A DNA stretch of 64,000 bases from a virus, in IMG/VR virus record IMGVR_UViG_3300045988_098681; one strand, written 5' to 3'. The notes below the pieces were generated by a model that was given only the letters and a program-made list of their open reading frames with translations, searched no databases and was not told where the DNA came from. This document shows positions 1 to 64,000 of this stretch, piece after piece (the first letter of the stretch is position 1; every line of letters begins with the position of its first letter). Made by a program: the position numbers and the translations under genes.

Positions 1-1
1 C

Positions 2-934
2 TCATTTACTTATATCAATGCTCAACATATAGTGCTTGCAAGACAAGTATTTATGGAACTTACCGATGGGGTAAATACGCATAAAGTTGGGTTCACAGGG
101 GATATTAGTAATTACAAGTACAGGTATTGGCTCGATGACTTAGACAAGCTGCCAAAGTGCGATATTGTGGTTGGGGAATGTACTTACGCTAATCCCAAAC
201 GTGTTCATAAGAAAAAAGACAGAGATAGCGACCTTAAAAAAATCGACACAGCTATACAATATGCTCTTGAAAATGGCTCAAAAGTCATTATGCCAACATT
301 CTCTTTGAATCGTATGCAAGATATGTTGGCTATGTTATATGAGCATTTTGATGGAGAAAGCCCAATTAAAATATTGGTTGATTCGCCCCTTGGTATGAGC
401 ATTTCTAGGTTATGGGGTGGGTTGATAGATAGAGATTTAGACCTATGGCGCAGGATTTGTGAGTGGGAAGATGTGTATTACATTGATGATTTTAAGGATA
501 GTGTGCATTTTAGTAAAGTAAAAGAGCCTATGCTTATCTTGGCAGGTGGAGGTATGCTTAGTGGTGGTCGTGCAAGATATTGGTGTAAAGAGTGTTTATC
601 TGACAAGGATAATTACATTGTATTTACAGGTTATTCGACTCCTGATTCACCCGCAGGTCAAATCAAGTCCGGCAAGCTAAGAGAAATTAAACTTGATGGA
701 AAATTAGTAAAGACAAACGCTAAAGTAATCACCCTAAACTCTCTAAGCTCTCACTGTGACCATAACGAACTAATGGATTACTATACTACCATTGGATACA
801 ATAAACTCTATCTTGTACATGGCAACCAAGAGGATAAACTTAACTTTGCAAATGAGCTAAAAGAGCGATTGTCAAAAGAGTCCAAAACATGTAAAGTAAT
901 TGCGACAACGAATGATACAAAAGCGCATTTATAG
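2..934 (+). CDS. MBL-fold beta-CASP family nuclease, C-terminal part (gene begins upstream of window)
   Basis: The frame is open to the window edge. The C-terminal motifs LSSHCDHNEL and LVHGN resemble beta-CASP motifs B/C of RNase J/CPSF-type MBL nucleases. Confidence 0.55.
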   Translation, partial: SFTYINAQHIVLARQVFMELTDGVNTHKVGFTGDISNYKYRYWLDDLDKLPKCDIVVGECTYANPKRVHKKKDRDSDLKKIDTAIQYALENGSKVIMPTFSLNRMQDMLAMLYEHFDGESPIKILVDSPLGMSISRLWGGLIDRDLDLWRRICEWEDVYYIDDFKDSVHFSKVKEPMLILAGGGMLSGGRARYWCKECLSDKDNYIVFTGYSTPDSPAGQIKSGKLREIKLDGKLVKTNAKVITLNSLSSHCDHNELMDYYTTIGYNKLYLVHGNQEDKLNFANELKERLSKESKTCKVIATTNDTKAHL

Positions 935-943
935 GAGGTTCTT

Positions 944-1030
944 ATGTTTGGTGTAGGATTTGCTTGTGGCGTGATTATCACACTAATTGCCATTTATGTA
1001 TTTCCATTTGATGATGGAGATGGCGTATAA
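944..1030 (+). CDS. small hydrophobic peptide (28 aa), hypothetical
   Basis: ATG lies 6 nt after AGGAGG. The product MFGVGFACGVIITLIAIYVFPFDDGDGV has one predicted TM helix and is too short for the ORF track. Confidence 0.3.
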   Translation: MFGVGFACGVIITLIAIYVFPFDDGDGV

Positions 1031-1042
1031 AAAAATTAAAAA

Positions 1043-1070
1043 ATAGGGAAAGTTTTTTAACTTTCCCTAT
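1043..1070. terminator. 12-bp hairpin (ATAGGGAAAGTT/AACTTTCCCTAT) flanked by an A-rich tract
   Basis: Perfect inverted repeat with a TTTT loop. The T-tract exists only in the minus-strand reading, so it may insulate the early promoter from antisense transcription. Confidence 0.35.
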
Positions 1071-1098
1071 TGACATATATAGCTTCTTGTGATAAGAT
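1070..1098 (+). promoter_or_regulatory. sigma-A/sigma-70 type early promoter
   Basis: TTGACA (1070-1075), a 17-nt spacer, then TAAGAT (1093-1098) preceded by TGA (extended -10). It precedes a run of plus-strand genes. Confidence 0.6.
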
Positions 1099-1132
1099 AT
1101 AGAAAACAAAGAAAACCGAAAGGAGAAAAGTC

Positions 1133-1303
1133 ATGCTGACATCACAAAAAGAAGTTATTGAGGTATTATGGAAATTGGAGCAAGAGTATTTTGATAAAAT
1201 GATTTGTGCGATTCAAAAAGACCACAAGCCACTAGAAGAAAAATATAAGAACAAGTGTGACGCTATTGCTATAGCAAGAGCAGAGATTGCAGAAATGAGG
1301 TGA
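1133..1303 (+). CDS. hypothetical protein (56 aa)
   Basis: AAGGAG RBS lies 7 nt upstream of the ATG. The ORF is uninterrupted and ends 4 nt before the next gene; it is not in the ORF track (<60 aa). Confidence 0.45.
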   Translation: MLTSQKEVIEVLWKLEQEYFDKMICAIQKDHKPLEEKYKNKCDAIAIARAEIAEMR

Positions 1304-1307
1304 GAAT

Positions 1308-1544
1308 ATGTTTGCACAAATTGTTATGGGTATTGTTGGGCTATTATGGATTTTCCCATTTATATGGTTCGCATTTGGTGAAGAAAATACTTGGTGGGTG
1401 ATGAGCTTGATTATATCAATCGGTGCAATCATAGCCCTCACAGGATTAACCAAAGTTTTTGATGCTATTGACAAAGAAACAAGAACAAAAGGTAATGACG
1501 TATTCTATCTATATGACTATACAGATTTGTGGGGTGATAAATAA
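1308..1544 (+). CDS. membrane protein, hypothetical
   Basis: GAGGTGA RBS; two hydrophobic helices; stop overlaps the next start (ATAATG). Confidence 0.6.
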   Translation: MFAQIVMGIVGLLWIFPFIWFAFGEENTWWVMSLIISIGAIIALTGLTKVFDAIDKETRTKGNDVFYLYDYTDLWGDK

Positions 1545-1864
1545 TGTTTATGTTTTTATGTGTATTGTTTATCATTATTCCTGCATTTATAGATTACGCG
1601 TTACTTAGAGACTTACCAAATGCTTGGGTTATGTTCGCAACACTTGGGTTTTGGCTAGTTGTAGTAATAGCATTTTCTATCTCTAGGATTTGCAAGAAAG
1701 AACAGCTAGAAAAGCAACAAGAGCTTGCAAGAGAAGAAATTATGCGTCAACAAGAGGAACAAGCTAGAAGGATAAAAGAAGAACGAGAAAGGGTTAAAGA
1801 AAGAAACAAAGCAGAAAGACCTAAGAACGACAGATTTGTTATGAGGGAGGATAAAAATGTTTAG
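1544..1864 (+). CDS. membrane protein with highly charged (E/R/K) C-terminal helix, hypothetical
   Basis: Two N-terminal TM segments followed by a QQELAREEIMRQQEEQARRIKEERERVKERNK tract. Confidence 0.6.
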   Translation: MFMFLCVLFIIIPAFIDYALLRDLPNAWVMFATLGFWLVVVIAFSISRICKKEQLEKQQELAREEIMRQQEEQARRIKEERERVKERNKAERPKNDRFVMREDKNV

Positions 1865-2117
1865 AGACGAAAGAATGTTTTGTTTATATAAGATTAAAGG
1901 TTTAGACAACAAACCTAAACACGAACAATGGGTTGGTAAGAAAGGCTATATCTTAGGAATTGTATTGGCAGGCACAAGATTAGACTTCTTGATTGCCAAC
2001 ACTAATGAACTTTTAACCACATCGACTATCATAGATTTTGAACTCACACCAAATGGATACATCATCGAAACCGAAAATAGCATCTATTACTTTGAGGAGG
2101 TTGAAAATGTTGTATAA
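1857..2117 (+). CDS. hypothetical protein, paralog of 2107-2391
   Basis: GGGAGG RBS. The C-terminus TENSIYYFEEVENVV matches TENSVYVLYEVEENVA of the next gene. Confidence 0.6.
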   Translation: MFRDERMFCLYKIKGLDNKPKHEQWVGKKGYILGIVLAGTRLDFLIANTNELLTTSTIIDFELTPNGYIIETENSIYYFEEVENVV

Positions 2118-2391
2118 GATTGGCAAGATTACAACACATGATGGGGTGGATAAGGTTGATAAAGATTCACTCAATCGCCTTGGCAGAGTAGGAGAAGTTG
2201 AGATTTGCGAGTCCAATTTATTCGATTGTGAATACATGTTATTTAAACCAAATAACGATCCTGCTCGATCATCATATGAAGGCTTTACTACGAGTGGCAT
2301 TTTAAGGATTGTCAATGGTGATAATATGAAAGTTATTGTAACGGAAAACAGTGTTTATGTATTATACGAGGTGGAAGAAAATGTTGCTTAA
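2107..2391 (+). CDS. hypothetical protein, paralog of 1857-2117
   Basis: An internal ATG preceded by GAGGAGG was chosen over the longer ORF-track start at 2038. Confidence 0.55.
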   Translation: MLYKIGKITTHDGVDKVDKDSLNRLGRVGEVEICESNLFDCEYMLFKPNNDPARSSYEGFTTSGILRIVNGDNMKVIVTENSVYVLYEVEENVA

Positions 2392-2635
2392 ATTTAAAGG
2401 ATCGAAAGGTTGGCGAGATATAAAGAGCAGTGTTAAAACTGTACATGAGGCTTATAGGCTAATCAATGATGACCTAAGAGAAAATTACCCCCATTTTACT
2501 AGTTACTATAAACGAACATGGATGGAAGATGGGCGATTAAAATTTGATGTAGGCGATTATAGTTGTTTTTATTATTTGGAACTTGAGGAGGGAGAAGAAT
2601 GGGAAAACGTGGTGCAGGAATCACTGTTAAGGTAA
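2381..2635 (+). CDS. hypothetical protein
   Basis: ATG at 2381 follows GAGGTGGAAG; the ORF-track start at 2351 overlaps the previous gene more heavily. Confidence 0.5.
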   Translation: MLLKFKGSKGWRDIKSSVKTVHEAYRLINDDLRENYPHFTSYYKRTWMEDGRLKFDVGDYSCFYYLELEEGEEWENVVQESLLR

Positions 2636-3006
2636 AAAAACCATTTCATAACGAAAGTTATTTTGCCAATATGTCATATTATTTTTGTGGAGATTTAGTT
2701 CCACAAGATGAAGAATTTGATATATGCTATTGGGAAAAGAAAGATGACATTGTAGAGCAAATTTGGAATAAATTAGAAAGCAGACCAGATTATTTTACAA
2801 ATACGGTAAGTGGTAAACATGTAGCAAAATTAGGTGTAAGTGAAATTGGGGATATTTTAAGTGTTTTATTTGAATCGTTATGCACAGATTGGGTACAAAC
2901 AGAAAATTCATTCTGGTGGACGAAAAAACAGATTTGTTCACTTGTGTATGTTGAAACTTTGTTAAATCAAGGTTTGGTTGAGGTAGAATGGTATGATTGG
3001 ATATAA
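2599..3006 (+). CDS. hypothetical protein
   Basis: GAGGAGGG RBS; 135-aa ORF in the operon. Confidence 0.6.
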   Translation: MGKRGAGITVKVKKPFHNESYFANMSYYFCGDLVPQDEEFDICYWEKKDDIVEQIWNKLESRPDYFTNTVSGKHVAKLGVSEIGDILSVLFESLCTDWVQTENSFWWTKKQICSLVYVETLLNQGLVEVEWYDWI

Positions 3007-6000
3007 AATTAAACAAATTATTCCAACGCTTTCGTTTAATTTCCCTTACAGTGCAGATGAATGGTCTCAATCTTTACTTATAGAAAATTATCATTCACAT
3101 ACAGGATTTTCAAATACAACAATTATGGATTCTCCCGTAAGTGTGCAAGATTATGTTAATCGTATCCATGAACTTGGTGGCAAATGCTTGTTTAGTGGTG
3201 AACATGGGTCACAAGGTAATCATATCGAAGTGTATGATATTGCATCAAAGAACGGACTAAAATATGTTCACTCAACAGAAGCGTATTGGGTTAAAGATAG
3301 GCATGAACAAGATAATACAAATTGTCATATTTGCATTATTGCACTTAATGCCGAAGCAAGACAAGAATTAAATTATATTTTATCTATTGCCAATGAAGAT
3401 GGTTATTACTATAGACCACGATTAGACTTAGAGTTGATACTTGGGTTAAACCCGAAAGATTTTATCGTAACAAGTGCATGTATTGCCGGTTGGAGTTATG
3501 AAGATGCAGATGAGATTTGGTTAAAAATAGCCAAACATTTTGGTGAAAACTTTTTCTTTGAAGTGCAAAATCACAATACAACCAAGCAAAAAGAATTAAA
3601 TCAACACATTCTATCACTTGCAAAAGAACATAGTATTGATATTATATGTGGTCTTGACAGTCACTACATTTACGAAGAAGAATCTATTAAACGTGATTGT
3701 ATTGTCAAATTTAAGAAAAGCGAGAATGAAGATGAACTAGGTTGGTATATGGACTATCCAAGTGGCAAAGAAGTTTATCTTAGATTTGTGGAACAAGGTA
3801 TTCTTACCGAAGAACAAATTTTACGAGCCATGATGAACACCAATGTGTTTGTTGTTAAGTGCCAAGAAATTATTCTTGATAAACATTTTAAGATTCCTAT
3901 ATATTATAAGGGAACGACTTATGATGAGAGAGTGGGAATTTTTAAGAGTTTATTAAATGAACGATACCAAGAAGAAAAACTTAAATCGCAAGATAAAATT
4001 AAAGGCATACAATATGAAACTGAACAAGTTATTGATAGTCATGTAGTAGACTATTTCTTAACAAATTACCATATTGTTAAAGATGCTATTGAAAAAGAAG
4101 GAGGTGTTTTGACCCCTACATCTCGTGGTAGTGCTGCTTCATTCATTATAAATAAACTCTTAGGCTTTACAACAATGGATAGGTACAATTCAGAAATTCC
4201 TATCTATCCAGAACGATTCCTTACAAAAGAACGTGTTCAAGCAGGTCAAATGCCAGATATTGACCTTAATATTGCAAAACAAGAACCTTTTGTTAGGGCA
4301 TCGAGAAACATTTTAGGAGAACATGGTTGTTATCCTTTAATGGCAATCGGTTACATGAAAGAGAAGGCTGCATGGCAACTATATTCAAAAGTCAATGGAA
4401 CTGACCCACAAACAGCAAATGATATATCTAAATACATTGACAAATATAACGATGCTCTTAAATATGCAGAAGATGATGAAAAGGATTTTATCAAAGTGGA
4501 AGATTATATCCCAAGCGAGTATGTTGATTTATACAACGAAAGCAAAGAATATCAATCTATTGTTGATGGGTTAAAGTGCCATGCTTGTGGGCACTTGATA
4601 TTTGATGGAGATATTCGTAGGGAAATTGGACTTATCAGTGCTGTTTCTAAAGCATCAGGGAAAAGAACATTGGTGGCTTGTGTAGAAGGCAAATATCTTG
4701 ATGATTATGGATATGTAAAGGATGATTTTCTTATCGTAGATTCTGTTGCGTTGATGAATGAGTGCTTTGAGGAAATAGGAGAAAAAGTTCCATCTTTTGA
4801 CGAACTTAGAGAAATGGTACAAAATGATGAGCTGACATGGGGCATTTACGAAAATGGAATTACTTGTTGTGTTAATCAGCTTGAGAAAGATTCTACTGCT
4901 CAAAAAGCTATGTCTTATAAGCCAAAGAATCTTGCAGAACTTGCTGCTTTTATTGCGGGCATTCGCCCCGGATTTGCTTCATTGTTGCCAACATTTTTAA
5001 AGCGGGGATCATATTCAACTGGAGAGCCAAGAATTGATGAATTACTGGAAGATAGTTATCATTTTATGCTTTATCAAGAATCGATTATGAAAATACTATC
5101 ATTTTTAGATGTTCCAATGGGCGATAGTTATGGAGTCATAAAGAGTATAAGCAAGAAAAAACTAAAAGGAGAAAAGAAAGAAAATCTTAAAAAGCAACTT
5201 ATCCAAGCATGGAAAGAACATTTTGGTAACACAGATAAATTTGACGAAGTATGGAATGTAATTGAAGATTCTGCTCGATATAGCTTCAATGCCCCACATG
5301 CTTTAGCGATGGCAGGAGATAGTGCTTATTTAGCATGGTTCAAGGCTCATCATACATCTGTATTCTATGAAGTTGCAATTAACCACTATTTAAATAAGGG
5401 TAATAAAAAGAAAATGAATGCTTTAACTGATGAAGCTAAAGAAAAGTATGGATATAAAATTGCAACATATCAATATGGTGATGATAACACAAAAACCAAT
5501 GTCTCAGATGAAAAAAAACTTATTTATCCATCAATGAGTTTAATTAAGGGAATGCAAGCATCAGCACCTTATACACTGTTAAAAATAAAAGAGCAGAATC
5601 CTCAAGATGTAGTTGAACTAATGAAAGTGATTGGTGAAACTAAAACAATGTCAACCAAGAAAGAAGAAAAATTAAATGACTCATCATTAGCCAAACTTAT
5701 CCGTATAGGATATTTCAACCAATTTGGTACGATCAACGAGCTGTTAATCGCCAAGGAAATCTATAACACATACGGTACAAAGAAAACGCTCAAAAAACCA
5801 TGCGAGTTTGATGTTGAGGGGTGTTTTGGCAAGGAGACAGAAAAACAATACTCGCAGCTTGACAATTTAGCCCTTTGTCGCAAGATATTCACTCAACATA
5901 CTATCCCAAGCGACAACGAATATGCCCTTATCCAAAACCAAATTGAGATTATGGGATACACAATGCTCACAATACCAAACGCACCAATGAACTATTTTGC

Positions 6001-6289
6001 CCTACAAGGCGTTGAAGTGAACAAGTATGGCACACCATTCGTTAAACTTTATAGGCTCTACGATGGTGGTGTGATCGAGTGTAAGATGAATAAGAAATAC
6101 TTTGAAGAGCATCCGTTTAATAAGGACAATAGCGGCAAGTTTATGGCAGGACAAATTATGAAGTGTGCCTTTAAGAACAAAGAGAAACGTAAAAAGGTTG
6201 ATGGTAATTGGGTGCTTAGTGGCGAGTTTGAGTATGTACTTAGTGCTTATGTAGATGTGGAAGGGAAGAAGAATGATGGAATTAAATAA
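2993..6289 (+). CDS. DNA polymerase III alpha-subunit-like (DnaE-type, PHP domain) replicative polymerase
   Basis: N-terminal PHP signature (YHSHTGFSN...GEHG). FNAPHALAMAGDSAYLAWFKAHH resembles the DnaE K/SHAAAYA...AYLKAHYP fingers motif. Length 1098 aa. Confidence 0.8.
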   Translation: MIGYKIKQIIPTLSFNFPYSADEWSQSLLIENYHSHTGFSNTTIMDSPVSVQDYVNRIHELGGKCLFSGEHGSQGNHIEVYDIASKNGLKYVHSTEAYWVKDRHEQDNTNCHICIIALNAEARQELNYILSIANEDGYYYRPRLDLELILGLNPKDFIVTSACIAGWSYEDADEIWLKIAKHFGENFFFEVQNHNTTKQKELNQHILSLAKEHSIDIICGLDSHYIYEEESIKRDCIVKFKKSENEDELGWYMDYPSGKEVYLRFVEQGILTEEQILRAMMNTNVFVVKCQEIILDKHFKIPIYYKGTTYDERVGIFKSLLNERYQEEKLKSQDKIKGIQYETEQVIDSHVVDYFLTNYHIVKDAIEKEGGVLTPTSRGSAASFIINKLLGFTTMDRYNSEIPIYPERFLTKERVQAGQMPDIDLNIAKQEPFVRASRNILGEHGCYPLMAIGYMKEKAAWQLYSKVNGTDPQTANDISKYIDKYNDALKYAEDDEKDFIKVEDYIPSEYVDLYNESKEYQSIVDGLKCHACGHLIFDGDIRREIGLISAVSKASGKRTLVACVEGKYLDDYGYVKDDFLIVDSVALMNECFEEIGEKVPSFDELREMVQNDELTWGIYENGITCCVNQLEKDSTAQKAMSYKPKNLAELAAFIAGIRPGFASLLPTFLKRGSYSTGEPRIDELLEDSYHFMLYQESIMKILSFLDVPMGDSYGVIKSISKKKLKGEKKENLKKQLIQAWKEHFGNTDKFDEVWNVIEDSARYSFNAPHALAMAGDSAYLAWFKAHHTSVFYEVAINHYLNKGNKKKMNALTDEAKEKYGYKIATYQYGDDNTKTNVSDEKKLIYPSMSLIKGMQASAPYTLLKIKEQNPQDVVELMKVIGETKTMSTKKEEKLNDSSLAKLIRIGYFNQFGTINELLIAKEIYNTYGTKKTLKKPCEFDVEGCFGKETEKQYSQLDNLALCRKIFTQHTIPSDNEYALIQNQIEIMGYTMLTIPNAPMNYFALQGVEVNKYGTPFVKLYRLYDGGVIECKMNKKYFEEHPFNKDNSGKFMAGQIMKCAFKNKEKRKKVDGNWVLSGEFEYVLSAYVDVEGKKNDGIK

Positions 6290-6923
6290 AATTTACAATG
6301 GAAACTGTTTCGATTTATTTGAACAATTAGAAGATAAAAGCATTGATGTTGTTTTTACTTCGCCCCCTTATAATAGAAAAAGAAATGATAAATACACTTT
6401 TTACAATGATACTTTAGTTGATTATTATTCCTTTTTAATGTACTTTATCGAAGAAAGTCGCAGGGTTGCAAAAGATAAGGTAATAGTAAATATTCAAACC
6501 AACTACTATAATCAATCAGAAGTATATCACATTATAGGCACTTACGCAGACATGATTAAGCAAATTATCATTTGGGAAAAAACTAATCCTATGCCGGCAA
6601 GTGGTTATAATATTACAAATGCGTATGAGATGTTTTTAGTAATAGGCGATAAGCCTCTTAAATCTAATACTACTTATACAAAAAATGTTATTTCAACATC
6701 GGTTAATTCTTCTATGCCAAAAGAACACAAAGCGGTAATGAAGCAAGAAGTGTCTGATTGGTTTATTGAGAAGTTTACAAGCGAAGGTAATGTTATATTA
6801 GACCCATTTATGGGAATTGGAACAACTGCTATATCTTGCAAAAAAATGAATAGAAAATATATCGGCTTCGAAATGATTAAAGAATATTGCGAGATGGCTG
6901 AAAAAAGAATAGAAAATGCTTGA
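6273..6923 (+). CDS. DNA methyltransferase (beta-class N6-adenine/N4-cytosine)
   Basis: Motif IV is DVVFTSPPYN and motif I is ILDPFMGIGTT, in the IV...I order of the beta class. Start taken at ATGATG after GAAGGGAAG. Confidence 0.8.
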   Translation: MMELNKIYNGNCFDLFEQLEDKSIDVVFTSPPYNRKRNDKYTFYNDTLVDYYSFLMYFIEESRRVAKDKVIVNIQTNYYNQSEVYHIIGTYADMIKQIIIWEKTNPMPASGYNITNAYEMFLVIGDKPLKSNTTYTKNVISTSVNSSMPKEHKAVMKQEVSDWFIEKFTSEGNVILDPFMGIGTTAISCKKMNRKYIGFEMIKEYCEMAEKRIENA

Positions 6924-6948
6924 CACCACCCCAAACCTATGCTATACT
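6920..6948 (+). promoter_or_regulatory. sigma-A type promoter overlapping the methyltransferase stop codon
   Basis: TTGACA (6920-6925), a 17-nt spacer, then TATACT (6943-6948) preceded by TGC. The MTase TGA stop lies inside the -35 element. Confidence 0.6.
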
Positions 6949-6969
6949 ACCCATATAAGGAGGTAGAAC

Positions 6970-9312
6970 ATGAAAACAAAAATTCATTGTAAAGTCGTTC
7001 GTAACGTCTTTACAGACAACGATGGTACATTCTCAATTTATGGGTGTGTGCCATCAAAAAACGATTTAGATAAAATCCACCTCAACAAGTATGGGAACTT
7101 CACACTTAAAGGCAATTTGAGTCTACTTGAAGTTGGAGAGGACTATACTGTTGAGGTAGAAGAAAAAAGTGGCTCATACGGCTATGAGTATTGGTTAGTA
7201 GGCTTTCCAGAGATAGAAGATTTTGACGTATCTAACGTTAAAGAAATCACAGATGACCAAGAAGCAGAAATGCTCAAATCTTTTATGACTCTTAGCCAAG
7301 CAAAATACGTTCACGAAGCCTATCCGAACTTTATTCGTTTAGTGCTTATGGGTGAACAAGACAAGATTGATTACAAAAATATTCACAATGTAGCCGAAAT
7401 TCGACTCAAAGGATATATTAACAAAGTCAACGAAAGGTTCAAGTATTATAAACTTCATCTTGATAATCCACAATACGAATTATCTATAGGTGATTGCTGG
7501 ACGCTTTGTTCAACATATTCGACCATACAAGAGTCAAACTTGGCACTTGCGACCAAGCCTTACGAGGTGCTTATTGATGTACTTGGCAGAGGCTTTCAAG
7601 AAGCCGACAGAATGATATGTGAGTACGATAACAAGTGGGGAGATTCCGAAGCAAGGTGCTTATACTTGACTTGTTACTTACTTGAGTGCAATGAGGAAGA
7701 TGGCAACACGAGAATCAATGGAGCGCAAATCGCTAACGTAATCAATCAATACAATCCGCAACTTAACAAGCACATAGTTGAGCTAGTGGAGAAAAGTGAT
7801 AAGGTTTACTATGATAAACAAACTAAGGACTTATCGTTAATGAAAACATACATTAGTGAGTGCAACATAGCTCAAACGATAAAGCAAAAGACTAAGAAGC
7901 CACAGGTGTGGAACATTGATATTGAAAAGTATCGAGTAAATGAAAATATCACACTTACTGATGAACAAATGGGCATTTTAGAGCTTGTATGTAACTATGA
8001 TTTTGCAATGCTTATGGGAAATAGCGGAAGCGGGAAATCAAGTTCTGTCAAAGCCCTTATCTCGCTCCTTGAGGACAATAACAAGTCTTACACCCTTCTT
8101 GCCCCAAGCGGAATTGCAGCCAAACGCCTTCGTGAAACAACAGGTCGCGAAGCAAGCACAATTCATAGACGTATCATGTCAAGCAACGATATTGAGAGCG
8201 ATGTTGTAGTTATTGATGAGGTGTCTATGGTCGATGTTCATTTGTTCTCGACTTTACTCAATCAAATTGCAAGCTATGCAAAGATTATTCTCGTGTTCGA
8301 TTCCGCTCAACTTGCCTCAATTCAATGTGGCAACTTAGTGCAAGATATGATGGATTCACACGTTGTTCCATGCGCAGAACTTACTAAGGTTTTCCGCTAT
8401 GGTATCGGTGGAATTGCAACCGTTGGTGCAGATGCTAGGAACGGAAGAGAATACTTAACAAGTGATGGAGAACTTAATTGTGAAAATGCCGAGAATATTA
8501 AAGACTACGAGTTTATAGAGGTTAATGATGAACCGCTTGAACAAGTTATGAGTGCATATGCAAAGTTAAGAGAAAAGTACGATGTAAAAGATATTCTTGT
8601 GCTTACACCATATAACAAGGGCAATTTTGGTACTTACGCAATCAACCAAGCAATTCAAGAAAAGTACAATCCTGCTGACCCTGTTGACGATGTAGTATCA
8701 AGAAAACTTCCACCATCACTAGGAGTTCCAATGAAAACCCTTAACTATCATATTGGCGATAAGGTTATTAACAAGAAAAATAACTATCATGCACTAACAG
8801 ATGAGGGGTTTGAACATTACTTGCAAGAACAAAAGTTAAGGCTCAAGATAGATGAATATAAAGTCAAGTTTGGGGCAAATGATGAAGGTGTTTTAGACCT
8901 TGAGGATACACTTAGAATGATGGAAGAACAAGAGCCACCCGAAGCCACAATATATAATGGTGATATTGGGTTCATTAAACACATTGACGATAAAGGTAAT
9001 GTATGGGTGCAATTTGATGAAGATATGATTGTGTGTCGTAAAAGCGACCTTGAAAACTTACTCCTTGCTTATGCCTGCACTAGCCATGCGAGCCAAGGTT
9101 GTGAAGCAAAGGGAGTTATTTTCTTAACCCACCCTAGTCAAAAGCGCATGTTGTCAAGGAACTTATGTTACATGTCGCTCACAAGAGCCAAAGAACACTT
9201 AATCGAGATTGGTGATATTTCAACTATCAATAATGCGCTCAAAGTCAATGAAACAAGATTGCGTTACACGTGGCTCAGGGAACTTTTGGAGGAAGATAAA
9301 GATGTTAAATGA
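6970..9312 (+). CDS. RecD/RecD2-like SF1 DNA helicase
   Basis: Walker A is GNSGSGKSS and Walker B is VVVIDEVSMVD. Also present are FDSAQLASIQCGN (motif III-like) and TSHASQGCEAKGVIFL (motif V/VI-like). Confidence 0.8.
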   Translation: MKTKIHCKVVRNVFTDNDGTFSIYGCVPSKNDLDKIHLNKYGNFTLKGNLSLLEVGEDYTVEVEEKSGSYGYEYWLVGFPEIEDFDVSNVKEITDDQEAEMLKSFMTLSQAKYVHEAYPNFIRLVLMGEQDKIDYKNIHNVAEIRLKGYINKVNERFKYYKLHLDNPQYELSIGDCWTLCSTYSTIQESNLALATKPYEVLIDVLGRGFQEADRMICEYDNKWGDSEARCLYLTCYLLECNEEDGNTRINGAQIANVINQYNPQLNKHIVELVEKSDKVYYDKQTKDLSLMKTYISECNIAQTIKQKTKKPQVWNIDIEKYRVNENITLTDEQMGILELVCNYDFAMLMGNSGSGKSSSVKALISLLEDNNKSYTLLAPSGIAAKRLRETTGREASTIHRRIMSSNDIESDVVVIDEVSMVDVHLFSTLLNQIASYAKIILVFDSAQLASIQCGNLVQDMMDSHVVPCAELTKVFRYGIGGIATVGADARNGREYLTSDGELNCENAENIKDYEFIEVNDEPLEQVMSAYAKLREKYDVKDILVLTPYNKGNFGTYAINQAIQEKYNPADPVDDVVSRKLPPSLGVPMKTLNYHIGDKVINKKNNYHALTDEGFEHYLQEQKLRLKIDEYKVKFGANDEGVLDLEDTLRMMEEQEPPEATIYNGDIGFIKHIDDKGNVWVQFDEDMIVCRKSDLENLLLAYACTSHASQGCEAKGVIFLTHPSQKRMLSRNLCYMSLTRAKEHLIEIGDISTINNALKVNETRLRYTWLRELLEEDKDVK

Positions 9313-9901
9313 TAAGCAAAGAAAGTTCATAGAGGATAACATAAAACTCGTTTACAAGTTTTGCGCTAGGTACAACATTACTGACGAGGACGATATTAGC
9401 GACTTTGTATGCAAGTTTTGCGAGCTTGTAGAAAGTGATGCTTACGATGAAGATAGAGGTAAATTCTCTACCTTCATTTGGGCATCGCTCAACAACTACG
9501 CTCACTATCGCTATGAGGGTCAAAATGCCCTTAAACGTAACCTTGCCGAAGGTGAAAGATTCGTCTATTTAAACAAAATGATTGCTAATGGAAAAAGCGA
9601 CAAAGAGGACGAAACAGAAATACAAGAATTGGTTCAAACTCGTAATGATTACTTTGACGAGGTTGACTTAGGCATAGCGATTGAAAAAATGCGTAAGGCA
9701 GCTAGAGAACGTGATAATAGAAAAAAGTGCAAAAGGCGCATATCAAACGAAAAAATGCTCGATATTGTTCTCTACTATTACAAACACGAGAACGGCGAAA
9801 TGAATATTACAGAGGTCGCTCGTGCGCTTCATACTACAAAACAGACTGTATTTAACAATTTGCAAGAATTAAGAAAGTCGGCAAAGAGGTGTTTAGAATG
9901 A
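9302..9901 (+). CDS. sigma-70 family (phage-type) sigma factor 1
   Basis: ATG follows GGAGGAAG. It has a region-2-like N-terminus and a C-terminal HTH (ITEVARALHTTKQTVFNNLQELRK). It is a paralog of the next gene (both contain GKFST). Confidence 0.6.
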   Translation: MLNDKQRKFIEDNIKLVYKFCARYNITDEDDISDFVCKFCELVESDAYDEDRGKFSTFIWASLNNYAHYRYEGQNALKRNLAEGERFVYLNKMIANGKSDKEDETEIQELVQTRNDYFDEVDLGIAIEKMRKAARERDNRKKCKRRISNEKMLDIVLYYYKHENGEMNITEVARALHTTKQTVFNNLQELRKSAKRCLE

Positions 9902-10443
9902 CAAGCGAACAATCAAAATTTGCAGAAGAAAATATTCGCCTCATGTATCGCTATTTCAACATGCACAACATTACAAACGAGGACGATAAAGCAGACTTGT
10001 TTGAATACTATTGTAAAGTAATTGAATGTTACGATGATAAAAAAGGAAAATTCAGCACCCTGCTCTATTTTTCCCTTGACAGATATCGTAGACATATTTA
10101 TAATTATAAGTATAATAAGTGTAGATTTTCTGATAAGCCGAGTATATCTTTAGACTCAACTTATGATGACGAAAACGATTGGCTACAAGAGCTAGTTTGT
10201 GAAAGGGACGTTGATATTGAGTTTGTGGAGTTCTTGGATATTTGTGAGCGTGTTTATGATAAACTTGCAACTAAGAAAAATAGTTACAATCGAAAACTCG
10301 AAGATAGAGAACTCTTTACAATGCTCTTGGCAGGCTACACGAGAAAGGAGATTGGCAATATGTATAATATCTCACAACAAGCATTGTCTGTGAGGATTAA
10401 CAAAATTAAAGCAATTTTTTATAAGGAAATGGAGGAATGTTGA
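9898..10443 (+). CDS. sigma-70 family (phage-type) sigma factor 2
   Basis: The N-terminus EENIRLMYRYFNMHNITNEDD parallels EDNIKLVYKFCARYNITDEDD of the previous gene. C-terminal HTH is YTRKEIGNMYNISQQALSVRINK. Confidence 0.6.
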   Translation: MTSEQSKFAEENIRLMYRYFNMHNITNEDDKADLFEYYCKVIECYDDKKGKFSTLLYFSLDRYRRHIYNYKYNKCRFSDKPSISLDSTYDDENDWLQELVCERDVDIEFVEFLDICERVYDKLATKKNSYNRKLEDRELFTMLLAGYTRKEIGNMYNISQQALSVRINKIKAIFYKEMEEC

Positions 10444-11748
10444 TGAGAGTAGAAGAATGGCTTGGCGAAGATAATAAGATTGGGTTAGATATTTGGCACA
10501 AAAAGTATCAACATGGCAATGAGACATTCGATGAATGGCTTGATAGAGTAAGTGGAGGTGATAATGACCTAAGAGAACTCATTAAAAGTAAAAAGTTCTT
10601 ATTTGGTGGCAGAGTGCTTGCGAATCGAGGTGTGCCAGATAGTGGGAATTTTTATAATTGCTTTTCTGCCGGATATGTAAAAGACGATTATGCAAGTATT
10701 ATGGACGTATTAAAAGAAGTTGGTATTACGTTCAAGTATCAAGGTGGTCAAGGAATCTCCATGTCGAAACTTCGTCCAAAAGGAACAAAAATTGGCGATA
10801 ATTATGAGTCAGATGGTATTGTTCCTTTTATTGAAATGTTCAATTCTGTCACTAAAGGTACTTCGCAAGGCGGTGCAAGAAAAGGTGCTTTGATGATTAG
10901 CTTAGACATCAATCACAAAGAAGCCGAAACATTCATCAAGCTAAAAACTGATCTTGACGCTGTAACAAAAGCGAATCTCTCTATGGAAATAGACGATGAG
11001 TTTATGACTGCGGTGCAAGAGTTCTACTATGATGGGACAATAAAAACATTACATAAGAGATACAACTACAATGGGCATGTTGTGGAATATGATATTACGC
11101 CGATTGAATTGTATAAATTGATGATGGAAGTTGTATGGGACTACGGGGAGCCGGGGTGTATCTTTGTAGACGAATTTAGGAACAACAACTTTTTAGAGCT
11201 TGATAACGAGTATCAAATAGAAACTTGCAATCCATGCGGAGAACAACCATTAAAAGCTCGTACAAGCTGCTTGCTTGGCTCATTAAACTTATACGAGTTT
11301 GTTGAAAACAAGTTTACAAGTGATGTGTATTTTAACTTTGAGGAATTTGCAAAAGCTATTAAAGTAGCCTCAAATGCACTTGATAACATCATCGAAGAAA
11401 ATGCTCCAAGGCTTCCTAAAGAACTGGAGCAATACAAACAAAACGCTTATGATTGGCGTAATATGGGGCTTGGTGTATTCAACTATGCACACATGCTCAT
11501 GGCTATGGGGCTTAAATACGGTAGCGAAGAAGCGTTGGCTTTTACTGATACGCTATTTTACACTATGATGATAGAAGCCATTATATCAAATGACGAAAGG
11601 GGCAAAGAAAAGGGTAATTATCCAAAGTTCAAAGGCGGGTTAGTACAAAAGTCCACGATGTTTAGAAACCATGCCCCCGAAGAACTTTTACAAAACGGTG
11701 CGCTACATGCTAGAAATTGCACGTTGTTATCTATCGCGCCAACTGGAT
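10437..11748 (+). CDS. nrdJ: class II (adenosylcobalamin-type) ribonucleotide reductase, exon 1
   Basis: Contains the NPCGEQPL active-site loop and LLSIAPTG. The ORF breaks right after the conserved APTG at a stop codon that I place inside the intron. Confidence 0.75.
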
Positions 11749-12051
11749 TAACACAATAGGTTCAGTATAAACTATTTTAATTGCTGGAAACCCCTTAGAG
11801 CTACTTAAACTACAACGTAGGTATGAAATAAAACCAAGCGTGAATGTCTGAAAATTAAGTAGATTGGGCAATCAGCAGCTAAGACTCGAATAGAGTAAAG
11901 TTCAACGACTATCCCGCAAGGGAGTACACAATAAGCAAGAAATGATTGTGGAAAAGGATAGATACTATTTATAGTATAAGATATAGTCTATTCTTATAGG
12001 AAACTATAAGCAGTTATATAACGGCAAATGTCTTGCGAACATTTGTGAATG
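11749..12051 (+). mobile_element. group I self-splicing intron (ORF-less) in nrdJ
   Basis: P1 pairs exon CUGGAU (11743-11748) with GUUCAG (11760-11765), giving a U-G pair at the splice site. Core elements are UUAAUUGCUGGAAA, GUUCAACGACUA (11900-11911) and AAGAUAUAGUC (11978-11988), so P7 is GACUA/UAGUC. The intron ends in G, and joining the exons restores the frame (APTG-LKTIATMVNGAGGVEPEF). Confidence 0.75.
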
Positions 12052-13067
12052 TAAAAACTATTGCAACGATGGTAAATGGCGCAGGAGGGGTTGAGCCTGA
12101 GTTTGCCTTATCCTACACTCGTAGAACAGACAATTTAGATGAATCCTACAAGATTGAGTCAAACATCGTAAAAGAATATCGTATAATCACAGGCAACACA
12201 GGCGAGCTACCAGACTATTTTGTATCAAGCGCAGACATCCATTGGAGAGACAGAGTAAAAACGCAATCTGTCATTCAAAAACATATTGATACAGCAATTA
12301 GCTCAACTGTCAACTTACCAAAGGAAACTACCAAAGAAGAAATCGAGGAACTATACTTATACGCTTGGATTTGTGGGTTAAAAGGAATTACAATCTTTAG
12401 AGATGGGTGCAAAAGACTTGGCATTCTCACAACACAAGAAGATGAAGCTACGCAAAGTGAAAAGCCTAAATCAGAACTCACTCGTGGAACCATTCTTTCT
12501 GTTTCCGACGACTTGATTGGCGCAAAAAGAAAATTGAATACAGGCTGTGGGTCTTTGCATTTTGAGGTATATTTTGATGAAGTGACAGGCGAACCACTTG
12601 AAACCTTTGTAAACGTAGGCTCTAGTGGTGGATGTGAGAAAAACTTACAATTCATTTCTCGACTCATCTCACTTGCCCTTAGAGCAGGTGTATCAATCGA
12701 GGATATTATCGACCAATGCAAGTCAATTAAACCTTGCCCTGCATATGTATCTAGGACTAATAAAAAACACGATACAAGCAAGGGATCAAGTTGTCCTAGT
12801 GCCATTGGATATGCGTTAGAGGATTTGTATGACAAAATCAAAGAACGATGCTTTGCGGATTTTGATTTAGAAGATGGTTATGTTGAACCATTGACAATCA
12901 GTTCACCTGCAATCAAAGAATCAGATAAGGTTGTAAAAACAGGTGCAGATGGTCAAATGATTATTAAAAACTCTGATTGTATATGTCCTGAATGTGGAGA
13001 ACCTTTAGTATTTGAGGGTGGTTGTAACCAATGCAAGGCTTGTGGTTTGTATAGTAATTGCGATTAA
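12052..13067 (+). CDS. nrdJ: class II ribonucleotide reductase, exon 2
   Basis: Continues with GGVEPEF and the RNR C-terminal half. The tail is Cys-rich (CPECGEPLVFEGGCNQCKACG), as in NrdJ-type enzymes. Confidence 0.75.
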
Positions 13068-13076
13068 GGAGGTCAT

Positions 13077-13292
13077 ATGAAAGACGACACAAAACAAATA
13101 AATCTAAACATTGGAAGTGTAATACAAATTGTGTTTATAATCCTTAAATTAACCAATTTAATTCATTGGTCTTGGCTTTGGGTGCTGTCACCACTTTGGA
13201 TATCTGCAATTATTACACTACTTGTGTATACTATATCAGCTTGCATTATCAAGGAGAAAAAGAAATATGAGAGTAACGAACATTCAAATTAA
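13077..13292 (+). CDS. small membrane protein, hypothetical
   Basis: AAGGAGG RBS; two TM helices. Confidence 0.6.
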   Translation: MKDDTKQINLNIGSVIQIVFIILKLTNLIHWSWLWVLSPLWISAIITLLVYTISACIIKEKKKYESNEHSN

Positions 13293-13872
13293 AGGTTCGT
13301 GGAGCGAGGTCTTAAATGACTCTCGCTTCACCGTATCCAAACCACCACTTGACAAAAAGCCAAGCGAAAAGTTCAAAAAATCTATCATCACAGCCGAACA
13401 TTCGCCAATTCGCGACTTAATCGTGCGTGTAGATTTGGAGGATATTCCAACATGGGTTGCAACACACCTTGTTCGCCATAAGTGGGAAAAATTCGTACAA
13501 ACACAACGTACAGATCGCACAGGTGTGGATAGACATACTCTACCCCAAGACGCTCCTGTGTCTATGCGATGTGAACTTAACGCTCAACACCTTATCGACA
13601 CAAGCAGGAAACGTTTGTGTTTTCAAGCTAGTAAAGAAACTAGGGAACTTTGGGAAGAATTTAAGTATGAACTACACAAGGTTGAGCCTATTCTTGCCGA
13701 TATGATGGTTCCAAATTGCGTTTATCGATGCGGTTGCCCAGAGTTAAGTTGTTGTGGAATGGTAGAAAAGTGGTTACCGTTTACTAAAATTGACTTGACA
13801 AATATTCAAGAACGGTATAAAATGTATAACGAATGGTTGTATAATAAGTGGAAAGAAAAAAGGGGAGAGTAA
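13267..13872 (+). CDS. thyX: ThyX-like flavin-dependent thymidylate synthase (divergent)
   Basis: AEHSPIRD...HLVRHKWEKFVQTQRTDR resembles the ThyX H-S-P ... RHR ... QSQRY signature. It sits in a nucleotide-metabolism context. Start chosen after AAGGAGAAAAAG. Confidence 0.5.
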   Translation: MRVTNIQIKGSWSEVLNDSRFTVSKPPLDKKPSEKFKKSIITAEHSPIRDLIVRVDLEDIPTWVATHLVRHKWEKFVQTQRTDRTGVDRHTLPQDAPVSMRCELNAQHLIDTSRKRLCFQASKETRELWEEFKYELHKVEPILADMMVPNCVYRCGCPELSCCGMVEKWLPFTKIDLTNIQERYKMYNEWLYNKWKEKRGE

Positions 13873-14319
13873 ATGGGAAAATATATGGATAATGCAAAGT
13901 TATTACATGATTACCTTAAATCGATACAAGTTGGAAAGGGGAATAAGATGAAAGATAAAATTATTTACACTAAACCATTAGAAAAAACAGAATATGGAGG
14001 CACTTTATCGCCATTTTATATAAATAATACATATGGAACATTGGGCAATAAAGTATATATTGAAAAAGTCCTCTACAACAATCCTGCCACAATCGTATTT
14101 TGGAGCGATGGAACACAAACGCGCAACATCTGCCCAAAAGAAACACTCTACAACCCAGACACAGGGCTTGCATTTTGTGTCCTTAAAAAGTTCATGGGTG
14201 GCGATGAGATGGCTAAGTTGTTCAATGATTGGGAACTCAAAGACTATCGTAGAGATAAAGGTAATTGGGTTGAGCTAAAAGATGTAAGAAAAGCGCATAA
14301 AAAAGAAAATAATGCTTGA
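13873..14319 (+). CDS. hypothetical protein
   Basis: 148-aa ORF with a GGGGAG RBS. Confidence 0.6.
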   Translation: MGKYMDNAKLLHDYLKSIQVGKGNKMKDKIIYTKPLEKTEYGGTLSPFYINNTYGTLGNKVYIEKVLYNNPATIVFWSDGTQTRNICPKETLYNPDTGLAFCVLKKFMGGDEMAKLFNDWELKDYRRDKGNWVELKDVRKAHKKENNA

Positions 14320-14344
14320 CTCCTTGTAACGTTTATTGTATAAG
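14316..14344 (+). promoter_or_regulatory. sigma-A type promoter overlapping the stop codon of the preceding gene
   Basis: TTGACT (14316-14321), a 17-nt spacer, then TATAAG (14339-14344). It has the same AATGCTTGAC stop/-35 cassette as at 6914-6924. Confidence 0.5.
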
Positions 14345-14366
14345 AAGAAAAAAAGGGAGGTAAAAC

Positions 14367-14612
14367 ATGAGTTATGCACATAACAAAAGAAAAAAGAATC
14401 GTGCAAAATTTGAGGACTTGATGTGCAATACATTCGATGAGTTTTGCACCAAGCGAAATCGTCCTGCACCAATGTTACTCACAAAAGAACAATACGACCA
14501 AGAGATGTATTTGTGGATCAACTACAAGAAATACTATAAGATGGAAATGACGATGCAAGAGAGAGCATGGGCATCTAATCATGCAAAGGAGGCTTATAGT
14601 GCGTTGGAATAG
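14367..14612 (+). CDS. hypothetical protein
   Basis: AGGGAGG RBS; 81 aa. Confidence 0.6.
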   Translation: MSYAHNKRKKNRAKFEDLMCNTFDEFCTKRNRPAPMLLTKEQYDQEMYLWINYKKYYKMEMTMQERAWASNHAKEAYSALE

Positions 14613-15222
14613 GCTTATCACAGAGATAAAAGAGGGGAAAAGAAAAGTTGTCGATGATAATATTCTTGTTCTCCTTGTGGGCAAAAGTGGGGCAGGAAAA
14701 ACAACCCTAGAAAATAGACTTGTTAAGAACTTTGGCTTTCGTGGCACAAAATCCTACACCACAAGACCAAGACGATTTGAAGGTGAGGATAGCCATATCT
14801 TTATTAGCGAAGAAGAGTTCAACGCTCTTGAAAATAAGGTTGCCTATACCGAGTTCAATGGCTATAAGTATTGTGCCACAAAAGAACAACTCGATAATGC
14901 AAATGTCTATGTAGTTGACCCAGATGGGGTGGAAACTCTTATGAAAAACTACGATAGGAACTTTTTCATCGTATTTCTTGACGTTAATAAGCAATTATGC
15001 GAAAAGCGTATGAAAGAGCGTGGTGACGATTCTAACGCAATTAAAACAAGGTTAGATAGTGATGAAAAAATCTTTGAAACATTCAAAGCAAAAGCAGATG
15101 TGGTTATTGACGCAAGTGGTGGCATAGATAGAATGGTGGGAGATTTCTTAGTGTACTATATTATGATGCGTCTTGAAAGCGAGGTGGTAGAGTGGGAACG
15201 TTTGAACCGAAAATTACCGTAA
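14599..15222 (+). CDS. guanylate kinase-like (d)NMP kinase
   Basis: P-loop GKSGAGKTT plus SYTTRPRRFEGEDSHIFISEEEF (the guanylate-kinase S-x-TTR...E..G..Y.F pattern). GTG start after AAAGGAGG. Confidence 0.6.
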   Translation: MRWNRLITEIKEGKRKVVDDNILVLLVGKSGAGKTTLENRLVKNFGFRGTKSYTTRPRRFEGEDSHIFISEEEFNALENKVAYTEFNGYKYCATKEQLDNANVYVVDPDGVETLMKNYDRNFFIVFLDVNKQLCEKRMKERGDDSNAIKTRLDSDEKIFETFKAKADVVIDASGGIDRMVGDFLVYYIMMRLESEVVEWERLNRKLP

Positions 15223-15875
15223 TGGTTGATCTTGATGACGTCCTATGGAATTTGGTTGAGCATTGGATAGATATGTATAAACATCATCGTGCCATGAGTT
15301 TTAAGTGGTGTATTTTAGACGATGCACACGATGAGGTTCTTAACTCTTCCATGGTTACATCATGGGATATTGAGTCTTGTCTTGAGCCAACAGATAAAAA
15401 ACTATTTTGGTCGGTGCTTGATACTAAGGGATTTTGGGATACAATCACAGCAAATCTCGAAACAATCTATGCACTAAAAGCCATCAACGACAACCCAAAC
15501 ATCGACCTCATCATTTGCACCGATACTTACTATAAGTCAGCAACCGCAAAACTCACACGATTTTTCGAGTTATTCCCATTCATTGAGCCACGACAAGTTA
15601 TCTGTATGAAAGAAAAATGGAGACTCGATGCAGATATTGTAATTGATGACAAACCAGAAACACTTGAAAAATTTATGTTAAAGCAAAACCCACCTGTTGC
15701 AATTATGAAAATAAACAAACCTTGGAACGAAACGACAATTTGTGACTATTCGTTCAATGAGTTTAACGATGGGATTGCTAGATTTTGTAAAGATGCTGCT
15801 CAATCATACGTTGATGTAATGAAAGAAATTAGATTAGAAGGAGGAAATTCTTATGAGAGATGTTACTACAATTAA
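15192..15875 (+). CDS. HAD-superfamily 5'(3')-deoxyribonucleotidase-like protein
   Basis: N-terminal VMVDLDDVLWN (the DxDxV nucleophile motif) and a later IVIDDKP motif. Confidence 0.55.
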   Translation: MGTFEPKITVMVDLDDVLWNLVEHWIDMYKHHRAMSFKWCILDDAHDEVLNSSMVTSWDIESCLEPTDKKLFWSVLDTKGFWDTITANLETIYALKAINDNPNIDLIICTDTYYKSATAKLTRFFELFPFIEPRQVICMKEKWRLDADIVIDDKPETLEKFMLKQNPPVAIMKINKPWNETTICDYSFNEFNDGIARFCKDAAQSYVDVMKEIRLEGGNSYERCYYN

Positions 15876-16302
15876 ATTTGCTAAACTTGTCGATAGTGCC
15901 ACTATCCCAAGTGGAAGAGATGAGGACTTGGGTATTGACTTTTACGCTTATGACAAGAGAATGTTAACCGTTACGTTAAAGCCACATATTGTATACCAAT
16001 TACCGACCGGTATCATTATGGCTATGGACGAAGGCTATGGCATGATTCTTAAAGAGCGTAGTTCGCTTGGCTCAAAAGGTGTTGCCCTAAGAGCAGGAGT
16101 CATTGATAGTGGGTATCGTGGTGAAGTCATTATTTGTTTAGAGAACACAACCGACAACGATATTAACATTGACCTTACTAAAGCAATCGCACAAGGGGTA
16201 CTTATCCCAAATCCTAAAAAAGTGATTGAGGAATACAAGATGGATGAGATTATGGCAATTGATAGCGAGAGAGGGGTTAGAGGATTTGGGTCAACAAATT
16301 AA
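15853..16302 (+). CDS. dut: dUTP pyrophosphatase (dUTPase)
   Basis: Motifs GIDFYA, RSSLGSKG, GVIDSGYRGEV and a C-terminal RGVRGFGST. Confidence 0.85.
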   Translation: MRDVTTIKFAKLVDSATIPSGRDEDLGIDFYAYDKRMLTVTLKPHIVYQLPTGIIMAMDEGYGMILKERSSLGSKGVALRAGVIDSGYRGEVIICLENTTDNDINIDLTKAIAQGVLIPNPKKVIEEYKMDEIMAIDSERGVRGFGSTN

Positions 16303-16561
16303 AACTTCGACTAAGCTGACAGAAAATAGTTTGTGTGACAAACTCACCACTAATACTTCAAGCAAGACACAAACCATTACTATTAACAACAATGCAGTTC
16401 TATGCAGACAATGTCGTTTATGTAAACGTGATGTTGCGATATCTGCTTATTCACCAGAAAACAGTCCATATTGCCCCGATTGTGAAAAGGCACTAAACGA
16501 AATAATTACATGGTGGAATAGTACCGCTAGAAAGTGGTGGGTAAGCAAAAAAAGTAAATAA
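16244..16561 (+). CDS. Cys-rich zinc-ribbon protein, start uncertain
   Basis: CRQCRLCKR...YCPDCEKAL gives two CxxC pairs. The only in-frame ATG/TTG starts lie inside dut and have a poor RBS. Confidence 0.35.
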   Translation: MRLWQLIAREGLEDLGQQIKTSTKLTENSLCDKLTTNTSSKTQTITINNNAVLCRQCRLCKRDVAISAYSPENSPYCPDCEKALNEIITWWNSTARKWWVSKKSK

Positions 16562-16565
16562 ATCC

Positions 16566-16600
16566 GAAAAAAGACAGAGAATTAAATTCTCTGTCTTTTA
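16566..16600. terminator. bidirectional rho-independent terminator between convergent early and late modules
   Basis: AAAAAAGACAGAGAATT-A-AATTCTCTGTCTTTT: a 12-bp perfect stem flanked by an A-tract and a T-tract. Confidence 0.8.
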
Positions 16601-16619
16601 TTCTGTTATATATCACAAT

Positions 16620-17141
16620 TTATTGAATTTTCACGAGGTCAACTTCAACTTCTTGCGTTTTATCATTCATAATTGTTTGGCTCTTGCCTGTATAGCCATC
16701 TGCTTCGACTGTTACGCTATATTTTTCATCGAGCATAGGAAGGCAATACTTAATATAATCTTCCCCTGTTGCAATCGGGTCAACAGCAATTGAGTTCTTA
16801 TCGAGGACTTGTACTGTCGCTTCTTTTGGCGTAAATTTGACGGTTAAAATATAGCCATTGTTAAATGTGGTTACATTGCCAACTTTCACAAAGAAGTTCC
16901 CATCGAGTCCAACGCCACAATTCCCCGCAATCAAGTCTACATTTTTGCCATTGTTCTTGAGAGTTACACATGGTCTGTATCCGTCAACTTTTACAATCTT
17001 GAAAGTTTCTCCATCCCACATTTGACCGCAACCTGTGACTGCTTTTTGAACATCTACCTCTTGTGCATTTGCAAGGCAAAGAACGCCGTTAATAGTTTTA
17101 AGGCTTGCATCGAATTTGAAGCCTCCGCAAAATTTAGCCAT
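16620..17141 (-). CDS. hypothetical protein (last gene of late operon)
   Basis: 173-aa ORF with a GGAGG RBS and a beta-rich C-terminal half. Confidence 0.65.
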   Translation of the reverse strand: MAKFCGGFKFDASLKTINGVLCLANAQEVDVQKAVTGCGQMWDGETFKIVKVDGYRPCVTLKNNGKNVDLIAGNCGVGLDGNFFVKVGNVTTFNNGYILTVKFTPKEATVQVLDKNSIAVDPIATGEDYIKYCLPMLDEKYSVTVEADGYTGKSQTIMNDKTQEVEVDLVKIQ

Positions 17142-17151
17142 TTGTTACCTC

Positions 17152-17322
17152 CTATAAATTCGTGTAATCTACACCATATCTGTCGAAAAGTTCTTTAATT
17201 TCTTGTCTTTTTACAAGTTGTTTTCTTTGCCCTTTGTTTACATTGTCAAAGAGCGTTTGGAGAGCTGAACCTGTATCGGTCTTGGCTTGTTCAACTCTTT
17301 CTTTAAGTAATTGTTTATTCAT
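17152..17322 (-). CDS. hypothetical protein (56 aa)
   Basis: ATGAATAA start overlaps the stop of the upstream gene. Uninterrupted ORF MNKQLLKERVEQAK...; not in the ORF track. Confidence 0.4.
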   Translation of the reverse strand: MNKQLLKERVEQAKTDTGSALQTLFDNVNKGQRKQLVKRQEIKELFDRYGVDYTNL

Positions 17323-17530
17323 TAACATTTACCCCCAATTCTGTTAGAGCAGATTTATAATCTTGCTCTGTCGCTTGGTCGGATATTGATTTTTCACTTG
17401 GATATTGTCCAGTGATTGCGTAAAAATCCTCTTTTGTAATATTACCCCTATCATAAATTTTTTGAAGCCTATCGAGGGTAATTCGTTTACTATTATAAAG
17501 TCTTAAAAGACTATCGTTTAAAATTGACAT
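17315..17530 (-). CDS. hypothetical protein
   Basis: 71-aa ORF, translationally coupled (ATAATG overlap at 17530). Confidence 0.55.
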   Translation of the reverse strand: MSILNDSLLRLYNSKRITLDRLQKIYDRGNITKEDFYAITGQYPSEKSISDQATEQDYKSALTELGVNVNE

Positions 17531-17802
17531 TATAGTACCCCGCTTTCAATTAGTGATAATGTATATTTATCGTTTGCATCATCAACAAGTATTTGTGCAA
17601 TTTGTGCATGATTCTCTTTGTATTCCTCATATGTATATTGACGCTCTGTGTATTCGTAAATATCTGCTTGTTCTAATAATTCATTTAGTTCATTTTTTAC
17701 TTCTGCTTTTTGAACGTTTGTGTGAACATATATTGTATCAACATTCATAATAAGTGGTGCAGATGCTTCTTTTGAGCCAGTAACCTTATCTATTTTTACC
17801 AT
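17530..17802 (-). CDS. hypothetical protein
   Basis: 90-aa ORF with a GGAGGGAG RBS. Confidence 0.6.
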   Translation of the reverse strand: MVKIDKVTGSKEASAPLIMNVDTIYVHTNVQKAEVKNELNELLEQADIYEYTERQYTYEEYKENHAQIAQILVDDANDKYTLSLIESGVL

Positions 17803-17870
17803 TTCTCTCCCTCCTTCTTGTCCTATGAGGACGGAAAATCTTAATTGTATTTTTGATAGTTTGTGTTGTT

Positions 17871-19328
17871 TTATAAGTACATTAGGCGGGAACCGAGGTA
17901 CGCATACGAGACCGACGCGGAGTTAATCACACTACAGTAGAACACTCCCGCAAAGTCACCACCATTCCAATGACCGCCGACAAAAGGAAAGCTAGACGCG
18001 TAGAGAAGAGCGTAGTCGGAGTAATATGTGGCTGAACTGCCATTCGCAACTTTTAGAACAAAACCGCCGTTATTTGCTCCTTGCGATTCTTTCATAAAAC
18101 CTTCAATATTACTTGTGACATCACTACTTACATTATATTCCCATGCACTTGCGCTTGTGTCTACACTAAAATTATCAGTTGTTGTAAGTAGATTTCTATT
18201 ACTATTACTATACAAACCACTAATAAACTGATACACATTTCCCCACAAGTCCTCAAGACCAAACAACTTCATTCTATCATCACCACTGTTCGGATTGCCA
18301 TAACACATACCCCGTGCATTAGTTGCGCCAGTTGTTTGAGCCCGTGACGCTGAGCCGCCTATAAACCCTTTACCAAGAGCCGCTTGTGAGTTCAAGTTAC
18401 CATATTTCATTACATACAATGCCTGCACATAAGTCCATTGATAAAAAGCCATAATTTCATAGCCGGAGCCACGATTATGTGCATAATTGATAAAGTCAGT
18501 GATTGATGTATTTACAAGTGGCGCAAATCCACTATTGCTACCTAACTTGCTACTTGAACCTGTGGCACTATATGCACCAAGATAAAAGTAATCTTTTTGC
18601 ACATTTCCACGTTTATGTGCTAGATACTGGAAATTACTATCGTTCTTTGCGTCAGTGAGTTTAATAGTAATAACCTTATTATTATCTGTACTGATATCCA
18701 AACCCATTCTAGGGAACTCAATCATTACGTCGTAATTTGTATCTGTAATTGGTGCGGTTGAGCCGCTTGTGTATTTTGTAAAATCATTCGGATTCAAATA
18801 TCCTTGCACTACACCATCGCGCATGATACAAGGTTTATAACCAAATATATCATCCCATTCACTCGAACCCTTTGTCATACCAACAGCATCATCTGCATAG
18901 GTACAACAAGTGAGTGGGTTAGAATTGCTTTGGTCGATTCTAATTGTATATATTTTCTCTGCAACAGGTGTAACACTTACAATCTGCGACCCATCTGTGT
19001 TAATTCCACCACTTGTAGTTTTCGGAAATACAGAAATATAATATGTAACTCCATTCGTCAATCCAGTAACTGTAAGTGGATTGCTTGCATATTGATTTCT
19101 AGTTGTTTCAACAACTGCCACTATTCCATCTGTTGCGCTCGTTGGTGCAGAACCAGCTTTATAGCGTACAACAGTCTCTTTCCATGTATAATTGTCACCT
19201 TGAGCCGCTGGGTCATTCCATGTTAAACTAAATTGACCACTTCCTTTTGTAACGACAATATTTGTGCATGGTGGTGGAGCGATTGATGGGTTGGCTCCTG
19301 TACAACAATTCGTCCATCCTTGTGCCAT
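17871..19328 (-). CDS. FN3-domain putative receptor-binding/tail fibre-associated protein
   Basis: N-terminal fibronectin-III-like segment (FSLTWNDPA...YTWKETVVRYK...GLTNGVTYYISVFP). It is distal to the fibre genes. Confidence 0.5.
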   Translation of the reverse strand: MAQGWTNCCTGANPSIAPPPCTNIVVTKGSGQFSLTWNDPAAQGDNYTWKETVVRYKAGSAPTSATDGIVAVVETTRNQYASNPLTVTGLTNGVTYYISVFPKTTSGGINTDGSQIVSVTPVAEKIYTIRIDQSNSNPLTCCTYADDAVGMTKGSSEWDDIFGYKPCIMRDGVVQGYLNPNDFTKYTSGSTAPITDTNYDVMIEFPRMGLDISTDNNKVITIKLTDAKNDSNFQYLAHKRGNVQKDYFYLGAYSATGSSSKLGSNSGFAPLVNTSITDFINYAHNRGSGYEIMAFYQWTYVQALYVMKYGNLNSQAALGKGFIGGSASRAQTTGATNARGMCYGNPNSGDDRMKLFGLEDLWGNVYQFISGLYSNSNRNLLTTTDNFSVDTSASAWEYNVSSDVTSNIEGFMKESQGANNGGFVLKVANGSSATYYSDYALLYASSFPFVGGHWNGGDFAGVFYCSVINSASVSYAYLGSRLMYL

Positions 19329-19329
19329 G

Positions 19330-20433
19330 TTAATTCTCCTTTGTTAATATAATGTTCGGAATTGTAATAGTGCCACTTGGTTTGCTTTTGCACCAAATTG
19401 TAACAATCCCATTTCCACTTGTCGCACCAATGTAATTGCCACTTTCTTGCTCTGTTGGGGCAAAGTTGACAAGTGGAATATAATCTGCTGTCGCGCCTGT
19501 TACTGTTAAATTCGCCTTAAATTGGTAGTCAGTATAGGTTGTTGTGTCGCTAACCCATGCAGAAAGAGGACAAGATATATTTGTGACAACTTTTATGTCT
19601 GGGATAGGTGTAGTGTTTGGAATTGCGCCTACATCAGATGCGGTAAGTGTGACTGCGCCTGTTTTGTTGTTTACAGAGGTAACTGGTGATATAGGAATTT
19701 CATCAACAGTCCACACATTATCAGGACTCAAAAGAAATAAGATCATTCTATCGGGTTTGAATGTGATAAACGCAAAAGAATTATCAATGGGGAGAACTGA
19801 TAGTCCGGTTAATTCATGGTTATCGCTAAAAAGCACTTTTTTACCTGCATTAAACGCATTTACTACTTCTTGGTACGCTGTTACGTTGTACATAGCCCAA
19901 AATATATCAAGCTTTGATTCTAAAAACTTTTTATTAACAATACCCATATCGGTAGTTGGTCCTGCGGAAACTTCGATTTTACCACTGTACAATGCTTTAA
20001 TGTAAGCATTTTGTTTATATTGACCATAATAATATCCATCTTCGCCATTCAAAAAACCTAACTCTATATTTCCGCCAAGAGAACTTCCTGAAATTACTAA
20101 TTCCTCAACGTCATCATTTATCTTAGTCCATGCCGCAGGAACTGTTCCCACATTTCCAGCAGTAAGCGTAATATCTGCGCTCAGAGCTTTGCCATTTACT
20201 TTTCTAGTATTCGGCACATATGTATTTTGCAACGTTGCAACCGCACCTTTAACCGCTGTCATATCGGTTTTAAGTGCGCTTGTATCGGTCTGCAAACTCT
20301 CAATGTCCGATTCTGCCAGAGCTATATTATCTTCGTTTGTGTTAATACGAGTGGATAATGCCGTATCAGCATCATCCACATATTCTCTTGTTGTTAAATC
20401 TTTGGGGTCTTGAATTGTTCCTAAATATTTCAT
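19330..20433 (-). CDS. tail fibre protein
   Basis: N-terminal coiled-coil heptads followed by KVNGKALSADITLTAGNVG, a phage fibre-type repeat; position in the fibre cluster. Confidence 0.55.
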   Translation of the reverse strand: MKYLGTIQDPKDLTTREYVDDADTALSTRINTNEDNIALAESDIESLQTDTSALKTDMTAVKGAVATLQNTYVPNTRKVNGKALSADITLTAGNVGTVPAAWTKINDDVEELVISGSSLGGNIELGFLNGEDGYYYGQYKQNAYIKALYSGKIEVSAGPTTDMGIVNKKFLESKLDIFWAMYNVTAYQEVVNAFNAGKKVLFSDNHELTGLSVLPIDNSFAFITFKPDRMILFLLSPDNVWTVDEIPISPVTSVNNKTGAVTLTASDVGAIPNTTPIPDIKVVTNISCPLSAWVSDTTTYTDYQFKANLTVTGATADYIPLVNFAPTEQESGNYIGATSGNGIVTIWCKSKPSGTITIPNIILTKEN

Positions 20434-20449
20434 AGGCTTGACCTCCTTT

Positions 20450-21826
20450 TTATAATGTTGTTACCACAATCTTTACTACATAAGTAACCGCTTTAGCAAT
20501 CGAAGCTGTTACTTTTGAGTCTTTTATAATTGAGTCTACAACAACCTCCTCCCCTGTTGTCGCATTTGTCGCAACAATAGAGAGGACTTCTTTATCACCA
20601 ATTTGGATTGCAACGCTCGTTGCACCAACAGCAATATTACCACTAACTTTTGTAATTGCTTTTGTTTTAAGTGTCGCAATATCAACAAGCGCACTTGTAA
20701 ATTTTGTGTGGTCTTCGGCACTCATAAGCCCATTCACGCTATCGGTAGCAACCGTTGAAGGAATCGTAACCTCGTGTTCGCCCGCCGCAGTTAATCTGCC
20801 ATATTGGTCTACGGTAAAACTAGGGACTTTGAATGTTGTGCCAAAAGCAGGAGTTTGTGCAGTTGAATCGCCATACCCACCTGTCGTAACGCCACTATTT
20901 TCAAGTGCGATTTCTCTAGTTGTGCCTGTGCCTGTTACACTAATTGGGCTATCGCCTGTAATGCTCGTGATTGCACCATCAATATTAGTTTGTACTACGT
21001 CCCAGTCGGAGTTTTGATTGCCTGTACCTTTTCTTGCTACAACAGCAATCATCAAATCGCCGACTTCGCACTTTTGCCCCACATAAGTTCCTGCTGTGCC
21101 AATCATATAGAGCCAACCTATATCGTAGGTAGTTGGAATATCGTCAACAGAATTGATCGTTCCTTTATAAACAATTCCTTGACTAGCAGAGATAATTGCG
21201 TCAACATAAGCCTTAATAACTTTATTTTGAACCGCATTGGTGCTAGTTGCAGACATTTCAGTATCAACTACCGGTTGGTCTGTTAAATCATTATAGCTAC
21301 CACTAAAGTCAGATGTACCTGCTCCAATATTGGCTCTAGCTTGAGTCTTTTGTTCGTTTGTTAAAGTTTGAGCCGTATATTTAACTGCGTTTGTAGTGAC
21401 TTCCCCACTTTGCCCATCTACACTCGTGACAGGCGTAATCGTGTTATTACCTAAAGTGATAACGCCACCCTCAATTTTAGCATCCACAATGCCATAGCCC
21501 GCAAGTGTAGTTGGAGTATCTAATACACCACTCCATTCAACACTATCGGCAACTCCACCGCCTGTGGTAGACAATGTACCCTCGGGGCTAATTTGTAAGC
21601 CTCCGCCTACTTTAATACCACCAAGCGTAGATGAACTTGCGATAGGAAGTTCATAAATCCCACCAACAGGCTTCCATTCTGTGCCATTGTGTTGGTACAA
21701 AAGTTTATCGGTTGTGTTAAAATAAAGTTGACCCGCTTTTCCATTTGCAGGTGGCGCAGCAAGATTTTGGATAACCGCATTTTGTAGCTCATTTTGCACT
21801 AAATCAATAGGAACTAAAAATTTCAT
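20450..21826 (-). CDS. tail fibre protein
   Basis: Contains SSTLGGIKVGGGLQISPEGTLS and a Gly/Thr/Ser-rich beta-repeat architecture typical of fibres. Confidence 0.55.
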   Translation of the reverse strand: MKFLVPIDLVQNELQNAVIQNLAAPPANGKAGQLYFNTTDKLLYQHNGTEWKPVGGIYELPIASSSTLGGIKVGGGLQISPEGTLSTTGGGVADSVEWSGVLDTPTTLAGYGIVDAKIEGGVITLGNNTITPVTSVDGQSGEVTTNAVKYTAQTLTNEQKTQARANIGAGTSDFSGSYNDLTDQPVVDTEMSATSTNAVQNKVIKAYVDAIISASQGIVYKGTINSVDDIPTTYDIGWLYMIGTAGTYVGQKCEVGDLMIAVVARKGTGNQNSDWDVVQTNIDGAITSITGDSPISVTGTGTTREIALENSGVTTGGYGDSTAQTPAFGTTFKVPSFTVDQYGRLTAAGEHEVTIPSTVATDSVNGLMSAEDHTKFTSALVDIATLKTKAITKVSGNIAVGATSVAIQIGDKEVLSIVATNATTGEEVVVDSIIKDSKVTASIAKAVTYVVKIVVTTL

Positions 21827-21841
21827 AAATTTGTCCTCCTT

Positions 21842-22216
21842 CTAGTTTAAGTAGCATGTTCCAGAAAACGATGCACTAAACTGTATCGTTAAATTCTCTT
21901 TGTCTAAATATGTAACTTCGCCCATAACTTGCGTCCCCGCAGAGTCCACCACCGTACAACTTGGGAACTTGTTGAGGGGGTGTTTAATCGTCCATAAATC
22001 GAGAGGGGTTTTCTGCTCATGTATAAATGTCTCGGGATTATTTACCCCATACAAGTACAAATCTTTTGAGGTCTTATCACCGATCAATTTTACGCCATTG
22101 ATAGAAGGTTTATTGTTGAGGTCATTATAATTTGAACTATCTATTGTTTGAGCAACGTTAGGTGTAACCAAAGCAATAGAGCCATCAATCGAGGCAATTT
22201 CCATGTTAATTTCCAT
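21842..22216 (-). CDS. hypothetical tail/baseplate-region protein
   Basis: 124-aa ORF in the structural operon; start overlaps the upstream stop. Confidence 0.55.
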   Translation of the reverse strand: MEINMEIASIDGSIALVTPNVAQTIDSSNYNDLNNKPSINGVKLIGDKTSKDLYLYGVNNPETFIHEQKTPLDLWTIKHPLNKFPSCTVVDSAGTQVMGEVTYLDKENLTIQFSASFSGTCYLN

Positions 22217-22569
22217 TATATCACCTCTTTATCAATCACCCTCACAACACGAATCTCATACTCAAGTGTGCCGATTATTTTATTTGTCGATTCGTTTTTT
22301 GCGCGAAGTTGTATTGAAATATTTTTATCCATTGTGAGCGTTTGTTCTTGTGTAAAAGTACACATAATCGCACACCCACAATCAGTTTGTGTAATTGTTA
22401 AATCTTCGTTCGTTAAGACGAAGTATTTGTTGACACCTGTTTTGACCGCAATACGCACATTATAACCTTGCGATAAATCATAGTCAACATTCAAAGTTAA
22501 AACAGGAGTTGTACCTTGCACGATTACAAGTGGTTTATCGACCTTGTAGCAATCGCTTTGACATCTCAT
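22216..22569 (-). CDS. hypothetical tail/baseplate-region protein
   Basis: 117-aa ORF with an AAGGAGG RBS. Confidence 0.55.
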   Translation of the reverse strand: MRCQSDCYKVDKPLVIVQGTTPVLTLNVDYDLSQGYNVRIAVKTGVNKYFVLTNEDLTITQTDCGCAIMCTFTQEQTLTMDKNISIQLRAKNESTNKIIGTLEYEIRVVRVIDKEVI

Positions 22570-22628
22570 ATTATACCTCCTTTCTAACTAGCTATAAAAT
22601 ATTATTGTCAATATATATAGTATGCAAC

Positions 22629-22955
22629 TTAAAGTATATTAGATTCTACAAGAGACAATACAAGGTTATCTCTAATTTCATTTACAATTTTTTGTGGAAC
22701 ACCTCTATATTCTTCAACGGGTGCATCTTCATATTCAATCGAAAATCCATCAGTTGGAGTATATTTTACAAATCCTCGTTTGCCCTCTTTTCGTTCAATA
22801 ACAGGGTATGACTCTACAAGAAACCCTGTCTCTTTAAGTTGTTCCTCTGTCTTGATAGTCCCATCTTCATTTTTTATTCCATATTGTTCATCAAATGGTC
22901 TATAATGGGTCATAACAACTCTATTTGTATCCTTATTCGTTTGTATATAAACCAT
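22629..22955 (-). CDS. hypothetical protein
   Basis: 108-aa ORF with a GGAGGG RBS. Confidence 0.55.
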   Translation of the reverse strand: MVYIQTNKDTNRVVMTHYRPFDEQYGIKNEDGTIKTEEQLKETGFLVESYPVIERKEGKRGFVKYTPTDGFSIEYEDAPVEEYRGVPQKIVNEIRDNLVLSLVESNIL

Positions 22956-22963
22956 AAGCCCTC

Positions 22964-23248
22964 CTATCCCATTTTAAGTGCAATATATCCATTCCCTGCG
23001 TTGCCATTGATAGCTTTTACAACAACACTATCCCCAACAGCTAGTGTATCTGAACTTTTGTTTTTTAGTCCAGTGTATGGTTTATCGCCACCTGCAATTT
23101 GGACTGTATAATTTTGCCCATTTATTGAAAGAATTGTGCCATACATAATAGTCTCAACATTATTTTCTTTTAATATTCTACTACATTCGGAAGCCGCAAT
23201 TTTCTTCATTATTTTTATCAATATACTCATCTCATCTTGTGTAAACAT
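22964..23248 (-). CDS. hypothetical protein
   Basis: Start moved to the ATG after AAGGAGGTGG (MFTQDEMS...); the ORF-track start overlaps the upstream gene by 40 nt. Confidence 0.55.
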   Translation of the reverse strand: MFTQDEMSILIKIMKKIAASECSRILKENNVETIMYGTILSINGQNYTVQIAGGDKPYTGLKNKSSDTLAVGDSVVVKAINGNAGNGYIALKMG

Positions 23249-23262
23249 CTTGCCACCTCCTT

Positions 23263-24462
23263 TTAGCTTGGGTAATATGGCAATGTTGCTATATTTGTGC
23301 AATCTATTGTCATGTTTGAGTGAATAGATAATGGTATAGAAATAGATTGAATAATAAATCTATTGTCAAAGTAATTAAAGAAATCATCTGTTATCGCAAT
23401 ACAATTATTCACATCTAAGTGTATCATAAATGCACTACTAATTTGTACAGTTTGTTGTACGATTGATAACTTGTTTAACTCATAGTCGGCTCTATCTTGG
23501 GCAAGTGTTTGAGTGTAGATATTGCTGTCCTCTAAGTAATAATTTTTTATACCTATTAAATCTACTCTCGTTTGGCTTCTTGGATTAGTATTTTCTGACA
23601 CAGCTATGTAAAGTCCACCATCAGAATTTACATTTGCGCCAACTACTGTTACTCGATTACGAACATCGGTGAAATCATAATTTATATGACCCGAAAGATA
23701 CTCATACTCGGTATCTTTGAATATCCATAAGGTTGGTTTATTTACTTGTGAAATATCCTTAATACCACTCTGAATTACCAAATTACCATTTGTATTATAA
23801 TAAATATCGCAAGCAATCATATTTGCTAATTCAATTAACATATCACCGTAGGATTCATTAGCAGATTTTGACAAAGTATAAACAGTGGATTCATTGATAA
23901 GCGATGGGTCAAAGAAAATGGTCTTCAAATCAATCGGAACACCATTCCCATTATCTTGAAGTAAGGTATCTACAATTATATTATAAATCTTCTCTCCTGC
24001 ATCAATCTCATAGGTCGCATCAAGAGTTCCACCAAGAGTTCCGTCTAGTAAAGCGAACTTATCATAACATTGTATATCAATTATTTTTCTTGCGTCTTCT
24101 CTTGTTATTTGTGGTGTACCGATAACAAATATCCCCGCGCTATTCCATACAACATCTCCGTTAGCCATTTCCATACCTAAATCTAATTGAAATTTTGTAT
24201 TTACCCAAATTTTACTGTTAATACCATTCGGCGTAAATACTCCGCTCTCATTGTTGAGAGTAAAATTAAGGCTTCTTCTTTGACCTTGTGCATATTGAAT
24301 TTGTAAACTTCCAGATCCTTGAATAAGATACTCACTTATATCCTCTCTAAAAGATTCATCTGGATATAACAAGCTCAATCGAAATCTAGGGCGAATAGCT
24401 TGCTCTTTTACGATTTTAATATATTGTTGTGGGGGCATTTGATTGAAATTTATATTCGCCAT
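23263..24462 (-). CDS. baseplate/tail-tip structural protein (position-based)
   Basis: 399-aa ORF in the post-tape-measure cluster; no motif that I can name. Confidence 0.45.
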   Translation of the reverse strand: MANINFNQMPPQQYIKIVKEQAIRPRFRLSLLYPDESFREDISEYLIQGSGSLQIQYAQGQRRSLNFTLNNESGVFTPNGINSKIWVNTKFQLDLGMEMANGDVVWNSAGIFVIGTPQITREDARKIIDIQCYDKFALLDGTLGGTLDATYEIDAGEKIYNIIVDTLLQDNGNGVPIDLKTIFFDPSLINESTVYTLSKSANESYGDMLIELANMIACDIYYNTNGNLVIQSGIKDISQVNKPTLWIFKDTEYEYLSGHINYDFTDVRNRVTVVGANVNSDGGLYIAVSENTNPRSQTRVDLIGIKNYYLEDSNIYTQTLAQDRADYELNKLSIVQQTVQISSAFMIHLDVNNCIAITDDFFNYFDNRFIIQSISIPLSIHSNMTIDCTNIATLPYYPS

Positions 24463-24463
24463 A

Positions 24464-25312
24464 TTACCCTCCTATTACATTAACAGATTGAATATCATTT
24501 AATTGAACAAAATTGAATGATACTTGTGTAATTTGCTCTACGGACTCATCAATATACCGCATATTGTTACCCATCGTAGACACAACCCAACCGTTTCCTT
24601 TTCTATCTCTTAGCAGTTTCGGCGTTGGTTGGGCTATAAAATCAACAAACCTATTATATTGTTCAACTGTGTCAACATATCTACCATCTTTTATATTGTT
24701 AAGGAATGCAGTAATAGAACTTGATAAATAATTCTTTTTCCCGCTTGAAATTTTAGGGAATTGAGTAAAATTTTCAACTATATACTTATCTATATTTTGG
24801 TCGAAGCCACTAGATGTAAGCATAGTATCGAATAACCAAATATTATCACTATCAGCATAGTATAATCCGTTTATTCCGGAATCGTTTAATCCAACAATAG
24901 ACCAATTCCACCAAGATGCTTTTACAAAGTCCTTTTGTTCGAGTGGTGCTGAAATATAGTTCTCTGTCTCTGCAAAAATTGTATATTGATATTCATCGTT
25001 ATTTAATACATTAAAATCAGATACTTTATATTGAGCCGCCGGAACCTTGGCAACAAAAGTAAAGACAGAATCATCGGGTTTTCTTTTGTATATTTGCCAA
25101 GCTATAACATTATCAGATAATCCCACTACATTTCCACCATTTATATCAGAGTTAAATGGAGCAAGCATAAGTGTTGTATCGTCCCATTGTGGCGAATAAG
25201 TATAAGCTGACACAGTATCTATTTCAGACTGCTCTGCCACATAATTTTTTATCCAAACATAATCTACAATAGAATTGCCATAAAGAGTTGCTTTGTTATA
25301 TGAAAGTTGCAT
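24464..25312 (-). CDS. baseplate/tail-tip structural protein (position-based)
   Basis: 282-aa ORF tightly packed with its neighbours. Confidence 0.45.
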   Translation of the reverse strand: MQLSYNKATLYGNSIVDYVWIKNYVAEQSEIDTVSAYTYSPQWDDTTLMLAPFNSDINGGNVVGLSDNVIAWQIYKRKPDDSVFTFVAKVPAAQYKVSDFNVLNNDEYQYTIFAETENYISAPLEQKDFVKASWWNWSIVGLNDSGINGLYYADSDNIWLFDTMLTSSGFDQNIDKYIVENFTQFPKISSGKKNYLSSSITAFLNNIKDGRYVDTVEQYNRFVDFIAQPTPKLLRDRKGNGWVVSTMGNNMRYIDESVEQITQVSFNFVQLNDIQSVNVIGG

Positions 25313-25315
25313 GTC

Positions 25316-26770
25316 TTACGCCTCCTCTATCGTTGCTGTAAAAGCGTCTGTTGTGATGGTGCGAGATGCTGTAACGGATGTATCTATAAAACGCGCAGAT
25401 GATGGATATGAAGAATAATACACATGTCCATACTCGTCTAGCACATAAGCGAACATATTTTGGCACTTTAACACAATATCTTCGTTGTCGGCAGCTTTAA
25501 TCTTATATATGTATCCTGCAATATTGACACTCATAGTAAATACAAATTTGTCCCAAATAAGAGTGCCAGAACTTGTACCTATTGTATATTTCTTTTGCCA
25601 AATATTTGTATCTGATACTGGTTGTATGCTTTCAGTGTGTCTAAAAATAGCAGTCCAATTTTGATTTGTATCTTGTATTGCCATTGTAAATTTTCTTGCA
25701 CCAACACCAGAATATTGTACGTCATATGTTAACCCTACTATTGTAGTTGTTCCAACACTACCGCTTGTTCCATACCAAGGATAAGAATAAGTTCCTTCTG
25801 ATAAAAGAGAACCATCGTTAATACTATAACTTGTTATTAAAACGCTAGAAGCATATGAATAACATAAGTAAATATTTCCAACATTTACACGTCCATTGGT
25901 TGAATCATATGAAGTCGAATTTCTCATTATTGTGCCTTTTTCAAAGCCATGAGTTCCAGATATATTCTTTTTAAAAGCGACACTTCCTGTTTGAGTGTCT
26001 ATACAAACGATAACAGGAGACCCACTTGTTAATGGTATAACAGTGAATACAATCGCACTATCATTTATGTTCTTAAAAACGTCATATTTTTGTAATGAAC
26101 CAGTTTCGTATTTTATAGCAGATAAATCTGTTCCATTTTTTATAATTACTATATAATTATCACCTTGGCTCTGGTCGGAATAATTCATTTGGGCTGTTAT
26201 AATATATAATTCATCTCTACCAGCGAGATTGTTATAAATAGGTACAACATCCACACTAGTGCTCATTGTGCCGTCAGAACTTACTACAATATATTGCGAT
26301 AAATCGAATGTTGCTATTATTTCGTTGCTTGTTTTATTGATGCAATATACAAGTTTATCGTCATTAACATAGCAATATACTAAAAATTTTCCAAAATAAC
26401 AATAGTTAAACGGTTCAGGATATGGTGATTCAAATGATTCTGGAGAAACTATTCCAGAAATAGCAGTTTCTTTTATTTCCAAATTACTAAAACTTGTAAT
26501 CTCATATTCAATTCCATAATCATCATCAAGTAAAAAAGCAACGCTTTTATTTGCGCTCTCATCGAATGAATTAAAATTTCCATTGACATTAAAAAGTGTG
26601 GTGCCAGTCCTGATATTTGAACTAGTTAAGTTTTTATCTCCATAAATTGTTAAATCTTTATCTAATAATGTATCTTTTGGTATAATTTGATTATTTGTAC
26701 TAGGAGTAATACTTTCTATATTTAATGGATTTCCACTTTGACCGCCTATCATTCCATACGCATTTGCCAT
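25316..26770 (-). CDS. tail-associated protein sharing an N-terminal module with 26782-27075
   Basis: MANAYGMIGGQSGNPLN...IIPKDT...GDKNLTSSNIRTG parallels MADAYSLVGGLGGDYYT...VIPVDT...GDANLVSKNIKLG of the next ORF. Confidence 0.5.
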   Translation of the reverse strand: MANAYGMIGGQSGNPLNIESITPSTNNQIIPKDTLLDKDLTIYGDKNLTSSNIRTGTTLFNVNGNFNSFDESANKSVAFLLDDDYGIEYEITSFSNLEIKETAISGIVSPESFESPYPEPFNYCYFGKFLVYCYVNDDKLVYCINKTSNEIIATFDLSQYIVVSSDGTMSTSVDVVPIYNNLAGRDELYIITAQMNYSDQSQGDNYIVIIKNGTDLSAIKYETGSLQKYDVFKNINDSAIVFTVIPLTSGSPVIVCIDTQTGSVAFKKNISGTHGFEKGTIMRNSTSYDSTNGRVNVGNIYLCYSYASSVLITSYSINDGSLLSEGTYSYPWYGTSGSVGTTTIVGLTYDVQYSGVGARKFTMAIQDTNQNWTAIFRHTESIQPVSDTNIWQKKYTIGTSSGTLIWDKFVFTMSVNIAGYIYKIKAADNEDIVLKCQNMFAYVLDEYGHVYYSSYPSSARFIDTSVTASRTITTDAFTATIEEA

Positions 26771-26781
26771 AATATTACCTC

Positions 26782-27075
26782 CTATCTTTGAATTGATGTT
26801 ATTTTATATACAGAATAGCCTCCATCAATATATAAGTATGCAGTCCCTATTCCACCTACATTCTGAACCGCAACAGCAGAACCACTGATTCCGAATATTG
26901 AAATGCCCAATTTTATATTTTTAGAGACTAAATTAGCATCCCCTTTAACAATCGTTTCCTCATCAAAATATGTGTCAACAGGAATTACGATATTATTTGT
27001 AGTAGGTATAATTGGGTTGCTCCCAGTATAATAATCTCCACCAAGACCACCTACAAGACTATAAGCATCTGCCAT
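26782..27075 (-). CDS. small tail-associated protein (N-terminal module paralog)
   Basis: 97-aa ORF homologous to the first ~65 aa of 25316-26770. Confidence 0.5.
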   Translation of the reverse strand: MADAYSLVGGLGGDYYTGSNPIIPTTNNIVIPVDTYFDEETIVKGDANLVSKNIKLGISIFGISGSAVAVQNVGGIGTAYLYIDGGYSVYKITSIQR

Positions 27076-27077
27076 AT

Positions 27078-27446
27078 TTATGCACCTACCTTAATCTTAA
27101 TAATGTTGACAACGATATTTGTAGTAGGAGTCTTAGTACAATTAAAAGTGATAGAGTTTGTTATCGTCACATTGTTCGGATAAATACCAGCTTTTGCATA
27201 TGCCTCAAAATTATTAGGACTCGGAAATGTTAAATAAACATATCCAGTTGTTTCCAATCCTACCACTTGAATTGTTTGCGTATTCCCACTCCATCTATTA
27301 GAGGACAATGTTCCAGTTAAAATACTTGAGGTTGCATTAAATATTGCAGTATCTATTTTATCAGAATTAGAATTTATAATGTCAACACTTACAATCGAAT
27401 CGCCATCTGGTTTTTCTAAATTATAATGACTCGTAAATGTAGCCAT
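27078..27446 (-). CDS. hypothetical tail-region protein
   Basis: 122-aa ORF with a GGAGGTG RBS. Confidence 0.55.
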   Translation of the reverse strand: MATFTSHYNLEKPDGDSIVSVDIINSNSDKIDTAIFNATSSILTGTLSSNRWSGNTQTIQVVGLETTGYVYLTFPSPNNFEAYAKAGIYPNNVTITNSITFNCTKTPTTNIVVNIIKIKVGA

Positions 27447-27457
27447 AAAATCACCTC

Positions 27458-29104
27458 CTATATCTTGTTATACCTAAGTTCATTCCAAGTATAACTCCTT
27501 AAATCATTCCAAGTATAATTTCTCAAATCGTTCCAAGTAGTAGCCATAATTTCAAGAGCTGTTATTATTACTTCGTTTGGCAATAATGCTATCTTGAACC
27601 AATAATCAGATAAATTACCGCTCAATGGTTGCATTTGAACAGTTTCTTGCTTATTTATATCTCCATTGGAAATCTCATATATAAAAGAGCCACCTTGATA
27701 TGATAATTGGTATAAAGCATTGGTATAGTTTGTTGTTTCCATATCCTCATTTATATCATCCCATAGATATCTAAGGTTTGTGCCAGTGTTATTATAAATA
27801 ACATCGTTTCTTGGACTTGTGCCAGTAGTATCCCATGTATTAGTTGATATGGCAGTGTAAATAAGTTTTGTTGTTGTATTGTAATATTTATCGCCTGCTG
27901 TAGCAGACACTGGTGCGCTTGTACTCATTGCAACCAAATCAATATATTCACCCTCTTGTTTATAAATTATCCCACTAAAGTTATTATCTGTAGTGTGCCA
28001 ATTTATAAAAGTCGTAGATTCATATGGAACATATAAAGGTGATTGTGTTGAACCAATATTCCAAATGATATTTGTTCCATCATTTATTCTTACACTATTG
28101 CTACCGATATAAGGTTCATTTGTGAGAAAATCATATTGTGGGGATGTTGCAGTTTCAGATACTGCTTCGCCTCTATTTATCAATAATGGAGACCACATCA
28201 AATCTATTGAATCATTCTCACAATTTACTCTAGCTGTCGGCGGATTATCAATTTGTGGTTGAGCATATTGAACATCGAACCATATTGTAGGTTGATTCAA
28301 AATAACTCCATCTTGATTTTCTAATACTAAGCTGACACCATATCTTTCACTATTGATGAAGCCATCAAAAGTATATTCTATTACGCCTGCACTAATCTCA
28401 CCACTTCTATTTATAATCTCGCCCAACCGATTATAAATTATCCATTCAAAATATTTATACCCAATATTCTCATTCTGCTCATAAGTAGCTTTAAATGTAT
28501 AGGATTTGTTATCTACAATACTTGGAATTGCAGATAGAGTAAGGGTAGGATTCGTCCTAGCTTTAAAATAATAACTTGTAGAAGTTACATTGTTATTATA
28601 GATATTATAACTTGCATTATTATTTGCATACTGATATAAAGACGGATTTGTCACAACATAAACTTTTCCATCTTCCTCACCCATATCAGTAATTAACCCA
28701 CGATATGCTCCAATCTGCATATACATACCAGTTTTTACAAATTGATTTGGTCTAATATAAATGTGTTGATTAACAGTTGTCCCAATGCCTTGGCAAGTTC
28801 CATAAGTTATCCAGATATCTGCTATTTCTGTATATAGAGTAACACTCCATAAATAATCAACTCCATTTACTAATCCTACTGTTGATGGAACAGTAAACGA
28901 TAAAATATCGCCAGAATACAATGGTTTTGATAATGTAATTACACTAGATTGATATATACTTTCTCCACTATCTGTCGTAATTACATACTTATACGATGTA
29001 ACTTTTGTTCCACCATCGGCATTTATGTAACATGAAAATTCATTCACCTTTTTTCCATCTATATCTGATAAATATGGTGATGGATAGGACGGTTGGTATA
29101 ACAT
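27458..29104 (-). CDS. tail-tip/distal tail protein candidate with C-terminal octapeptide repeats
   Basis: This is the first gene after the tape measure. It ends in TWNDLRNY-TWNDLRSY-TWNELRYN. Confidence 0.45.
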   Translation of the reverse strand: MLYQPSYPSPYLSDIDGKKVNEFSCYINADGGTKVTSYKYVITTDSGESIYQSSVITLSKPLYSGDILSFTVPSTVGLVNGVDYLWSVTLYTEIADIWITYGTCQGIGTTVNQHIYIRPNQFVKTGMYMQIGAYRGLITDMGEEDGKVYVVTNPSLYQYANNNASYNIYNNNVTSTSYYFKARTNPTLTLSAIPSIVDNKSYTFKATYEQNENIGYKYFEWIIYNRLGEIINRSGEISAGVIEYTFDGFINSERYGVSLVLENQDGVILNQPTIWFDVQYAQPQIDNPPTARVNCENDSIDLMWSPLLINRGEAVSETATSPQYDFLTNEPYIGSNSVRINDGTNIIWNIGSTQSPLYVPYESTTFINWHTTDNNFSGIIYKQEGEYIDLVAMSTSAPVSATAGDKYYNTTTKLIYTAISTNTWDTTGTSPRNDVIYNNTGTNLRYLWDDINEDMETTNYTNALYQLSYQGGSFIYEISNGDINKQETVQMQPLSGNLSDYWFKIALLPNEVIITALEIMATTWNDLRNYTWNDLRSYTWNELRYNKI

Positions 29105-29121
29105 ATACCATTTCCTCCTTT

Positions 29122-29152
29122 CTAAAAAGAATATCCCCTGTCGAAACAGGGG
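29122..29152 (-). terminator. rho-independent terminator/attenuator just after the tape-measure gene
   Basis: Minus-strand CCCCTGT-TTCG-ACAGGGG stem-loop (29152..29135) followed by ATATTCTTTTT. The downstream gene's RBS follows immediately. Confidence 0.55.
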
Positions 29153-29160
29153 ATTCTATA

Positions 29161-30103
29161 TTAACCCCGAACAATAGCAAGATTTTGTAATTGTCTTACA
29201 AAGTCTTTTGCGTTGTCGGATTGTACGGTAAGATTTTGAATTGTAATGGAGTGGTCGTTTGTAATCACAGACGATTGCGCACCCATTAGATTCTTTGGAT
29301 TGATTCTACCCCAATCCATAAGGTTTTTCGTTAAGTCAGCAGGAATAATGCCTGTTCCCTTCTTTAGAAAATCATAGTTTCCCGTAGGAGGAATCATAAG
29401 CTCGTCACCAAGCTCGTTGACATTATAAACACCTGTCTTTGGAAGAGAAAGCGAACCCGAAGCCTTCTTGCCTGCTTTTTTAAGTGGGTCAGCAGTGCCA
29501 GCTTTAACTTTTTTCTTTGAGGTCTTGGTACTAGAAGCTCTATAATGTAAATTACCTTGTGCATCGTACCAAACTTCTACCTCGTATCCCTCAGCACGTC
29601 TTTGGTCGATATTGGCTTGAACTGCACGATTACGGATTTCTTGTGCCGACATGGTTTCTTGGTAATAGTAGGTTGCATCTGTTGTTTTTGTAGATGCAGG
29701 TTTCCATTCCGGAACGACCATGTTGTTTGCATTATTGAGGGCTGAATTTGCTAAATCAAGCTCCTTTTGAGCTGCATTAACAGCTTGGATTGCCGCAATA
29801 ACCTCTTGTGTCCCACTAATGTACGAGTTCTTCCAATTTGTAAAGTTTTGTGTTCGACCTTGGAATATGGCTTGTTCAATAGTCATGCCAAGTTCCGCTT
29901 CAATGTTGTAGCGGTTAAGAGCCTTTGTTTGCTCATCAATTACATCTTGGTATGCTTTCTTTTCATCTTCTTTTTTCTTAATTAAATCCTCAAGAGCCTT
30001 AATTTGTTCTTGAATTGCTTGCTTTTCTTTTTCGCGCTTTCGAGCAGTATCAAAATCATCGAGTGCGGTTTGAGCATCCTTTACTTTTTTAGGGTCAGCA
30101 GTC
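29161..30103 (-). CDS. tail tape-measure protein, exon 2
   Basis: The frame is open from 30105 (WTADPKKVKDAQ...), well upstream of the ORF-track ATG at 29886. It continues the coiled-coil TMP and ends with a typical TMP C-terminus. Confidence 0.7.
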
Positions 30104-31502
30104 CATCAGTCTGTTACTTTTATGACCTATAAAAATAGGCGAGCTGGCATTTCTACCAACTTCTCACATTTCATTATTTGATTATAGTGTGAGTTCGGAC
30201 TATATATTAAATCTGTCTAAACAGATTAACAACTTCAATATATATGTTACCATATATATCCTGTAGTCTCTACGGATTTTAAATGTTAATAAAAAAGTTC
30301 TGATAAAATATTTTTTATATTTTTATACTCCCAATAAGGTATTTCAATAAATCTGATATTATGTTTTCTACAATATTCTCTTTTAATGTTATCTCTAATT
30401 TGTCCATTTTTAAAATTTTGTAAAGCCTCTTCTTTTGATGAGCCAAATGTTACAACCTCATAATGTTGTTGCCCCATATATTCAATTACACAATTATACT
30501 CTGGGAGATAAAAGTCATATTCTAGTGAGTTAATATATTTACATTTATCAAGGACACATTGTTCTATATATTCTATCCCCATCTCATCTAAAAATTTAGA
30601 AACTTCTCGTTCGCCAATAGTAGCATAGCATTTTGGACATTTTCTACCTACCAACATTTTGTTTGGAATCATCTCAAATTCCTTATGGCAAATATTACAT
30701 TTACATAAAATAGGAGTAGAATTATTAATATATTCACCTAAAATCTCATAACTTTTATCTCTTCTTGCATCGTTTATCAAATCTTCTTTAGTAAAATTCA
30801 ATAAATGACAACTACACTTATTCCTCTTTGCCATTAACCTCAAAGATTGCAACATGCAAGATTGAACCCCTTTATTCTTGTGCCTTTTACAAATATAAGA
30901 AACCCTACTTTTTCTTCTTTGATTTTTTCTATCAATACCTACATAAATCAATCCCGCATTGTCGCACAAATTATTTAATTCATTTACATTAAAAGGTTTC
31001 AATAAATTTTCATCTTCTCTCATTGCATTATATCTACATTCGTTATTGCAATATATTTTATCATATAACTTATATCTTGCCAATGAAATTCTTATAGAAT
31101 TACCACAATATGAACATTTCGTAGAAATAGACTTATTGGTTATGTTTAAAAAATTATCTAAAAGAAATATAATATCATCTAAATTTTTATTGCTGTCATT
31201 TAAAACAATTTCATTCAAACATTTCTTTTGATATAATAATTGATACAATAAATCATCTAATTCGCCTATATGCCAATTAGTTTCCAATAAAACTTTTTCT
31301 ACCTCTTCTTTTCTTCTATAATAAAAACTATATATCTTACAATTTTTATCTATTTTATATGGACATACAAAACACTCATATCCACAATATTGTAACTTTT
31401 TCATAACATTTAATCTTTCCTCGGTCTACACTATCTCTAGTCTTTAACCGATATAGTTGTTTTATTCGATATATGTCTCCATATAAAGGGGCATGTTAGT
31501 CT
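30104..31502 (-). mobile_element. group I intron carrying an endonuclease ORF, inserted in the tape-measure gene
   Basis: P1 pairs exon GGGU (31506..31503) with GCCC (31492..31489), giving U-G at the splice site. P7 is GAGACUACAGG (GACUA at 30268..30264) with AUAUAGUCCG (UAGUC at 30202..30198). The intron ends CUGAUG. The GU+G junction restores the frame (..SSLGWV-TADPKK..), and exon lengths sum to 4374 nt, a multiple of 3. Confidence 0.7.
30286..31404 (-). CDS. intron-encoded putative homing endonuclease (multi-Zn-ribbon N-terminus + PD-(D/E)XK/Vsr-like C-terminal domain)
   Basis: Has several CxxC...CxxC pairs. The C-terminus EYDFYLPEYNCVIEYMGQQHY...RDNIKREYCRKHNIRFIEIPYWE fits the D...ExK restriction-endonuclease-like fold. 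It is very AT-rich relative to the flanks and lies wholly inside the intron, upstream of P7. Confidence 0.6.
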   Translation of the reverse strand: MKKLQYCGYECFVCPYKIDKNCKIYSFYYRRKEEVEKVLLETNWHIGELDDLLYQLLYQKKCLNEIVLNDSNKNLDDIIFLLDNFLNITNKSISTKCSYCGNSIRISLARYKLYDKIYCNNECRYNAMREDENLLKPFNVNELNNLCDNAGLIYVGIDRKNQRRKSRVSYICKRHKNKGVQSCMLQSLRLMAKRNKCSCHLLNFTKEDLINDARRDKSYEILGEYINNSTPILCKCNICHKEFEMIPNKMLVGRKCPKCYATIGEREVSKFLDEMGIEYIEQCVLDKCKYINSLEYDFYLPEYNCVIEYMGQQHYEVVTFGSSKEEALQNFKNGQIRDNIKREYCRKHNIRFIEIPYWEYKNIKNILSELFY

Positions 31503-34500
31503 ACCCATCCTAAACTGCTGTCATATACCCTAACCGTCTTTTGCTTCTTGGCTTCTTCAAGTGCATTAACCAACTTAATACGTTCAGCCTGTTTATCAAG
31601 AGCTTCATTTTGCTCGTCCATAAGGTCAAGTTGTTCGTTAAGTTTTGCAATTTGCTCATTATAGCCATCTATCGTTTTGTCGATAATTTCTGTTTGCTCG
31701 TCTGCATAGAATTGCAAGGCTGATATAAACGCATTGGCTCTATCTTGTCTCTTTTGAGCTTCTTCTAACTTCTTTTGAGCTGCTTCGACTGCGGCTTCGG
31801 CGGCTTCAATCGCCGCTTGTTTAAGAGCCTTGGCAACCTCGTTCTTTGCTGCATAAGCTGCATCTACAAGTGCATTACGAGTCACCTTAACCATTGACTT
31901 GTCTAATGCACCCGACTTAACAGATTGTCTTATAGATTTTTCGGACTTCTTTTGAGCTTCGTCTACCTTCTTTTGGTATTGCTCGGCTGTTAGTTGTCCG
32001 CTTTCATATTGCTTTTTAAGATTATCAAAGAGAGCAGTGTAGCCCTTTTTAATATAATCTCGATAGCTATCAAAGTCTATTTTACCATTCTTATAGAACT
32101 TTTTAGCGTATTTCCAAAGCTCATTATAATACTTTTCGCCATCAATTTGCCCCTCTTTATAACGATATTCAATCTCGCTAAAGATGTCCTTAACAGCGGT
32201 CGTATTATATTGCTTATATGTGTCAAGCATGGATTTTGCGTCACTTGCATAATCCGAACCCATTTTCTTGAGCTTGTCGTAGTAAGATTTGCCGCGCTTT
32301 TGCACATTAGAATAATATTCAGATGCGCTTATTTCACCCTTTTGATATGCGTCCTTTTGAGCCTTTTGGTATTCCTCAAGACGTTTCTTATAGATGGAGA
32401 GGTAATCTTTCTTTTCTTTTTTACCTTTACCATCTCCGCCATCTCCGCCACCACTAACACCTTTACTATAAACCTTAATTTTACTAAGTTCAGCAATCAC
32501 CTTTTGAGATGTTGCAATTACATTCTCCCATTTATCTTTAGATTGACTTGCGACATCTTCTGCTAAGGCATCTGGGGATTTTAGCTTTGTCTTTGAGAAC
32601 ATATCGCTAGATACATTCTTCATCAGCTTATTTGTGGTAGGCGCAGAAACCGACATAACTTTGGCAAGTTGTTCTCTAGCTTTTATCTCATTTTCTGTTT
32701 GAGCGATTATGGATTCTGCCTCTGCAATGATTGCTTTTTGTGTTGCAATCGCAGAATCTTTTGCGGCTTGTGATACAAAATAGTATGTATCTCCAACCTC
32801 TACAAGTTGATTCTTATAAACCTCATAAATGCTTTGTGACGATGAATAAACTCCATTTAATTTTCCAGTAGCATCACGAAGTTTTTCAACTTTACTTTTC
32901 GCTCCGTCAAGAGTGCCTTTTGCGCCATCATAAGCACCCATAAGAAGTTTAAGTTTATCATAATTTTCTTTTTGTGAGTTTGTAAGTTCCCCACCAGAGT
33001 CTATGATATTTTGAAGAGCATTATAATATTCTACAAGCGAATCAATATTCCCAACCTTATCTAAGAAATCTTGAGCCGATATTGCCCCAAGATTATATTG
33101 GCTAGTAACTTCTTTGAGAAGTTTTAGTTTGGTATCTAAAGCCTCTTGACCTGTTACATCTTTATAACGTGTCCCTTGTTCGCCTTCATATGCCTTTTTT
33201 GCCTCTATTAAATTTAAGTAAGCATTGGCAACCTTACCTAAATCATCAGATGTTTTAGCAATGTGTTGGTTGCGAAGCTCTTTAAACTTGCCAGTTAAAA
33301 CACCGACCGCAACACCTAAGCCGAGGAATACCGCAGCATATGGTGCGATAGAAGCAAGCATTGGAATTAAAGATGCTAGAACAGGAGACAAACGACCTAG
33401 TGCTTTTGCAAGCCCTAAAGTTTTTACTATATCATGTATGGTAGCAATTATAATAGGGAGGTCTTTAAGTATCTTTTTAGCTGCTCCAAGCACACTAACA
33501 ATTTTCTTTACTACCGATAGAAATTCTTTAGCAGAGCCGATTGCACCTGTAAATAAGCTACCTGCAATTTTGAACCCCTTGATTATAAGAAGGGCTTTGG
33601 CTATTTTTGTGATTGTGCTAATAGCTTGTTCGTTTTCGGCTAAAGAACGAAGCGCAGAATTAACTTTGTCTAATAAATCTCCAATAGCTTCTGAATTTGC
33701 AAAAGCTAAAACTAATTCAGCCCAAGAATCTTTAATTGCTTTAATCTTCTTGTTAAGATTCTCCATCGCACGAGCATTTTCATCAAGTGCAGAACCCGAA
33801 GAATTGAGGGCAATATCGTGTGCTTTAAGAACTGTATCAAAGTTTTGGAGAATGGCTGATAAATTCTGTGTCTGATTTGCGCCTGCTTGTATGTTAAGAT
33901 AGTAAAGTTGTTCGTCTTTACTTAATTGATTCCAAATTTTCGATACATCTGCAAGTGTATCATATAATTTACGTTGATTGCCTTCTTGGTCTTTAATAGC
34001 AATATTATGTTCTTTGTACCATTTAACAAGTTTCTGACCTGTAGAAGATGTTTCATCAATAGTTTGATTGTAGCGGCTTTGCACGCTTACAAGCGCACGA
34101 GAAACTTTTGCACCAGAACGTGTAATCTCCACCCCTGCCGTCATTAAGGAGAGTACATCTTCGTATGTATTCCCACCGACAGCTAATGCAGCAGATGCTT
34201 TTCCAATATTTGTTGCGAGGTCGGCGGAACTTACGGCTGTACGATTTGATACCTCGTTTATTGCATCTATGATGTGCATAGCATCATCAGCTGTCATATT
34301 AAATGCCTTCATTTGGCTAATAATAAAATTAGCCGCTTCGCCAGCATTAAGTTCTTCGTCCGCGATGTTTTGGTAAAGCGACGCCACTCTTGCTAACGTT
34401 GCAGATTCCTCTTCACCAAAACCAGATTTTACAAATTCCGTAGCGGCATCTACCATTTGCGCCCTTGATTTTCCGACCTCTTGACCCATCTTGCCAAGTT

Positions 34501-34933
34501 TTTCAGTATATTCGTCAAGAGACTCACCAGACAAATCTGAAACCTTCTTTAGTTCAGTTAAAGAATCTTCAAACTCTAACAATGGTTGTATCGCTTGACC
34601 AAAGTTTACAACTACGTTCTTTACCGCTTGAAATACACCATTTATAGACTGCAACTTTCGACCCATGGACTCAAAGTTTTCACCTAAAGTCTGTGCTCCA
34701 CTTGCAGTCCTTGTAAACGTTGTGCTAAGAGTATTCCCCTCACTATCCAATTTTTTCATCTCAAGATAAGCGTTACCTGCCGTATCTTTAAGCTTTGAAA
34801 ATTCTTGAGTTATCTTAGGAATCCCATTTGCATCAAATGTTATCTTTTGTGTTTTGCTGACTTCTCTAAGCTGTTTTTTTATGTCATTGACATCAACTTG
34901 CGCCTTTATATTAAGCTTGAAATCATCAGCCAT
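31503..34933 (-). CDS. tail tape-measure protein, exon 1
   Basis: A protein of more than 1100 aa that is alpha-helical and coiled-coil, with a central hydrophobic glycine/alanine-rich segment, located upstream of the baseplate genes. Confidence 0.8.
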
Positions 34934-34957
34934 ATTTATACCCCCTTTCTACAGAGG

Positions 34958-35578
34958 TTATCTTTTTAGTTCTTCTATAATATCCGAAAAGCCCACTTCG
35001 TTATATTTATACTCGTCATAAATCACACTCGCTACAATGTTAATTGCATCTGCAATATCATCATCGTTTTGTTTAGAGCCAAAACTTTTCCACTCTAAAT
35101 CAATGCCAAAAGCACGATTGACTAGGTCAATACTCATTTTTTTCTCATAAGCCTTAGTCTTACCTTTGAGCTTTTCTAAGTCCTTTTTATTCCACTTTAA
35201 GTCCTTTTTCGCTTGATTGTATTCTTTACTATGTGTTAGGTTGATATTTACTTTGTTCTTCCATGTTTCAACAGGAATAAATTCAACATCAACACCGAAC
35301 ACACCCATAACACCAAGCACAATCCCTTGCAAAGCACCAAGCGTTTTAACTGTTTGAGAATTGTTGATAATTGGTGGTACATCTTCAATATACACTTTAT
35401 CAATATGGTTTTCTCGCATAATCTCGCCTAGTTTGCCTGCCATATATGTAATCCTATTACGCCAATCTTTTTCTTGTGTGCTAAGTATCTCAATACACCC
35501 ATAGTCCACAAGCTCTTTGTCACAAAAGATTGCGTAACCAGTTTTTTGGGTAGACATATCCAACCCTAAAATCTTCAT
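34958..35578 (-). CDS. RuvC-like Holliday junction resolvase
   Basis: ILGLDMSTQKTGYA (catalytic D), VYIEDV (E) and DDDIADAINIA (D): the RuvC/RNase H-fold pattern. Confidence 0.7.
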   Translation of the reverse strand: MKILGLDMSTQKTGYAIFCDKELVDYGCIEILSTQEKDWRNRITYMAGKLGEIMRENHIDKVYIEDVPPIINNSQTVKTLGALQGIVLGVMGVFGVDVEFIPVETWKNKVNINLTHSKEYNQAKKDLKWNKKDLEKLKGKTKAYEKKMSIDLVNRAFGIDLEWKSFGSKQNDDDIADAINIVASVIYDEYKYNEVGFSDIIEELKR

Positions 35579-35599
35579 CCTTTTTATTCCTTTCGTACC

Positions 35600-36121
35600 T
35601 TAAAAAGAGAACGCAAAGCCAACTTTACTTACGTCAAGTCCTGCGCTTATACATTCTCGTTGAAAAATGTTTGTTAAATTTTCATTACACCACTTCTCGA
35701 ACTCATCCCAAAATGGTCTTGCCTCGATTGCAGGAAAGTTAATATGGGACTCTGATATACCACTATTGATGATATTATCAAGTTCATTGATTGTTAAGGC
35801 TCTACCTTCGACAACTGAACCATGACTAAATGGTTGATGCCAAGTTAGGGGGAGCATTTGCATAATTGACGCTTCAACAGCACTTCCTCTTAGACCTCTT
35901 ACCATCTTTGCTTTTGTCTTACCCCATGTATCGTAAAACTCATGCGTCCTGCCGAACTCGCCACCATAGCCATTCGTCCAAGTCGCATTATAAGAATACA
36001 CAGTATGTTCAATAATATCTAGCAATTTATTCAAGGCAACTTCTGTCGTGCTATCTATTGCAATTTTTAACTTATCATATATAGCCGATTTTAGTTCGGT
36101 GGTACTATTTATCGTTTCCAT
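35600..36121 (-). CDS. hypothetical protein
   Basis: 173-aa ORF between the tail tube and the tape measure. Confidence 0.55.
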   Translation of the reverse strand: METINSTTELKSAIYDKLKIAIDSTTEVALNKLLDIIEHTVYSYNATWTNGYGGEFGRTHEFYDTWGKTKAKMVRGLRGSAVEASIMQMLPLTWHQPFSHGSVVEGRALTINELDNIINSGISESHINFPAIEARPFWDEFEKWCNENLTNIFQRECISAGLDVSKVGFAFSF

Positions 36122-36551
36122 CTTCTTGTTTCTCGCTTTGATTTAAAAACTTCTCAGCAAGTTCAGTTAATTTTGATTCTGTTGGCATAGCTTTTGCAAG
36201 GTTATCAAGTTCATTTGTCATTTTATCGCAAAGTCTAGTAAGTGCAAAATCCATAGATTCATAAACATGAACTTTTTCTTTGATTTCAATAACATAATCG
36301 TAAACAAGACTCAAAATATCATTCCACAAGCCACTTGTTACAACTGTATCGTAATCAACTTCTTCGTCCTCTGCAATATCGGTACAAGCCGCTAATACAC
36401 CAAATAAAAGCACAACTTGTCTATTAAATAAATCGTCCTCGGCAAGCATAAGCTCACAAATTTTCTTTTCCTGCTCGATTGTTAAATATGGTGTAACATT
36501 AATGTCAAACTTTTCCAAGTAAACATTCTCAGGTCTTTTTAATCCTTTCAT
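36105..36551 (-). CDS. acidic hypothetical protein (tail assembly chaperone candidate or toxin partner)
   Basis: 148 aa, strongly acidic. Its start overlaps the stop of the MazF-like gene (ATGA). Confidence 0.45.
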   Translation of the reverse strand: MKGLKRPENVYLEKFDINVTPYLTIEQEKKICELMLAEDDLFNRQVVLLFGVLAACTDIAEDEEVDYDTVVTSGLWNDILSLVYDYVIEIKEKVHVYESMDFALTRLCDKMTNELDNLAKAMPTESKLTELAEKFLNQSEKQEDGNDK

Positions 36552-36916
36552 TCCTTTTCCTCCATCTTGAAATTCTTTAGAAATGCCTCTAAAATAAACC
36601 CCTTATCCATTTCTTTTACCATGCCAAGATACTTTTGTACTTGAAGAGCAACATCTATTGTCACAACTTGCTCACAAAGTATCGTATTTTCTTCGTAATC
36701 AAAAAATGGATAGTCGGACTTTTTCAAAATATAATGGGTCGGCATTTTAGATTTGGTTTGGCTACTTGTAATTGGCACACATATCGTTGTAGTGCTACAA
36801 GCATTACCTATTGCATTTTGCAATATAAGACAAGGGCGAACCCCATTTTGAACAGAACCGCCCTTGTCCCCCAAATCTACAATATATATCCCCCATTGAT
36901 TTACGAACTTTCTCAT
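36548..36916 (-). CDS. MazF/PemK-family toxin-like endoribonuclease
   Basis: WGIYIVDLGDKGGSVQNGVRPCLILQN...ICVPITSSQTKSKMPTHYIL matches the PemK pattern (G-D-I-y-x-v-d-l ... G-x-E-q-x-G-x-R-P-x-l-v-l ... v-x-P-i-T-s). ATG at 36916 lies 1 nt after the upstream stop. Confidence 0.7.
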   Translation of the reverse strand: MRKFVNQWGIYIVDLGDKGGSVQNGVRPCLILQNAIGNACSTTTICVPITSSQTKSKMPTHYILKKSDYPFFDYEENTILCEQVVTIDVALQVQKYLGMVKEMDKGFILEAFLKNFKMEEKE

Positions 36917-36917
36917 G

Positions 36918-37235
36918 TTAAATAATTTGTAAAAGCGACCCCACAACTGCTCCACCTATACCCGAAACTGCACAAGTAATAAGTGTTTTCTTTGCATTGT
37001 TCCAAGCCTCAACAGGTTGCATCTCTAAGGCGCGGATTCTTCCATCTTCTCTTTCTTGGGTGTCCGCTAATCTTCTTTGTTCGTGAGTCATTTGTTCCAT
37101 ATTAGCTGCCATAACTTCAACGGAAGTTGCCAAACGATTTACATTTTCGCCAAGCTCTTCTAGCTTATCCATTCTGTACGTGAGACTTTTTATATCTTTT
37201 TTTAATCCTTGTACGGTAACTTCCATGCTCTCCAT
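36918..37235 (-). CDS. coiled-coil protein with C-terminal TM anchor (XhlA-like architecture)
   Basis: A ~80-aa helical region followed by TLITCAVSGIGGAVVGSLLQII. The architecture resembles PBSX XhlA-type proteins; assignment is tentative. Confidence 0.35.
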   Translation of the reverse strand: MESMEVTVQGLKKDIKSLTYRMDKLEELGENVNRLATSVEVMAANMEQMTHEQRRLADTQEREDGRIRALEMQPVEAWNNAKKTLITCAVSGIGGAVVGSLLQII

Positions 37236-37250
37236 AATAACTACCCCCTG

Positions 37251-37565
37251 TTATACAACTTTCGCAGTACTTAAAGTTCCATCGTTGGAAACCTTAATTT
37301 GCCACTTTGTTCCATCTGGGGAGGTAATGTAGTGAGCATCAACGTAATTTTTATTTGTAGCCTCTTTCGCATCACTAGGGTCTGGAACTACAATACTATC
37401 TGTAACATCTAAGTGATTAATTACAGCATCGCCATCAACCTTAATGTTCTTAAATAGAACAGCGTTTTCTATCCCTTTGTTCATGGTTAATTCGCCATTT
37501 TCGTTGATTGCAAATGAGCTAGAATCAACTGGAATTAACCCACCACAATTTCCTCTAACATTCAT
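37251..37565 (-). CDS. hypothetical protein
   Basis: Start moved to the ATG after GGGAGGAAAAC (MNVRGNCGG...). Confidence 0.55.
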   Translation of the reverse strand: MNVRGNCGGLIPVDSSSFAINENGELTMNKGIENAVLFKNIKVDGDAVINHLDVTDSIVVPDPSDAKEATNKNYVDAHYITSPDGTKWQIKVSNDGTLSTAKVV

Positions 37566-37935
37566 CTTGTTTTCCTCCCTTTTTCTTTTTAGGAGTAACT
37601 TTTGGCTCAAACCCCTTTACATACCATTCGCCATCAACATTCGCAACCTCTACAAATTCCGGTGTATAGTCGTATGGGTTCTTGATGGAGTATACAAAAT
37701 CGCCAATTTCAACATAAAGTTCTCCATTTATCTCAAAGCGAACTTTGTTCATTCCTGTTGGCACAACTACTTCATCCTTTCCTAGTTTACATTTATCCAT
37801 TGTATCAAGTGGCTTCCACCGATGTTCATTTTGACACCTTCTTACAAATGGGCAAGTTTCACCGCTTTTACCACAAGTACAAAATTCTTCATATTTCCCA
37901 ATTTGGCAATATTTACAAAACATGTGCCACCTCAT
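37555..37935 (-). CDS. Cys-rich hypothetical protein
   Basis: The N-terminal 45 aa contain 7 Cys (CKYCQ...CTCG...CPFVRRC), suggesting metal binding. Confidence 0.55.
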   Translation of the reverse strand: MRWHMFCKYCQIGKYEEFCTCGKSGETCPFVRRCQNEHRWKPLDTMDKCKLGKDEVVVPTGMNKVRFEINGELYVEIGDFVYSIKNPYDYTPEFVEVANVDGEWYVKGFEPKVTPKKKKGGKQDEC

Positions 37936-37981
37936 TCAAAATTGAGAGGACAAAAAGATGTCCTCTCAAAAGTTAATCGAA

Positions 37982-39049
37982 TTATTCAACCGTAATACTT
38001 GCATATCCTTCGATTGGGTTCTCGTTGCCAGCAGTATCAGTAGCAACAATCTTAATCGTTGCAGTTCCTTTTTCAGAAGCAGTAACTAAGCCCTCTGCGG
38101 AAACCGTAGCCGTAGCACTTGGAGTAACGGTATAAGTCATTTTAGTGTTGTCTAACGGCTTCGTGGATAAAGATGCACCATCATTGTATACTCCCCAAAG
38201 TTTAAGGGTAGTCGTTTCGGTTGTCTTTAATCTAATGTCAGCATTGTCTACTGCGATAGTAGTTAAACCATCATACCAATTTGTACCGTCAATAATCTCT
38301 GTAAAGATAGCATAATTACCACCATCATTTTGGCAATCAGTAGTAGCTTTATATGGTAAAGCAGTACCAGAGAAGTTAGTGGTAGATGCTCCACCCGATG
38401 TCAACGACATATCAATAGACGGGTCTGGTAAGAATCTAGGAATCTTAACTTCAAGAGTACCAACCCTATAAGATTGAGTAAGGCTAGTTGTGCCTGCTCT
38501 AAATAGAGGATATTGAAGAATCATAGTGATTTCTTTCGGAATGATATTAGTCGGAATTACGAATTGTCTAGACGCTTCTTTATCTGCACAGAACTTAACA
38601 CAAACTTCCGAACCCAATTTAAGGTTAGGAACTTTTGCTACTTTACCCTCAAATGTGAGCTTTTTCCATTCGTCTTTACCAGCATAGCTCCACCAACCTA
38701 AAACGCCAAGTCCCTCTAAGGCAACAGGAGTTTCAGTAACCGTGATTTCATTTTCTTTTACAGTAGTGATAGATTCTAATACAATACCATTAGAACCAAC
38801 AGTAATTGCTGCGCCCATCTTTAAGGAAAGATATTCCAAAGAGAACAAGGCATCAGTTAATGTGGCATTCATAACGGAATCGTGGAAGTATTTTCCTAAA
38901 ATCGGATTAGCTAATCCTCCTCTGATATCTTCACTAGTGACCTCAACACTTAACGAAGATTCAGTATAAGTGTCACCACTTACTACTAATTCGCCAGCGG
39001 AGTTGACACCCATACCAGTACCAACACCAGCCAAAATATATTTTGCCAT
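37982..39049 (-). CDS. major tail (tube) protein with C-terminal Ig-like (Big_2-type) domain
   Basis: The C-terminus TYTVTPSATATVSAEGLVTASEKGTATIKIVATD is a Big_2-like motif. The gene follows a strong RBS and sits upstream of the chaperone/TMP region. Confidence 0.6.
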   Translation of the reverse strand: MAKYILAGVGTGMGVNSAGELVVSGDTYTESSLSVEVTSEDIRGGLANPILGKYFHDSVMNATLTDALFSLEYLSLKMGAAITVGSNGIVLESITTVKENEITVTETPVALEGLGVLGWWSYAGKDEWKKLTFEGKVAKVPNLKLGSEVCVKFCADKEASRQFVIPTNIIPKEITMILQYPLFRAGTTSLTQSYRVGTLEVKIPRFLPDPSIDMSLTSGGASTTNFSGTALPYKATTDCQNDGGNYAIFTEIIDGTNWYDGLTTIAVDNADIRLKTTETTTLKLWGVYNDGASLSTKPLDNTKMTYTVTPSATATVSAEGLVTASEKGTATIKIVATDTAGNENPIEGYASITVE

Positions 39050-39070
39050 AGTAGCTTTTCTCCTTTCATA

Positions 39071-39925
39071 TTATACAGATTGATTAGACTTTGTAAAAGA
39101 CTCTGCATTTACAAAGACCTCTGAAAATCTTTCTTTGTTTGTTTTATATGCCCAATGTTCGATGTCTGGCAATTTCTTGTCCGTCATAGCATGCGCTCTA
39201 TAATTATGCTCTACAACATAATCAGTTCGTCTTATTGCAATATGGAAAATTTGTTCAACACTTATCATAGTCATATTTGCAACTTGAGATTTTACAACTC
39301 CAAGTTCTGACATAACCGATAAAACTTTTTCCTCGAACGTGGGCGGTTTTATGCCTTTGTTGCGCATAGAATAGTATTTTTCTACAATCTCTCGAACGTC
39401 ATCATTTACAAATTCATCGAAGTAATCATAAATGTTTTGGTAGTGGATATATTTATTGATTGTATCGAAATCAGAAGAATCAAGTTCGCAACCCTTTATC
39501 TTGATTTTTAACAACCCATCTATATCAATAAAGTCAATATCATATCCATTCAAATGGAAAATAAGTTCTCCATCTTTTCCGAGTTCATTCCAAAATGCAC
39601 CACGCTTTATCCTGTTGTTCTCACAATTTGTTTCTTCAACCCCAAAGCATAAGCACATAATTGTAATAAACTTTTCTCTCCACCCAATATCATTCAAAAT
39701 TAACCCGAACAAGAATTGTAAATAACTCATTTGAATAATTTGTATATCTGGTATTCTATTCTTTTGTATATCAAAAACTGTTAAACTAGGCATAAATCTA
39801 TAATAATCCCTCGATTTTATGGGATAAATCAATAAATCTTTATATGGAATTGGCTCATCAAACGCTCTGTACTTTTCGATAGTTGCGTTAATATCACATG
39901 CCACAAGTGCTATCTCCTTGTACAT
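39071..39925 (-). CDS. hypothetical protein
   Basis: ~285-aa ORF; the start is ambiguous (ATG 39925 or GTG 39904 after AAGGAG). Confidence 0.5.
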   Translation of the reverse strand: MYKEIALVACDINATIEKYRAFDEPIPYKDLLIYPIKSRDYYRFMPSLTVFDIQKNRIPDIQIIQMSYLQFLFGLILNDIGWREKFITIMCLCFGVEETNCENNRIKRGAFWNELGKDGELIFHLNGYDIDFIDIDGLLKIKIKGCELDSSDFDTINKYIHYQNIYDYFDEFVNDDVREIVEKYYSMRNKGIKPPTFEEKVLSVMSELGVVKSQVANMTMISVEQIFHIAIRRTDYVVEHNYRAHAMTDKKLPDIEHWAYKTNKERFSEVFVNAESFTKSNQSV

Positions 39926-40466
39926 CAGCAATTTGTGTAGCCATAATAATTGATGTGCCTGTAAAGGTATAGTTATTTCCTATATTCAAAGTAGAGCGAC
40001 AAAGCCTAGATAATTCATGATTGAATTGCAAAGTTCCGACACCTGCTACATCTGCGCCATTTAGCGTTTTCATAAGCTCCATTTCCATTACATCAACTCT
40101 AGGGCATGGCACACCTTGATAATCCACTAGGGCATTTTTTGTTCCATATAAGATATCAAATCTATAACAAACCGTAGACAATATAGGATTGTCCGGCAGT
40201 GTATCATATCTATAAATCTTTAATATAGTCTTAGAGTCCACAAGCTCGTTTGGCTCAACATTCGTAAGGAAAACATTGTAATTGTGCATATCATCAAAAT
40301 CCTTACACACCAACGAGAGCTTTTCGTCCTCCGTTAAATCATCACGATCCAAAGCATCGTATGTATTATATTTTAAGAGTTTGAAAAATTTATCGTTCTT
40401 TGCCAACTCTACAACAATTCGATAAGGAATAAATGGGAGGCTAAAGAATTTGTTAAATTTACTCAT
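39894..40466 (-). CDS. hypothetical head-tail joining region protein
   Basis: 190-aa ORF in the structural operon. Confidence 0.55.
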   Translation of the reverse strand: MSKFNKFFSLPFIPYRIVVELAKNDKFFKLLKYNTYDALDRDDLTEDEKLSLVCKDFDDMHNYNVFLTNVEPNELVDSKTILKIYRYDTLPDNPILSTVCYRFDILYGTKNALVDYQGVPCPRVDVMEMELMKTLNGADVAGVGTLQFNHELSRLCRSTLNIGNNYTFTGTSIIMATQIADVQGDSTCGM

Positions 40467-40477
40467 ATTCCCACCCC

Positions 40478-41731
40478 CTAAAATGCACTAGTTAGCATAA
40501 TCTCAATAGTTTTTTCTATGTTATTGGACGTAAATGTAAGAGTGAGTGGCGTTTGTGAAATCTTCCTAGCAGACAATAACCATGTATTTTCATGCTTGTG
40601 CGCAAAACCATAAAAACTACCATCTAGTCCACTTACCACACAAGCAACCTCGTCTTTGAGCGCAACACCATCTTCATAAAGTGTCGCACTAATCGTTACT
40701 TGTTTTCCTACTCTTAATGTATTGATATTTGGCTCTACAACAATTTCATAGTATTTATCCGCCAACTCTACTATCTTAATTTCTGTAGAACCATAAATAT
40801 CCTCATTGCCCTTTATCCAACACTCGAATTTTGCGACAGAACCGACTTGACCCGTAAGTGTAAACACTCCGTTCTTGTCTATCTCCGCATTTTGATTGCA
40901 ACAATATTCTACTTGCCTATCTACGACTACGCCATTCAACTTGACAACAGGGATAAGCCTTCCAACATACCCATTAACTTGACTCTCAACACTTGGTTCA
41001 AACTCGATTGTATATTGGTACAATCCCTTGTTCGCAATATTATTCTCTATATCATCGTCTGGCTCTTCCATATCGAGGTACATATCCAAGTAGAGCAAAT
41101 TGCTTGCCAAGTTAGCTTTTACTCCCTCATTGAGCATATTTTGATATGCCACCAATTTGAATGGTTGTTTGTTAAAAATAAACCTCGTGTTTTTTGGAAT
41201 ATATCTTGTAATATTATCACCTTGACACATAACAGTTATGTGACCATTGGCAGTAATAACTTCCTTATCTTTAAGTTGTTGAGGTGATTCTAATACATAT
41301 TCGACAATACAAGGATACTCATATACCTTACCATTTATCTTATCAACCCAACGCATCATATTATTGCAACGCCGAATTGTAACATCATTAGATACCGAAC
41401 CAAGTTCGCCTGTATTAACTACAAGCCAATAATCATCATCATATTGATACATAAGCCCTTTTGGTGCTTTATGAGTCAAATCTCGGAACGAGAAAATCTT
41501 AAAGTCATCGTCTTGTTTAAATCCTGTTCCCATTTCAATGGCATAATCAATATGCACATCAATGTAATGGTACTTATTGCTCCCGATTCCATCTTGCTCT
41601 TGCACACAATCTAACACTTGTGTTGTATTGTCCCATTGAGAATCAACGCTTGCTTGCATGAGTCCACGATATTCCGAGTCGGGGTCTTTTGCCATATTGT
41701 TTAGATAATTTTGATAAAACTTTAACGCCAT
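40478..41731 (-). CDS. hypothetical structural protein
   Basis: 417-aa ORF with a beta-rich C-terminal half. Confidence 0.55.
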   Translation of the reverse strand: MALKFYQNYLNNMAKDPDSEYRGLMQASVDSQWDNTTQVLDCVQEQDGIGSNKYHYIDVHIDYAIEMGTGFKQDDDFKIFSFRDLTHKAPKGLMYQYDDDYWLVVNTGELGSVSNDVTIRRCNNMMRWVDKINGKVYEYPCIVEYVLESPQQLKDKEVITANGHITVMCQGDNITRYIPKNTRFIFNKQPFKLVAYQNMLNEGVKANLASNLLYLDMYLDMEEPDDDIENNIANKGLYQYTIEFEPSVESQVNGYVGRLIPVVKLNGVVVDRQVEYCCNQNAEIDKNGVFTLTGQVGSVAKFECWIKGNEDIYGSTEIKIVELADKYYEIVVEPNINTLRVGKQVTISATLYEDGVALKDEVACVVSGLDGSFYGFAHKHENTWLLSARKISQTPLTLTFTSNNIEKTIEIMLTSAF

Positions 41732-42015
41732 TAGACCACCTCCTCTAATCTGCGCTCAATTTCATTAGTTACATGGAACACAACTTGCTTCACATCTTCA
41801 TGTGTTACCTTTGCCCCCATATTTAAAAGTCCATTGAGCAAAATTAAACTATCAAGAACCGCATCGGACGATTGTTGACTTGAAAGCGCAATAATGGCTC
41901 GCTTTAGACAAGATTGGTAATCTTTAATTCCCTCTTTGCCGTCTTGGTAATTCTCATACGAGCATAGCACCTTATAGCAAGTATTTATTAAAATTTGTTT
42001 TTTTGTCCTTCTCAT
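41731..42015 (-). CDS. hypothetical protein
   Basis: 94-aa ORF, translationally coupled. Confidence 0.55.
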   Translation of the reverse strand: MRRTKKQILINTCYKVLCSYENYQDGKEGIKDYQSCLKRAIIALSSQQSSDAVLDSLILLNGLLNMGAKVTHEDVKQVVFHVTNEIERRLEEVV

Positions 42016-42026
42016 ACCAAAGCCCC

Positions 42027-42491
42027 CTAAAGCATAAAATTTAAGGGGGAAGTTGGAATAAGGTCTATTTCATAATCAACAATATCTTGATTATATTTTT
42101 CTCTAAGCCTATCAAGGTATTCGGACTTTTCCTTTAAGTTGTTTGCCTCTGAATGTGCCTTAAATTCTTTGTTGCTCAAATGCCCTTGGAATTGCGTCAC
42201 ATCATTTACTTTCTTAGCGAACCAATTATATACCATAATAGACGATAAAATATTTATTTCTTTATTGCTCAAGTCTTGGATAAAAGACATGGATTTTTCT
42301 CCATTCTCGTCCTCGATTTCGCCATAAGACAAGTCCGTATTGCAAGAAGTAAAATCTGGTACAGAACGCTCCAGTATACCTTGCAATTCTAGCAAAAAGG
42401 ACTCATAGTCCTCTTGAGCCAATTTATTCAGTTTATAATCTTCGATAAGCACTAACGCTCTATCGTAAACTGCTTCAAAGGGCGTTCCCAT
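42027..42491 (-). CDS. hypothetical head-tail connector region protein
   Basis: 154-aa ORF. Confidence 0.55.
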   Translation of the reverse strand: MGTPFEAVYDRALVLIEDYKLNKLAQEDYESFLLELQGILERSVPDFTSCNTDLSYGEIEDENGEKSMSFIQDLSNKEINILSSIMVYNWFAKKVNDVTQFQGHLSNKEFKAHSEANNLKEKSEYLDRLREKYNQDIVDYEIDLIPTSPLNFML

Positions 42492-42512
42492 ATACTACTT
42501 ACCTCTCTGTCT

Positions 42513-43175
42513 TTATTGAGCCTCTACTTCCTCAACTTTTTCTATACCAAAATAATCAATTCCGCTGATTTTTCCAAGTTCCATTAAAATGTTTGCATCA
42601 ATTTCCAAGCCCATCAAACGACCATCGACAATCATAGAGTCGATTATCTTTTTCTGTGCGTCTGGTGCATTTTGGTAAATATCCACAACGTCTTTTGCGT
42701 TCTTTAATAAAACTGTTTTAAGTTGTCTATCATCAAGTATCGTTTGATAAGCGTCCTCTAAATCATTTTCCTCTACAAAATCGTTGTCTGCGATATAAAA
42801 GATTCCCTCTCTTGCAGACTTAGGCATGTTGGAAATAATAATTCTAGCTTCTGAATCAGTAACACTTACACTATCGAATTGCTTATCAATACGAATAATG
42901 CGAGAACCTTGAAGGGTTAAACCACCTGCAACTAAACTAATGATTTTAACCATCTTTTTCTTTCTCTTTGGCTCTGTTTGCTCAACACTAACATTGGCTT
43001 GCGCTCTCATAAGCACTTCGAGTTGCGCTTGTAAATTTGCAATTTGTTCAGCTTGTTCTTTAAGCTTTTGGTTATCGTTGAGTTCAATAGGAGTAACCTC
43101 TTTTTCAACATTTTCAGTTGTAACTTTTTCGGTTGTAGTTTGCTCAATAATTTCTTTTTTTGGTCTACCTGCCAT
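42513..43175 (-). CDS. hypothetical protein with N-terminal coiled coil
   Basis: 220-aa ORF containing the QKLKEQAEQIANLQAQLEVLMRAQ helix. Confidence 0.55.
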   Translation of the reverse strand: MAGRPKKEIIEQTTTEKVTTENVEKEVTPIELNDNQKLKEQAEQIANLQAQLEVLMRAQANVSVEQTEPKRKKKMVKIISLVAGGLTLQGSRIIRIDKQFDSVSVTDSEARIIISNMPKSAREGIFYIADNDFVEENDLEDAYQTILDDRQLKTVLLKNAKDVVDIYQNAPDAQKKIIDSMIVDGRLMGLEIDANILMELGKISGIDYFGIEKVEEVEAQ

Positions 43176-43232
43176 ATCCTTTTATTCCTTTCTTATTCCA
43201 TATAGAATAGGAGAGCAGAAAAGACTGCCCTC

Positions 43233-44114
43233 CTAAATATCGTACTTCCAAATGTAGCCCTTTGCTCCAACTCCACCTTTTTTGCAACAACTATAAATAT
43301 AGCCCTTGCTAAGATTTAGTTCATTTGCTGCATCATTAGCAGTTTCGTATCTTTTGATTATAATTCCATCTAAAGATAATTGCAAAATAGGCACATTCTT
43401 TTTGCTTTTATATCTTTTCTTTTGCAGTGGATTACCATTTTCAAATCTCCATTGATAACCGAAACAAGATTTATCTTCTAATCGGCAACATTCTGAAATT
43501 TGAGTTTTATTACAACCTAAAAAAATTGAAGCATCTGTTATTGACTTAAAAGTCCGAATAAAATTACCATCAAGGTCATATTGGCAAACACTCTTCTCTT
43601 TTGGATTTATATATGGTTTTGGTGGCTCTTCACCTTCAAATTGCCACATATATCCACCAAGAGAGTTTCTCCTATGAGAACAACAATTTGTTATGCCTCC
43701 TCTTGAAAACCCCAACTCACGTTCGGCTTCTGCCATACTGTCAAAAGTTTTAATATAATTACCATCTAAGCTATATTGACAAACTTTTTTACCCCAACCG
43801 TTTTGACCATCTCCGCCTTTAGTCATATTATAACCACACCTAGGTTCATTAAAAGCATAACTATTATATTCCTTGATATAATATATTTCTCTTTTATCTA
43901 GGTCTTTTGGTTGGCACTCTTCAATTATCTCAAATACAAAATTTTCAAATCCGTATTTTTGCATAGCTTTATATAATATTGTTCCTTTTGTTTTTGATTT
44001 AAACGTTGTTTTATGTTCAATCCATCTCTTATGAATGTCTCTCGATTGCCCAATATAAACATGACCATTCATAATATTAGTAATTTTATATATGCCACAT
44101 ATTTTTTTATTCAT
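43233..44114 (-). CDS. free-standing GIY-YIG homing endonuclease with three tandem DNA-binding repeats
   Basis: GIYKITN...VYIGQS...KRWIEHK...YN (GIY-YIG core). Three ~50-aa repeats (CQYxLDGNxIxTFxS...A...LG...I..CC....GYxWxFE) resemble the NUMOD/IENR1 modules of I-TevI-family enzymes. ATG follows AGGAGG. Confidence 0.8.
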   Translation of the reverse strand: MNKKICGIYKITNIMNGHVYIGQSRDIHKRWIEHKTTFKSKTKGTILYKAMQKYGFENFVFEIIEECQPKDLDKREIYYIKEYNSYAFNEPRCGYNMTKGGDGQNGWGKKVCQYSLDGNYIKTFDSMAEAERELGFSRGGITNCCSHRRNSLGGYMWQFEGEEPPKPYINPKEKSVCQYDLDGNFIRTFKSITDASIFLGCNKTQISECCRLEDKSCFGYQWRFENGNPLQKKRYKSKKNVPILQLSLDGIIIKRYETANDAANELNLSKGYIYSCCKKGGVGAKGYIWKYDI

Positions 44115-44235
44115 TGTAATTCCTCCTGTCAAAAGAAATTAAACAAATAATAAAGTAATTTAAAATTTTGACAGAATTTTAAAAGGGATAGCTAGTCCTT
44201 GTCCTTTATTATTTGTTGTTTTTGTATTTTTTATT

Positions 44236-45100
44236 TTATGCAGTAATGGTATATTTACCAGCGTATCCTGCCGAGATAAACGCAAAATTCCATAAACGGC
44301 GAAGCGTGAAATTGCTTGTGATGTCAGCATTATCATAGAACTGGTTGCCATTAGTCAGAGTCGGACTCATAACACCCTTAACAACCTTGTCTACGCTAGG
44401 AGATACAACATACAAAGTGTTGTCATCTAACAGCATACCAAAGTTATTGCCGGACGGAATTTGAGTAAGTTCGATAAGCTCATAACCATAGAAGTCTTTC
44501 ATAATTCTTACAGAACCATCAGCACCTGCAACTTCCATTCTGAAACCTGCGGAATAGTCCGGAAGAACCTTAGAAAGAGCAGCAGCACTACCCATAAATA
44601 CAGGTTTTGCGCCATAGTTGTATGCTTGAACTCTCTGTGCTAACTTAATAGCAGTTTGAACAGAGAATGCACCAGTTTCAATGAATTGAGTCGGATAATT
44701 GTTAGTTGTGCTAAGACCTTCATTCAAAACCTTGATAGCATCAACAGTCATTTCTCTTTCGATAGAGATAACAGCCAATCTGATAAAGTCAGCCAAATCT
44801 TCTTTCTTGGCGAGAACAGAAGCCATATCTACAAAAACGGTAACAAAATGTTCCTCTGGTGTGAGGATTAAGTTACCTTTATAGGATTTTTGACGGAAGC
44901 TCGTGCGTTCCCCCTGACCCCCACGCGAAATGACGTACAGAGTTCTCGGTTTAATATCAAATTTTACAGTATCGCCATAGCCAACCGTTCTAAAGTCTAC
45001 GAACGGAGACAGGGAATTGGTCATATACTGCGGAATGAGGGAATTAACAACCTCGTTGACGATAGCCATAGCAGCAAATGTGTTCAAATTAAGGCGCAAC
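44236..45100 (-). CDS. major capsid protein (HK97-fold type), exon 2
   Basis: Large ORF with no real ATG (the ORF-track start is TTG). The frame is open only from 45102. Capsid-like sequence in the expected position after the scaffold/protease. Confidence 0.7.
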
Positions 45101-45463
45101 CCTTAATCCAGTCTTGCCCTCGCCAAAAGGCAGACCTCTCATACTTTCATATGAGTTCAGACTATATCTGCATCTTATATTTCGATATAAGAGCCTCATT
45201 TTTCTTTCGCCATAAACTTGCGATTTTACATCCCCCTCAAGGGGCTAGTCGTTGAGCGTTCCTCTATTCGAGGCTTCGTTGCTAAACACCCATTTACATT
45301 CACTTAGGATTTAACCTTATGAATATCTCTTTTACTTTTTTCTACTTTCGTAACATTCACGCCTAGACTTATTTCATTCTTACGTTGTAGTGAAAAGAGC
45401 TTTAGGGATTCAAAGCATTTAACGAGGAGTCTTTGCACCTCACGATACAAAGAGGGCTACGCT
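45101..45463 (-). mobile_element. group I self-splicing intron (ORF-less) in the major capsid gene
   Basis: P1 pairs exon GGGU (45467..45464) with GCCC (45457..45454), giving U-G at the splice site. Core elements are GCUCAACGACUAGCCCC (45257..45241) and CAGAUAUAGUCUGAAC (45170..45155), so P7 is GACUA/UAGUC. The intron ends ...UUAAGG. The GU+G junction restores the frame, and the exons sum to 1092 nt, a multiple of 3. Confidence 0.75.
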
Positions 45464-45690
45464 ACCCATTGAACTTGCGGATTTGCCATCCAAGAGTTCG
45501 GACAATCAGCTTCTTTAACGCCTGCTAATCTTTCGATTTCAGCAAAATAACCATTAGAAACCTTTTCAGCCATTTCATACATCGGAATGGACGGTGTTCT
45601 GTTGCTATTCTTGCAAGCGTAATATTCATCAAACGCAACATAGAAATCTGTGTTTCCATTTGCGAATTTCTTTAATTCATTGGTAATCAT
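45464..45690 (-). CDS. major capsid protein, exon 1
   Basis: Has a strong RBS and ATG. The 77-aa ORF ends in a TAG that falls just inside the predicted intron. Confidence 0.7.
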
Positions 45691-45719
45691 TATATTTTAT
45701 TCTCCTTTCCCTAGTTTAA

Positions 45720-46241
45720 TTATGCCATCAGCATGAATACATAATGAGTAATTACTTCTTGACCGTATCCTCTATCAACAGCACCAACTAACTTGAAGGA
45801 GCCACCAGTCTCAACCATCTGCAACCTACCTTCTGCTCCGATAGAAGCCAATTTGTAAGTCGGTTTGTCAACAGGAGTTGCGCCTTCTTTCAGAGCATTT
45901 GTATCAAGTTCAACACAGTCACCCTTAACAAGTCTTTTGATACTTGCGGTCTTTCCTGCCGGAATGTAGAAGTATCTAGGGTCATCCATAATTTGTGTTT
46001 CAACATCAATACCACGAACAGGAGAATCAACGATATACTTCATATCAGAAGTTCCGTTTGCATCCGGAGTAACTTCAAAAGTATATTCATCAATTTTACC
46101 ATCAGTGTTCATAATATCGCCAAGTGCAACGAAAGTACCGTTGTCTAAATCGCCTGCTTTGTAGATTCCTGCGAAATTATAGGAATCAACATCCCAGCAT
46201 GCGCAATGAGTAGTATTAACTACACCATGTGTGTTTGCCAT
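45720..46241 (-). CDS. hypothetical head protein (decoration/scaffold-region)
   Basis: 173-aa ORF between the scaffold-like gene and the capsid gene. Confidence 0.5.
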   Translation of the reverse strand: MANTHGVVNTTHCACWDVDSYNFAGIYKAGDLDNGTFVALGDIMNTDGKIDEYTFEVTPDANGTSDMKYIVDSPVRGIDVETQIMDDPRYFYIPAGKTASIKRLVKGDCVELDTNALKEGATPVDKPTYKLASIGAEGRLQMVETGGSFKLVGAVDRGYGQEVITHYVFMLMA

Positions 46242-46264
46242 AATATTTAATCTCCTTTTCTTTA

Positions 46265-47977
46265 TTATAATCTATCCCATACAGAAGTTTTCTTTTCAAC
46301 TGGGTTCGGGGTTGCGATTCTAAGTGTTAAGTTTTCGTCATTGTGTGACATATTTGCAAAACAAAATGCTTTTACTTTATTTTCCCAATTATCGAGAGCA
46401 GAAAACTCACATGCCACACCATCAGCCTTGAATGTATTGTAATCCTCGTTACTCAAGAATTTTTCAACTTCTTCCATAACTGAATCAATTTTATTCATTT
46501 TTTCTTTTTCTTCGGTGTTAGCTTTAAACTCTCTAAGCTCTTCAAGTTCTTTTCCTTGCTCCATGATAATATTTTCTTTATCTTCAAGCTCTTTTACTAA
46601 AGCATCGCACTTTGCATTAGCTTCTGCTAATTTTTCCTCATCGGTCATATCATCTTGTTTGTCATCGTCATCGTCATCGTCTGTATCGTCCTCATCATCC
46701 GCAAACTTTGTATATTGTTCTGCACCTTCTGGGACTGCAAACTTTTCAACGGTTTCGCTCGGAACAAATTCAATTTCAACCTTTTGATATTCATCCGCAA
46801 GTGTAATACCCTCTTCTGTGTAGGAATAATCAATACGATAAATGTTGCAATCATCATCTTTTATAATTGCAAACTTCTGATTATCTTCCTCATAAAGTCC
46901 ATCAATGTAAAATTTCCAACCATATTTTTCTCTGATTGCTATATAAACTCTATCCCACATATCATTGAGGTCTACAGCGGCAAATTCAATTTCTTTCAAT
47001 GCCATTTCCTCCTTATTCTCTTTGTCTAAACCAAACTTGTCGTAAATCTTTTCTACCTTTGCTACAACACTATCTTCACCCTCTTGTTTTGCATAAGCAA
47101 GAGCAGCCGCAAGTCCATAGCGATTATAATAGAATGTATCGTCAACAAGTTGCATTACTGGATATTTCAAATGTTCAGAAGGAGCATCTTTCCAACCGTC
47201 CTCAACAAGCAAATAAACCGATTTTACCAATGTAGCCTTGTTGCTTGCCTCCATGATTTTATTTCTCATTTCAGTCTTATCAACATCACCCCATGGTGTA
47301 TCTTTTAATTCTTCTTTGTTGATTTTGTATTTTGTATCAGCCATACTTCTCCTCCTTTCCTCTGAAAATCTTTGCAATTCTGCAAGCGGATCATTGTGAC
47401 CCTCATAAAATTTATTAGCTTTCTCGTCCGAGAATCTAATCATGTTCATGTTCGCATCAGGACAAGAGCCATGAACATCTCGCCCCAAAACCTTTCCAAG
47501 CACTGTTACTCCGACAATATTAAACTTATCAGCTGCAATATGCCCATTATCAAGTTCTTCACCACTAACAAGCATTTCTACTGAAACGTCTTTTTTCGTG
47601 TTCTCATCGCCGAACAAATTATAAAGTTGTGTAGAGTAAATCTTGGAAATAACAGCCGTAGCACTAGCTTTTAAGATATCTCCATCTTCCTCAAACTCAA
47701 CCTCTTGGTTAATTGGGAAATTGCCGAAAATTTGTTGATTGTCTGTATGAGTCATAACATCTTCATAAAACTTATCATATTCAGCAACGAGCCATTTACC
47801 CAAAACTGTGCTTGCATATTCCTTTAGCACGTCTTTAGAAATATCTATTTTGTGTGAATTTTCATTGGTAGAAAGAAAAGTGACCTTAGCCATAGCAAAT
47901 TCATCATCGTTATAATCTTCCATTTCAAATTTTTCAATGGAGAAATTTACCTTTTGCTCTTTAATTGCCCTCACCAC
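46265..47977 (-). CDS. putative prohead protease/scaffolding fusion protein
   Basis: 570 aa with an acidic run (DDEDDTDDDDDDDKQDD) and a C-terminal coiled coil, located between the portal and the capsid. The protease assignment is not verified. Confidence 0.4.
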   Translation of the reverse strand: MVRAIKEQKVNFSIEKFEMEDYNDDEFAMAKVTFLSTNENSHKIDISKDVLKEYASTVLGKWLVAEYDKFYEDVMTHTDNQQIFGNFPINQEVEFEEDGDILKASATAVISKIYSTQLYNLFGDENTKKDVSVEMLVSGEELDNGHIAADKFNIVGVTVLGKVLGRDVHGSCPDANMNMIRFSDEKANKFYEGHNDPLAELQRFSEERRRSMADTKYKINKEELKDTPWGDVDKTEMRNKIMEASNKATLVKSVYLLVEDGWKDAPSEHLKYPVMQLVDDTFYYNRYGLAAALAYAKQEGEDSVVAKVEKIYDKFGLDKENKEEMALKEIEFAAVDLNDMWDRVYIAIREKYGWKFYIDGLYEEDNQKFAIIKDDDCNIYRIDYSYTEEGITLADEYQKVEIEFVPSETVEKFAVPEGAEQYTKFADDEDDTDDDDDDDKQDDMTDEEKLAEANAKCDALVKELEDKENIIMEQGKELEELREFKANTEEKEKMNKIDSVMEEVEKFLSNEDYNTFKADGVACEFSALDNWENKVKAFCFANMSHNDENLTLRIATPNPVEKKTSVWDRL

Positions 47978-48140
47978 CTTCCATCTCTAACACCCTAGTA
48001 AGTTCTGCTAATTTTTCATAATAGAACTTACCTTTCCACATATAGAGAGCCATAAAGCCCATAGAAGAAAGTTTAAGGTGCATATCAATATCTACTGCAT
48101 AATATTCTTGTGGATTTTCTGGCTTTTGTCTAAGAATCAT
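47961..48140 (-). CDS. hypothetical protein
   Basis: Start moved to the ATG in the ATGA overlap after GGAGGG. Confidence 0.45.
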   Translation of the reverse strand: MILRQKPENPQEYYAVDIDMHLKLSSMGFMALYMWKGKFYYEKLAELTRVLEMEGGEGN

Positions 48141-48646
48141 TCTTCGCCCTCCAATCCAACAATACCCCAATCCTTGATTCTAAAGTCGAATGTATCAAAA
48201 TCAAGTCCTTGGTCTGCCTTGTTCTTTAATGTAATAATTTGCCCAACTATCTTGTTAAATGTTCTCATAATACCCATTAAATCAGCATGTACGTTAATAT
48301 CGCCCTCTTCGAGCGCAATTTTATTTGTAAGCGTAATCATATAATAGGTTGCCTCAAATTCATCATATATGTAATCAAACATCTCTTTGAGCGAAGAATA
48401 TGTTTCATCATGTTTTGGCACTTCGGGTCTAATCGAACGTTCGTCATAATTGTCCTTAATCTCGCTCACAAAGTCAGCAATTACAGGCATAGCATGGGCA
48501 AGCCGATGATGGCAAATATCGCTCGCTTGTACCATAGCCCAATCATTGAGCATAAAGCTCACAGCATTATCTAAGAGTGAGTTAAGATTAAAAAATTGAC
48601 CGTATAAGATATCTAAGGCATCACTTGTCTTTTTAGAAATCAACAT
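48137..48646 (-). CDS. hypothetical protein
   Basis: 169-aa helical ORF downstream of the portal. Confidence 0.55.
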   Translation of the reverse strand: MLISKKTSDALDILYGQFFNLNSLLDNAVSFMLNDWAMVQASDICHHRLAHAMPVIADFVSEIKDNYDERSIRPEVPKHDETYSSLKEMFDYIYDEFEATYYMITLTNKIALEEGDINVHADLMGIMRTFNKIVGQIITLKNKADQGLDFDTFDFRIKDWGIVGLEGEE

Positions 48647-48663
48647 AGCTTTTACCTCCTTTC

Positions 48664-50241
48664 TTATTCGGTATCGTCATATTCTCTAGCGTCGGTTTTA
48701 ACCTCATCTTGTTTAGGTCTACCTGCTTTATCGCTTGCTGTATGAATAGACATAAGCTGTACTAAATTATCTGTAAAGCCACCATATTTCGCCTCTTCCA
48801 TCATGCGCTCAAAATCTTGAGGCTTATAGCCGTAAGCAGCCCCAATAGCACTCGGAAGAACGATTCCGACATTAGCAAGTTCCATAACTTTCTTTTGTCG
48901 ATATTCTTGCTCGAATGGGAAATTGATTCCCTCGAACTCGAATGAGAATTTATACTTTCTTGTTTTCTTATTGACATAGAAGTTTAAGAACGCATTGAAT
49001 TGTGAGTACATACGTTTAATAATATTGCTATCATTGATAATCGCATTACGCACTTCTTCTTGACTCATTTTGCTCGTACTAAACAACATGTTGCCAGCAC
49101 TTGCGCTGATTGAGCTTGTGTTTGTTACTTGATTACTATATGTATCTGGGTTCTTATCCTCGTATTGATAAAAATCCAAGTTACGAACAGGTAACGCTCC
49201 AACCTTGATGTGCTTATCTAATCCACTACGAACAAGATTTAACAATTTACCAAGTGTCTTAGGATTGACAGCAAACGCATCTTTTATATTACCTGACTTT
49301 TGTTTGTCAAGCATTTCCATTTCTCCGACAAGAAGCCCATAAGCCGCCTCAATATCTTTGTCCTTTTGTAATGCTTGCATTTCCCTATCGGTAATCATGT
49401 TAGGGAGAGCGGGTGCTAAAAATGGCACAGTGTCAAACTTAAACTCATCGAGCAGAAATACCCAAGCACCCTGTTCGGGTGATGTTTGAACCCAATAAGA
49501 AAACGTGCCATTTCTACGATTTAATGGGTTGGTTGGCACATAATCAACCATGCTATTCTCGTCAAATATCTCTCTTGCCTTTTTTTTAAAGATAGGGTCA
49601 AAAGCATCAATATCAACGCCTGCTTGCAAGAAATAGCTCATATCAAAATCATACAGCCCACCTTGTTCAAAATAACCAGTAAGCAAGCAATAATCTTGAG
49701 GCATGGTTTGTAATGTATATTTTGGTAATTTTGTAACCTTTTCTGCCGAAACATCTTCAACGTCTTGGCTGAATGTTCCACGAGTTGTACGAAGCCAAGT
49801 AAAATCAGCTTGTTGTCTCGCACAAATATCAATAACACGGCTAAACTCTCTTTTGCAATCAAAGTTATCTAAAAATTTCCAAACTCTCTTCTTATCATCT
49901 AAATATTCTTTACTTCTATAATCATCGCCACTTGCGTTAATACAAGTAACTTTTAGGTCGAAGGAAAGCATGTTTGCATAATAACGAATCAACCGAGCAT
50001 AAAGCATATCATTATACTCAACCCATGCAGAATATTCTTGTAAGTCCTTAGCGCACTCTCTTGCCTTGTCAAGAGCCTTAATAACCTTATCATAATCAGG
50101 CGTTTTCGTGTTTCCTGTTAATGACACAAGGTTGTAATTGTTAAGGTGTGGCGTATAGAACCCATTTGTAAGCGCACTCGCAAAGGCTACAACATCATAT
50201 ACTTGCTCTTTTGTTAATCCATTCTTGTTTTTTTCTTCCAA
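48664..50241 (-). CDS. portal protein
   Basis: 525-aa ORF immediately downstream of the large terminase; size and position are typical. No motif verified. Confidence 0.6.
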   Translation of the reverse strand: MEEKNKNGLTKEQVYDVVAFASALTNGFYTPHLNNYNLVSLTGNTKTPDYDKVIKALDKARECAKDLQEYSAWVEYNDMLYARLIRYYANMLSFDLKVTCINASGDDYRSKEYLDDKKRVWKFLDNFDCKREFSRVIDICARQQADFTWLRTTRGTFSQDVEDVSAEKVTKLPKYTLQTMPQDYCLLTGYFEQGGLYDFDMSYFLQAGVDIDAFDPIFKKKAREIFDENSMVDYVPTNPLNRRNGTFSYWVQTSPEQGAWVFLLDEFKFDTVPFLAPALPNMITDREMQALQKDKDIEAAYGLLVGEMEMLDKQKSGNIKDAFAVNPKTLGKLLNLVRSGLDKHIKVGALPVRNLDFYQYEDKNPDTYSNQVTNTSSISASAGNMLFSTSKMSQEEVRNAIINDSNIIKRMYSQFNAFLNFYVNKKTRKYKFSFEFEGINFPFEQEYRQKKVMELANVGIVLPSAIGAAYGYKPQDFERMMEEAKYGGFTDNLVQLMSIHTASDKAGRPKQDEVKTDAREYDDTE

Positions 50242-50259
50242 ACTTTTTCCTCCTTTCTC

Positions 50260-52116
50260 TTATATTAAAATACCTGCAAAGTCATCTATATTAAAATCTT
50301 CTTGATTTTGAGATATTGCATGGTTATTTTCTATTTTATCTGCTATCCAATTTGCATATTGGAGCGAACTCATACGGTCTTTATGTCCCATTCTAGGTTG
50401 CGAAAGCGACAACATACCATTATCCTTCCATGTTGCTGATAGGTTAATACCCTCACTAATCAACATACTAGTTTGAACATATGGGAGCAAATACAACGCT
50501 CGTTGTTCAGATGTAAATTTAAAAGACTCTGGACTTTCATCAAATGTTTTCGTTGCTTGAAGTTCGTCCTCAAGCAACAACAAACTGCCGTTATTGAGCG
50601 ATTTCCAAAGCGACTTCCACATATTAGAGTTCATTTCAGCGGTTGCTTTCATCGGTATCATACAAGGAATATATTCTGGGTCAACTGTACGTTGACGAAG
50701 TTCGTTTAAAACACCCTCAGACAAAACTTGCATATTCGGCTCTTCACAAATACCAAATCCATGCGGATTCCAATTTTGTCTAGTTGGGTGTTTCCATGGT
50801 GAAGAAAGCATCGTATAATAAAGATTACCCCCACCGTTAATATCAACGCACAAATATGTGCAACCTAAATCCCAATATAGTTCTCTGATTCTTTGGTGAA
50901 CAGCTTGTTCATCGCCGCCACCCATAGACTCGATATATTCAAGCCTACGCTCTGTTGTTCCATCACTTTTACAAATAACCGATAAAACCTCTAAGGCACA
51001 CCTGTCAGACTCTTCTTTTTTACCAACTGCATCTTCTGAAAATGCTAAGTCAACCGAAAGCACACGATATTCATTATCCCGCTTTTTTCGATTCTTCTTA
51101 TCTATTCCAATATTAACTTCTTCATTTGTAGGTGGTTTCAAAGATTTGTTAAGAACTTGATTCTTTTGGAACATCTCAAGAGTATAATATGCACCATCAG
51201 CCTCTCCAACCATCTCATTCAAATCTTCTATTCTAAACTCAAGCTCACCGCCTTGTTTACCTTTCATATAGTCAACTTTTGTTTTGAGTCCATGGTGCAT
51301 AGCAACAAAGATATCTCCTGCAAAGAAGTTCCAATTTGCTAATCTGTCGTTATAGCAATTATTTACGCATTTTTTAAAAGACCTCCAAATCCAACTTGAC
51401 TTAAACCATGCAGAAGTTAAATAAATTTCCTTACACTCTTCTACTAAGTCTGGATCGTTTTCATATTCTGGAAATTGTAAATATTCTGCTTGCCTTGGTT
51501 GGGACATTTTAGTGAATACAGAATCCCAAATAGATTTTTTAATAAGTCTAGCTTCTTCGGCAATAAGGCAAGAACTCCTTTCGCCGCGGCTCGAATCCAA
51601 CGCTGGCATAACTTTAATCCAACTACCGTTCCAAAAATCTACTTGAGCGCAATCTTTAGGATGTGTAATTGTTATCATTCCATCATCTTTCATTTGCTTT
51701 AAAATGGATGATAGCTTACCAATAAGCTCTTTATCTATTTTATTATCAACTATCTTATTTGCTTGGTCGATTGTAGAAGAAACAACAACAATTTGGCTAT
51801 GTGGTCTAATCAAACAAATACATGTTGATGCAAGAGCCGTATCAAACGACTTACCAAGACCACGACTACAAATCATCCAAAAGAAATCAGATATGCCAAT
51901 CAAAAATAATTTAATGTGTTGAAATGGTTTTAATCTAATCCTTAACCTTTCACTAGCATATATATTTAAGTTTCTACGATAAAAGGTACACCATTGTTTA
52001 GTGCGAATGTCCTTTTCTTCTTTTGTTTGCTTTTTCTCTTGTTTCCAACGGTTCCTTCTTGCTTTCTTTATAAAGTCATAATATTGGCTCTCTTGTAGTA
52101 AATCTTCTCTTGTCAT
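50260..52116 (-). CDS. terminase large subunit
   Basis: Walker-A-like SRGLGKSF and Walker-B-like CLIAEEA, with a C-terminal RNase H-like nuclease region (VLSVDLAFS). 618 aa. Confidence 0.75.
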   Translation of the reverse strand: MTREDLLQESQYYDFIKKARRNRWKQEKKQTKEEKDIRTKQWCTFYRRNLNIYASERLRIRLKPFQHIKLFLIGISDFFWMICSRGLGKSFDTALASTCICLIRPHSQIVVVSSTIDQANKIVDNKIDKELIGKLSSILKQMKDDGMITITHPKDCAQVDFWNGSWIKVMPALDSSRGERSSCLIAEEARLIKKSIWDSVFTKMSQPRQAEYLQFPEYENDPDLVEECKEIYLTSAWFKSSWIWRSFKKCVNNCYNDRLANWNFFAGDIFVAMHHGLKTKVDYMKGKQGGELEFRIEDLNEMVGEADGAYYTLEMFQKNQVLNKSLKPPTNEEVNIGIDKKNRKKRDNEYRVLSVDLAFSEDAVGKKEESDRCALEVLSVICKSDGTTERRLEYIESMGGGDEQAVHQRIRELYWDLGCTYLCVDINGGGNLYYTMLSSPWKHPTRQNWNPHGFGICEEPNMQVLSEGVLNELRQRTVDPEYIPCMIPMKATAEMNSNMWKSLWKSLNNGSLLLLEDELQATKTFDESPESFKFTSEQRALYLLPYVQTSMLISEGINLSATWKDNGMLSLSQPRMGHKDRMSSLQYANWIADKIENNHAISQNQEDFNIDDFAGILI

Positions 52117-52982
52117 TTTGAGCCACCATATTTACTATCTTCTGTAACCTCATAGTCCTTAGAGCCAATTACAAGATTTCTAACAGGTCTAAGAACCCAA
52201 TCAATCCAATATTTATGAATCCCCAAGAAGTCTTTATATAATTCTTTATCTTTATAATATTCAGCAGGCTCATTTTTCTCCATCATGTATATATCATTTT
52301 CGATATATTTTTCAGCCTCTGTCTTATTTCTTTCTACTTCAAACTTATCAATACCAAGCTCTTTTGCAATAGTCGCTTTCGCTTTCATGTTTTGTTGAGC
52401 CTCATCGTTCTCTTTTATGCGCAACTCACACATACACAAATCGCGATATCGACTTGCTTGGTATTCTGTCAATTCTACACCTGTTGTATAGGTTAAAAAA
52501 CGCCACTCTAAATAAGCAAGCTCGTCAACATTCAAATCATCGCCCCATGCCAATCGTAGTTTTCGCAGTTCTTCCTCTCGTTCTTCATCAAGAACCACAG
52601 CAGTACGAATATCTCCAAATGAAGCATCGGTATCCGAAAATTCATTCCATTGTTTTGGCTTGCCACTAAAGTCTTTCATGCACTTTAGATATGTTTCCAA
52701 CGGATTTGCACTTTTATTTGCGGTTAGTTTTTTCTTTGTTTGTCCCCATAAATGCTCAATAAATGGGATACCAATATCGGCACAAGTGAACCACAACCCA
52801 GCTTCAACATCTTGGAATCTCTCATAGTGCCTTTGATATATCTCTTTACAACAATCCTTACAATATGGCATATAACCATGATGGTTAGGATTTTTACTTG
52901 GGTAGAATTGCGTAACAGGCATTGTCTTTTGATGCTTCAAACAATAAGAGAACACCTTTTCATTTCTTTTCGTTACTGCCAT
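52113..52982 (-). CDS. putative terminase small subunit
   Basis: Overlaps the TerL start (ATGA). Cys-rich N-terminus. Assignment is position-based. Confidence 0.4.
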   Translation of the reverse strand: MAVTKRNEKVFSYCLKHQKTMPVTQFYPSKNPNHHGYMPYCKDCCKEIYQRHYERFQDVEAGLWFTCADIGIPFIEHLWGQTKKKLTANKSANPLETYLKCMKDFSGKPKQWNEFSDTDASFGDIRTAVVLDEEREEELRKLRLAWGDDLNVDELAYLEWRFLTYTTGVELTEYQASRYRDLCMCELRIKENDEAQQNMKAKATIAKELGIDKFEVERNKTEAEKYIENDIYMMEKNEPAEYYKDKELYKDFLGIHKYWIDWVLRPVRNLVIGSKDYEVTEDSKYGGSK

Positions 52983-53098
52983 TATCCGACCATCCTTTTA
53001 TTCCTTTAGGGGAGGCACTAAGACCACCCCACAACAAATAGGAGGAGTTCTCCTTCAAAAAATATATTAAATTAAGTATAAATGTACTTAAGTGTACA

Positions 53099-54328
53099 TC
53101 ATAAAAAATAAATTTTTGAGTAACTCCAAAGTAATTTGCACTTTTTAGCATTCACCTTTTTACAGTGCTTTGTTGGGCTTTGAAAGTTCAATGCGTGTTG
53201 ACATGGGTACAGTGCTGTCACATATCCCATATGAGTTTCCCCACTCTTATACGTATATTCAACCAAGTCCCTATGCCTTATACCCAGTACATTATCTGTC
53301 TTAGCTTTACTCTGTCTGCGCATTGGTTTTACAATCCATTCTTTAACATCACATGTATCAGGCAGTAAGCCTGTAATACAGATAGCATCATTAGAATGTG
53401 ATTTCTCAATGTTCCAATCAATACGTTTATTTGCTGTATCACCACCGTTGGTTAAGTGCAATTCGCCAAGACTAGACAATTTGTCTCTAAGCCAATTCTT
53501 ACCAATCATCACATGTTGTGCATAGTTTAGATTTTTATTGTCACTTGAACCCAATATGGAAAAGTACCAATCCATGAACTGTTCTTCTTTACCTTCTGTT
53601 TTTTGGTGACAATTCTTGCACAGTGTGATTAGATTGCCGAGTGTATTTGAACCATTTAATCTCCTTGGCTTAATGTGATGCACTTCAAGCCCACAATCAG
53701 ATTTTCCACATTCCATACATTTACAACCGTCTCTTAAGATAACTGCCCTACGTATGTTTTCGTCCAACCTGTTTGATTTTTGATACTGCCATTTGTATGG
53801 TCTGTACCCATCAGTCAATGCTCTAATATCAATTGATACATCCTCAAGCCAATAACTTGTTATGTTTACCCATCTGTTAAGACAATTTATAACTCTAATT
53901 GTTGCTTGTCTCTTTTGCAGTATGCTTGGTGCAATTCTTCCTTTTCTTCTTGGGGAACTGCGATTGTTAAACCTTGCAGGTCTGTGCCTCTTGTGGTTTC
54001 TGTGATAACGTCTGTAACCACGCCTAACTTCCATCAAACGTTTTACATCGTTTCGCTGCTCGATTGTCCCCTTGAAAAGAACTTTGTTTTTCGTCTGGCA
54101 CTTTTGAACAACAGATATCCCCACATGAAGTCCGCCATCATCAATGCCACATCGCATCTCATCCTTACAAACTTCATTGTCTAAAATTTTTTTCTTAAGC
54201 CGTATTACCATTGGATATTTACTCACAAGCACTGCACGTTTCTTGCGAATAAGAAACCATGCTTTTTGCTCTTTTGTTGGAGCCAATTGTTTTCCATCAG
54301 CGTCTAACACAAAAGCATAATTTATCAT
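53099..54328 (-). CDS. iscB: IscB (OMEGA-system RNA-guided nuclease: PLMP + split RuvC + HNH)
   Basis: Shows YPMVIRL (PLMP-like), Ruv[17 protein letters not shown], bridge-helix-like [15 protein letters not shown], RuvC-II WLEDV, HNH CMECG...[28 protein letters not shown] and Ruv[13 protein letters not shown]. 409 aa with no frame disruption. Confidence 0.8.
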
Positions 54329-54645
54329 TTCTGATACCTTCCTTTCGGAGAATTTTTCTTCTTGCCAATGTCAAGCAGAGGACATGTGTTTCCCTGTTAT
54401 CAGTGCAGGGCATTAGTACTGTTTCTTGGTTGGCACTCACAGAGCCTTAAACTGAAAATTACATTCAAGGGTGTGTTTTTACCTTACTGCTCAACGTAGT
54501 TCATATCTGCAACTCGTCTTTCGACAATAGCAGTCACTTAGGCTTGAAACCTACCATTAAGCCGTGTGTAAGAGGCTTGTGTGCCCACTCTTACACACGT
54601 TTGTCAATACACTTCTATGGTTTTGACAACTTAATGACTAGTCCT
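54329..54645 (-). ncRNA. candidate IscB omega RNA (HEARO-type) in the 317-nt ORF-free leader
   Basis: IscB omega RNAs are encoded immediately 5' of iscB. The region has a 12-bp perfect helix (54563-54574/54588-54599), a GUC-GAAA-GAC hairpin and further stems. Exact ends are unknown. Confidence 0.5.
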
Positions 54646-55032
54646 CTATTCTACACTATCTCCCTTTTCTAAAATCTTCTTGAACTTTGTATATGCCTCA
54701 AACACATATTTACAAGAAGACGTTACGAAAAGTGCTAAAATAGCTAAATTACTAAAAATTTCCGCATACTCTTTTGGAATATTTAATCCGACATAGCTTG
54801 CAAACGCCGGAATTGTCGTAATAGCAATACATAATAATGCAAGACCAACAATAATAGTTGTAACTCTAATAACAGAGTCTAAAATTTTATTCTTGTCGAA
54901 CTTTTCCATAAGCATACGAATATTGTAATAAAGCGAAAACGCCATATTGCTAGTATAAGCAACTAAAAATAAAGCTGCACCAATACCAACATAAGTTAAA
55001 TTCTCAAGTACACCATCTAAAAAACTAGTCAT
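54646..55032 (-). CDS. holin-like membrane protein
   Basis: 128 aa with 3-4 TM helices, adjacent to the endolysins. Confidence 0.5.
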   Translation of the reverse strand: MTSFLDGVLENLTYVGIGAALFLVAYTSNMAFSLYYNIRMLMEKFDKNKILDSVIRVTTIIVGLALLCIAITTIPAFASYVGLNIPKEYAEIFSNLAILALFVTSSCKYVFEAYTKFKKILEKGDSVE

Positions 55033-55279
55033 CTAAATCCTCCTGCTTTCTTAATAATTTAGATGCGGCATCAGCAAGCACAATGCTTGTGCCTGTCATA
55101 ATTACCCATCGCCCAGTCTTAAACACCTCAGTTGTAACCGTACTGTCTATTGCGTGGTCGTACCAAGACATAATAAAACTAAATATCGTGTAAATAACTA
55201 AAAAAAGCAACACACCAACAAATGTCACTTTCCTAGTCCGCCATTTTTTCCATGGTCTATTTTTAATCCATTCTTTCAT
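55025..55279 (-). CDS. holin-like small membrane protein
   Basis: 84 aa with two TM helices and a charged C-terminus, adjacent to the endolysins. Confidence 0.5.
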   Translation of the reverse strand: MKEWIKNRPWKKWRTRKVTFVGVLLFLVIYTIFSFIMSWYDHAIDSTVTTEVFKTGRWVIMTGTSIVLADAASKLLRKQEDLDD

Positions 55280-55286
55280 GTTTCAC

Positions 55287-55739
55287 CTACTTTAATGCGC
55301 TAAAAGGCATATTGATTTGCTTCCCACTCCTAGAATCCCAATGATAAAACACCTTGGAATATTTTATACAAGACCCTAAGTGCATGCCCCACTTATAAAG
55401 TCCTGCTTCACCAACTACGCCATGTGCCTTACAAATTGAACGCCACTTTTTCGCATAACGAATAAAATCGTCTTTTGACAAGTTTGGATTACTCCAATCT
55501 GTCGCACACCCACGAAGATGCGAAGAGGTTGCAGAGCCTCCAACTTTCTTATTATAATCCTTTGTACGATACCATGCGTTTATTTTCATTGATCTACCAA
55601 GCCACTTTCTAAACTCTTCTAAGCAAGTAGCATGCAGAATAGCAGATGCATTAAGAATACATTGACCTGTCTGATTAACCGTATATTCATCGATTGAAAA
55701 ATGTTCTGTCAACTTTGTAACTTTTACAGTTGCATCCAT
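55287..55739 (-). CDS. peptidase M15-family (VanY/L-Ala-D-Glu peptidase-like) endolysin
   Basis: SSHLRGCATDW matches the S-x-H-x-x-G-x-A-x-D zinc-ligand motif, and there is a downstream HLG... His. Confidence 0.65.
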   Translation of the reverse strand: MDATVKVTKLTEHFSIDEYTVNQTGQCILNASAILHATCLEEFRKWLGRSMKINAWYRTKDYNKKVGGSATSSHLRGCATDWSNPNLSKDDFIRYAKKWRSICKAHGVVGEAGLYKWGMHLGSCIKYSKVFYHWDSRSGKQINMPFSALK

Positions 55740-55757
55740 TTAACCACTTCCTTTCTA

Positions 55758-56612
55758 TTATTTCCTGCGATATGTTGTAAATTTATCTGGCACATTACCA
55801 ACATATCCAAAAGCTATAGGGTGTCTTGCACACATTACAACCCTCTGTTCTTGTCCTGAGCCACGCACATTACCAAACGTTGTCACATCATCACCCAATC
55901 CGCTTTTGCCAAGGCAAGACGCATAGGCACTGGAACTTTCAGCAATCGTCAAAATTCCACTTTTCGATTTGTTATACACAATACCAACATGAGTTATATA
56001 TCTAAATGACGATTGTTCAAGACCATCTGTGTCTCCATCGCTCACATTATTGCTACGATAAAAAACCAAATCACCAATATCTGCTTTACTATATGGAATC
56101 TCACAGCCTAATTTATAAAGTTCTTGAGCCATAGATGCGGCGTTATCAAATGTTATAAATGCTCTATTTCCTGCATCATTTTCATATGTATTGTCTTTAT
56201 AATATGTCTTATTATTCTTTTTAATACCATATGCAACTTGCGCGGCTAAAAACTCAAAATAATAACCCCAATCAAACACCTTTGTAATAACTGTTGTTGG
56301 GGTTGATTTAAAATCTTTAATATTTCTGCCCATCCAAATCATCTGCGCAAAAATACCACAATTCATAATATAATCACCTTTATACATACATCCATTAGTG
56401 GAACCATTGAGCGATGATACAGAATTCGGATAAGCATAGCTTTCTCTTCGGAAACTGCCGTCATAAACAAATTTTGATTTATTGTTAAGATAATCTGTTA
56501 TAAGTGATTGCAAGGCATCTTTTTGTTTATTACTTAATGTTGGGATGGAGCTATTTGTATCATCTATTGGTAACTGAAATCTTAAAGTACCATCTACTTC
56601 GTAATTTTTCAT
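55758..56612 (-). CDS. NlpC/P60 (C40)-like cell-wall hydrolase
   Basis: Candidate catalytic Cys in MNCGIFAQMIW, and GDLVFY...ITHVGIVY, typical of the NlpC/P60 His region. Confidence 0.55.
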   Translation of the reverse strand: MKNYEVDGTLRFQLPIDDTNSSIPTLSNKQKDALQSLITDYLNNKSKFVYDGSFRRESYAYPNSVSSLNGSTNGCMYKGDYIMNCGIFAQMIWMGRNIKDFKSTPTTVITKVFDWGYYFEFLAAQVAYGIKKNNKTYYKDNTYENDAGNRAFITFDNAASMAQELYKLGCEIPYSKADIGDLVFYRSNNVSDGDTDGLEQSSFRYITHVGIVYNKSKSGILTIAESSSAYASCLGKSGLGDDVTTFGNVRGSGQEQRVVMCARHPIAFGYVGNVPDKFTTYRRK

Positions 56613-56624
56613 ATTTTCCTCCTA

Positions 56625-56654
56625 ATAAAATAACCCCACCGACCATCAGTGGGG
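56625..56654 (-). terminator. rho-independent terminator
   Basis: Minus-strand CCCCAC-(9 nt)-GTGGGG followed by TTATTTTATT, between 56756-56995 and the hydrolase RBS. Confidence 0.55.
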
Positions 56655-56755
56655 TTAAGTTTGACCGACCATCAGTCATTCGCTATTTAATAGATAAGGT
56701 CAAAACATGCCATTCTAATCTAAATGGACTTATAGTTCCTTGCTAATCTAATTTT

Positions 56756-56995
56756 TTATTTAAAAGAAGATTTAAGATAAAAGTATCCGCAACTCTTGTT
56801 CGAGCCATCTTTGTTTTTAATCACGTTGCCATCTTTATCTTTTGCAAAGCCATCACATACATACACGTTATCGCCAAGTTTGGTTTTGCGTAATGTTGCT
56901 CCACACTTACGACAAGTTAATTGCTTTTCCTCTTTTGGCTCTAACGGTTTGAGATTTAATACCTCTCTCATGCTTTCAAAACTGTTTACTTTCAT
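56756..56995 (-). CDS. small zinc-ribbon protein
   Basis: Start at the ATG after AAAGGAGAGAAAGGG. Contains CRKCG...VCDGF...SCG. Confidence 0.55.
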   Translation of the reverse strand: MKVNSFESMREVLNLKPLEPKEEKQLTCRKCGATLRKTKLGDNVYVCDGFAKDKDGNVIKNKDGSNKSCGYFYLKSSFK

Positions 56996-57135
56996 ACCCT
57001 TTCTCTCCTTTTGTTCTGTGTAATGCACAACTTTTTCACTTGTATTTATGCTGTTATTATGAGAAGCCCAAGCGCATTTTCGTATTGTGCATGATAGCCT
57101 TTTCGCTAAACGAATCCCTTGTACTTCGGGTTAAT

Positions 57136-57210
57136 TGGCATACCTACTACGAATCGAACATAGATATACGGTTTTGGAGACCGCTGTTTTCCCAATTAAA
57201 CTATAGGCAC
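57136..57210 (-). tRNA. trnW: tRNA-Trp (anticodon CCA)
   Basis: Folded by hand. Acceptor GTGCCTA/TAGGTAT (two G-U pairs), D stem GTTT/AAAC, anticodon stem GCGGT/ACCGT with loop CTCCAAA, T arm CTATG-TTCGATT-CGTAG, and an encoded CCA. Confidence 0.8.
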
Positions 57211-57273
57211 ATATCAGATGAGTTAAGTTTCTCTAACTCACCAAGTACGCATCCGAAAACACATACCCCAATT

Positions 57274-57636
57274 TTAAAATAATTCTTGTTCAGTTATTCC
57301 AATATTTTCTTCTGTATATGGTAAAAACAAATGACCAAATCTACCACGCACTTCTCCATTATCTTTTGGAAATCTTAAAAAATGTTTGTAATCTGTTAAT
57401 AGCTTAGGACAATTTTTTTCTACCCACTGTTTAGTTGCAGTAATACAATAATCCGAAGACGTATCTACAAAATTAAATACTACAAATACTACACATAATT
57501 TATTTTCTTTTACCCAATCTTCATTGTCAAATGGAATTTTTAAATTGTCTTCAAACCATGTGATAAAAGGTTCATCATCAGGAAAATCTCTTTCTAAAAA
57601 CCAATTATTTAATTCAAAATAAATTATATTTTCCAT
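57274..57636 (-). CDS. hypothetical protein
   Basis: 120-aa ORF between the tRNAs. Confidence 0.55.
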   Translation of the reverse strand: MENIIYFELNNWFLERDFPDDEPFITWFEDNLKIPFDNEDWVKENKLCVVFVVFNFVDTSSDYCITATKQWVEKNCPKLLTDYKHFLRFPKDNGEVRGRFGHLFLPYTEENIGITEQELF

Positions 57637-57666
57637 TACACCGTCCTAAACTTTCTATAAATTTAA

Positions 57667-57743
57667 TGGTGATGCCACCGAGGCTCGAACTCGGACTTTT
57701 CAGCTTGAAAGGCTGATGTGTTAACCAGTTACACTATGGCACC
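57667..57743 (-). tRNA. trnE: tRNA-Glu (anticodon UUC)
   Basis: Acceptor GGTGCCA/TGGCATC, D stem GTGT/ACAC, anticodon stem TCAGC/GCTGA with loop CTTTCAA, T arm CCGAG-TTCGAGC-CTCGG, and an encoded CCA. Confidence 0.8.
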
Positions 57744-57821
57744 ATACGAAGAAAGTATAATAGATAATTTCTAAAATTTGTATTAAATCCCACAATAAGA
57801 AATTATCAAACATAAAGGGAT

Positions 57822-57898
57822 TGGCGGGACATCTAGGATTCGAACCTAGAATCTTGCGGTTAACAGCCGCCTGCTCTAACCAGCTGAGCTAATGTCCC
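57822..57898 (-). tRNA. trnN: tRNA-Asn (anticodon GUU)
   Basis: GGGACAT...GCTCAGCTGGTTAGAGC...GGCTGTTAACCG...CTAGGTTCGAATCCTAG ATGTCCC G CCA: a canonical cloverleaf with one G-A at the top of the anticodon stem. Confidence 0.8.
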
Positions 57899-58196
57899 AT
57901 ATGGATGCAGGTACTCGACACTCCCCTTAGCTAAATCAAAGGATTTTAGGTGGCGATAGTTCAATAACTTATTTGCCTAACATGTGCAAACAAGTTTATT
58001 CATGCTCAGCCACCTAGAACTTTCATTAAGAAAAATTGTTGGAAACGACAGGACTCGACGTTACGTTCAACTAAAAAAAGTTGATTCCTTATTCATCGTG
58101 CTCTGTTTTGCCGAAGCTATTCCAGTTGGTATAGCACTCCAAAGGCTTAAATTCCCATGTAGCGATTTGGTACATATATGTAGTCACTTCTAGTTG
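57899..58196 (-). ncRNA. candidate TnpB omega (right-end) RNA region
   Basis: TnpB guide RNAs derive from the 3' end of tnpB plus the transposon right end. This 298-nt ORF-free stretch holds two copies of a CGAGU(A/C)CCUG motif (plus-strand 57908-57919 and 58049-58059). Ends are not defined. Confidence 0.4.
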
Positions 58197-59321
58197 TTAA
58201 ACTACATATTTCATTAAATTGATTGCTGCGTTGTAATCACGATCTATTACGGGACCGCATTCTGGACAGACGTAGATTCTGTCGCTGAGCTTTAGGTTTG
58301 ACTTAATCGTTCCGCAACAAGAACATGTTTTGGAAGAAGGGCAGAACCGATCTACCTGTACGAACTCGATCCCATTCCACTCACACTTGTATTTCATCTG
58401 ACGAACAAACTCATAAAAGCATTGTTCCTGAATTACTTTTGACAGGTGTTTATTCTTCATCATTCCAGACACATTAAGGTTCTCCATGACGACCCGATAT
58501 GGACGCATAAATACGAGTTTATGTGTTGCTTGATGAATATGATTTTGTCTTGTCATTGAAATGTGATAGGAAAGTTCTCGAATTTGTTCTTCGACTTTAA
58601 GAATATTAGCCGTCTTTTCAAAATTACCATTTTGATAATACTTACGAGAAACTTTACGTTGAAGGCGCTTCAATTTCTTTTGCTTTTTCTTCATGTTGGA
58701 AGTTTTGTTAATGTTCTTAATGACAATATTTTCATCGCCAAAAGCTACACTACAAAGCGCTTTGATTCCAAGGTCAATACCCATGGACTTATTTGTCAGC
58801 TCCAATACTTGGTTCTCACACTCAAAGCCAACTGTTAAAATCCATTTCTTATTGACATATGATATTCTTGGATTGTAAAATTTTGCTTCTTTTCCTAGTG
58901 GGACATTGTAGTTTGTCCGATATTTTACTTTACCGAGCTTTGGAATTGTTACAGATTCTTCGGTAAAGTAAGTTCCATCGTTTCTGATTGGATAATTAGG
59001 TTTCGATTTCTTTTTACTTTTAAATTTAGGAAAACCTGCGCCACGAAAAAAGTTTGAATATGCTTTATCAAGGTCTCTTAATGTTGTTACCAAGCTCGCA
59101 TTTAAAACTTCATTAAGCCAAGCATATTGTTCTTCTTTTTTCAATGGAGTGAGTTTCTTGATAAGATCAAAAGATGATAATTTCTTGCCGATGGAAGAGT
59201 ATTCCACTTTTTGAATCTCTAATCCCCAATTCCAGATAAACCTACAACACCCAATGTGTTTCCACATCAATTCTTCCTGCTCCTTAGTTGGGAGCAGTCT
59301 GATCTTGTACGTTTTCATCAT
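58197..59321 (-). CDS. tnpB: TnpB (IS200/IS605-family OrfB, RNA-guided RuvC nuclease); no tnpA nearby
   Basis: N-terminal YKIRLLPTKEQEELM, RuvC D (MGIDLGIKA), E (VVMENLN), zinc finger CPSSKTCSCCG...CPECG, and terminal RDYNAAINL. Intact at 374 aa. Confidence 0.85.
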   Translation of the reverse strand: MMKTYKIRLLPTKEQEELMWKHIGCCRFIWNWGLEIQKVEYSSIGKKLSSFDLIKKLTPLKKEEQYAWLNEVLNASLVTTLRDLDKAYSNFFRGAGFPKFKSKKKSKPNYPIRNDGTYFTEESVTIPKLGKVKYRTNYNVPLGKEAKFYNPRISYVNKKWILTVGFECENQVLELTNKSMGIDLGIKALCSVAFGDENIVIKNINKTSNMKKKQKKLKRLQRKVSRKYYQNGNFEKTANILKVEEQIRELSYHISMTRQNHIHQATHKLVFMRPYRVVMENLNVSGMMKNKHLSKVIQEQCFYEFVRQMKYKCEWNGIEFVQVDRFCPSSKTCSCCGTIKSNLKLSDRIYVCPECGPVIDRDYNAAINLMKYVV

Positions 59322-59399
59322 TTACCTCCTTTTCTTTAAGATTTTATGAAAAGGAGAGTGGCGGGAACTTACCCCGCACATGCGTTTCTCTCTTGTTGA

Positions 59400-60426
59400 A
59401 TATATGAGCGAGACTTTGGGAACCGTTTTTACCTATCGACATCAGCATAGTGGTATTCAACGTTATCGAGTATGCTCCCGCCTTGCCATCTTCCAATGAC
59501 TGAAAATCTCGCAGAAATCTTAAGTTATTTTACTAAGCTAAACAACTAAATAACATGTGCCATGAACCTTCGTTCTACCTTCCACAATCATCGTCATATT
59601 CAACCAGTAAGTAGACAAGTCTGTGCCACAGGGAGCTACCCTATGACATCTTGCCTAGATGGAAACCATCAAATCTTACAAGGGGCTCTTTCTACCCTTA
59701 ACTTTCACAAAGCATTCAGAATTATTTTCTTCAAATCTTCATCATTTGACATCATTTGACTTGTAAAATTACTACAGTCATTGCTTTTTGCTACTCGTAC
59801 CTTGACCCTATCTTATACTTTGTCTTTCGACAATCTCACAGCAAACTTCCTTAGTGGCACTTCCGTACTTATGCCGCTTGCCACAGCGACACAGCCCTCG
59901 GATTCGGCTTACGCTTTTAACGCTTAGCTTCTATTGTGGAAGCGATAGGACAGTGTTTTTAACAAGGATTGCTTTAGCACACACCCCCAGAACCATTCTA
60001 TTCATAAGTGGCATCTTGCATCTCACAATGCAAGCCTTTGACCGTTACCAAAGCTATCGTTTTGGCTAGGCTATTCTTACCCGCAGGTGGGTAGTGTTCT
60101 CTGCACCATGCTCTTGGTCTACACAGAGTTATGGCACACATTATTTAGTTGTCTAAAAATGGCTACGGGATTGAGTACCGCCCTCAACAATAGTCGGGTC
60201 AAAGCCGACTGCGTTCACTTGTTCGCCATCCCGCAATATTTGGTTGGTATACGATTGAAACCATATACCAACCGTAAGGAAAAAAATATGAAAAAAGCGT
60301 TTTTCTTTTTTATTGTGGCGCACCAAATAAATTTTATGGATGTCCTTTTAGGAGGTAAAACACAAAAAACAGAAAGGTTGGTTTTAGGTGCGCCACTCGA
60401 ATATTTTGTTGTTTTCTCTCTTTACA
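59400..60426 (-). ncRNA. unassigned ~1 kb highly structured RNA candidate (large ornate ncRNA or ribozyme-like leader)
   Basis: Lies downstream of a consensus promoter. The transcribed strand has no ORF of 60 aa or more. G+C is locally ~50% against AT-rich flanks. It has multiple perfect 6-10-bp helices, one of them strand-specific through a G-U pair. The 3' boundary is a guess. Confidence 0.55.
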
Positions 60427-60432
60427 CTTTTC

Positions 60433-60461
60433 ATTATATAGAGATGCTTGCATTTTGTCAA
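60433..60461 (-). promoter_or_regulatory. consensus sigma-A promoter driving the 1-kb RNA/tnpB/tRNA region
   Basis: Minus strand reads TTGACA (60461..60456), exactly 17 nt, then TATAAT (60438..60433), starting 16 nt after the stop of the upstream gene. Confidence 0.7.
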
Positions 60462-60476
60462 GCAAAATTTCAAATT

Positions 60477-61619
60477 TTACAAATTTATTTTATAAGTACA
60501 AACATCATTGTCAAACACTTGTAAAACTTGATAAGGTTTTGTATTACATCTCAAGCTCATAGCAAACTCGTCAATGCCCGATATAGACCCATTGACTACA
60601 ATCTCTGTACCATTGTCATCTTTTATGTTCATGTGATGAATATGCCCAAAATAAATTCTATCCGGCACTTTACCAAGTAAATTAACAGAATGTAGTTTAA
60701 TATTTGACAAAGAATCTTTATCCCCATGTGTCATAAAAACTAATTGGTCTTTTACCTTAAATGTGATCCAATCCTCTAACCCATTCATGCAAACTCTCAC
60801 ATTCGGCAACCTAAGTTCAATATGCTTAAAAATCAATCTTTCAAAATTTTCAGCAGGCATATTTGATTTCTTATCGGCATTTACTCTTGAGTGATTTCCA
60901 ATAACTCCATAAACCTTGGCTTCTGGAATATATGCCTTGAGTCCATTGACAAAGTTAGCCAAAAGTTCTCCGACATTGATAACTTGTGTAATCAAATCTT
61001 CTTCCGCAGCGATACGACTTTGTAAATGAATTGTGCCACTAATCAAATCACCTGCTAATCCGAGGTGTAATTTTTGTACCTTATGTAGTTGACAATAATA
61101 GATTGTTTTCTTGAGCAAAGTTTCTAAACGTTCATTGGCAATATCTACATTGTACTCGTTTAGAACATTATCTATTAAAAGTCCATAGTGAAAGTCAGAC
61201 AAGATAAGAACCGCCTCTACATTGGTAGAATTTGGTTCATGCACACTATTGAGTTTTAATGGCTCAATATCTTCAATCGCTTTTACCATTAAATCCTCTA
61301 GGTGTTCATATCTTGCACTTTCTCTAAGCAACTTGTTATACTCACGCTTTTGATCTTGCACTCTGCACTTCTCTTTATAAAGTTCTTGGCGCAAAGTTTC
61401 TAACCTAGCAGATTCCTCGCTTGTATATCCTTCTTCGAGCTTTTCAAGCATATACTTATATACTCGATAGCCACAATAGCGACCGCCAGCAAAAGATTTC
61501 CTTAAAGAGTCAGGGTGAACATCTAGTTCAAGTTCATCTACCATCTCTTCCCAATCTTTATTCGTTGTTCCTTCTACTTTATCTACGAGCAAATCAAGCT
61601 CGTCTTGATAATTTCGCAT
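60477..61619 (-). CDS. calcineurin-like metallophosphoesterase with N-terminal helical domain
   Basis: Motifs LILSDFHYG (DxH), GLAGDLISG (GD), GNHS (GNH), MTHGD and GHIHH (GHxH). Confidence 0.75.
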   Translation of the reverse strand: MRNYQDELDLLVDKVEGTTNKDWEEMVDELELDVHPDSLRKSFAGGRYCGYRVYKYMLEKLEEGYTSEESARLETLRQELYKEKCRVQDQKREYNKLLRESARYEHLEDLMVKAIEDIEPLKLNSVHEPNSTNVEAVLILSDFHYGLLIDNVLNEYNVDIANERLETLLKKTIYYCQLHKVQKLHLGLAGDLISGTIHLQSRIAAEEDLITQVINVGELLANFVNGLKAYIPEAKVYGVIGNHSRVNADKKSNMPAENFERLIFKHIELRLPNVRVCMNGLEDWITFKVKDQLVFMTHGDKDSLSNIKLHSVNLLGKVPDRIYFGHIHHMNIKDDNGTEIVVNGSISGIDEFAMSLRCNTKPYQVLQVFDNDVCTYKINL

Positions 61620-61810
61620 TAGTTCACCTGTTCCGAGATAAACGAAACTTGCATACCTTCCATATCTCTAAGCATTTCTTCAACGCTAACAACAATCGGT
61701 TCTTCGTCTTTCTTATCATAAACCTCTACAACAAAGTCACCGTTATCATTTCTTGTTAAGTAGCCAATAACCTTGGTGGTTGTAATGCGACTATATGTAT
61801 CCTTCATCAT
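61619..61810 (-). CDS. hypothetical protein
   Basis: 63-aa ORF translationally coupled on both sides. Confidence 0.5.
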   Translation of the reverse strand: MMKDTYSRITTTKVIGYLTRNDNGDFVVEVYDKKDEEPIVVSVEEMLRDMEGMQVSFISEQVN

Positions 61811-62181
61811 TCATCGTCCTCCTCATAATTGTCTGGTTTAAAAAGCGGGTTCCCCCATGTTTGTTCCATCATCTCACTTCTAAATTGTTGTGAAATTAAG
61901 AATTGTGGAATATTGTGTTCAAGACGCTCACGACTCAAACTCAACTCACCATTAAGACTTACATTTGGCATATATCTTGGTTTTTTATATGGTCTGTATT
62001 TGAGCGTAAGAGTTCCAACTTTTTGCAAGCACACCTCTCTGCCCGATAATAAACATTCCCTTATCACATGAATGTAGTTTTCTATGATTTCTCTACATTC
62101 CTTTTGCGAATACCCAGACAATTCAGAAACTACTCGAACGATATCACCTTGTTTCATTTTAGGTACGTTGTATCCTTTCAT
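61807..62181 (-). CDS. HU/IHF-like DNA-binding protein
   Basis: DIVRVVSELSGYSQKECREIIENYIHVIRECLLSGREVCLQKVGTLTLKYR fits the HU-fold helix-helix-beta-arm pattern (..G..V.l.g.Gtf....r). Confidence 0.5.
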   Translation of the reverse strand: MKGYNVPKMKQGDIVRVVSELSGYSQKECREIIENYIHVIRECLLSGREVCLQKVGTLTLKYRPYKKPRYMPNVSLNGELSLSRERLEHNIPQFLISQQFRSEMMEQTWGNPLFKPDNYEEDDE

Positions 62182-62407
62182 TTCTAATCCTTTTAATCCT
62201 TTCTAATCCATACCCCACGCTGAAATAACAACGTGGGGCTTTATGCAATTCCCATACTTGTATGGCGCATTGGGTAATAGCGCACCCCTACTTGGGCAAA
62301 CTGCCCTTTCCAAGATATTCTATCATATAGTAACTTATGATAAAAATTGAACAAACGTTGAAATTTCAACATTCTTAATCTTGTATGTTTTCCCATAATT
62401 TCACATT

Positions 62408-63001
62408 TTATGTGGTTTTTTGAAAAATTTTGAGCAAATTACTAGGGTTTATTGTATATAAAGTTTTCAATAAAAGCACTTTATTCTTATCTGTTTTGGC
62501 TTTAGACTTCCTGCCATTTCCATCTAAATTTACCCTTAAATGAAAAGCTCTATCTATAAGCCAACTAAACAATCCAAGATAATCTTTTGATATATATACT
62601 CGTTTAATATCTTCTACCATATTCTCAAAATCTTCTCGTAATATTAAATCGTCCTCAATATCATCAATCGCATTTTGGTATAACCTCAATCCATAAGCCT
62701 CTATAAACGCCTCAACTTTTTTAGATTTTCGTCTGTCCTCTTTGAGTTGGTGATGGTTGTAAAAATAACACATCGGCAAAGTTGACTCATTTGAACGTAT
62801 TTTAGGTGGTTTATAGTCAAAAAGTACATTCATAGGACATTGGAGCTTGTTGTTAATTTTATCTTTTGGTATGGCATAGTTTACATAAAGCCAAAAGCGT
62901 GGATATCCATTATGTTTTACATTAAGTTCTTGTTTTATGCGCCGTATTTCTGAGTTTAGGTCGATATCGTAAGTGCGCTTTGCATTGTCGATAGCAGCCT
63001 G
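62408..63001 (-). CDS. YonO/RdRP-like RNA polymerase, exon 2 (C-terminal part); 5' boundary ambiguous (63001 or 63046)
   Basis: The reading frame stays open upstream of the ATG to 63061. It has no convincing RBS of its own, and it joins in frame to exon 1 with either candidate 3' splice site. Confidence 0.5.
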   Translation of the reverse strand, partial: QAAIDNAKRTYDIDLNSEIRRIKQELNVKHNGYPRFWLYVNYAIPKDKINNKLQCPMNVLFDYKPPKIRSNESTLPMCYFYNHHQLKEDRRKSKKVEAFIEAYGLRLYQNAIDDIEDDLILREDFENMVEDIKRVYISKDYLGLFSWLIDRAFHLRVNLDGNGRKSKAKTDKNKVLLLKTLYTINPSNLLKIFQKTT

Positions 63002-63277
63002 CATTTGTTTTATCTCTGGCTCTTTATCCAGAGCTTCTTTAAGTTTCCTTAAAGTATCGGACTATATCTTCACCATGCACTTTCGTGTTTAGGTGTTCAG
63101 CACTCGTGGGGGGATTATTGCTAGTTCTGCTCACCCCCTAGTCTCTGAGCCTTCCTATCTACTAAATGAACCTCGATAGGTTTGGCATATGGTTAGCATA
63201 TGCTTTTGCACTTAGCTTTCCACTATTCACTGAATATTTTTTACTAAATGTTTCCACTTAGCTGACCCATTTTACTA
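63002..63277 (-). mobile_element. group I self-splicing intron (ORF-less) in the RNA polymerase gene
   Basis: Core elements are GGCUCAGAGACUAGGGGG (GACUA at 63143..63139) and GAAGAUAUAGUCCG (UAGUC at 63064..63060). Downstream lie a CUUUAAG-GAAA-CUUAAAG hairpin and a CUCUGG/CCAGAG hairpin. The 5' splice site is after GCU (63278), with candidate IGS GGUCA. The 3' end is at G63047 or G63002. Confidence 0.65.
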
Positions 63278-64000
63278 AGCCACTACACTCAGAATACACA
63301 CATAATCATCATACTCTTTGTCTGTAAAACTATATCCATAAGTCAACGCAAGCTGCGCAAGATTACTAGACTCACCTATTGCCATTTGTGCTTTGGCAAG
63401 GTTGTTGTCTATAACGGCGTGATTGTACATGGATAAGTCATAATGATTTTTTTCTTTTGGAATGTTGTTTACAATGGTTGGATGGTTTATGTAGCAATAT
63501 TTGGCGTAGTCGGCAATGTCATGTTGATTTGTTACAAATACTTGGTCAGAATCCCAGTCGCAGCCATTTAGTCGGTCTTGGACATCTGTGTGTTTGCAAT
63601 TCATTGCAATACATTGCTCCCCAATATAAAAATATTTATCTAAAATATCGCTCTTAATATTTTTAAGTCCAATAATATTCGACTTACTATTGTGCGGGCT
63701 TCTAAATCCTGCTAAATACTCGTTTGCTCCAAACCTCTTTGTGTAACATTGAATACAATCCTGCTCTTGACCAAACGTATTGTCTTTTTCTACATCTTCA
63801 CCCACACTATGTAATAACATGGCATAAGGAGAGCCAACCATTACTAAGTTATCACCCTCTTGCAACACTTTACCAAACTTTAGATTTTTTACATAACCAT
63901 CAATTATTTTTTTCTTCCTGCTCCTAAAATACTCACTTCGCACAAATTCTGAATCCTGCTCGCACAATGCGACCAAAACCTCGTAGTCATTAGAAAAGTT
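63278..64000 (-). CDS. YonO/cellular-RdRP-like two-barrel RNA polymerase, exon 1 (continues beyond window)
   Basis: FRSPHNSKSNIIGL...CIAMNCKHTDVQDRLNGCDWDSDQVFV parallels the RdRP/YonO signature (R-x-P...D ... G-G-D-x-D-G-D-x-y-x-V), here with a DxDxD catalytic loop. The frame is open to position 64000. Confidence 0.45.

Follow-up and report, generated by a model that had tools for sequence, protein, structure and literature searches.

A compact IscB and its predicted omega RNA in a mobile element between the lysis and terminase genes of a gut phage

Among the IscB nucleases with solved structures, OgeuIscB (PDB 7XHT, 7UTN, 8CSZ) has a PLMP/RuvC/bridge-helix/HNH layout and is accompanied by an upstream-encoded omega RNA, which has its guide at the 5' end and is matched by the HEARO family. 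The TAM of OgeuIscB is given as NWRRNA (PMC12660989). HfmIscB (PDB 9K2Z) is a smaller relative of about 410 aa. IscB and TnpB have been reported to cut donor joints and to share their TAM with TnpA, whereas an element-end motif that is one or two positions off the TAM escapes cleavage (Meers et al., PMC10055086). Cutting of the donor joint by IscB was shown for ISGst5 of Geobacillus stearothermophilus, an IS200/IS605-type element with a flank-derived guide, a TAM (TTCAT) at the opposite end and an uncleaved element-end motif that resembles the TAM; it is chromosomal and multi-copy, and TnpA is present in the same genome (PMC10055086). The same class of RNA and ORF occurs as HEARO/HNH genes in Staphylococcus myophages, some records of which carry the annotation 'HEARO'. 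A second OMEGA system with an unrelated nuclease (RuvC only), the IS607 TnpB of gut Firmicutes, uses a RAGATH-18-derived guide RNA with the guide at its 3' end and a TAM 5' of the target, for which AGGAG was determined experimentally (Ren et al., PMC11061315).

We analyzed a 64,000-nt stretch of phage DNA (IMG/VR record IMGVR_UViG_3300045988_098681; hereafter the window), for which a preliminary description had reported an IscB with a structured leader between the lysis cassette and the terminase genes. The features are compiled in Table 1.

Table 1. Features of the IscB element and its surroundings in the window
Feature	Position	Strand	Basis or remark
Whole mobile element, 1,591 bp	53055..54645	-	Homology limits and empty alleles
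iscB gene, 409 aa, ATG start	53099..54328	-	ORF, Pfam and structure alignments
Omega RNA scaffold, about 316 nt, element end to iscB start codon	54329..54645	-	Conservation and covariation
HEARO-like omega RNA core	54350..54525	-	Rfam RF02033, cmscan
Family-specific 5' domain of omega RNA	54547..54644	-	Pair counts on alignment A2
Predicted 16-nt omega RNA guide, AGAUAGUGUAGAAUAG	54646..54661	-	Flank adjoining first paired scaffold nucleotide
Inferred TAM, AGGAG (- strand)/CTCCT (+ strand), abutting element 3' end	53050..53054	-	Junctions
TEM, element-encoded TAM look-alike, AGGAC (- strand)/GTCCT (+ strand)	54641..54645	-	42 leaders
Element 3' end past iscB stop codon, AT-rich, short hairpin TGTAC..GTACA	53055..53098	-	Conserved in outline across loci
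Terminator-like hairpin of lysis cassette, AGGAGAACTCCTCCT plus T-rich tail; 5' arm is the TAM	53040..53054	-	Also in empty alleles
TnpB, second OMEGA nuclease	58197..59321	-	With RAGATH-18 guide RNA

The iscB product matched the Pfam families RRXRR (PF14239, 1e-45, residues 6-184) and HNH (PF01844, 3.8e-11). It aligned over its full length with HfmIscB (E = 1.5e-194, 68% identity over 406 aligned residues), with which it shares its length and domain order. TbaIscB and OgeuIscB matched likewise, the latter with weak sequence similarity (E = 2e-22) and with about 496 aa as compared with 409 aa here. Residues 5-45 aligned with the PLMP domains of TbaIscB and OgeuIscB. The PLMP-like motif had been placed at PMVI (residues 39-42) in the preliminary description; this assignment was incorrect, and it is QLAP (residues 14-17) that stands opposite PLMP of both proteins as its equivalent. 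The split RuvC kept D63 (RuvC-I), E162 (RuvC-II) and H311/D314 (RuvC-III), all aligned to their OgeuIscB counterparts, and residues 102-123 form the arginine-rich bridge helix. The HNH domain, inserted in RuvC, retained the catalytic residues H217, H218, N232 and H241 and a Cys4 zinc site (C204/C207 and C237/C240), which together with H217/H218 makes up the CxxC...HH...CxxC pattern noted before. The C-terminal part corresponds to the TAM-interaction region. Pfam, the structure alignments and the catalytic residues thus bore out the previously claimed IscB architecture with split RuvC and inserted HNH, and inactivating substitutions in RuvC or HNH were not found on the alignment. At the level of the sequence, it is confirmed that the ORF encodes an intact IscB nuclease of 409 aa with all RuvC and HNH catalytic residues. 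From its homology to IscBs with solved structures, the protein is predicted to perform RNA-guided, TAM-dependent cleavage of double-stranded DNA.

The ORF-free leader upstream of iscB had been proposed to encode an omega/HEARO RNA. When cmscan was run with the HEARO model (RF02033), the leader was matched over model positions 1-211 of 211 with E = 5e-5 and 35.2 bits, which is below the Rfam gathering score of 83. As judged from this score, the RNA is a relative of HEARO that has moved away from the seed sequences, and we class it with the IscB omega RNAs, without Rfam-threshold membership of HEARO. The Staphylococcus myophage counterparts showed 64-66% nucleotide identity over 78-94% of the element, but host group and phage type differ. 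Length (about 320 nt) and sequence of the leader were conserved among 42 distinct leaders, and RNAalifold on the 42 homologous leaders yielded 63 consensus pairs, of which 32 showed compensatory changes; the minimum free energy of the single sequence was -86.5 kcal/mol (z = -2.1). Because of the HEARO match and these covarying pairs, the leader is read as the omega RNA of this IscB, as had been proposed. GAAA-capped hairpins, one of which had been noticed earlier, were found twice in the leader, GUCGAAAGAC at 54525-54516 and UCCGAAAGGA at 54349-54340. A search of the window with nhmmer returned this single copy of the omega RNA and no second one.

In comparison with the RNA of OgeuIscB, that of the window carries an additional domain of about 100 nt at its 5' end, which lies beyond the HEARO model and is left uncovered by the Rfam match. 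Its closing stem (54644-54629/54562-54547) adjoins the guide and encloses a small hairpin and the 12-bp perfect helix (54599-54588/54574-54563) that had been pointed out in the leader at the outset. This helix is real and far beyond chance, since compensatory double changes were seen in 8 of its 12 pairs across 21 homologous leaders. For the whole domain, 96.8% of the cells in alignment A2 were paired and 12 of 31 pairs showed double changes; none of 500 shuffles reached the real value, and slid controls were paired to 32-51%. Hairpins are present near both element ends. Opposite-strand DNA hairpins as the cause of leader conservation were disfavored by the invariant G.U pairs of the 5' domain (2:102, 6:98 and 17:86), which are compatible with sense-strand RNA only. 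HfmIscB belongs to another subfamily than the window IscB, which is 78-82% identical to those of loci L003-L035, and the two groups have different central hairpins in the 5' domain of the RNA; the viral loci L036-L082, at 65-69% identity, carry the same 320-nt leader architecture.

The ends of the element were delimited by comparison with related genomes, as had been anticipated. In about 50 independent viral loci, homology to the window began exactly at 54645 and stopped at about 53048-53050, and empty alleles lacking the insertion were found in the related phage contigs MT839428, L083 and L084. The 3' boundary assumed before, 53099, has to be corrected, as the element runs 44 nt beyond the ORF, to 53055. 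The flanking genes were as described, with an endolysin (55287-55739) and two small ORFs upstream and a probable small terminase, TerL and portal downstream. The insertion, in sense orientation, separates the stop codon of the final ORF in the lysis cassette from the terminator-like hairpin of that cassette. The empty L083 allele reads GTAGAATAG joined directly to AGGAGAATTCC, whereas the occupied one reads GTAGAATAG, the element (AGGACTAG...TTTTTGA) and AGGAGAACTCC. Comparison of alleles with and without the element, made at three sites, showed neither target-site duplications nor terminal inverted repeats. A duplication of AGGA was ruled out, as the element start (for example AGGG, AGAA or AAAA against AGGA in the flank) differs from the 3' flank motif in L004, L005, L011, L037, L047, L080 and L081; since the first 4 nt are independent of the 3' flank, they are element sequence. 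An 8-nt repeat, TTTTAAGA, shared by left flank and element end in L016 was dismissed as a duplication and taken as a coincidence of AT-rich ends, given that it is missing at the other two empty-allele sites. The segment past the iscB stop codon may serve as a transposase-binding end.

Relatives of this IscB are annotated as 'HNH endonuclease' in PHROGs and GenBank, and the location just upstream of the terminase genes recalls HNH packaging factors. Both would suit a protein-guided HNH endonuclease beside the terminase, acting as a packaging accessory or as a free-standing homing endonuclease with the leader as a mere 5' UTR. This reading is already contradicted by protein architecture, RNA and element-free phages, and we regard it as extremely improbable: RRXRR and a split RuvC with all residues give a full-length match to solved IscBs, the covarying RNA of about 316 nt starts exactly at the element end, and, because near-identical phages lack the gene, iscB is not needed for packaging.

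The first base-paired nucleotide of the omega RNA scaffold is the second base of the element. The flank directly 5' of the scaffold was read as the guide, for which a length of 16 nt was assumed by analogy with OgeuIscB. It lies outside the coordinates of the preliminary description and forms the final stretch of the ORF that lies upstream (54646-55032), including its TAG stop codon. The sequence of this flank was unrelated from one insertion site to another. In the empty L083 allele, 15 of the 16 guide positions matched and AGGAG followed, so that the comparison with related phages suggested early on provided an empty site from which guide and TAM were inferred. The predicted target consists of AGATAGTGTAGAATAG, or its variant in L083, with AGGAG after it; within the window, no other guide match with up to four mismatches had AGGAG after it.

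Natural empty alleles were available for three independent sites, that of the window and two more, and all three showed the same AGGAG junction; the motif AGG[AG][GAC] occupied the 3' junction in 41 of 41 distinct sites (AGGAC in the case of L017). In most cases this motif is the Shine-Dalgarno sequence of the gene that follows, and in 52 of 54 cases an ORF of 40 aa or more had its start codon 12-18 nt after the motif start. The TAM AGGAG, as opposed to the NWRRNA of OgeuIscB (PMC12660989), is a reading of the junctions alone and is confounded with the insertion preference of whichever transposase moved the element. The layout resembles that of IS200/IS605 elements, with CTCCT (+ strand) at one end and the similar GTCCT at the far end; the C at position 5 of the element start was invariant in 42 leaders.

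We consider it quite likely that the locus represents an OMEGA element of the ISC type (IS200/IS605 superfamily), non-autonomous and carrying nothing but iscB and the omega RNA of about 316 nt, that maintains itself and spreads by RNA-guided cutting of element-free phage genomes. Read-through from the lysis genes would produce an RNA whose first 16 nt (54661-54646) derive from the upstream gene and act as guide. Loaded with this RNA, IscB would recognize those 16 nt, with AGGAG next to them, in a phage genome that lacks the element, be it that of a co-infecting relative or one left by excision, and HNH and RuvC would cut the recognized copy. The element would then be copied in by recombination with an element-bearing genome, that is, by homing or retention. 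The own locus would be spared because AGGAC, instead of AGGAG, comes after the guide-matching sequence there. To reach a new site for the first time, invariably one directly 5' of AGGAG, the element would need a Y1 TnpA in trans. Homing alone would be insufficient for the at least 34 unrelated insertion sites, and the transposase needed is absent from the element and from the scanned window ORFs.

A related reading holds that mobility is essentially transposase-driven. In this case, a Y1 TnpA of the host or a prophage would excise single-stranded DNA and insert it 3' of CTCCT on the + strand, and phage-to-phage homing would be negligible. The end features are those of IS200/IS605 elements (duplication and inverted repeats are absent, the target is a pentanucleotide and the far end has a look-alike of it), the unrelated flanks imply many de novo insertions, six loci of the family occur in one MAG, and the ISGst5 IscB provides a published precedent (PMC10055086). 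On the other side, neither Y1_Tnp nor resolvase was matched among 31 window ORFs of 84-233 aa, no TnpA lies within the element, and every locus that we looked at is an element of about 1.6 kb with iscB only. The window element differs from ISGst5 in that no TnpA was seen, in its phage location and in its AGGAG motif. Most known IscB elements are also without TnpA (PMC10055086). Furthermore, presence or absence of the element at the same site varied among phages with 97-99% identity at three sites, which homing would explain equally well. When the SNPs that distinguish the window from L083 were binned by 200 nt, there was no gradient towards the insertion and hence no mark of a co-conversion tract, an outcome that is uninformative for homing. 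We give the transposase-driven reading a chance a little short of even; it complements the OMEGA-element explanation rather than excluding it.

The OMEGA-element explanation was also weighed against co-option of the element by the phage, either as a weapon against related phages without it or as a nuclease-independent RNP regulator. Members of the family abound in gut phages (they were counted in 118 viral contigs, besides 42 Bacillota genome loci, as lower bounds), the guide aims at a conserved late-operon junction of close relatives, and miniature derivatives with the omega RNA alone exist. Co-option nevertheless appears unlikely, as presence and absence alternate among near-identical phages at the three sites, copies L068 and L069 are pseudogenes, and the insertion sites are scattered without fixed genomic context. 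To judge from the sequences compared, polymorphism, pseudogenes and scattered sites are typical of a selfish element.

No promoter-like site was found on the - strand from the terminator-like hairpin at 56657-56631 down to the element. A sigma-70-type promoter of the omega RNA itself was rejected on the same ground, and the TTGACA-like words in the leader have no usable -10. That no own promoter was detected would fit a recently dead relic, intact-looking but unexpressed or inactive. The full-length ORF with every catalytic residue and zinc ligand, the preservation of every covarying RNA helix and a guide that still agrees with the empty allele at all but one position make a dead copy very unlikely. 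The same negative result speaks for read-through transcription from upstream genes, as does the finding that a co-oriented ORF ended at most 72 nt upstream of the element in 20 of 34 distinct sites and at most 2 nt upstream in 11 of 34.

A second OMEGA nuclease on the same strand, TnpB, had been recognized before and was confirmed together with its RAGATH-18 guide RNA. This system lies 3.8 kb from the IscB element, is missing from the relative phage too and belongs to the type for which AGGAG is likewise the TAM. It is possible, though we propose it with some reserve, that the IscB lineage has specialized on the Shine-Dalgarno sequence AGGAG as TAM. It would settle at stop-codon/RBS junctions of phage operons, leave the genes and the downstream RBS unbroken, and draw guide and transcription from the upstream gene. 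Such an element would be a natural gene drive among co-infecting gut phages, convergent with IS607 TnpB/RAGATH-18.

The IscB family is already known, with a solved structure and wide occurrence in gut phages; the locus is a clean, well-bounded example and no new kind of system, and it leaves the current picture of IscB biology unchanged. The data suggest a compact 409-aa IscB with AGGAG as its TAM. Near-identical phages that either carry or lack the 1,591-bp OMEGA insertion form a natural before/after pair and, because empty alleles, a matching guide and two further polymorphic sites are available, phage-to-phage homing is directly testable with defined sequences. Two OMEGA systems in one phage, both missing from a relative, point to dense colonization of the late regions of gut phages.

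The product of the iscB ORF matched the Pfam families RRXRR (1e-45, residues 6-184) and HNH (3.8e-11). When all PDB sequences were searched, the top match was HfmIscB (9K2Z_A; E = 1.5e-194, residues 3-409), followed by TbaIscB, several OgeuIscB-type entries, type II-D Cas9s, and IsrB. HfmIscB has a solved structure and is close to the phage protein (68% identity with one 1-residue gap by BLASTP); the feature belongs to a known, structurally characterized kind. Alignment to OgeuIscB and TbaIscB showed an intact enzyme with all catalytic residues kept, and the full IscB architecture recognized in the preliminary description was borne out. Its PLMP-like motif, PMVI, had been misplaced: PMVI (39-42) aligns to a later PF(T/V)I strand, and QLAP (14-17) stands opposite the PLMP of TbaIscB and OgeuIscB. 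On all sequence criteria tested, the protein is assigned to the IscB family.

Genes, RNAs, and IscB active-site residues in the window
Feature	Position	Strand	Remarks
iscB ORF	53099-54328	-	409 aa, ATG start
IscB RuvC-I	D63		intact
IscB RuvC-II	E162		intact
IscB HNH	H217, H218, N232, H241		intact
IscB zinc cysteines	C204, C207, C237, C240		intact
IscB RuvC-III	H311, D314		intact
Endolysin	55287-55739		upstream of iscB, with two small ORFs
289-aa ORF, probably small terminase			downstream of iscB
Large terminase	50260-52116		downstream of iscB
Portal protein	48664-50241		downstream of iscB
TnpB	58197-59321	-	HTH_OrfB_IS605, OrfB_IS605, and Cas12f1-like TNB domain matches
RAGATH-18 RNA	58085-58145	-	just downstream of TnpB; 63.1 bits (gathering score 44.9)
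ROOL RNA (RF03087)	59545-60152	-	269.5 bits, full 574-position model
Group I catalytic intron (RF00028)	63037-63286	-	77.2 bits, above threshold
Group I catalytic intron (RF00028)	11713-12010	+	73.5 bits, above threshold
tRNA-Trp (CCA)	57136-57210	-
tRNA-Glu (TTC)	57667-57743	-
tRNA-Asn (GTT)	57822-57898	-

The iscB gene lies, as had been proposed, between the lysis cassette and the terminase genes. An IMG/VR scan returned 118 relatives of the protein, of which 80 loci (65-82% amino acid identity) were kept. In most of these, the DNA is homologous to the window from exactly 54645 down to about 53048-53050. The empty site that comparison with related phages was expected to reveal was found in three contigs. 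L002 (MT839428), a human-fecal phage scaffold, has both flanks 98.6% identical to the window and lacks about 1.58 kb, and the insertion is also missing from two IMG/VR contigs, L083 and L084. On the iscB sense strand, the empty allele of L083 has ...GGGAGATATTGTAGAATAG joined directly to AGGAGAATTCCTCCTATTTG..., and the occupied allele of the window reads ...GGGAGATAGTGTAGAATAG, the element (AGGACTAGTC...TTTTTTGA), and AGGAGAACTCCTCCTATTTG... From this comparison the element spans 53055-54645 (1,591 bp) without a target-site duplication, and its 3' limit was moved to 53055. The AGGA at the element start was rejected as a duplicated target because the corresponding bases elsewhere are AGGG, AGAA, AAAA, AAGA, or GGGA, compared with AGGA/AGGG in the 3' flank. 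A 10-bp tandem repeat (TAGAATAGAG twice) was seen right at the IscB target in two of the three element-free alleles, L002 (~2770-2790) and L084 (~320-345), and not in L083; it may be a cleavage-repair scar or a product of ordinary slippage.

Empty alleles were then predicted and searched for at two further insertion sites. Six contigs contained ...TTTTTAAGA joined to AGGAGGAATAAAAAGAAATGG..., the empty form of the site occupied in loci L016, L018, and L019, and four contained ...TTTGAACAAA joined to AGGAGAATATTAAAATG..., which is how the L020/L021/L024 site looks when empty; in a further contig, L134, that site has one extra A. At all three polymorphic sites the element sits directly 5' of AGGAG and itself starts with AGGAC. 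The motif AGG[AG][GAC] was present at 41/41 distinct 3' junctions, 24-50 nt past the iscB stop codon. In 52 of 54 distinct flanks, an ORF of 40 aa or more has its start codon 12-18 nt downstream of the motif start (the two others flank copies with interrupted iscB), and thus the junction motif is usually the Shine-Dalgarno sequence of the gene that follows. In the window, by contrast, AGGAG forms the 5' arm of a terminator-like hairpin (53054-53040) that belongs to the lysis cassette. The 5' flanks were unrelated from site to site; a co-oriented ORF ended at most 72 nt upstream in 20 of 34 sites and at most 2 nt upstream in 11.

The ORF-free leader upstream of iscB had been proposed to encode the omega RNA. 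In all complete loci, homology starts 313-324 nt ahead of the ATG, and mean column identity was 81% across 42 distinct aligned leaders, for which RNAalifold predicted 63 pairs, 32 with compensatory changes on both sides. The HEARO model (RF02033, Rfam) matched 54350-54525 (-) over its full span with E = 5e-5, although the 35.2 bits fell below the gathering score of 83; unlike that model, the window RNA carries about 100 nt more at its 5' end, a domain that the match leaves uncovered. The structure tested for this domain in 21 sequences comprised a closing stem (element bases 2-17), a small hairpin, and the 12-bp helix noticed earlier. Paired cells amounted to 96.8%, and double changes occurred in 12/31 pairs, including 8/12 of the 12-bp helix. 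None of 500 shuffles reached these values, and slid controls dropped to 32-51% paired. A single-sequence fold of the window leader reproduced the domain (MFE -86.5 kcal/mol, z = -2.1). Conserved DNA hairpins of the opposite strand were considered as the constrained structure and are disfavored: three pairs are G.U in all or nearly all sequences, and on that strand they would be C-A mismatches, placing the constraint on the iscB sense-strand RNA. By its position, strand, covarying structure, and weak HEARO match, the leader RNA is assigned as the IscB omega RNA. Its last hairpin (54337-54351 (-), UCUCC-GAAA-GGAAGG), nearly invariant in the 42 leaders, pairs an anti-Shine-Dalgarno-like CUCC with the iscB ribosome-binding site, so that the folded omega RNA may limit IscB translation.

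Read on the + strand of the window, the order is CTCCT, element ending in ...GTCCT, and flank, i.e. a pentanucleotide target with a near-copy at the other end. This anatomy would class the insertion as an ISC-type IS200/IS605 element, the one difference being the transposase, which is likewise absent from most IscB elements. A scan of 31 mid-size window ORFs detected neither a Y1 transposase nor a resolvase, and the elements in all loci were IscB-only; we infer that TnpA acting in trans was needed for the first insertions. For elements of this type, Meers et al. (PMC10055086) showed that IscB and TnpB cut the rejoined element-free site using a flank-derived guide, that the nuclease TAM (target-adjacent motif) is the motif used by the transposase, and that the look-alike motif at the element end is not cleaved. 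The guide here would be the 16 nt at 54661-54646 (AGAUAGUGUAGAAUAG), covering the last codons and stop codon of ORF 54646-55032, and the TAM would be AGGAG, on the guide strand and, like that of Cas9, 3' of the target. Of the 16 predicted guide positions, 15 agree with the L083 empty allele. AGGAC, with a C that is invariant in the 42 leaders, follows the guide-matching sequence in the genome of the window itself, and no other match with up to four mismatches followed by AGGAG was found in the window. No promoter-like site was found on the - strand from the terminator-like hairpin at 56657-56631 to the element; transcripts reading through from the lysis genes are therefore the probable source of the omega RNA, whose 3' end would be set by the native hairpin directly beyond the element. 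Cleavage of empty sites would then allow homing by recombination.

Relatives of this IscB occur in at least 118 viral contigs and at 42 loci in Bacillota genomes, including Lachnospiraceae, Erysipelotrichaceae, Gemella, Veillonella, and Selenomonas; more distant copies are found in Staphylococcus myophages, in some of whose records "HEARO" is already annotated. L001 (MT835474.1, 5883-6392 (-); also MT835533.1, match H11) carries a 510-bp miniature derivative of this element family, also inserted just 5' of AGGAGG and ATG. Both element ends are retained, as is an intact 321-nt omega RNA with ~80% identity to the leader of the window, and iscB is internally deleted to ~22 N-terminal and ~20 C-terminal codons. 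The derivative has the appearance of an RNA-only, non-autonomous passenger that would rely on IscB provided in trans. In viral loci L068 and L069 the iscB frame is interrupted after 151 and 22 codons, respectively; decayed copies therefore coexist with intact ones. At least six IscB-family loci (L086, L092, L108, L112, L120, and L122) on different contigs of one MAG (Eubacteriales CM_BacCAG1528.41) suggest multi-copy spread in one genome or bin, which makes this MAG a place to seek the missing TnpA.

The second OMEGA nuclease proposed on the same strand, TnpB, was corroborated by its domain matches and the adjoining RAGATH-18 RNA; it is IS607-type with a RAGATH-18-derived guide RNA. In L083 (97-98% identical), 180 bp replace the TnpB block of the window (59539-58058, 1,481 bp). 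Since L083 lacks both this block and the IscB element, both are presence/absence polymorphisms, recently gained or lost in the phage lineage. The replacement stretch (L083 8370-8485) ends in a tRNA-like 3' end (GGTTCGAGTCCTGCCGTTTCCA) with a matching 5' GGAAACG, but ARAGORN called no tRNA there; of this stretch the window retains only the last ~21 nt (58058-58040) right after the TnpB element. The ROOL RNA lies directly upstream of the TnpB insertion point, near the tRNA cluster, which has the lysis region on one side and the TnpB element on the other. L083 has a different tRNA set at the same place: Tyr (ARAGORN anticodon ATA), Ile-TAT, and Glu-TTC. In gut Firmicutes, the IS607 TnpB/RAGATH-18 nucleases, which are unrelated to IscB, were shown by experiment to use a 5' AGGAG TAM (PMC11061315), the motif deduced for the window IscB as well. 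Among the papers searched, none tied an IscB to AGGAG or Shine-Dalgarno sites.

The original observation was confirmed and its interpretation supported, with two small corrections (PLMP motif and 3' boundary). The present analysis added the precise element boundaries, three pairs of occupied and naturally empty sites, a putative guide and AGGAG motif, an extended omega RNA structure, and an insertion rule (junctions of a stop codon and a ribosome-binding site). Specialists will not be surprised to see an IscB in a phage; the locus is nevertheless suited, just as it stands, to testing RNA-guided homing between phages.

Follow-up and report, generated by a model that had tools for sequence, protein, structure and literature searches.

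Introduction

Very large, structured RNAs free of protein are few in bacteria and phages, and ROOL RNAs are among them. The family was described in 2017 (Weinberg et al., PMC5737381; Cousin et al., PMC5643018). Its members occur in phage and prophage genomes, close to tRNA arrays or inside them, and co-transcription with these arrays has been suggested (PMC5737381, PMC12990946). For the L. salivarius ROOL RNA, the mature ends were determined by circular RACE and a promoter was mapped 225-450 nt upstream (PMC5643018). Cryo-EM structures followed in 2025 (9MDS, 9J3T, and 9J6Y; PMC12286853, PMC12990946) and revealed cages in the form of an octamer and a hexamer (PMC12286853, PMC12990946). A homo-oligomeric nanocage is now known for the env-120, E. 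faecalis, and L. salivarius ROOL RNAs (PMC12990946, PMC12286853), in which the linker is disordered and located inside the cage (PMC12286853).

Two other described systems are relevant to the locus considered here. GOLLD is likewise a large ornate RNA of phages and prophages that lies near or within tRNA arrays and forms nanocages, and some of its members carry tRNAs in their linker; its sequence and fold are, however, unrelated to those of the RNA described below. IS607-type TnpB proteins (~390 aa), in turn, are paired with a RAGATH-18-derived guide RNA (PMC11061315).

This article describes a ROOL locus in a 64,000-nt stretch of viral DNA (IMG/VR record IMGVR_UViG_3300045988_098681), referred to throughout as the window. 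The region between positions 59400 and 60461 is very probably an operon of phage small RNAs that chiefly yields a ROOL RNA, which would be cut out and assemble into a cage. With its perfect promoter, covarying leader helix, and tRNA-derived cloverleaf 7 nt before ROOL, the locus provides a compact and well-delimited example of the family.

Organization of the Locus

The initial annotation read the region as a promoter-linked, large ornate non-coding RNA in a GOLLD- or ROOL-like context, and the Rfam model for ROOL bears this out, placing the RNA on the minus strand, as that annotation had predicted. It is not, however, a single structured RNA of about 1 kb as had been proposed, since the region is a mosaic of several separate elements. 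Listed in the direction of the predicted transcript, these elements and their neighbors are:

60433..60461, minus strand: putative sigma-70-type promoter; -35 TTGACA at 60461..60456, 17-nt spacer, -10 TATAAT at 60438..60433
60315..60396, minus strand: leader helix; GUGGCGCACC (60396..60387) pairs with GGUGCGCCAC (60324..60315), enclosing a CU-rich loop of ~62 nt
60242..60273, minus strand: hairpin of 14 bp with a 4-nt loop (MFE fold), between leader and cloverleaf
60160..60235, minus strand: tRNA-Gln(UUG)-derived cloverleaf, located with a purpose-built tRNA-Gln covariance model; CCA encoded at 60162..60160
60153..60159, minus strand: 7-nt spacer UUUUUAG between CCA and the first ROOL model position, read from the sequence
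59545..60152, minus strand: full-length ROOL RNA, 608 nt (Rfam RF03087)
59854..59884, minus strand: ROOL pseudoknot joining a hairpin loop to a strand downstream of it, GUGGCA (59884..59879) / UGCCAC (59859..59854)
59725..59795, minus strand: variable A-rich ROOL linker (insert region of the Rfam alignment)
59408..59512, minus strand: conserved structured element, ~105 nt; 10-bp closing stem GCGAGAUUUU / AAAGUCUCGC, three-way junction
58085..59400, minus strand: IS607-type TnpB element neighboring the RNA; left end approximate (59385-59401)
59321..58197, minus strand: tnpB, 374 aa
58145..58085, minus strand: RAGATH-18 guide-RNA scaffold, 63.1 bits (gathering score 44.9); ~50 nt past the tnpB stop codon
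57898..57822, minus strand: tRNA-Asn(GTT), downstream of ROOL (ARAGORN and Rfam)
57743..57667, minus strand: tRNA-Glu(TTC), downstream of ROOL (ARAGORN and Rfam)
57210..57136, minus strand: tRNA-Trp(CCA), downstream of ROOL (ARAGORN and Rfam)

All six local helices that had been pointed out earlier are complementary at the positions given for them. Four of the six lie outside ROOL, in a leader and a tRNA-like element that had gone unrecognized.

The ROOL RNA

When positions 57000-60700 were scanned with the Rfam covariance models (E <= 1), ROOL was the sole match to a large-RNA family. Its score of 269.5 bits (E = 1.5e-60) exceeds the gathering score of 99.1, and the match covers model positions 1-574 of 574 and is not truncated. 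Among the family members scanned, this score ranks in the bottom half. Judged by this match, the core of the region is a full-length ROOL RNA, a new member of an already known family and therefore not a new kind of RNA; the new ribozyme class once considered for it can accordingly be dropped in favor of RF03087.

Covariation across the family was recovered. An RNAalifold consensus of 21 family members, the window included, contains 68 pairs, of which 57 have changed on both sides, and in the terminal helix (~60139-60131 with ~59566-59558) all nine pairs vary in a compensatory manner across the 21 sequences. The helix proposed at 59854-59859 / 59879-59884 is complementary at all six positions and forms the ROOL pseudoknot. 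Both of its segments are conserved in the Rfam alignment, outside the nested pairs, and the two sides change together in the family (UGGCA/UGCCA, GGAGU/ACUCC, UGGUA/UACCA, and UUGACA/UGUCAA); this comparison covers one of the reported ROOL pseudoknots, and the contact may be intra-chain or inter-chain. The 7-bp helix at 60015-60021 / 60028-60034 is likewise complementary, as had been described.

The window RNA resembles RF03087 in its terminal helix, the conserved motifs ACAAUAGA, GAGUAGC, and UUCUGAAUG..GUGAAAGUU, the variable linker, and the pseudoknot, as well as in its phage origin and the co-oriented tRNA genes around it. What sets it apart is that its sequence is new and comes from a lineage of ~100-kb human-gut phages; that model position 1 is preceded, across a 7-nt spacer, by the CCA of a cloverleaf whose D and T loops are non-canonical; that a TnpB element separates it from the downstream tRNAs; and that its linker has a private 10-nt tandem duplication (59760..59751; GTCAAATGAT) missing from the five close relatives. 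In the phage collection, close matches to the window ROOL were confined to human-faecal phage contigs, and a blastn comparison with plasmids returned zero matches.

Promoter and Coding Potential

The TTGACA-17-TATAAT promoter first noticed at 60461..60433 on the minus strand matches the consensus at 12 of 12 positions. Perfect sites of this type number two across the whole window, against an expectation of 0.01 from shuffled sequences, and relatives from four lineages have both hexamers at the equivalent position, separated by a spacer of varying sequence. The site probably works as a promoter, with a transcription start predicted at ~60426.

As the initial annotation stated, 59400-60461 has no minus-strand open reading frame of 60 aa or more, the longest being 57 aa; the plus strand has frames of 145, 71, and 65 aa, and Pfam and PHROG searches with six reading frames from the region gave zero matches. 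The accompanying statement that the opposite-strand frames lack ribosome-binding sites needs an exception at the internal ATG at 60290 (plus strand), which has AAGGA 9 nt upstream and makes this frame not strictly RBS-less; the stretch is not conserved in relatives. A small protein encoded opposite the leader helix was also considered and rejected, as other lineages have different, interrupted frames there (reverse complements translated by eye). The G+C content reported for 59881-59940 (31 of 60 nt) is exact, and the region is indeed richer than its flanks, with values of 0.423 for ROOL and 0.405 for the whole region compared with 0.362 for the window and 0.35-0.36 for the flanking genes.

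The Leader

The predicted transcript begins with a leader of ~274 nt before ROOL, and a leader segment of 278 nt has a folding z-score of -4.2. The helix at 60315-60324 / 60387-60396 is a perfect 10-bp helix, as had been claimed, and is also present in the MFE fold. The helix is kept in four of four related lineages, in which the central pair is G-C, U-A (L099), or A-U (L104), a comparison that, like those of the cloverleaf and the 3' element described below, draws on only three to four independent lineages in this phage group. On the evidence of these alignments, the leader helix covaries among related phages. When the Rfam covariance models were applied to 60140-60440 at E <= 10, only sub-threshold chance matches were obtained. 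The location of a predicted promoter a few hundred nucleotides before the mature 5' end is shared with the L. salivarius ROOL RNA, whose mapped promoter offers a precedent for a processed leader of ~274 nt here.

Downstream of the leader helix, the pairing described for 60242-60251 / 60264-60273 was confirmed as part of the 14-bp hairpin. A homologous hairpin (GGTTGGTATG...CCAACC) occupies the equivalent place in related locus L104, directly before a genuine tRNA-Gln. As a separate observation, the 5' arm of the leader helix and the CU-rich loop give a visual impression of likeness to the 3' end of 16S rRNA (anti-Shine-Dalgarno).

The TnpB Element and the 3' Element

The neighboring TnpB carries the Pfam domains OrfB_IS605, HTH_OrfB_IS605, and Cas12f1-like TNB (PF01385, PF12323, and PF07282), matches the transposase family phrog_506 (E = 1e-115), and has its closest genome relatives, at 40-60% identity, mostly in Clostridia MAGs. 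It resembles the described IS607-type TnpB with RAGATH-18 (PMC11061315) in its domains and in the guide RNA that follows the stop codon, and differs in that the window element lacks tnpA. Sequence similarity to relatives without the insertion sequence stops at ~59402. Among close relatives, tnpB lies between ROOL and the tRNAs in the window and L001 only; L102 has no tnpB, yet ~19 nt at the end of the RAGATH-18 scaffold remain there.

This arrangement bears on the suggestion that the region contains a divergent IStron-type ribozyme fused to tnpB. No group I intron match was found upstream of tnpB, the gene belongs to a separate element of the IS607 type that brings a RAGATH-18 guide RNA of its own, and the close relatives L094, L095, and L109 keep ROOL in the absence of tnpB; the IStron candidate was consequently rejected. 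By the same comparison of related genomes, ROOL is independent of tnpB. In 57000-60700, no match to GOLLD, HEARO, OLE, raiA, or group I or group II introns was obtained with Rfam at E <= 1; group I introns do occur elsewhere in the window, at 11713-12010 and 63037-63286. GOLLD itself had been a candidate and was discarded, since scans of the window at the gathering threshold and of the region at E <= 1 gave no match to it.

A more general form of this alternative holds that the region is no independent RNA gene at all and is instead a decayed protein gene or a tnpB-linked IStron-type ribozyme. The plus-strand frames of 65-145 aa and the adjacency of tnpB could be cited in its favor, but those frames are without Pfam or PHROG counterparts, the ROOL match is accompanied by covariation of the RNA type, intron matches are absent from the region, ROOL persists in relatives that lack tnpB, and the guide RNA sits at the 3' end of tnpB; its probability is regarded as negligible.

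The conserved element between ROOL and the TnpB element is supported by an RNAalifold consensus of four sequences (the window, L001, L104, and L103), in which 7 of 33 pairs have changes on both sides. It has no Rfam match at E <= 1, and an nhmmer search over all fetched loci found copies in this phage group only. A scan of IMG/VR with TGCTGATGTCGAYAGGT gave 17 loci, all of them chance occurrences and mostly coding-like by eye.

tRNA Genes Around ROOL

In the relatives of the window phage, tRNAs flank ROOL on both sides, and the slot before ROOL is occupied by a genuine tRNA-Gln, by a tRNA-Met, or by neither. In 18 IMG/VR loci selected for adjacent tRNAs, with tRNA positions taken from ARAGORN, the upstream tRNA lies -4 to 131 nt from ROOL in the 11 loci that have it adjacent, and two further loci have gaps of 258 and 333 nt. 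On the downstream side, 13 loci show gaps of 3-167 nt between ROOL and the tRNA. Over 56 distinct ROOL loci, 180 of the 181 tRNAs within 2.5 kb of ROOL are co-oriented with it, and 19 of the 56 loci, for which both flanks were available, have an immediately adjacent same-strand tRNA.

The tRNA link of ROOL is not universal, as in 25 of the 56 IMG/VR loci the 2.5 kb on either side are free of tRNAs. The L. salivarius pMP118 locus (NC_007930), one that has been studied by experiment, carries a ROOL RNA scoring 130.4 bits with no tRNA-like element upstream, so that a tRNA-like handle cannot be a family-wide property. The variants of the upstream slot in the related phages constitute a natural series on ROOL end formation, one that bears on whether the link between ROOL and tRNAs is functional or only transcriptional.

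A Proposed Small-RNA Operon

From these elements we infer how the locus is expressed: its transcription and read-through, where and by which enzymes the transcript is cut, and the assembly of the window sequence into a cage. A minus-strand transcript would start at the strong, constitutive-type promoter at 60461..60433 and would comprise, in order, the structured leader, the tRNA-Gln-derived cloverleaf, ROOL (60152..59545), and the further small structured element. No terminator-like sites were found on the minus strand from 61700 to 57000, so that the transcript probably continues by read-through into the inserted TnpB element and then into tRNA-Asn, tRNA-Glu, and tRNA-Trp. The precursor would be cut to release ROOL, whose two ends would be joined by its terminal helix. 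In many phages the probable cutters are tRNA-processing enzymes (RNase P, RNase Z, and trimming exonucleases) acting at abutting tRNAs, and in the window the cloverleaf appears to occupy the upstream tRNA slot. The tRNA elbow, in which the D-loop GG meets T-loop U54-U55/A58, is recognized by RNase P; the cloverleaf lacks these nucleotides and may therefore be a poor substrate of this enzyme. An encoded CCA, as found in the cloverleaf, blocks RNase Z in Bacillus, and the cut at the ROOL 5' end may therefore come from another nuclease. The excised RNA of ~600 nt would then fold and self-assemble as a hollow homo-oligomeric cage, as the three solved ROOL RNAs do.

The tRNA-Gln-Derived Cloverleaf

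The helix 60165-60171 / 60228-60234 had been recognized as closing a multi-stem junction, and this pairing stands, as does its strand specificity, with seven of seven positions pairing on the minus strand only, by virtue of one G-U. The identity of the junction as a tRNA-like cloverleaf had escaped notice, and the segment 60241..60228, likened at the time to a group I J3/4-P4 element, is in fact spacer plus the 5' acceptor strand of the cloverleaf. The helix at 60192-60197 / 60205-60210 also proved complementary. Standard tools are silent on this element: ARAGORN does not call it at default or relaxed thresholds (to 60%), the relaxed run giving implausible alternatives only, and the Rfam tRNA model does not match it at E <= 10. 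Its ancestry consequently had to be established with a covariance model built for the purpose from 13 phage tRNA-Gln genes, which matches it over its full length at 48.9 bits (E = 1.4e-11). In the same window the three accepted tRNAs score 45-60 bits with this model and the best chance match scores 12.4.

The cloverleaf has stems of 7, 4, 5, and 5 bp and a 7-nt anticodon loop (CUUUGAC), and it keeps U1-A72, U8, A14, U33, G53-C61, C56, the discriminator G73, and the encoded CCA. The acceptor, anticodon, and T stems pair completely, and the sole D-stem mismatch is 13:22 (A-A). It departs from tRNAs at the elbow, where the D loop ACAAGUGA lacks G18-G19 and the T loop is GGCGGUA in place of UUCRANN, with G54, G55, and G58 where tRNAs have U54-U55 and A58. 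The MFE fold is a cloverleaf, of unexceptional folding energy (z = -0.56). Phage tRNA-Gln(UUG) genes are thus alike in stem lengths, anticodon loop, U1-A72, G73, CCA, and slot, and differ in the D-loop GG, the T loop, and recognition by tRNA finders. With its elbow nucleotides gone and no call from those finders, the element is classified as tRNA-derived and not as a tRNA gene.

Genuine tRNA-Gln(UUG) genes lie between the equivalent promoter and ROOL in L104, L099, and L103, and that of L104 stands immediately before ROOL, in the position taken by the cloverleaf in the window. Relative to the L104 tRNA-Gln, approximately seven cloverleaf stem pairs have changed on both sides with pairing kept, by a reading of the two sequences. 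Among six closely related and non-independent sequences, none of the 76 columns of the cloverleaf is variable, whereas the leader has 14 variable columns out of 190 and ROOL has 29 out of 608; the cloverleaf ranks first in conservation along the locus in this set, with ~4-6 variable columns expected from the flanks. These comparisons show the cloverleaf, at the level of sequence, to be a conserved descendant of tRNA-Gln.

Several readings of the cloverleaf were weighed. It could be a decaying tRNA-Gln pseudogene with no role, the ends of ROOL being the work of other nucleases or a result of its own stable fold, and tRNA proximity only reflecting shared transcription of a small-RNA island. This explanation, which we consider possible though rather unlikely, accords with the rejection of the cloverleaf by ARAGORN and the Rfam tRNA model, with the loss of elbow nucleotides from both loops, with the lack of any tRNA-Gln before ROOL in lineage B (L096-L098), and with the abundant processed ROOL that pMP118 makes without a tRNA-like element. 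It is at odds with stems that pair except at 13:22, including those double-changed pairs, with the retention of U8, A14, U33, G53-C61, G73, and CCA, and with the invariance across the six relatives.

The cloverleaf might instead be a working, if unusual, decoding tRNA-Gln(UUG), with ROOL merely situated within a functional phage tRNA array. U1-A72, G73, and UUG, all present here, are tRNA-Gln identity features in E. coli; the cloverleaf is also complete, with an intact anticodon loop and an encoded CCA, and odd T loops occur in other ARAGORN-called tRNAs of these phages. The substitutions G54, G55, and G58 together with the missing G18-G19 nevertheless abolish the conserved elbow contacts, the standard finders score it nil, and its T loop is found in no other of the tRNAs parsed in these loci, 247 of 269 of which have TTC. 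We judge this reading to be clearly improbable.

A third reading, put forward with still greater reserve and as a decidedly long shot, is that the cloverleaf is a retained and repurposed cis element, its stems kept and its elbow remodeled, that could serve as a processing handle for the ROOL 5' end or, more speculatively, as a tRNA-like partner or cargo that remains attached to the ROOL cage or is recognized by it, for which the linker-borne tRNAs of GOLLD provide an analogy. If true, such a role would tie the function of ROOL to tRNA handling.

The odd T loops observed in other ARAGORN-called tRNAs of these phages are AGCGTTA, ATCGTAA, and TGCAAAT.

A full-length ROOL RNA behind a consensus promoter

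The region 59400-60461, in which the initial annotation had proposed a promoter-driven, ornate non-coding RNA of about 1 kb with GOLLD/ROOL-like context, contains on its minus strand a complete member of the ROOL family of large phage RNAs, as placed by scanning the complete window against Rfam:

60152..59545, minus strand: ROOL RNA (RF03087)

At 269.5 bits (gathering score 99.1; E = 1.5e-60), the match spans model positions 1-574 of 574, untruncated; no other large-RNA family has an Rfam match in the region at E <= 1. The RNA therefore belongs to a known, structurally solved family, and what is modestly new at this locus is its surroundings, namely a tRNA-Gln-derived cloverleaf directly before ROOL, a covarying leader helix, and a 3' element without an Rfam match.

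The simpler features reported for the region were all recovered. A perfect TTGACA-17-TATAAT promoter lies at 60461..60433 (minus strand), and the 64-kb window holds two such sites (0.01 expected from shuffles), the other being at 10076-10104 (plus strand). On the minus strand, no open reading frame (ORF) overlapping 59400-60461 reaches 60 aa, the longest having 57; those on the plus strand measure 145, 71, and 65 aa, and a Pfam and PHROG search of all of these gave no match. The count of 31 G+C in 60 nt at 59881-59940 is exact, and G+C is 0.42 in the core versus 0.36 in the window and 0.35-0.36 in the flanking genes. All six proposed helices are complementary as described, with two inside ROOL and four in the approximately 274 nt between promoter and ROOL.

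An alignment of the window RNA with 20 ROOL RNAs from IMG/VR phage contigs, folded with RNAalifold, yields 68 pairs, 57 of which have pair-keeping changes on both sides, including the nine-pair terminal helix (~60139-60131 / ~59566-59558) that closes the ROOL domain. Absence of covariation, named beforehand as evidence against a structured RNA, is thus the opposite of what was found. Helix 60015-60021 / 60028-60034 corresponds to the hairpin that is capped by GUGA in the ROOL model. The second internal helix, 59879-59884 / 59854-59859, pairs a hairpin loop with a downstream strand; in Rfam, both strands are conserved and take no part in the nested structure. Because its two sides change together across ROOL members (UGGCA/UGCCA, GGAGU/ACUCC, UGGUA/UACCA, UUGACA/UGUCAA), it is, on comparative evidence, a real pseudoknot, the covariation being compatible with pairing within or between chains. 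Cryo-EM of ROOL has revealed that one such covarying contact is actually made between chains (PMC12286853). A 10-nt tandem duplication, GTCAAATGAT, at 59751-59760 in the variable linker is found only in the window among six close relatives.

The leader and a tRNA-Gln-derived cloverleaf

Three structures occupy the minus strand between promoter and ROOL (L-numbers here and below are ROOL or related phage loci retrieved for comparison):

60396..60387 / 60324..60315, minus strand: 10-bp leader helix enclosing a CU-rich loop of ~62 nt
60273..60242, minus strand: 14-bp hairpin with a homologue in L104
60235..60160, minus strand: tRNA-Gln(UUG)-like cloverleaf, 7 nt 5' of ROOL

Relatives were gathered via the upstream exonuclease-like gene (61619..60477, phrog_284), giving eight viral and 10 metagenomic loci. 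In the four lineages with ROOL no more than ~650 nt after this gene, the promoter hexamers and leader helix are kept but the loop sequence is not. At its center the helix has a G-C pair in L096 and the window lineage, U-A in L099, and A-U in L104. In L103, ROOL follows the gene at a distance of 1646 nt, and the ROOL motif was not found in L101, L107, or L108. The helix directly follows the promoter in the window, L096, L099, and L104. In the window lineage the loop carries ACCUCCU; any likeness of the loop to the anti-Shine-Dalgarno sequence of 16S rRNA is no more than an impression.

Helix 60165-60171 / 60228-60234 is complete on the minus strand only, via one G-U, as reported. It had been taken to close a multi-stem junction (60165-60234, with 60192-60210 inside); the structure is real, but its identity is that of a cloverleaf, with a four-armed minimum-energy fold. 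Numbered as a tRNA, the cloverleaf carries U1-A72, U8, A14, the anticodon loop C-U-UUG-A-C, G53-C61, C56, and discriminator G73, with CCA encoded at 60162..60160. It was called neither by ARAGORN (default and relaxed thresholds) nor by the Rfam tRNA model because the D loop, ACAAGUGA, lacks GG and the T loop is GGCGGUA. A covariance model was built from 13 tRNA-Gln(UUG) genes that ARAGORN had called in phage ROOL loci. In an unfiltered search of the entire window with this model, the cloverleaf matched at full length with 48.9 bits (E = 1.4e-11); the three accepted window tRNAs scored 60.4, 56.1, and 45.4 bits, whereas chance matches reached 12.4 at most. The order in L104 is homologous hairpin, canonical tRNA-Gln(UUG), ROOL, and a tRNA-Gln also lies upstream of ROOL in L099 and L103, which by position marks the cloverleaf as the counterpart of a genuine tRNA-Gln. 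Compared by eye with the L104 tRNA, some seven stem pairs have both bases changed yet remain complementary (1:72, 3:70, 11:24, 28:42, 29:41, 31:39, 49:65). Among six close relatives, 0 of 76 cloverleaf columns vary, as against 14 of 190 in the leader and 29 of 608 in ROOL. Model score, position, paired changes, and invariance together argue that the cloverleaf is tRNA-derived and apparently under constraint, with an elbow that departs from that of standard tRNAs.

The segment once likened to a group I J3/4-P4 element is simply spacer plus the 5' acceptor strand of the cloverleaf. Group I introns do occur in the window, although two rather than the four suggested reach the Rfam gathering threshold:

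11713-12010, plus strand: group I intron
63037-63286, minus strand: group I intron, conserved in L094, L095, L096, L101, and L001

Non-canonical T loops also occur in several ARAGORN-called phage tRNAs (L096:6342-6417, L104:4337-4412, L099:6334-6407, and other loci), the usual TTC T loop being present in 247 of 269 parsed tRNAs of ROOL loci. In AGCGTTA and ATCGTAA the 54/58 pair seems to have been swapped, and G55 is present in TGCAAAT, TGCGAAC, and TGCAATT; the tRNA-Met(CAU) genes examined among them also have D loops without GG. Instead of decay, these loops may reflect a consistent alternative form of the elbow.

The 3' element and the TnpB neighbor

Downstream of ROOL, the minus strand carries:

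59512..59408, minus strand: ~105-nt structured element just 3' of ROOL, with a 10-bp closing stem and three-way junction (counterparts L104:5315-5436 and L103:6388-6505)
59321..58197, minus strand: tnpB, 374 aa, with OrfB_IS605, HTH_OrfB_IS605, and Cas12f1-like TNB domains
58145..58085, minus strand: RAGATH-18 (63.1 bits), ~50 nt past the tnpB stop codon

Across the window, L104, and L103 lineages, seven pairs of the 3' element have changes on both sides. Rfam contains no match to it, searches beyond the window's phage group did not find it, and it may be an undescribed small RNA.

RAGATH-18 is paired with IS607-type TnpB nucleases as guide RNA (PMC11061315). The adjacency of tnpB had left room for an IStron-type ribozyme fused to it, but ROOL occurs without tnpB in L094, L095, and L109, and similarity to relatives lacking the insertion sequence ends at ~59402 and returns past the RAGATH-18 end. 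As judged from these alignments, the TnpB element is an independent insertion between ROOL and the downstream tRNAs and not an IStron. Comparison of L102:5100-5210 with window 58035-58109 shows that L102, although lacking tnpB, still has the final ~19 nt of the RAGATH-18 scaffold (GAGCACGATGAATAAGGAA) with the same right flank, which suggests a deletion derivative that lost most of the element from an IS-bearing ancestor.

tRNA context and proposed processing

Searching IMG/VR with a conserved ROOL motif yielded 92 stretches, among which 56 distinct loci have both flanks available. In 31 of these 56 a tRNA lies within 2.5 kb of ROOL and in 19 a same-strand tRNA lies immediately beside it; of the 181 tRNAs nearby, 180 point the same way as ROOL. 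At 18 loci picked for adjacent tRNAs and measured from Rfam ROOL coordinates and ARAGORN tRNA positions, the upstream gap is -4 to 131 nt (11 loci; 258 and 333 nt in two others) and the downstream gap 3 to 167 nt (13 loci); in L003, ROOL sits between tRNA-Ser and tRNA-Tyr with gaps of -4 and 4 nt. Since ROOL has already been placed near or within tRNA arrays, with co-transcription possible (PMC5737381; PMC12990946), this proximity is confirmation rather than discovery. The place of ROOL in the array shifts between related phages, as in L103:4137-6500, where six tRNAs stand in a row (Gln, Ser, Tyr, Glu, Trp, Leu) and ROOL comes after the last of them, tRNA-Leu, rather than immediately behind tRNA-Gln. 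The tRNA sets downstream vary among near-identical relatives, and matches of ~80 nt to the Rfam tmRNA model directly beside ROOL (L056:7793-7873, L035:2471-2553) more likely represent tRNA-like elements than complete tmRNAs.

In the favored scheme, the promoter would drive a minus-strand precursor comprising leader, cloverleaf, ROOL, and 3' element. As no terminator-like site was found on this strand from 61700 to 57000, the precursor probably extends across the TnpB element as far as tRNA-Asn, tRNA-Glu, and tRNA-Trp. ROOL would then be excised, the flanking tRNA or tRNA-like structures being obvious candidates for nuclease recruitment. Two features of the cloverleaf speak for caution here: its remodeled elbow would weaken RNase P recognition, and its encoded CCA would block RNase Z in Bacillus-type systems. 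In Lactobacillus salivarius, the mature 520-nt ROOL has been mapped by circular RACE and the promoter lies at -225..-450, a processed leader that provides a precedent for the leader length seen here (PMC5643018). That locus has no tRNA-like element upstream, and hence a tRNA handle for processing cannot be general across the family. By analogy with the cages solved as octamers and hexamers (PMC12990946; PMC12286853), the excised RNA would fold and assemble into a cage. The sequence comparisons establish family membership, the layout of the locus, conservation, and covariation; transcription, the cuts, and assembly are predictions.

The window lineage is a human-gut phage of ~100 kb (related contigs 98-108 kb), perhaps with a host among the Clostridia, and in the phage collection it closely matches only the unannotated fecal contigs MT837385 and MT839428.
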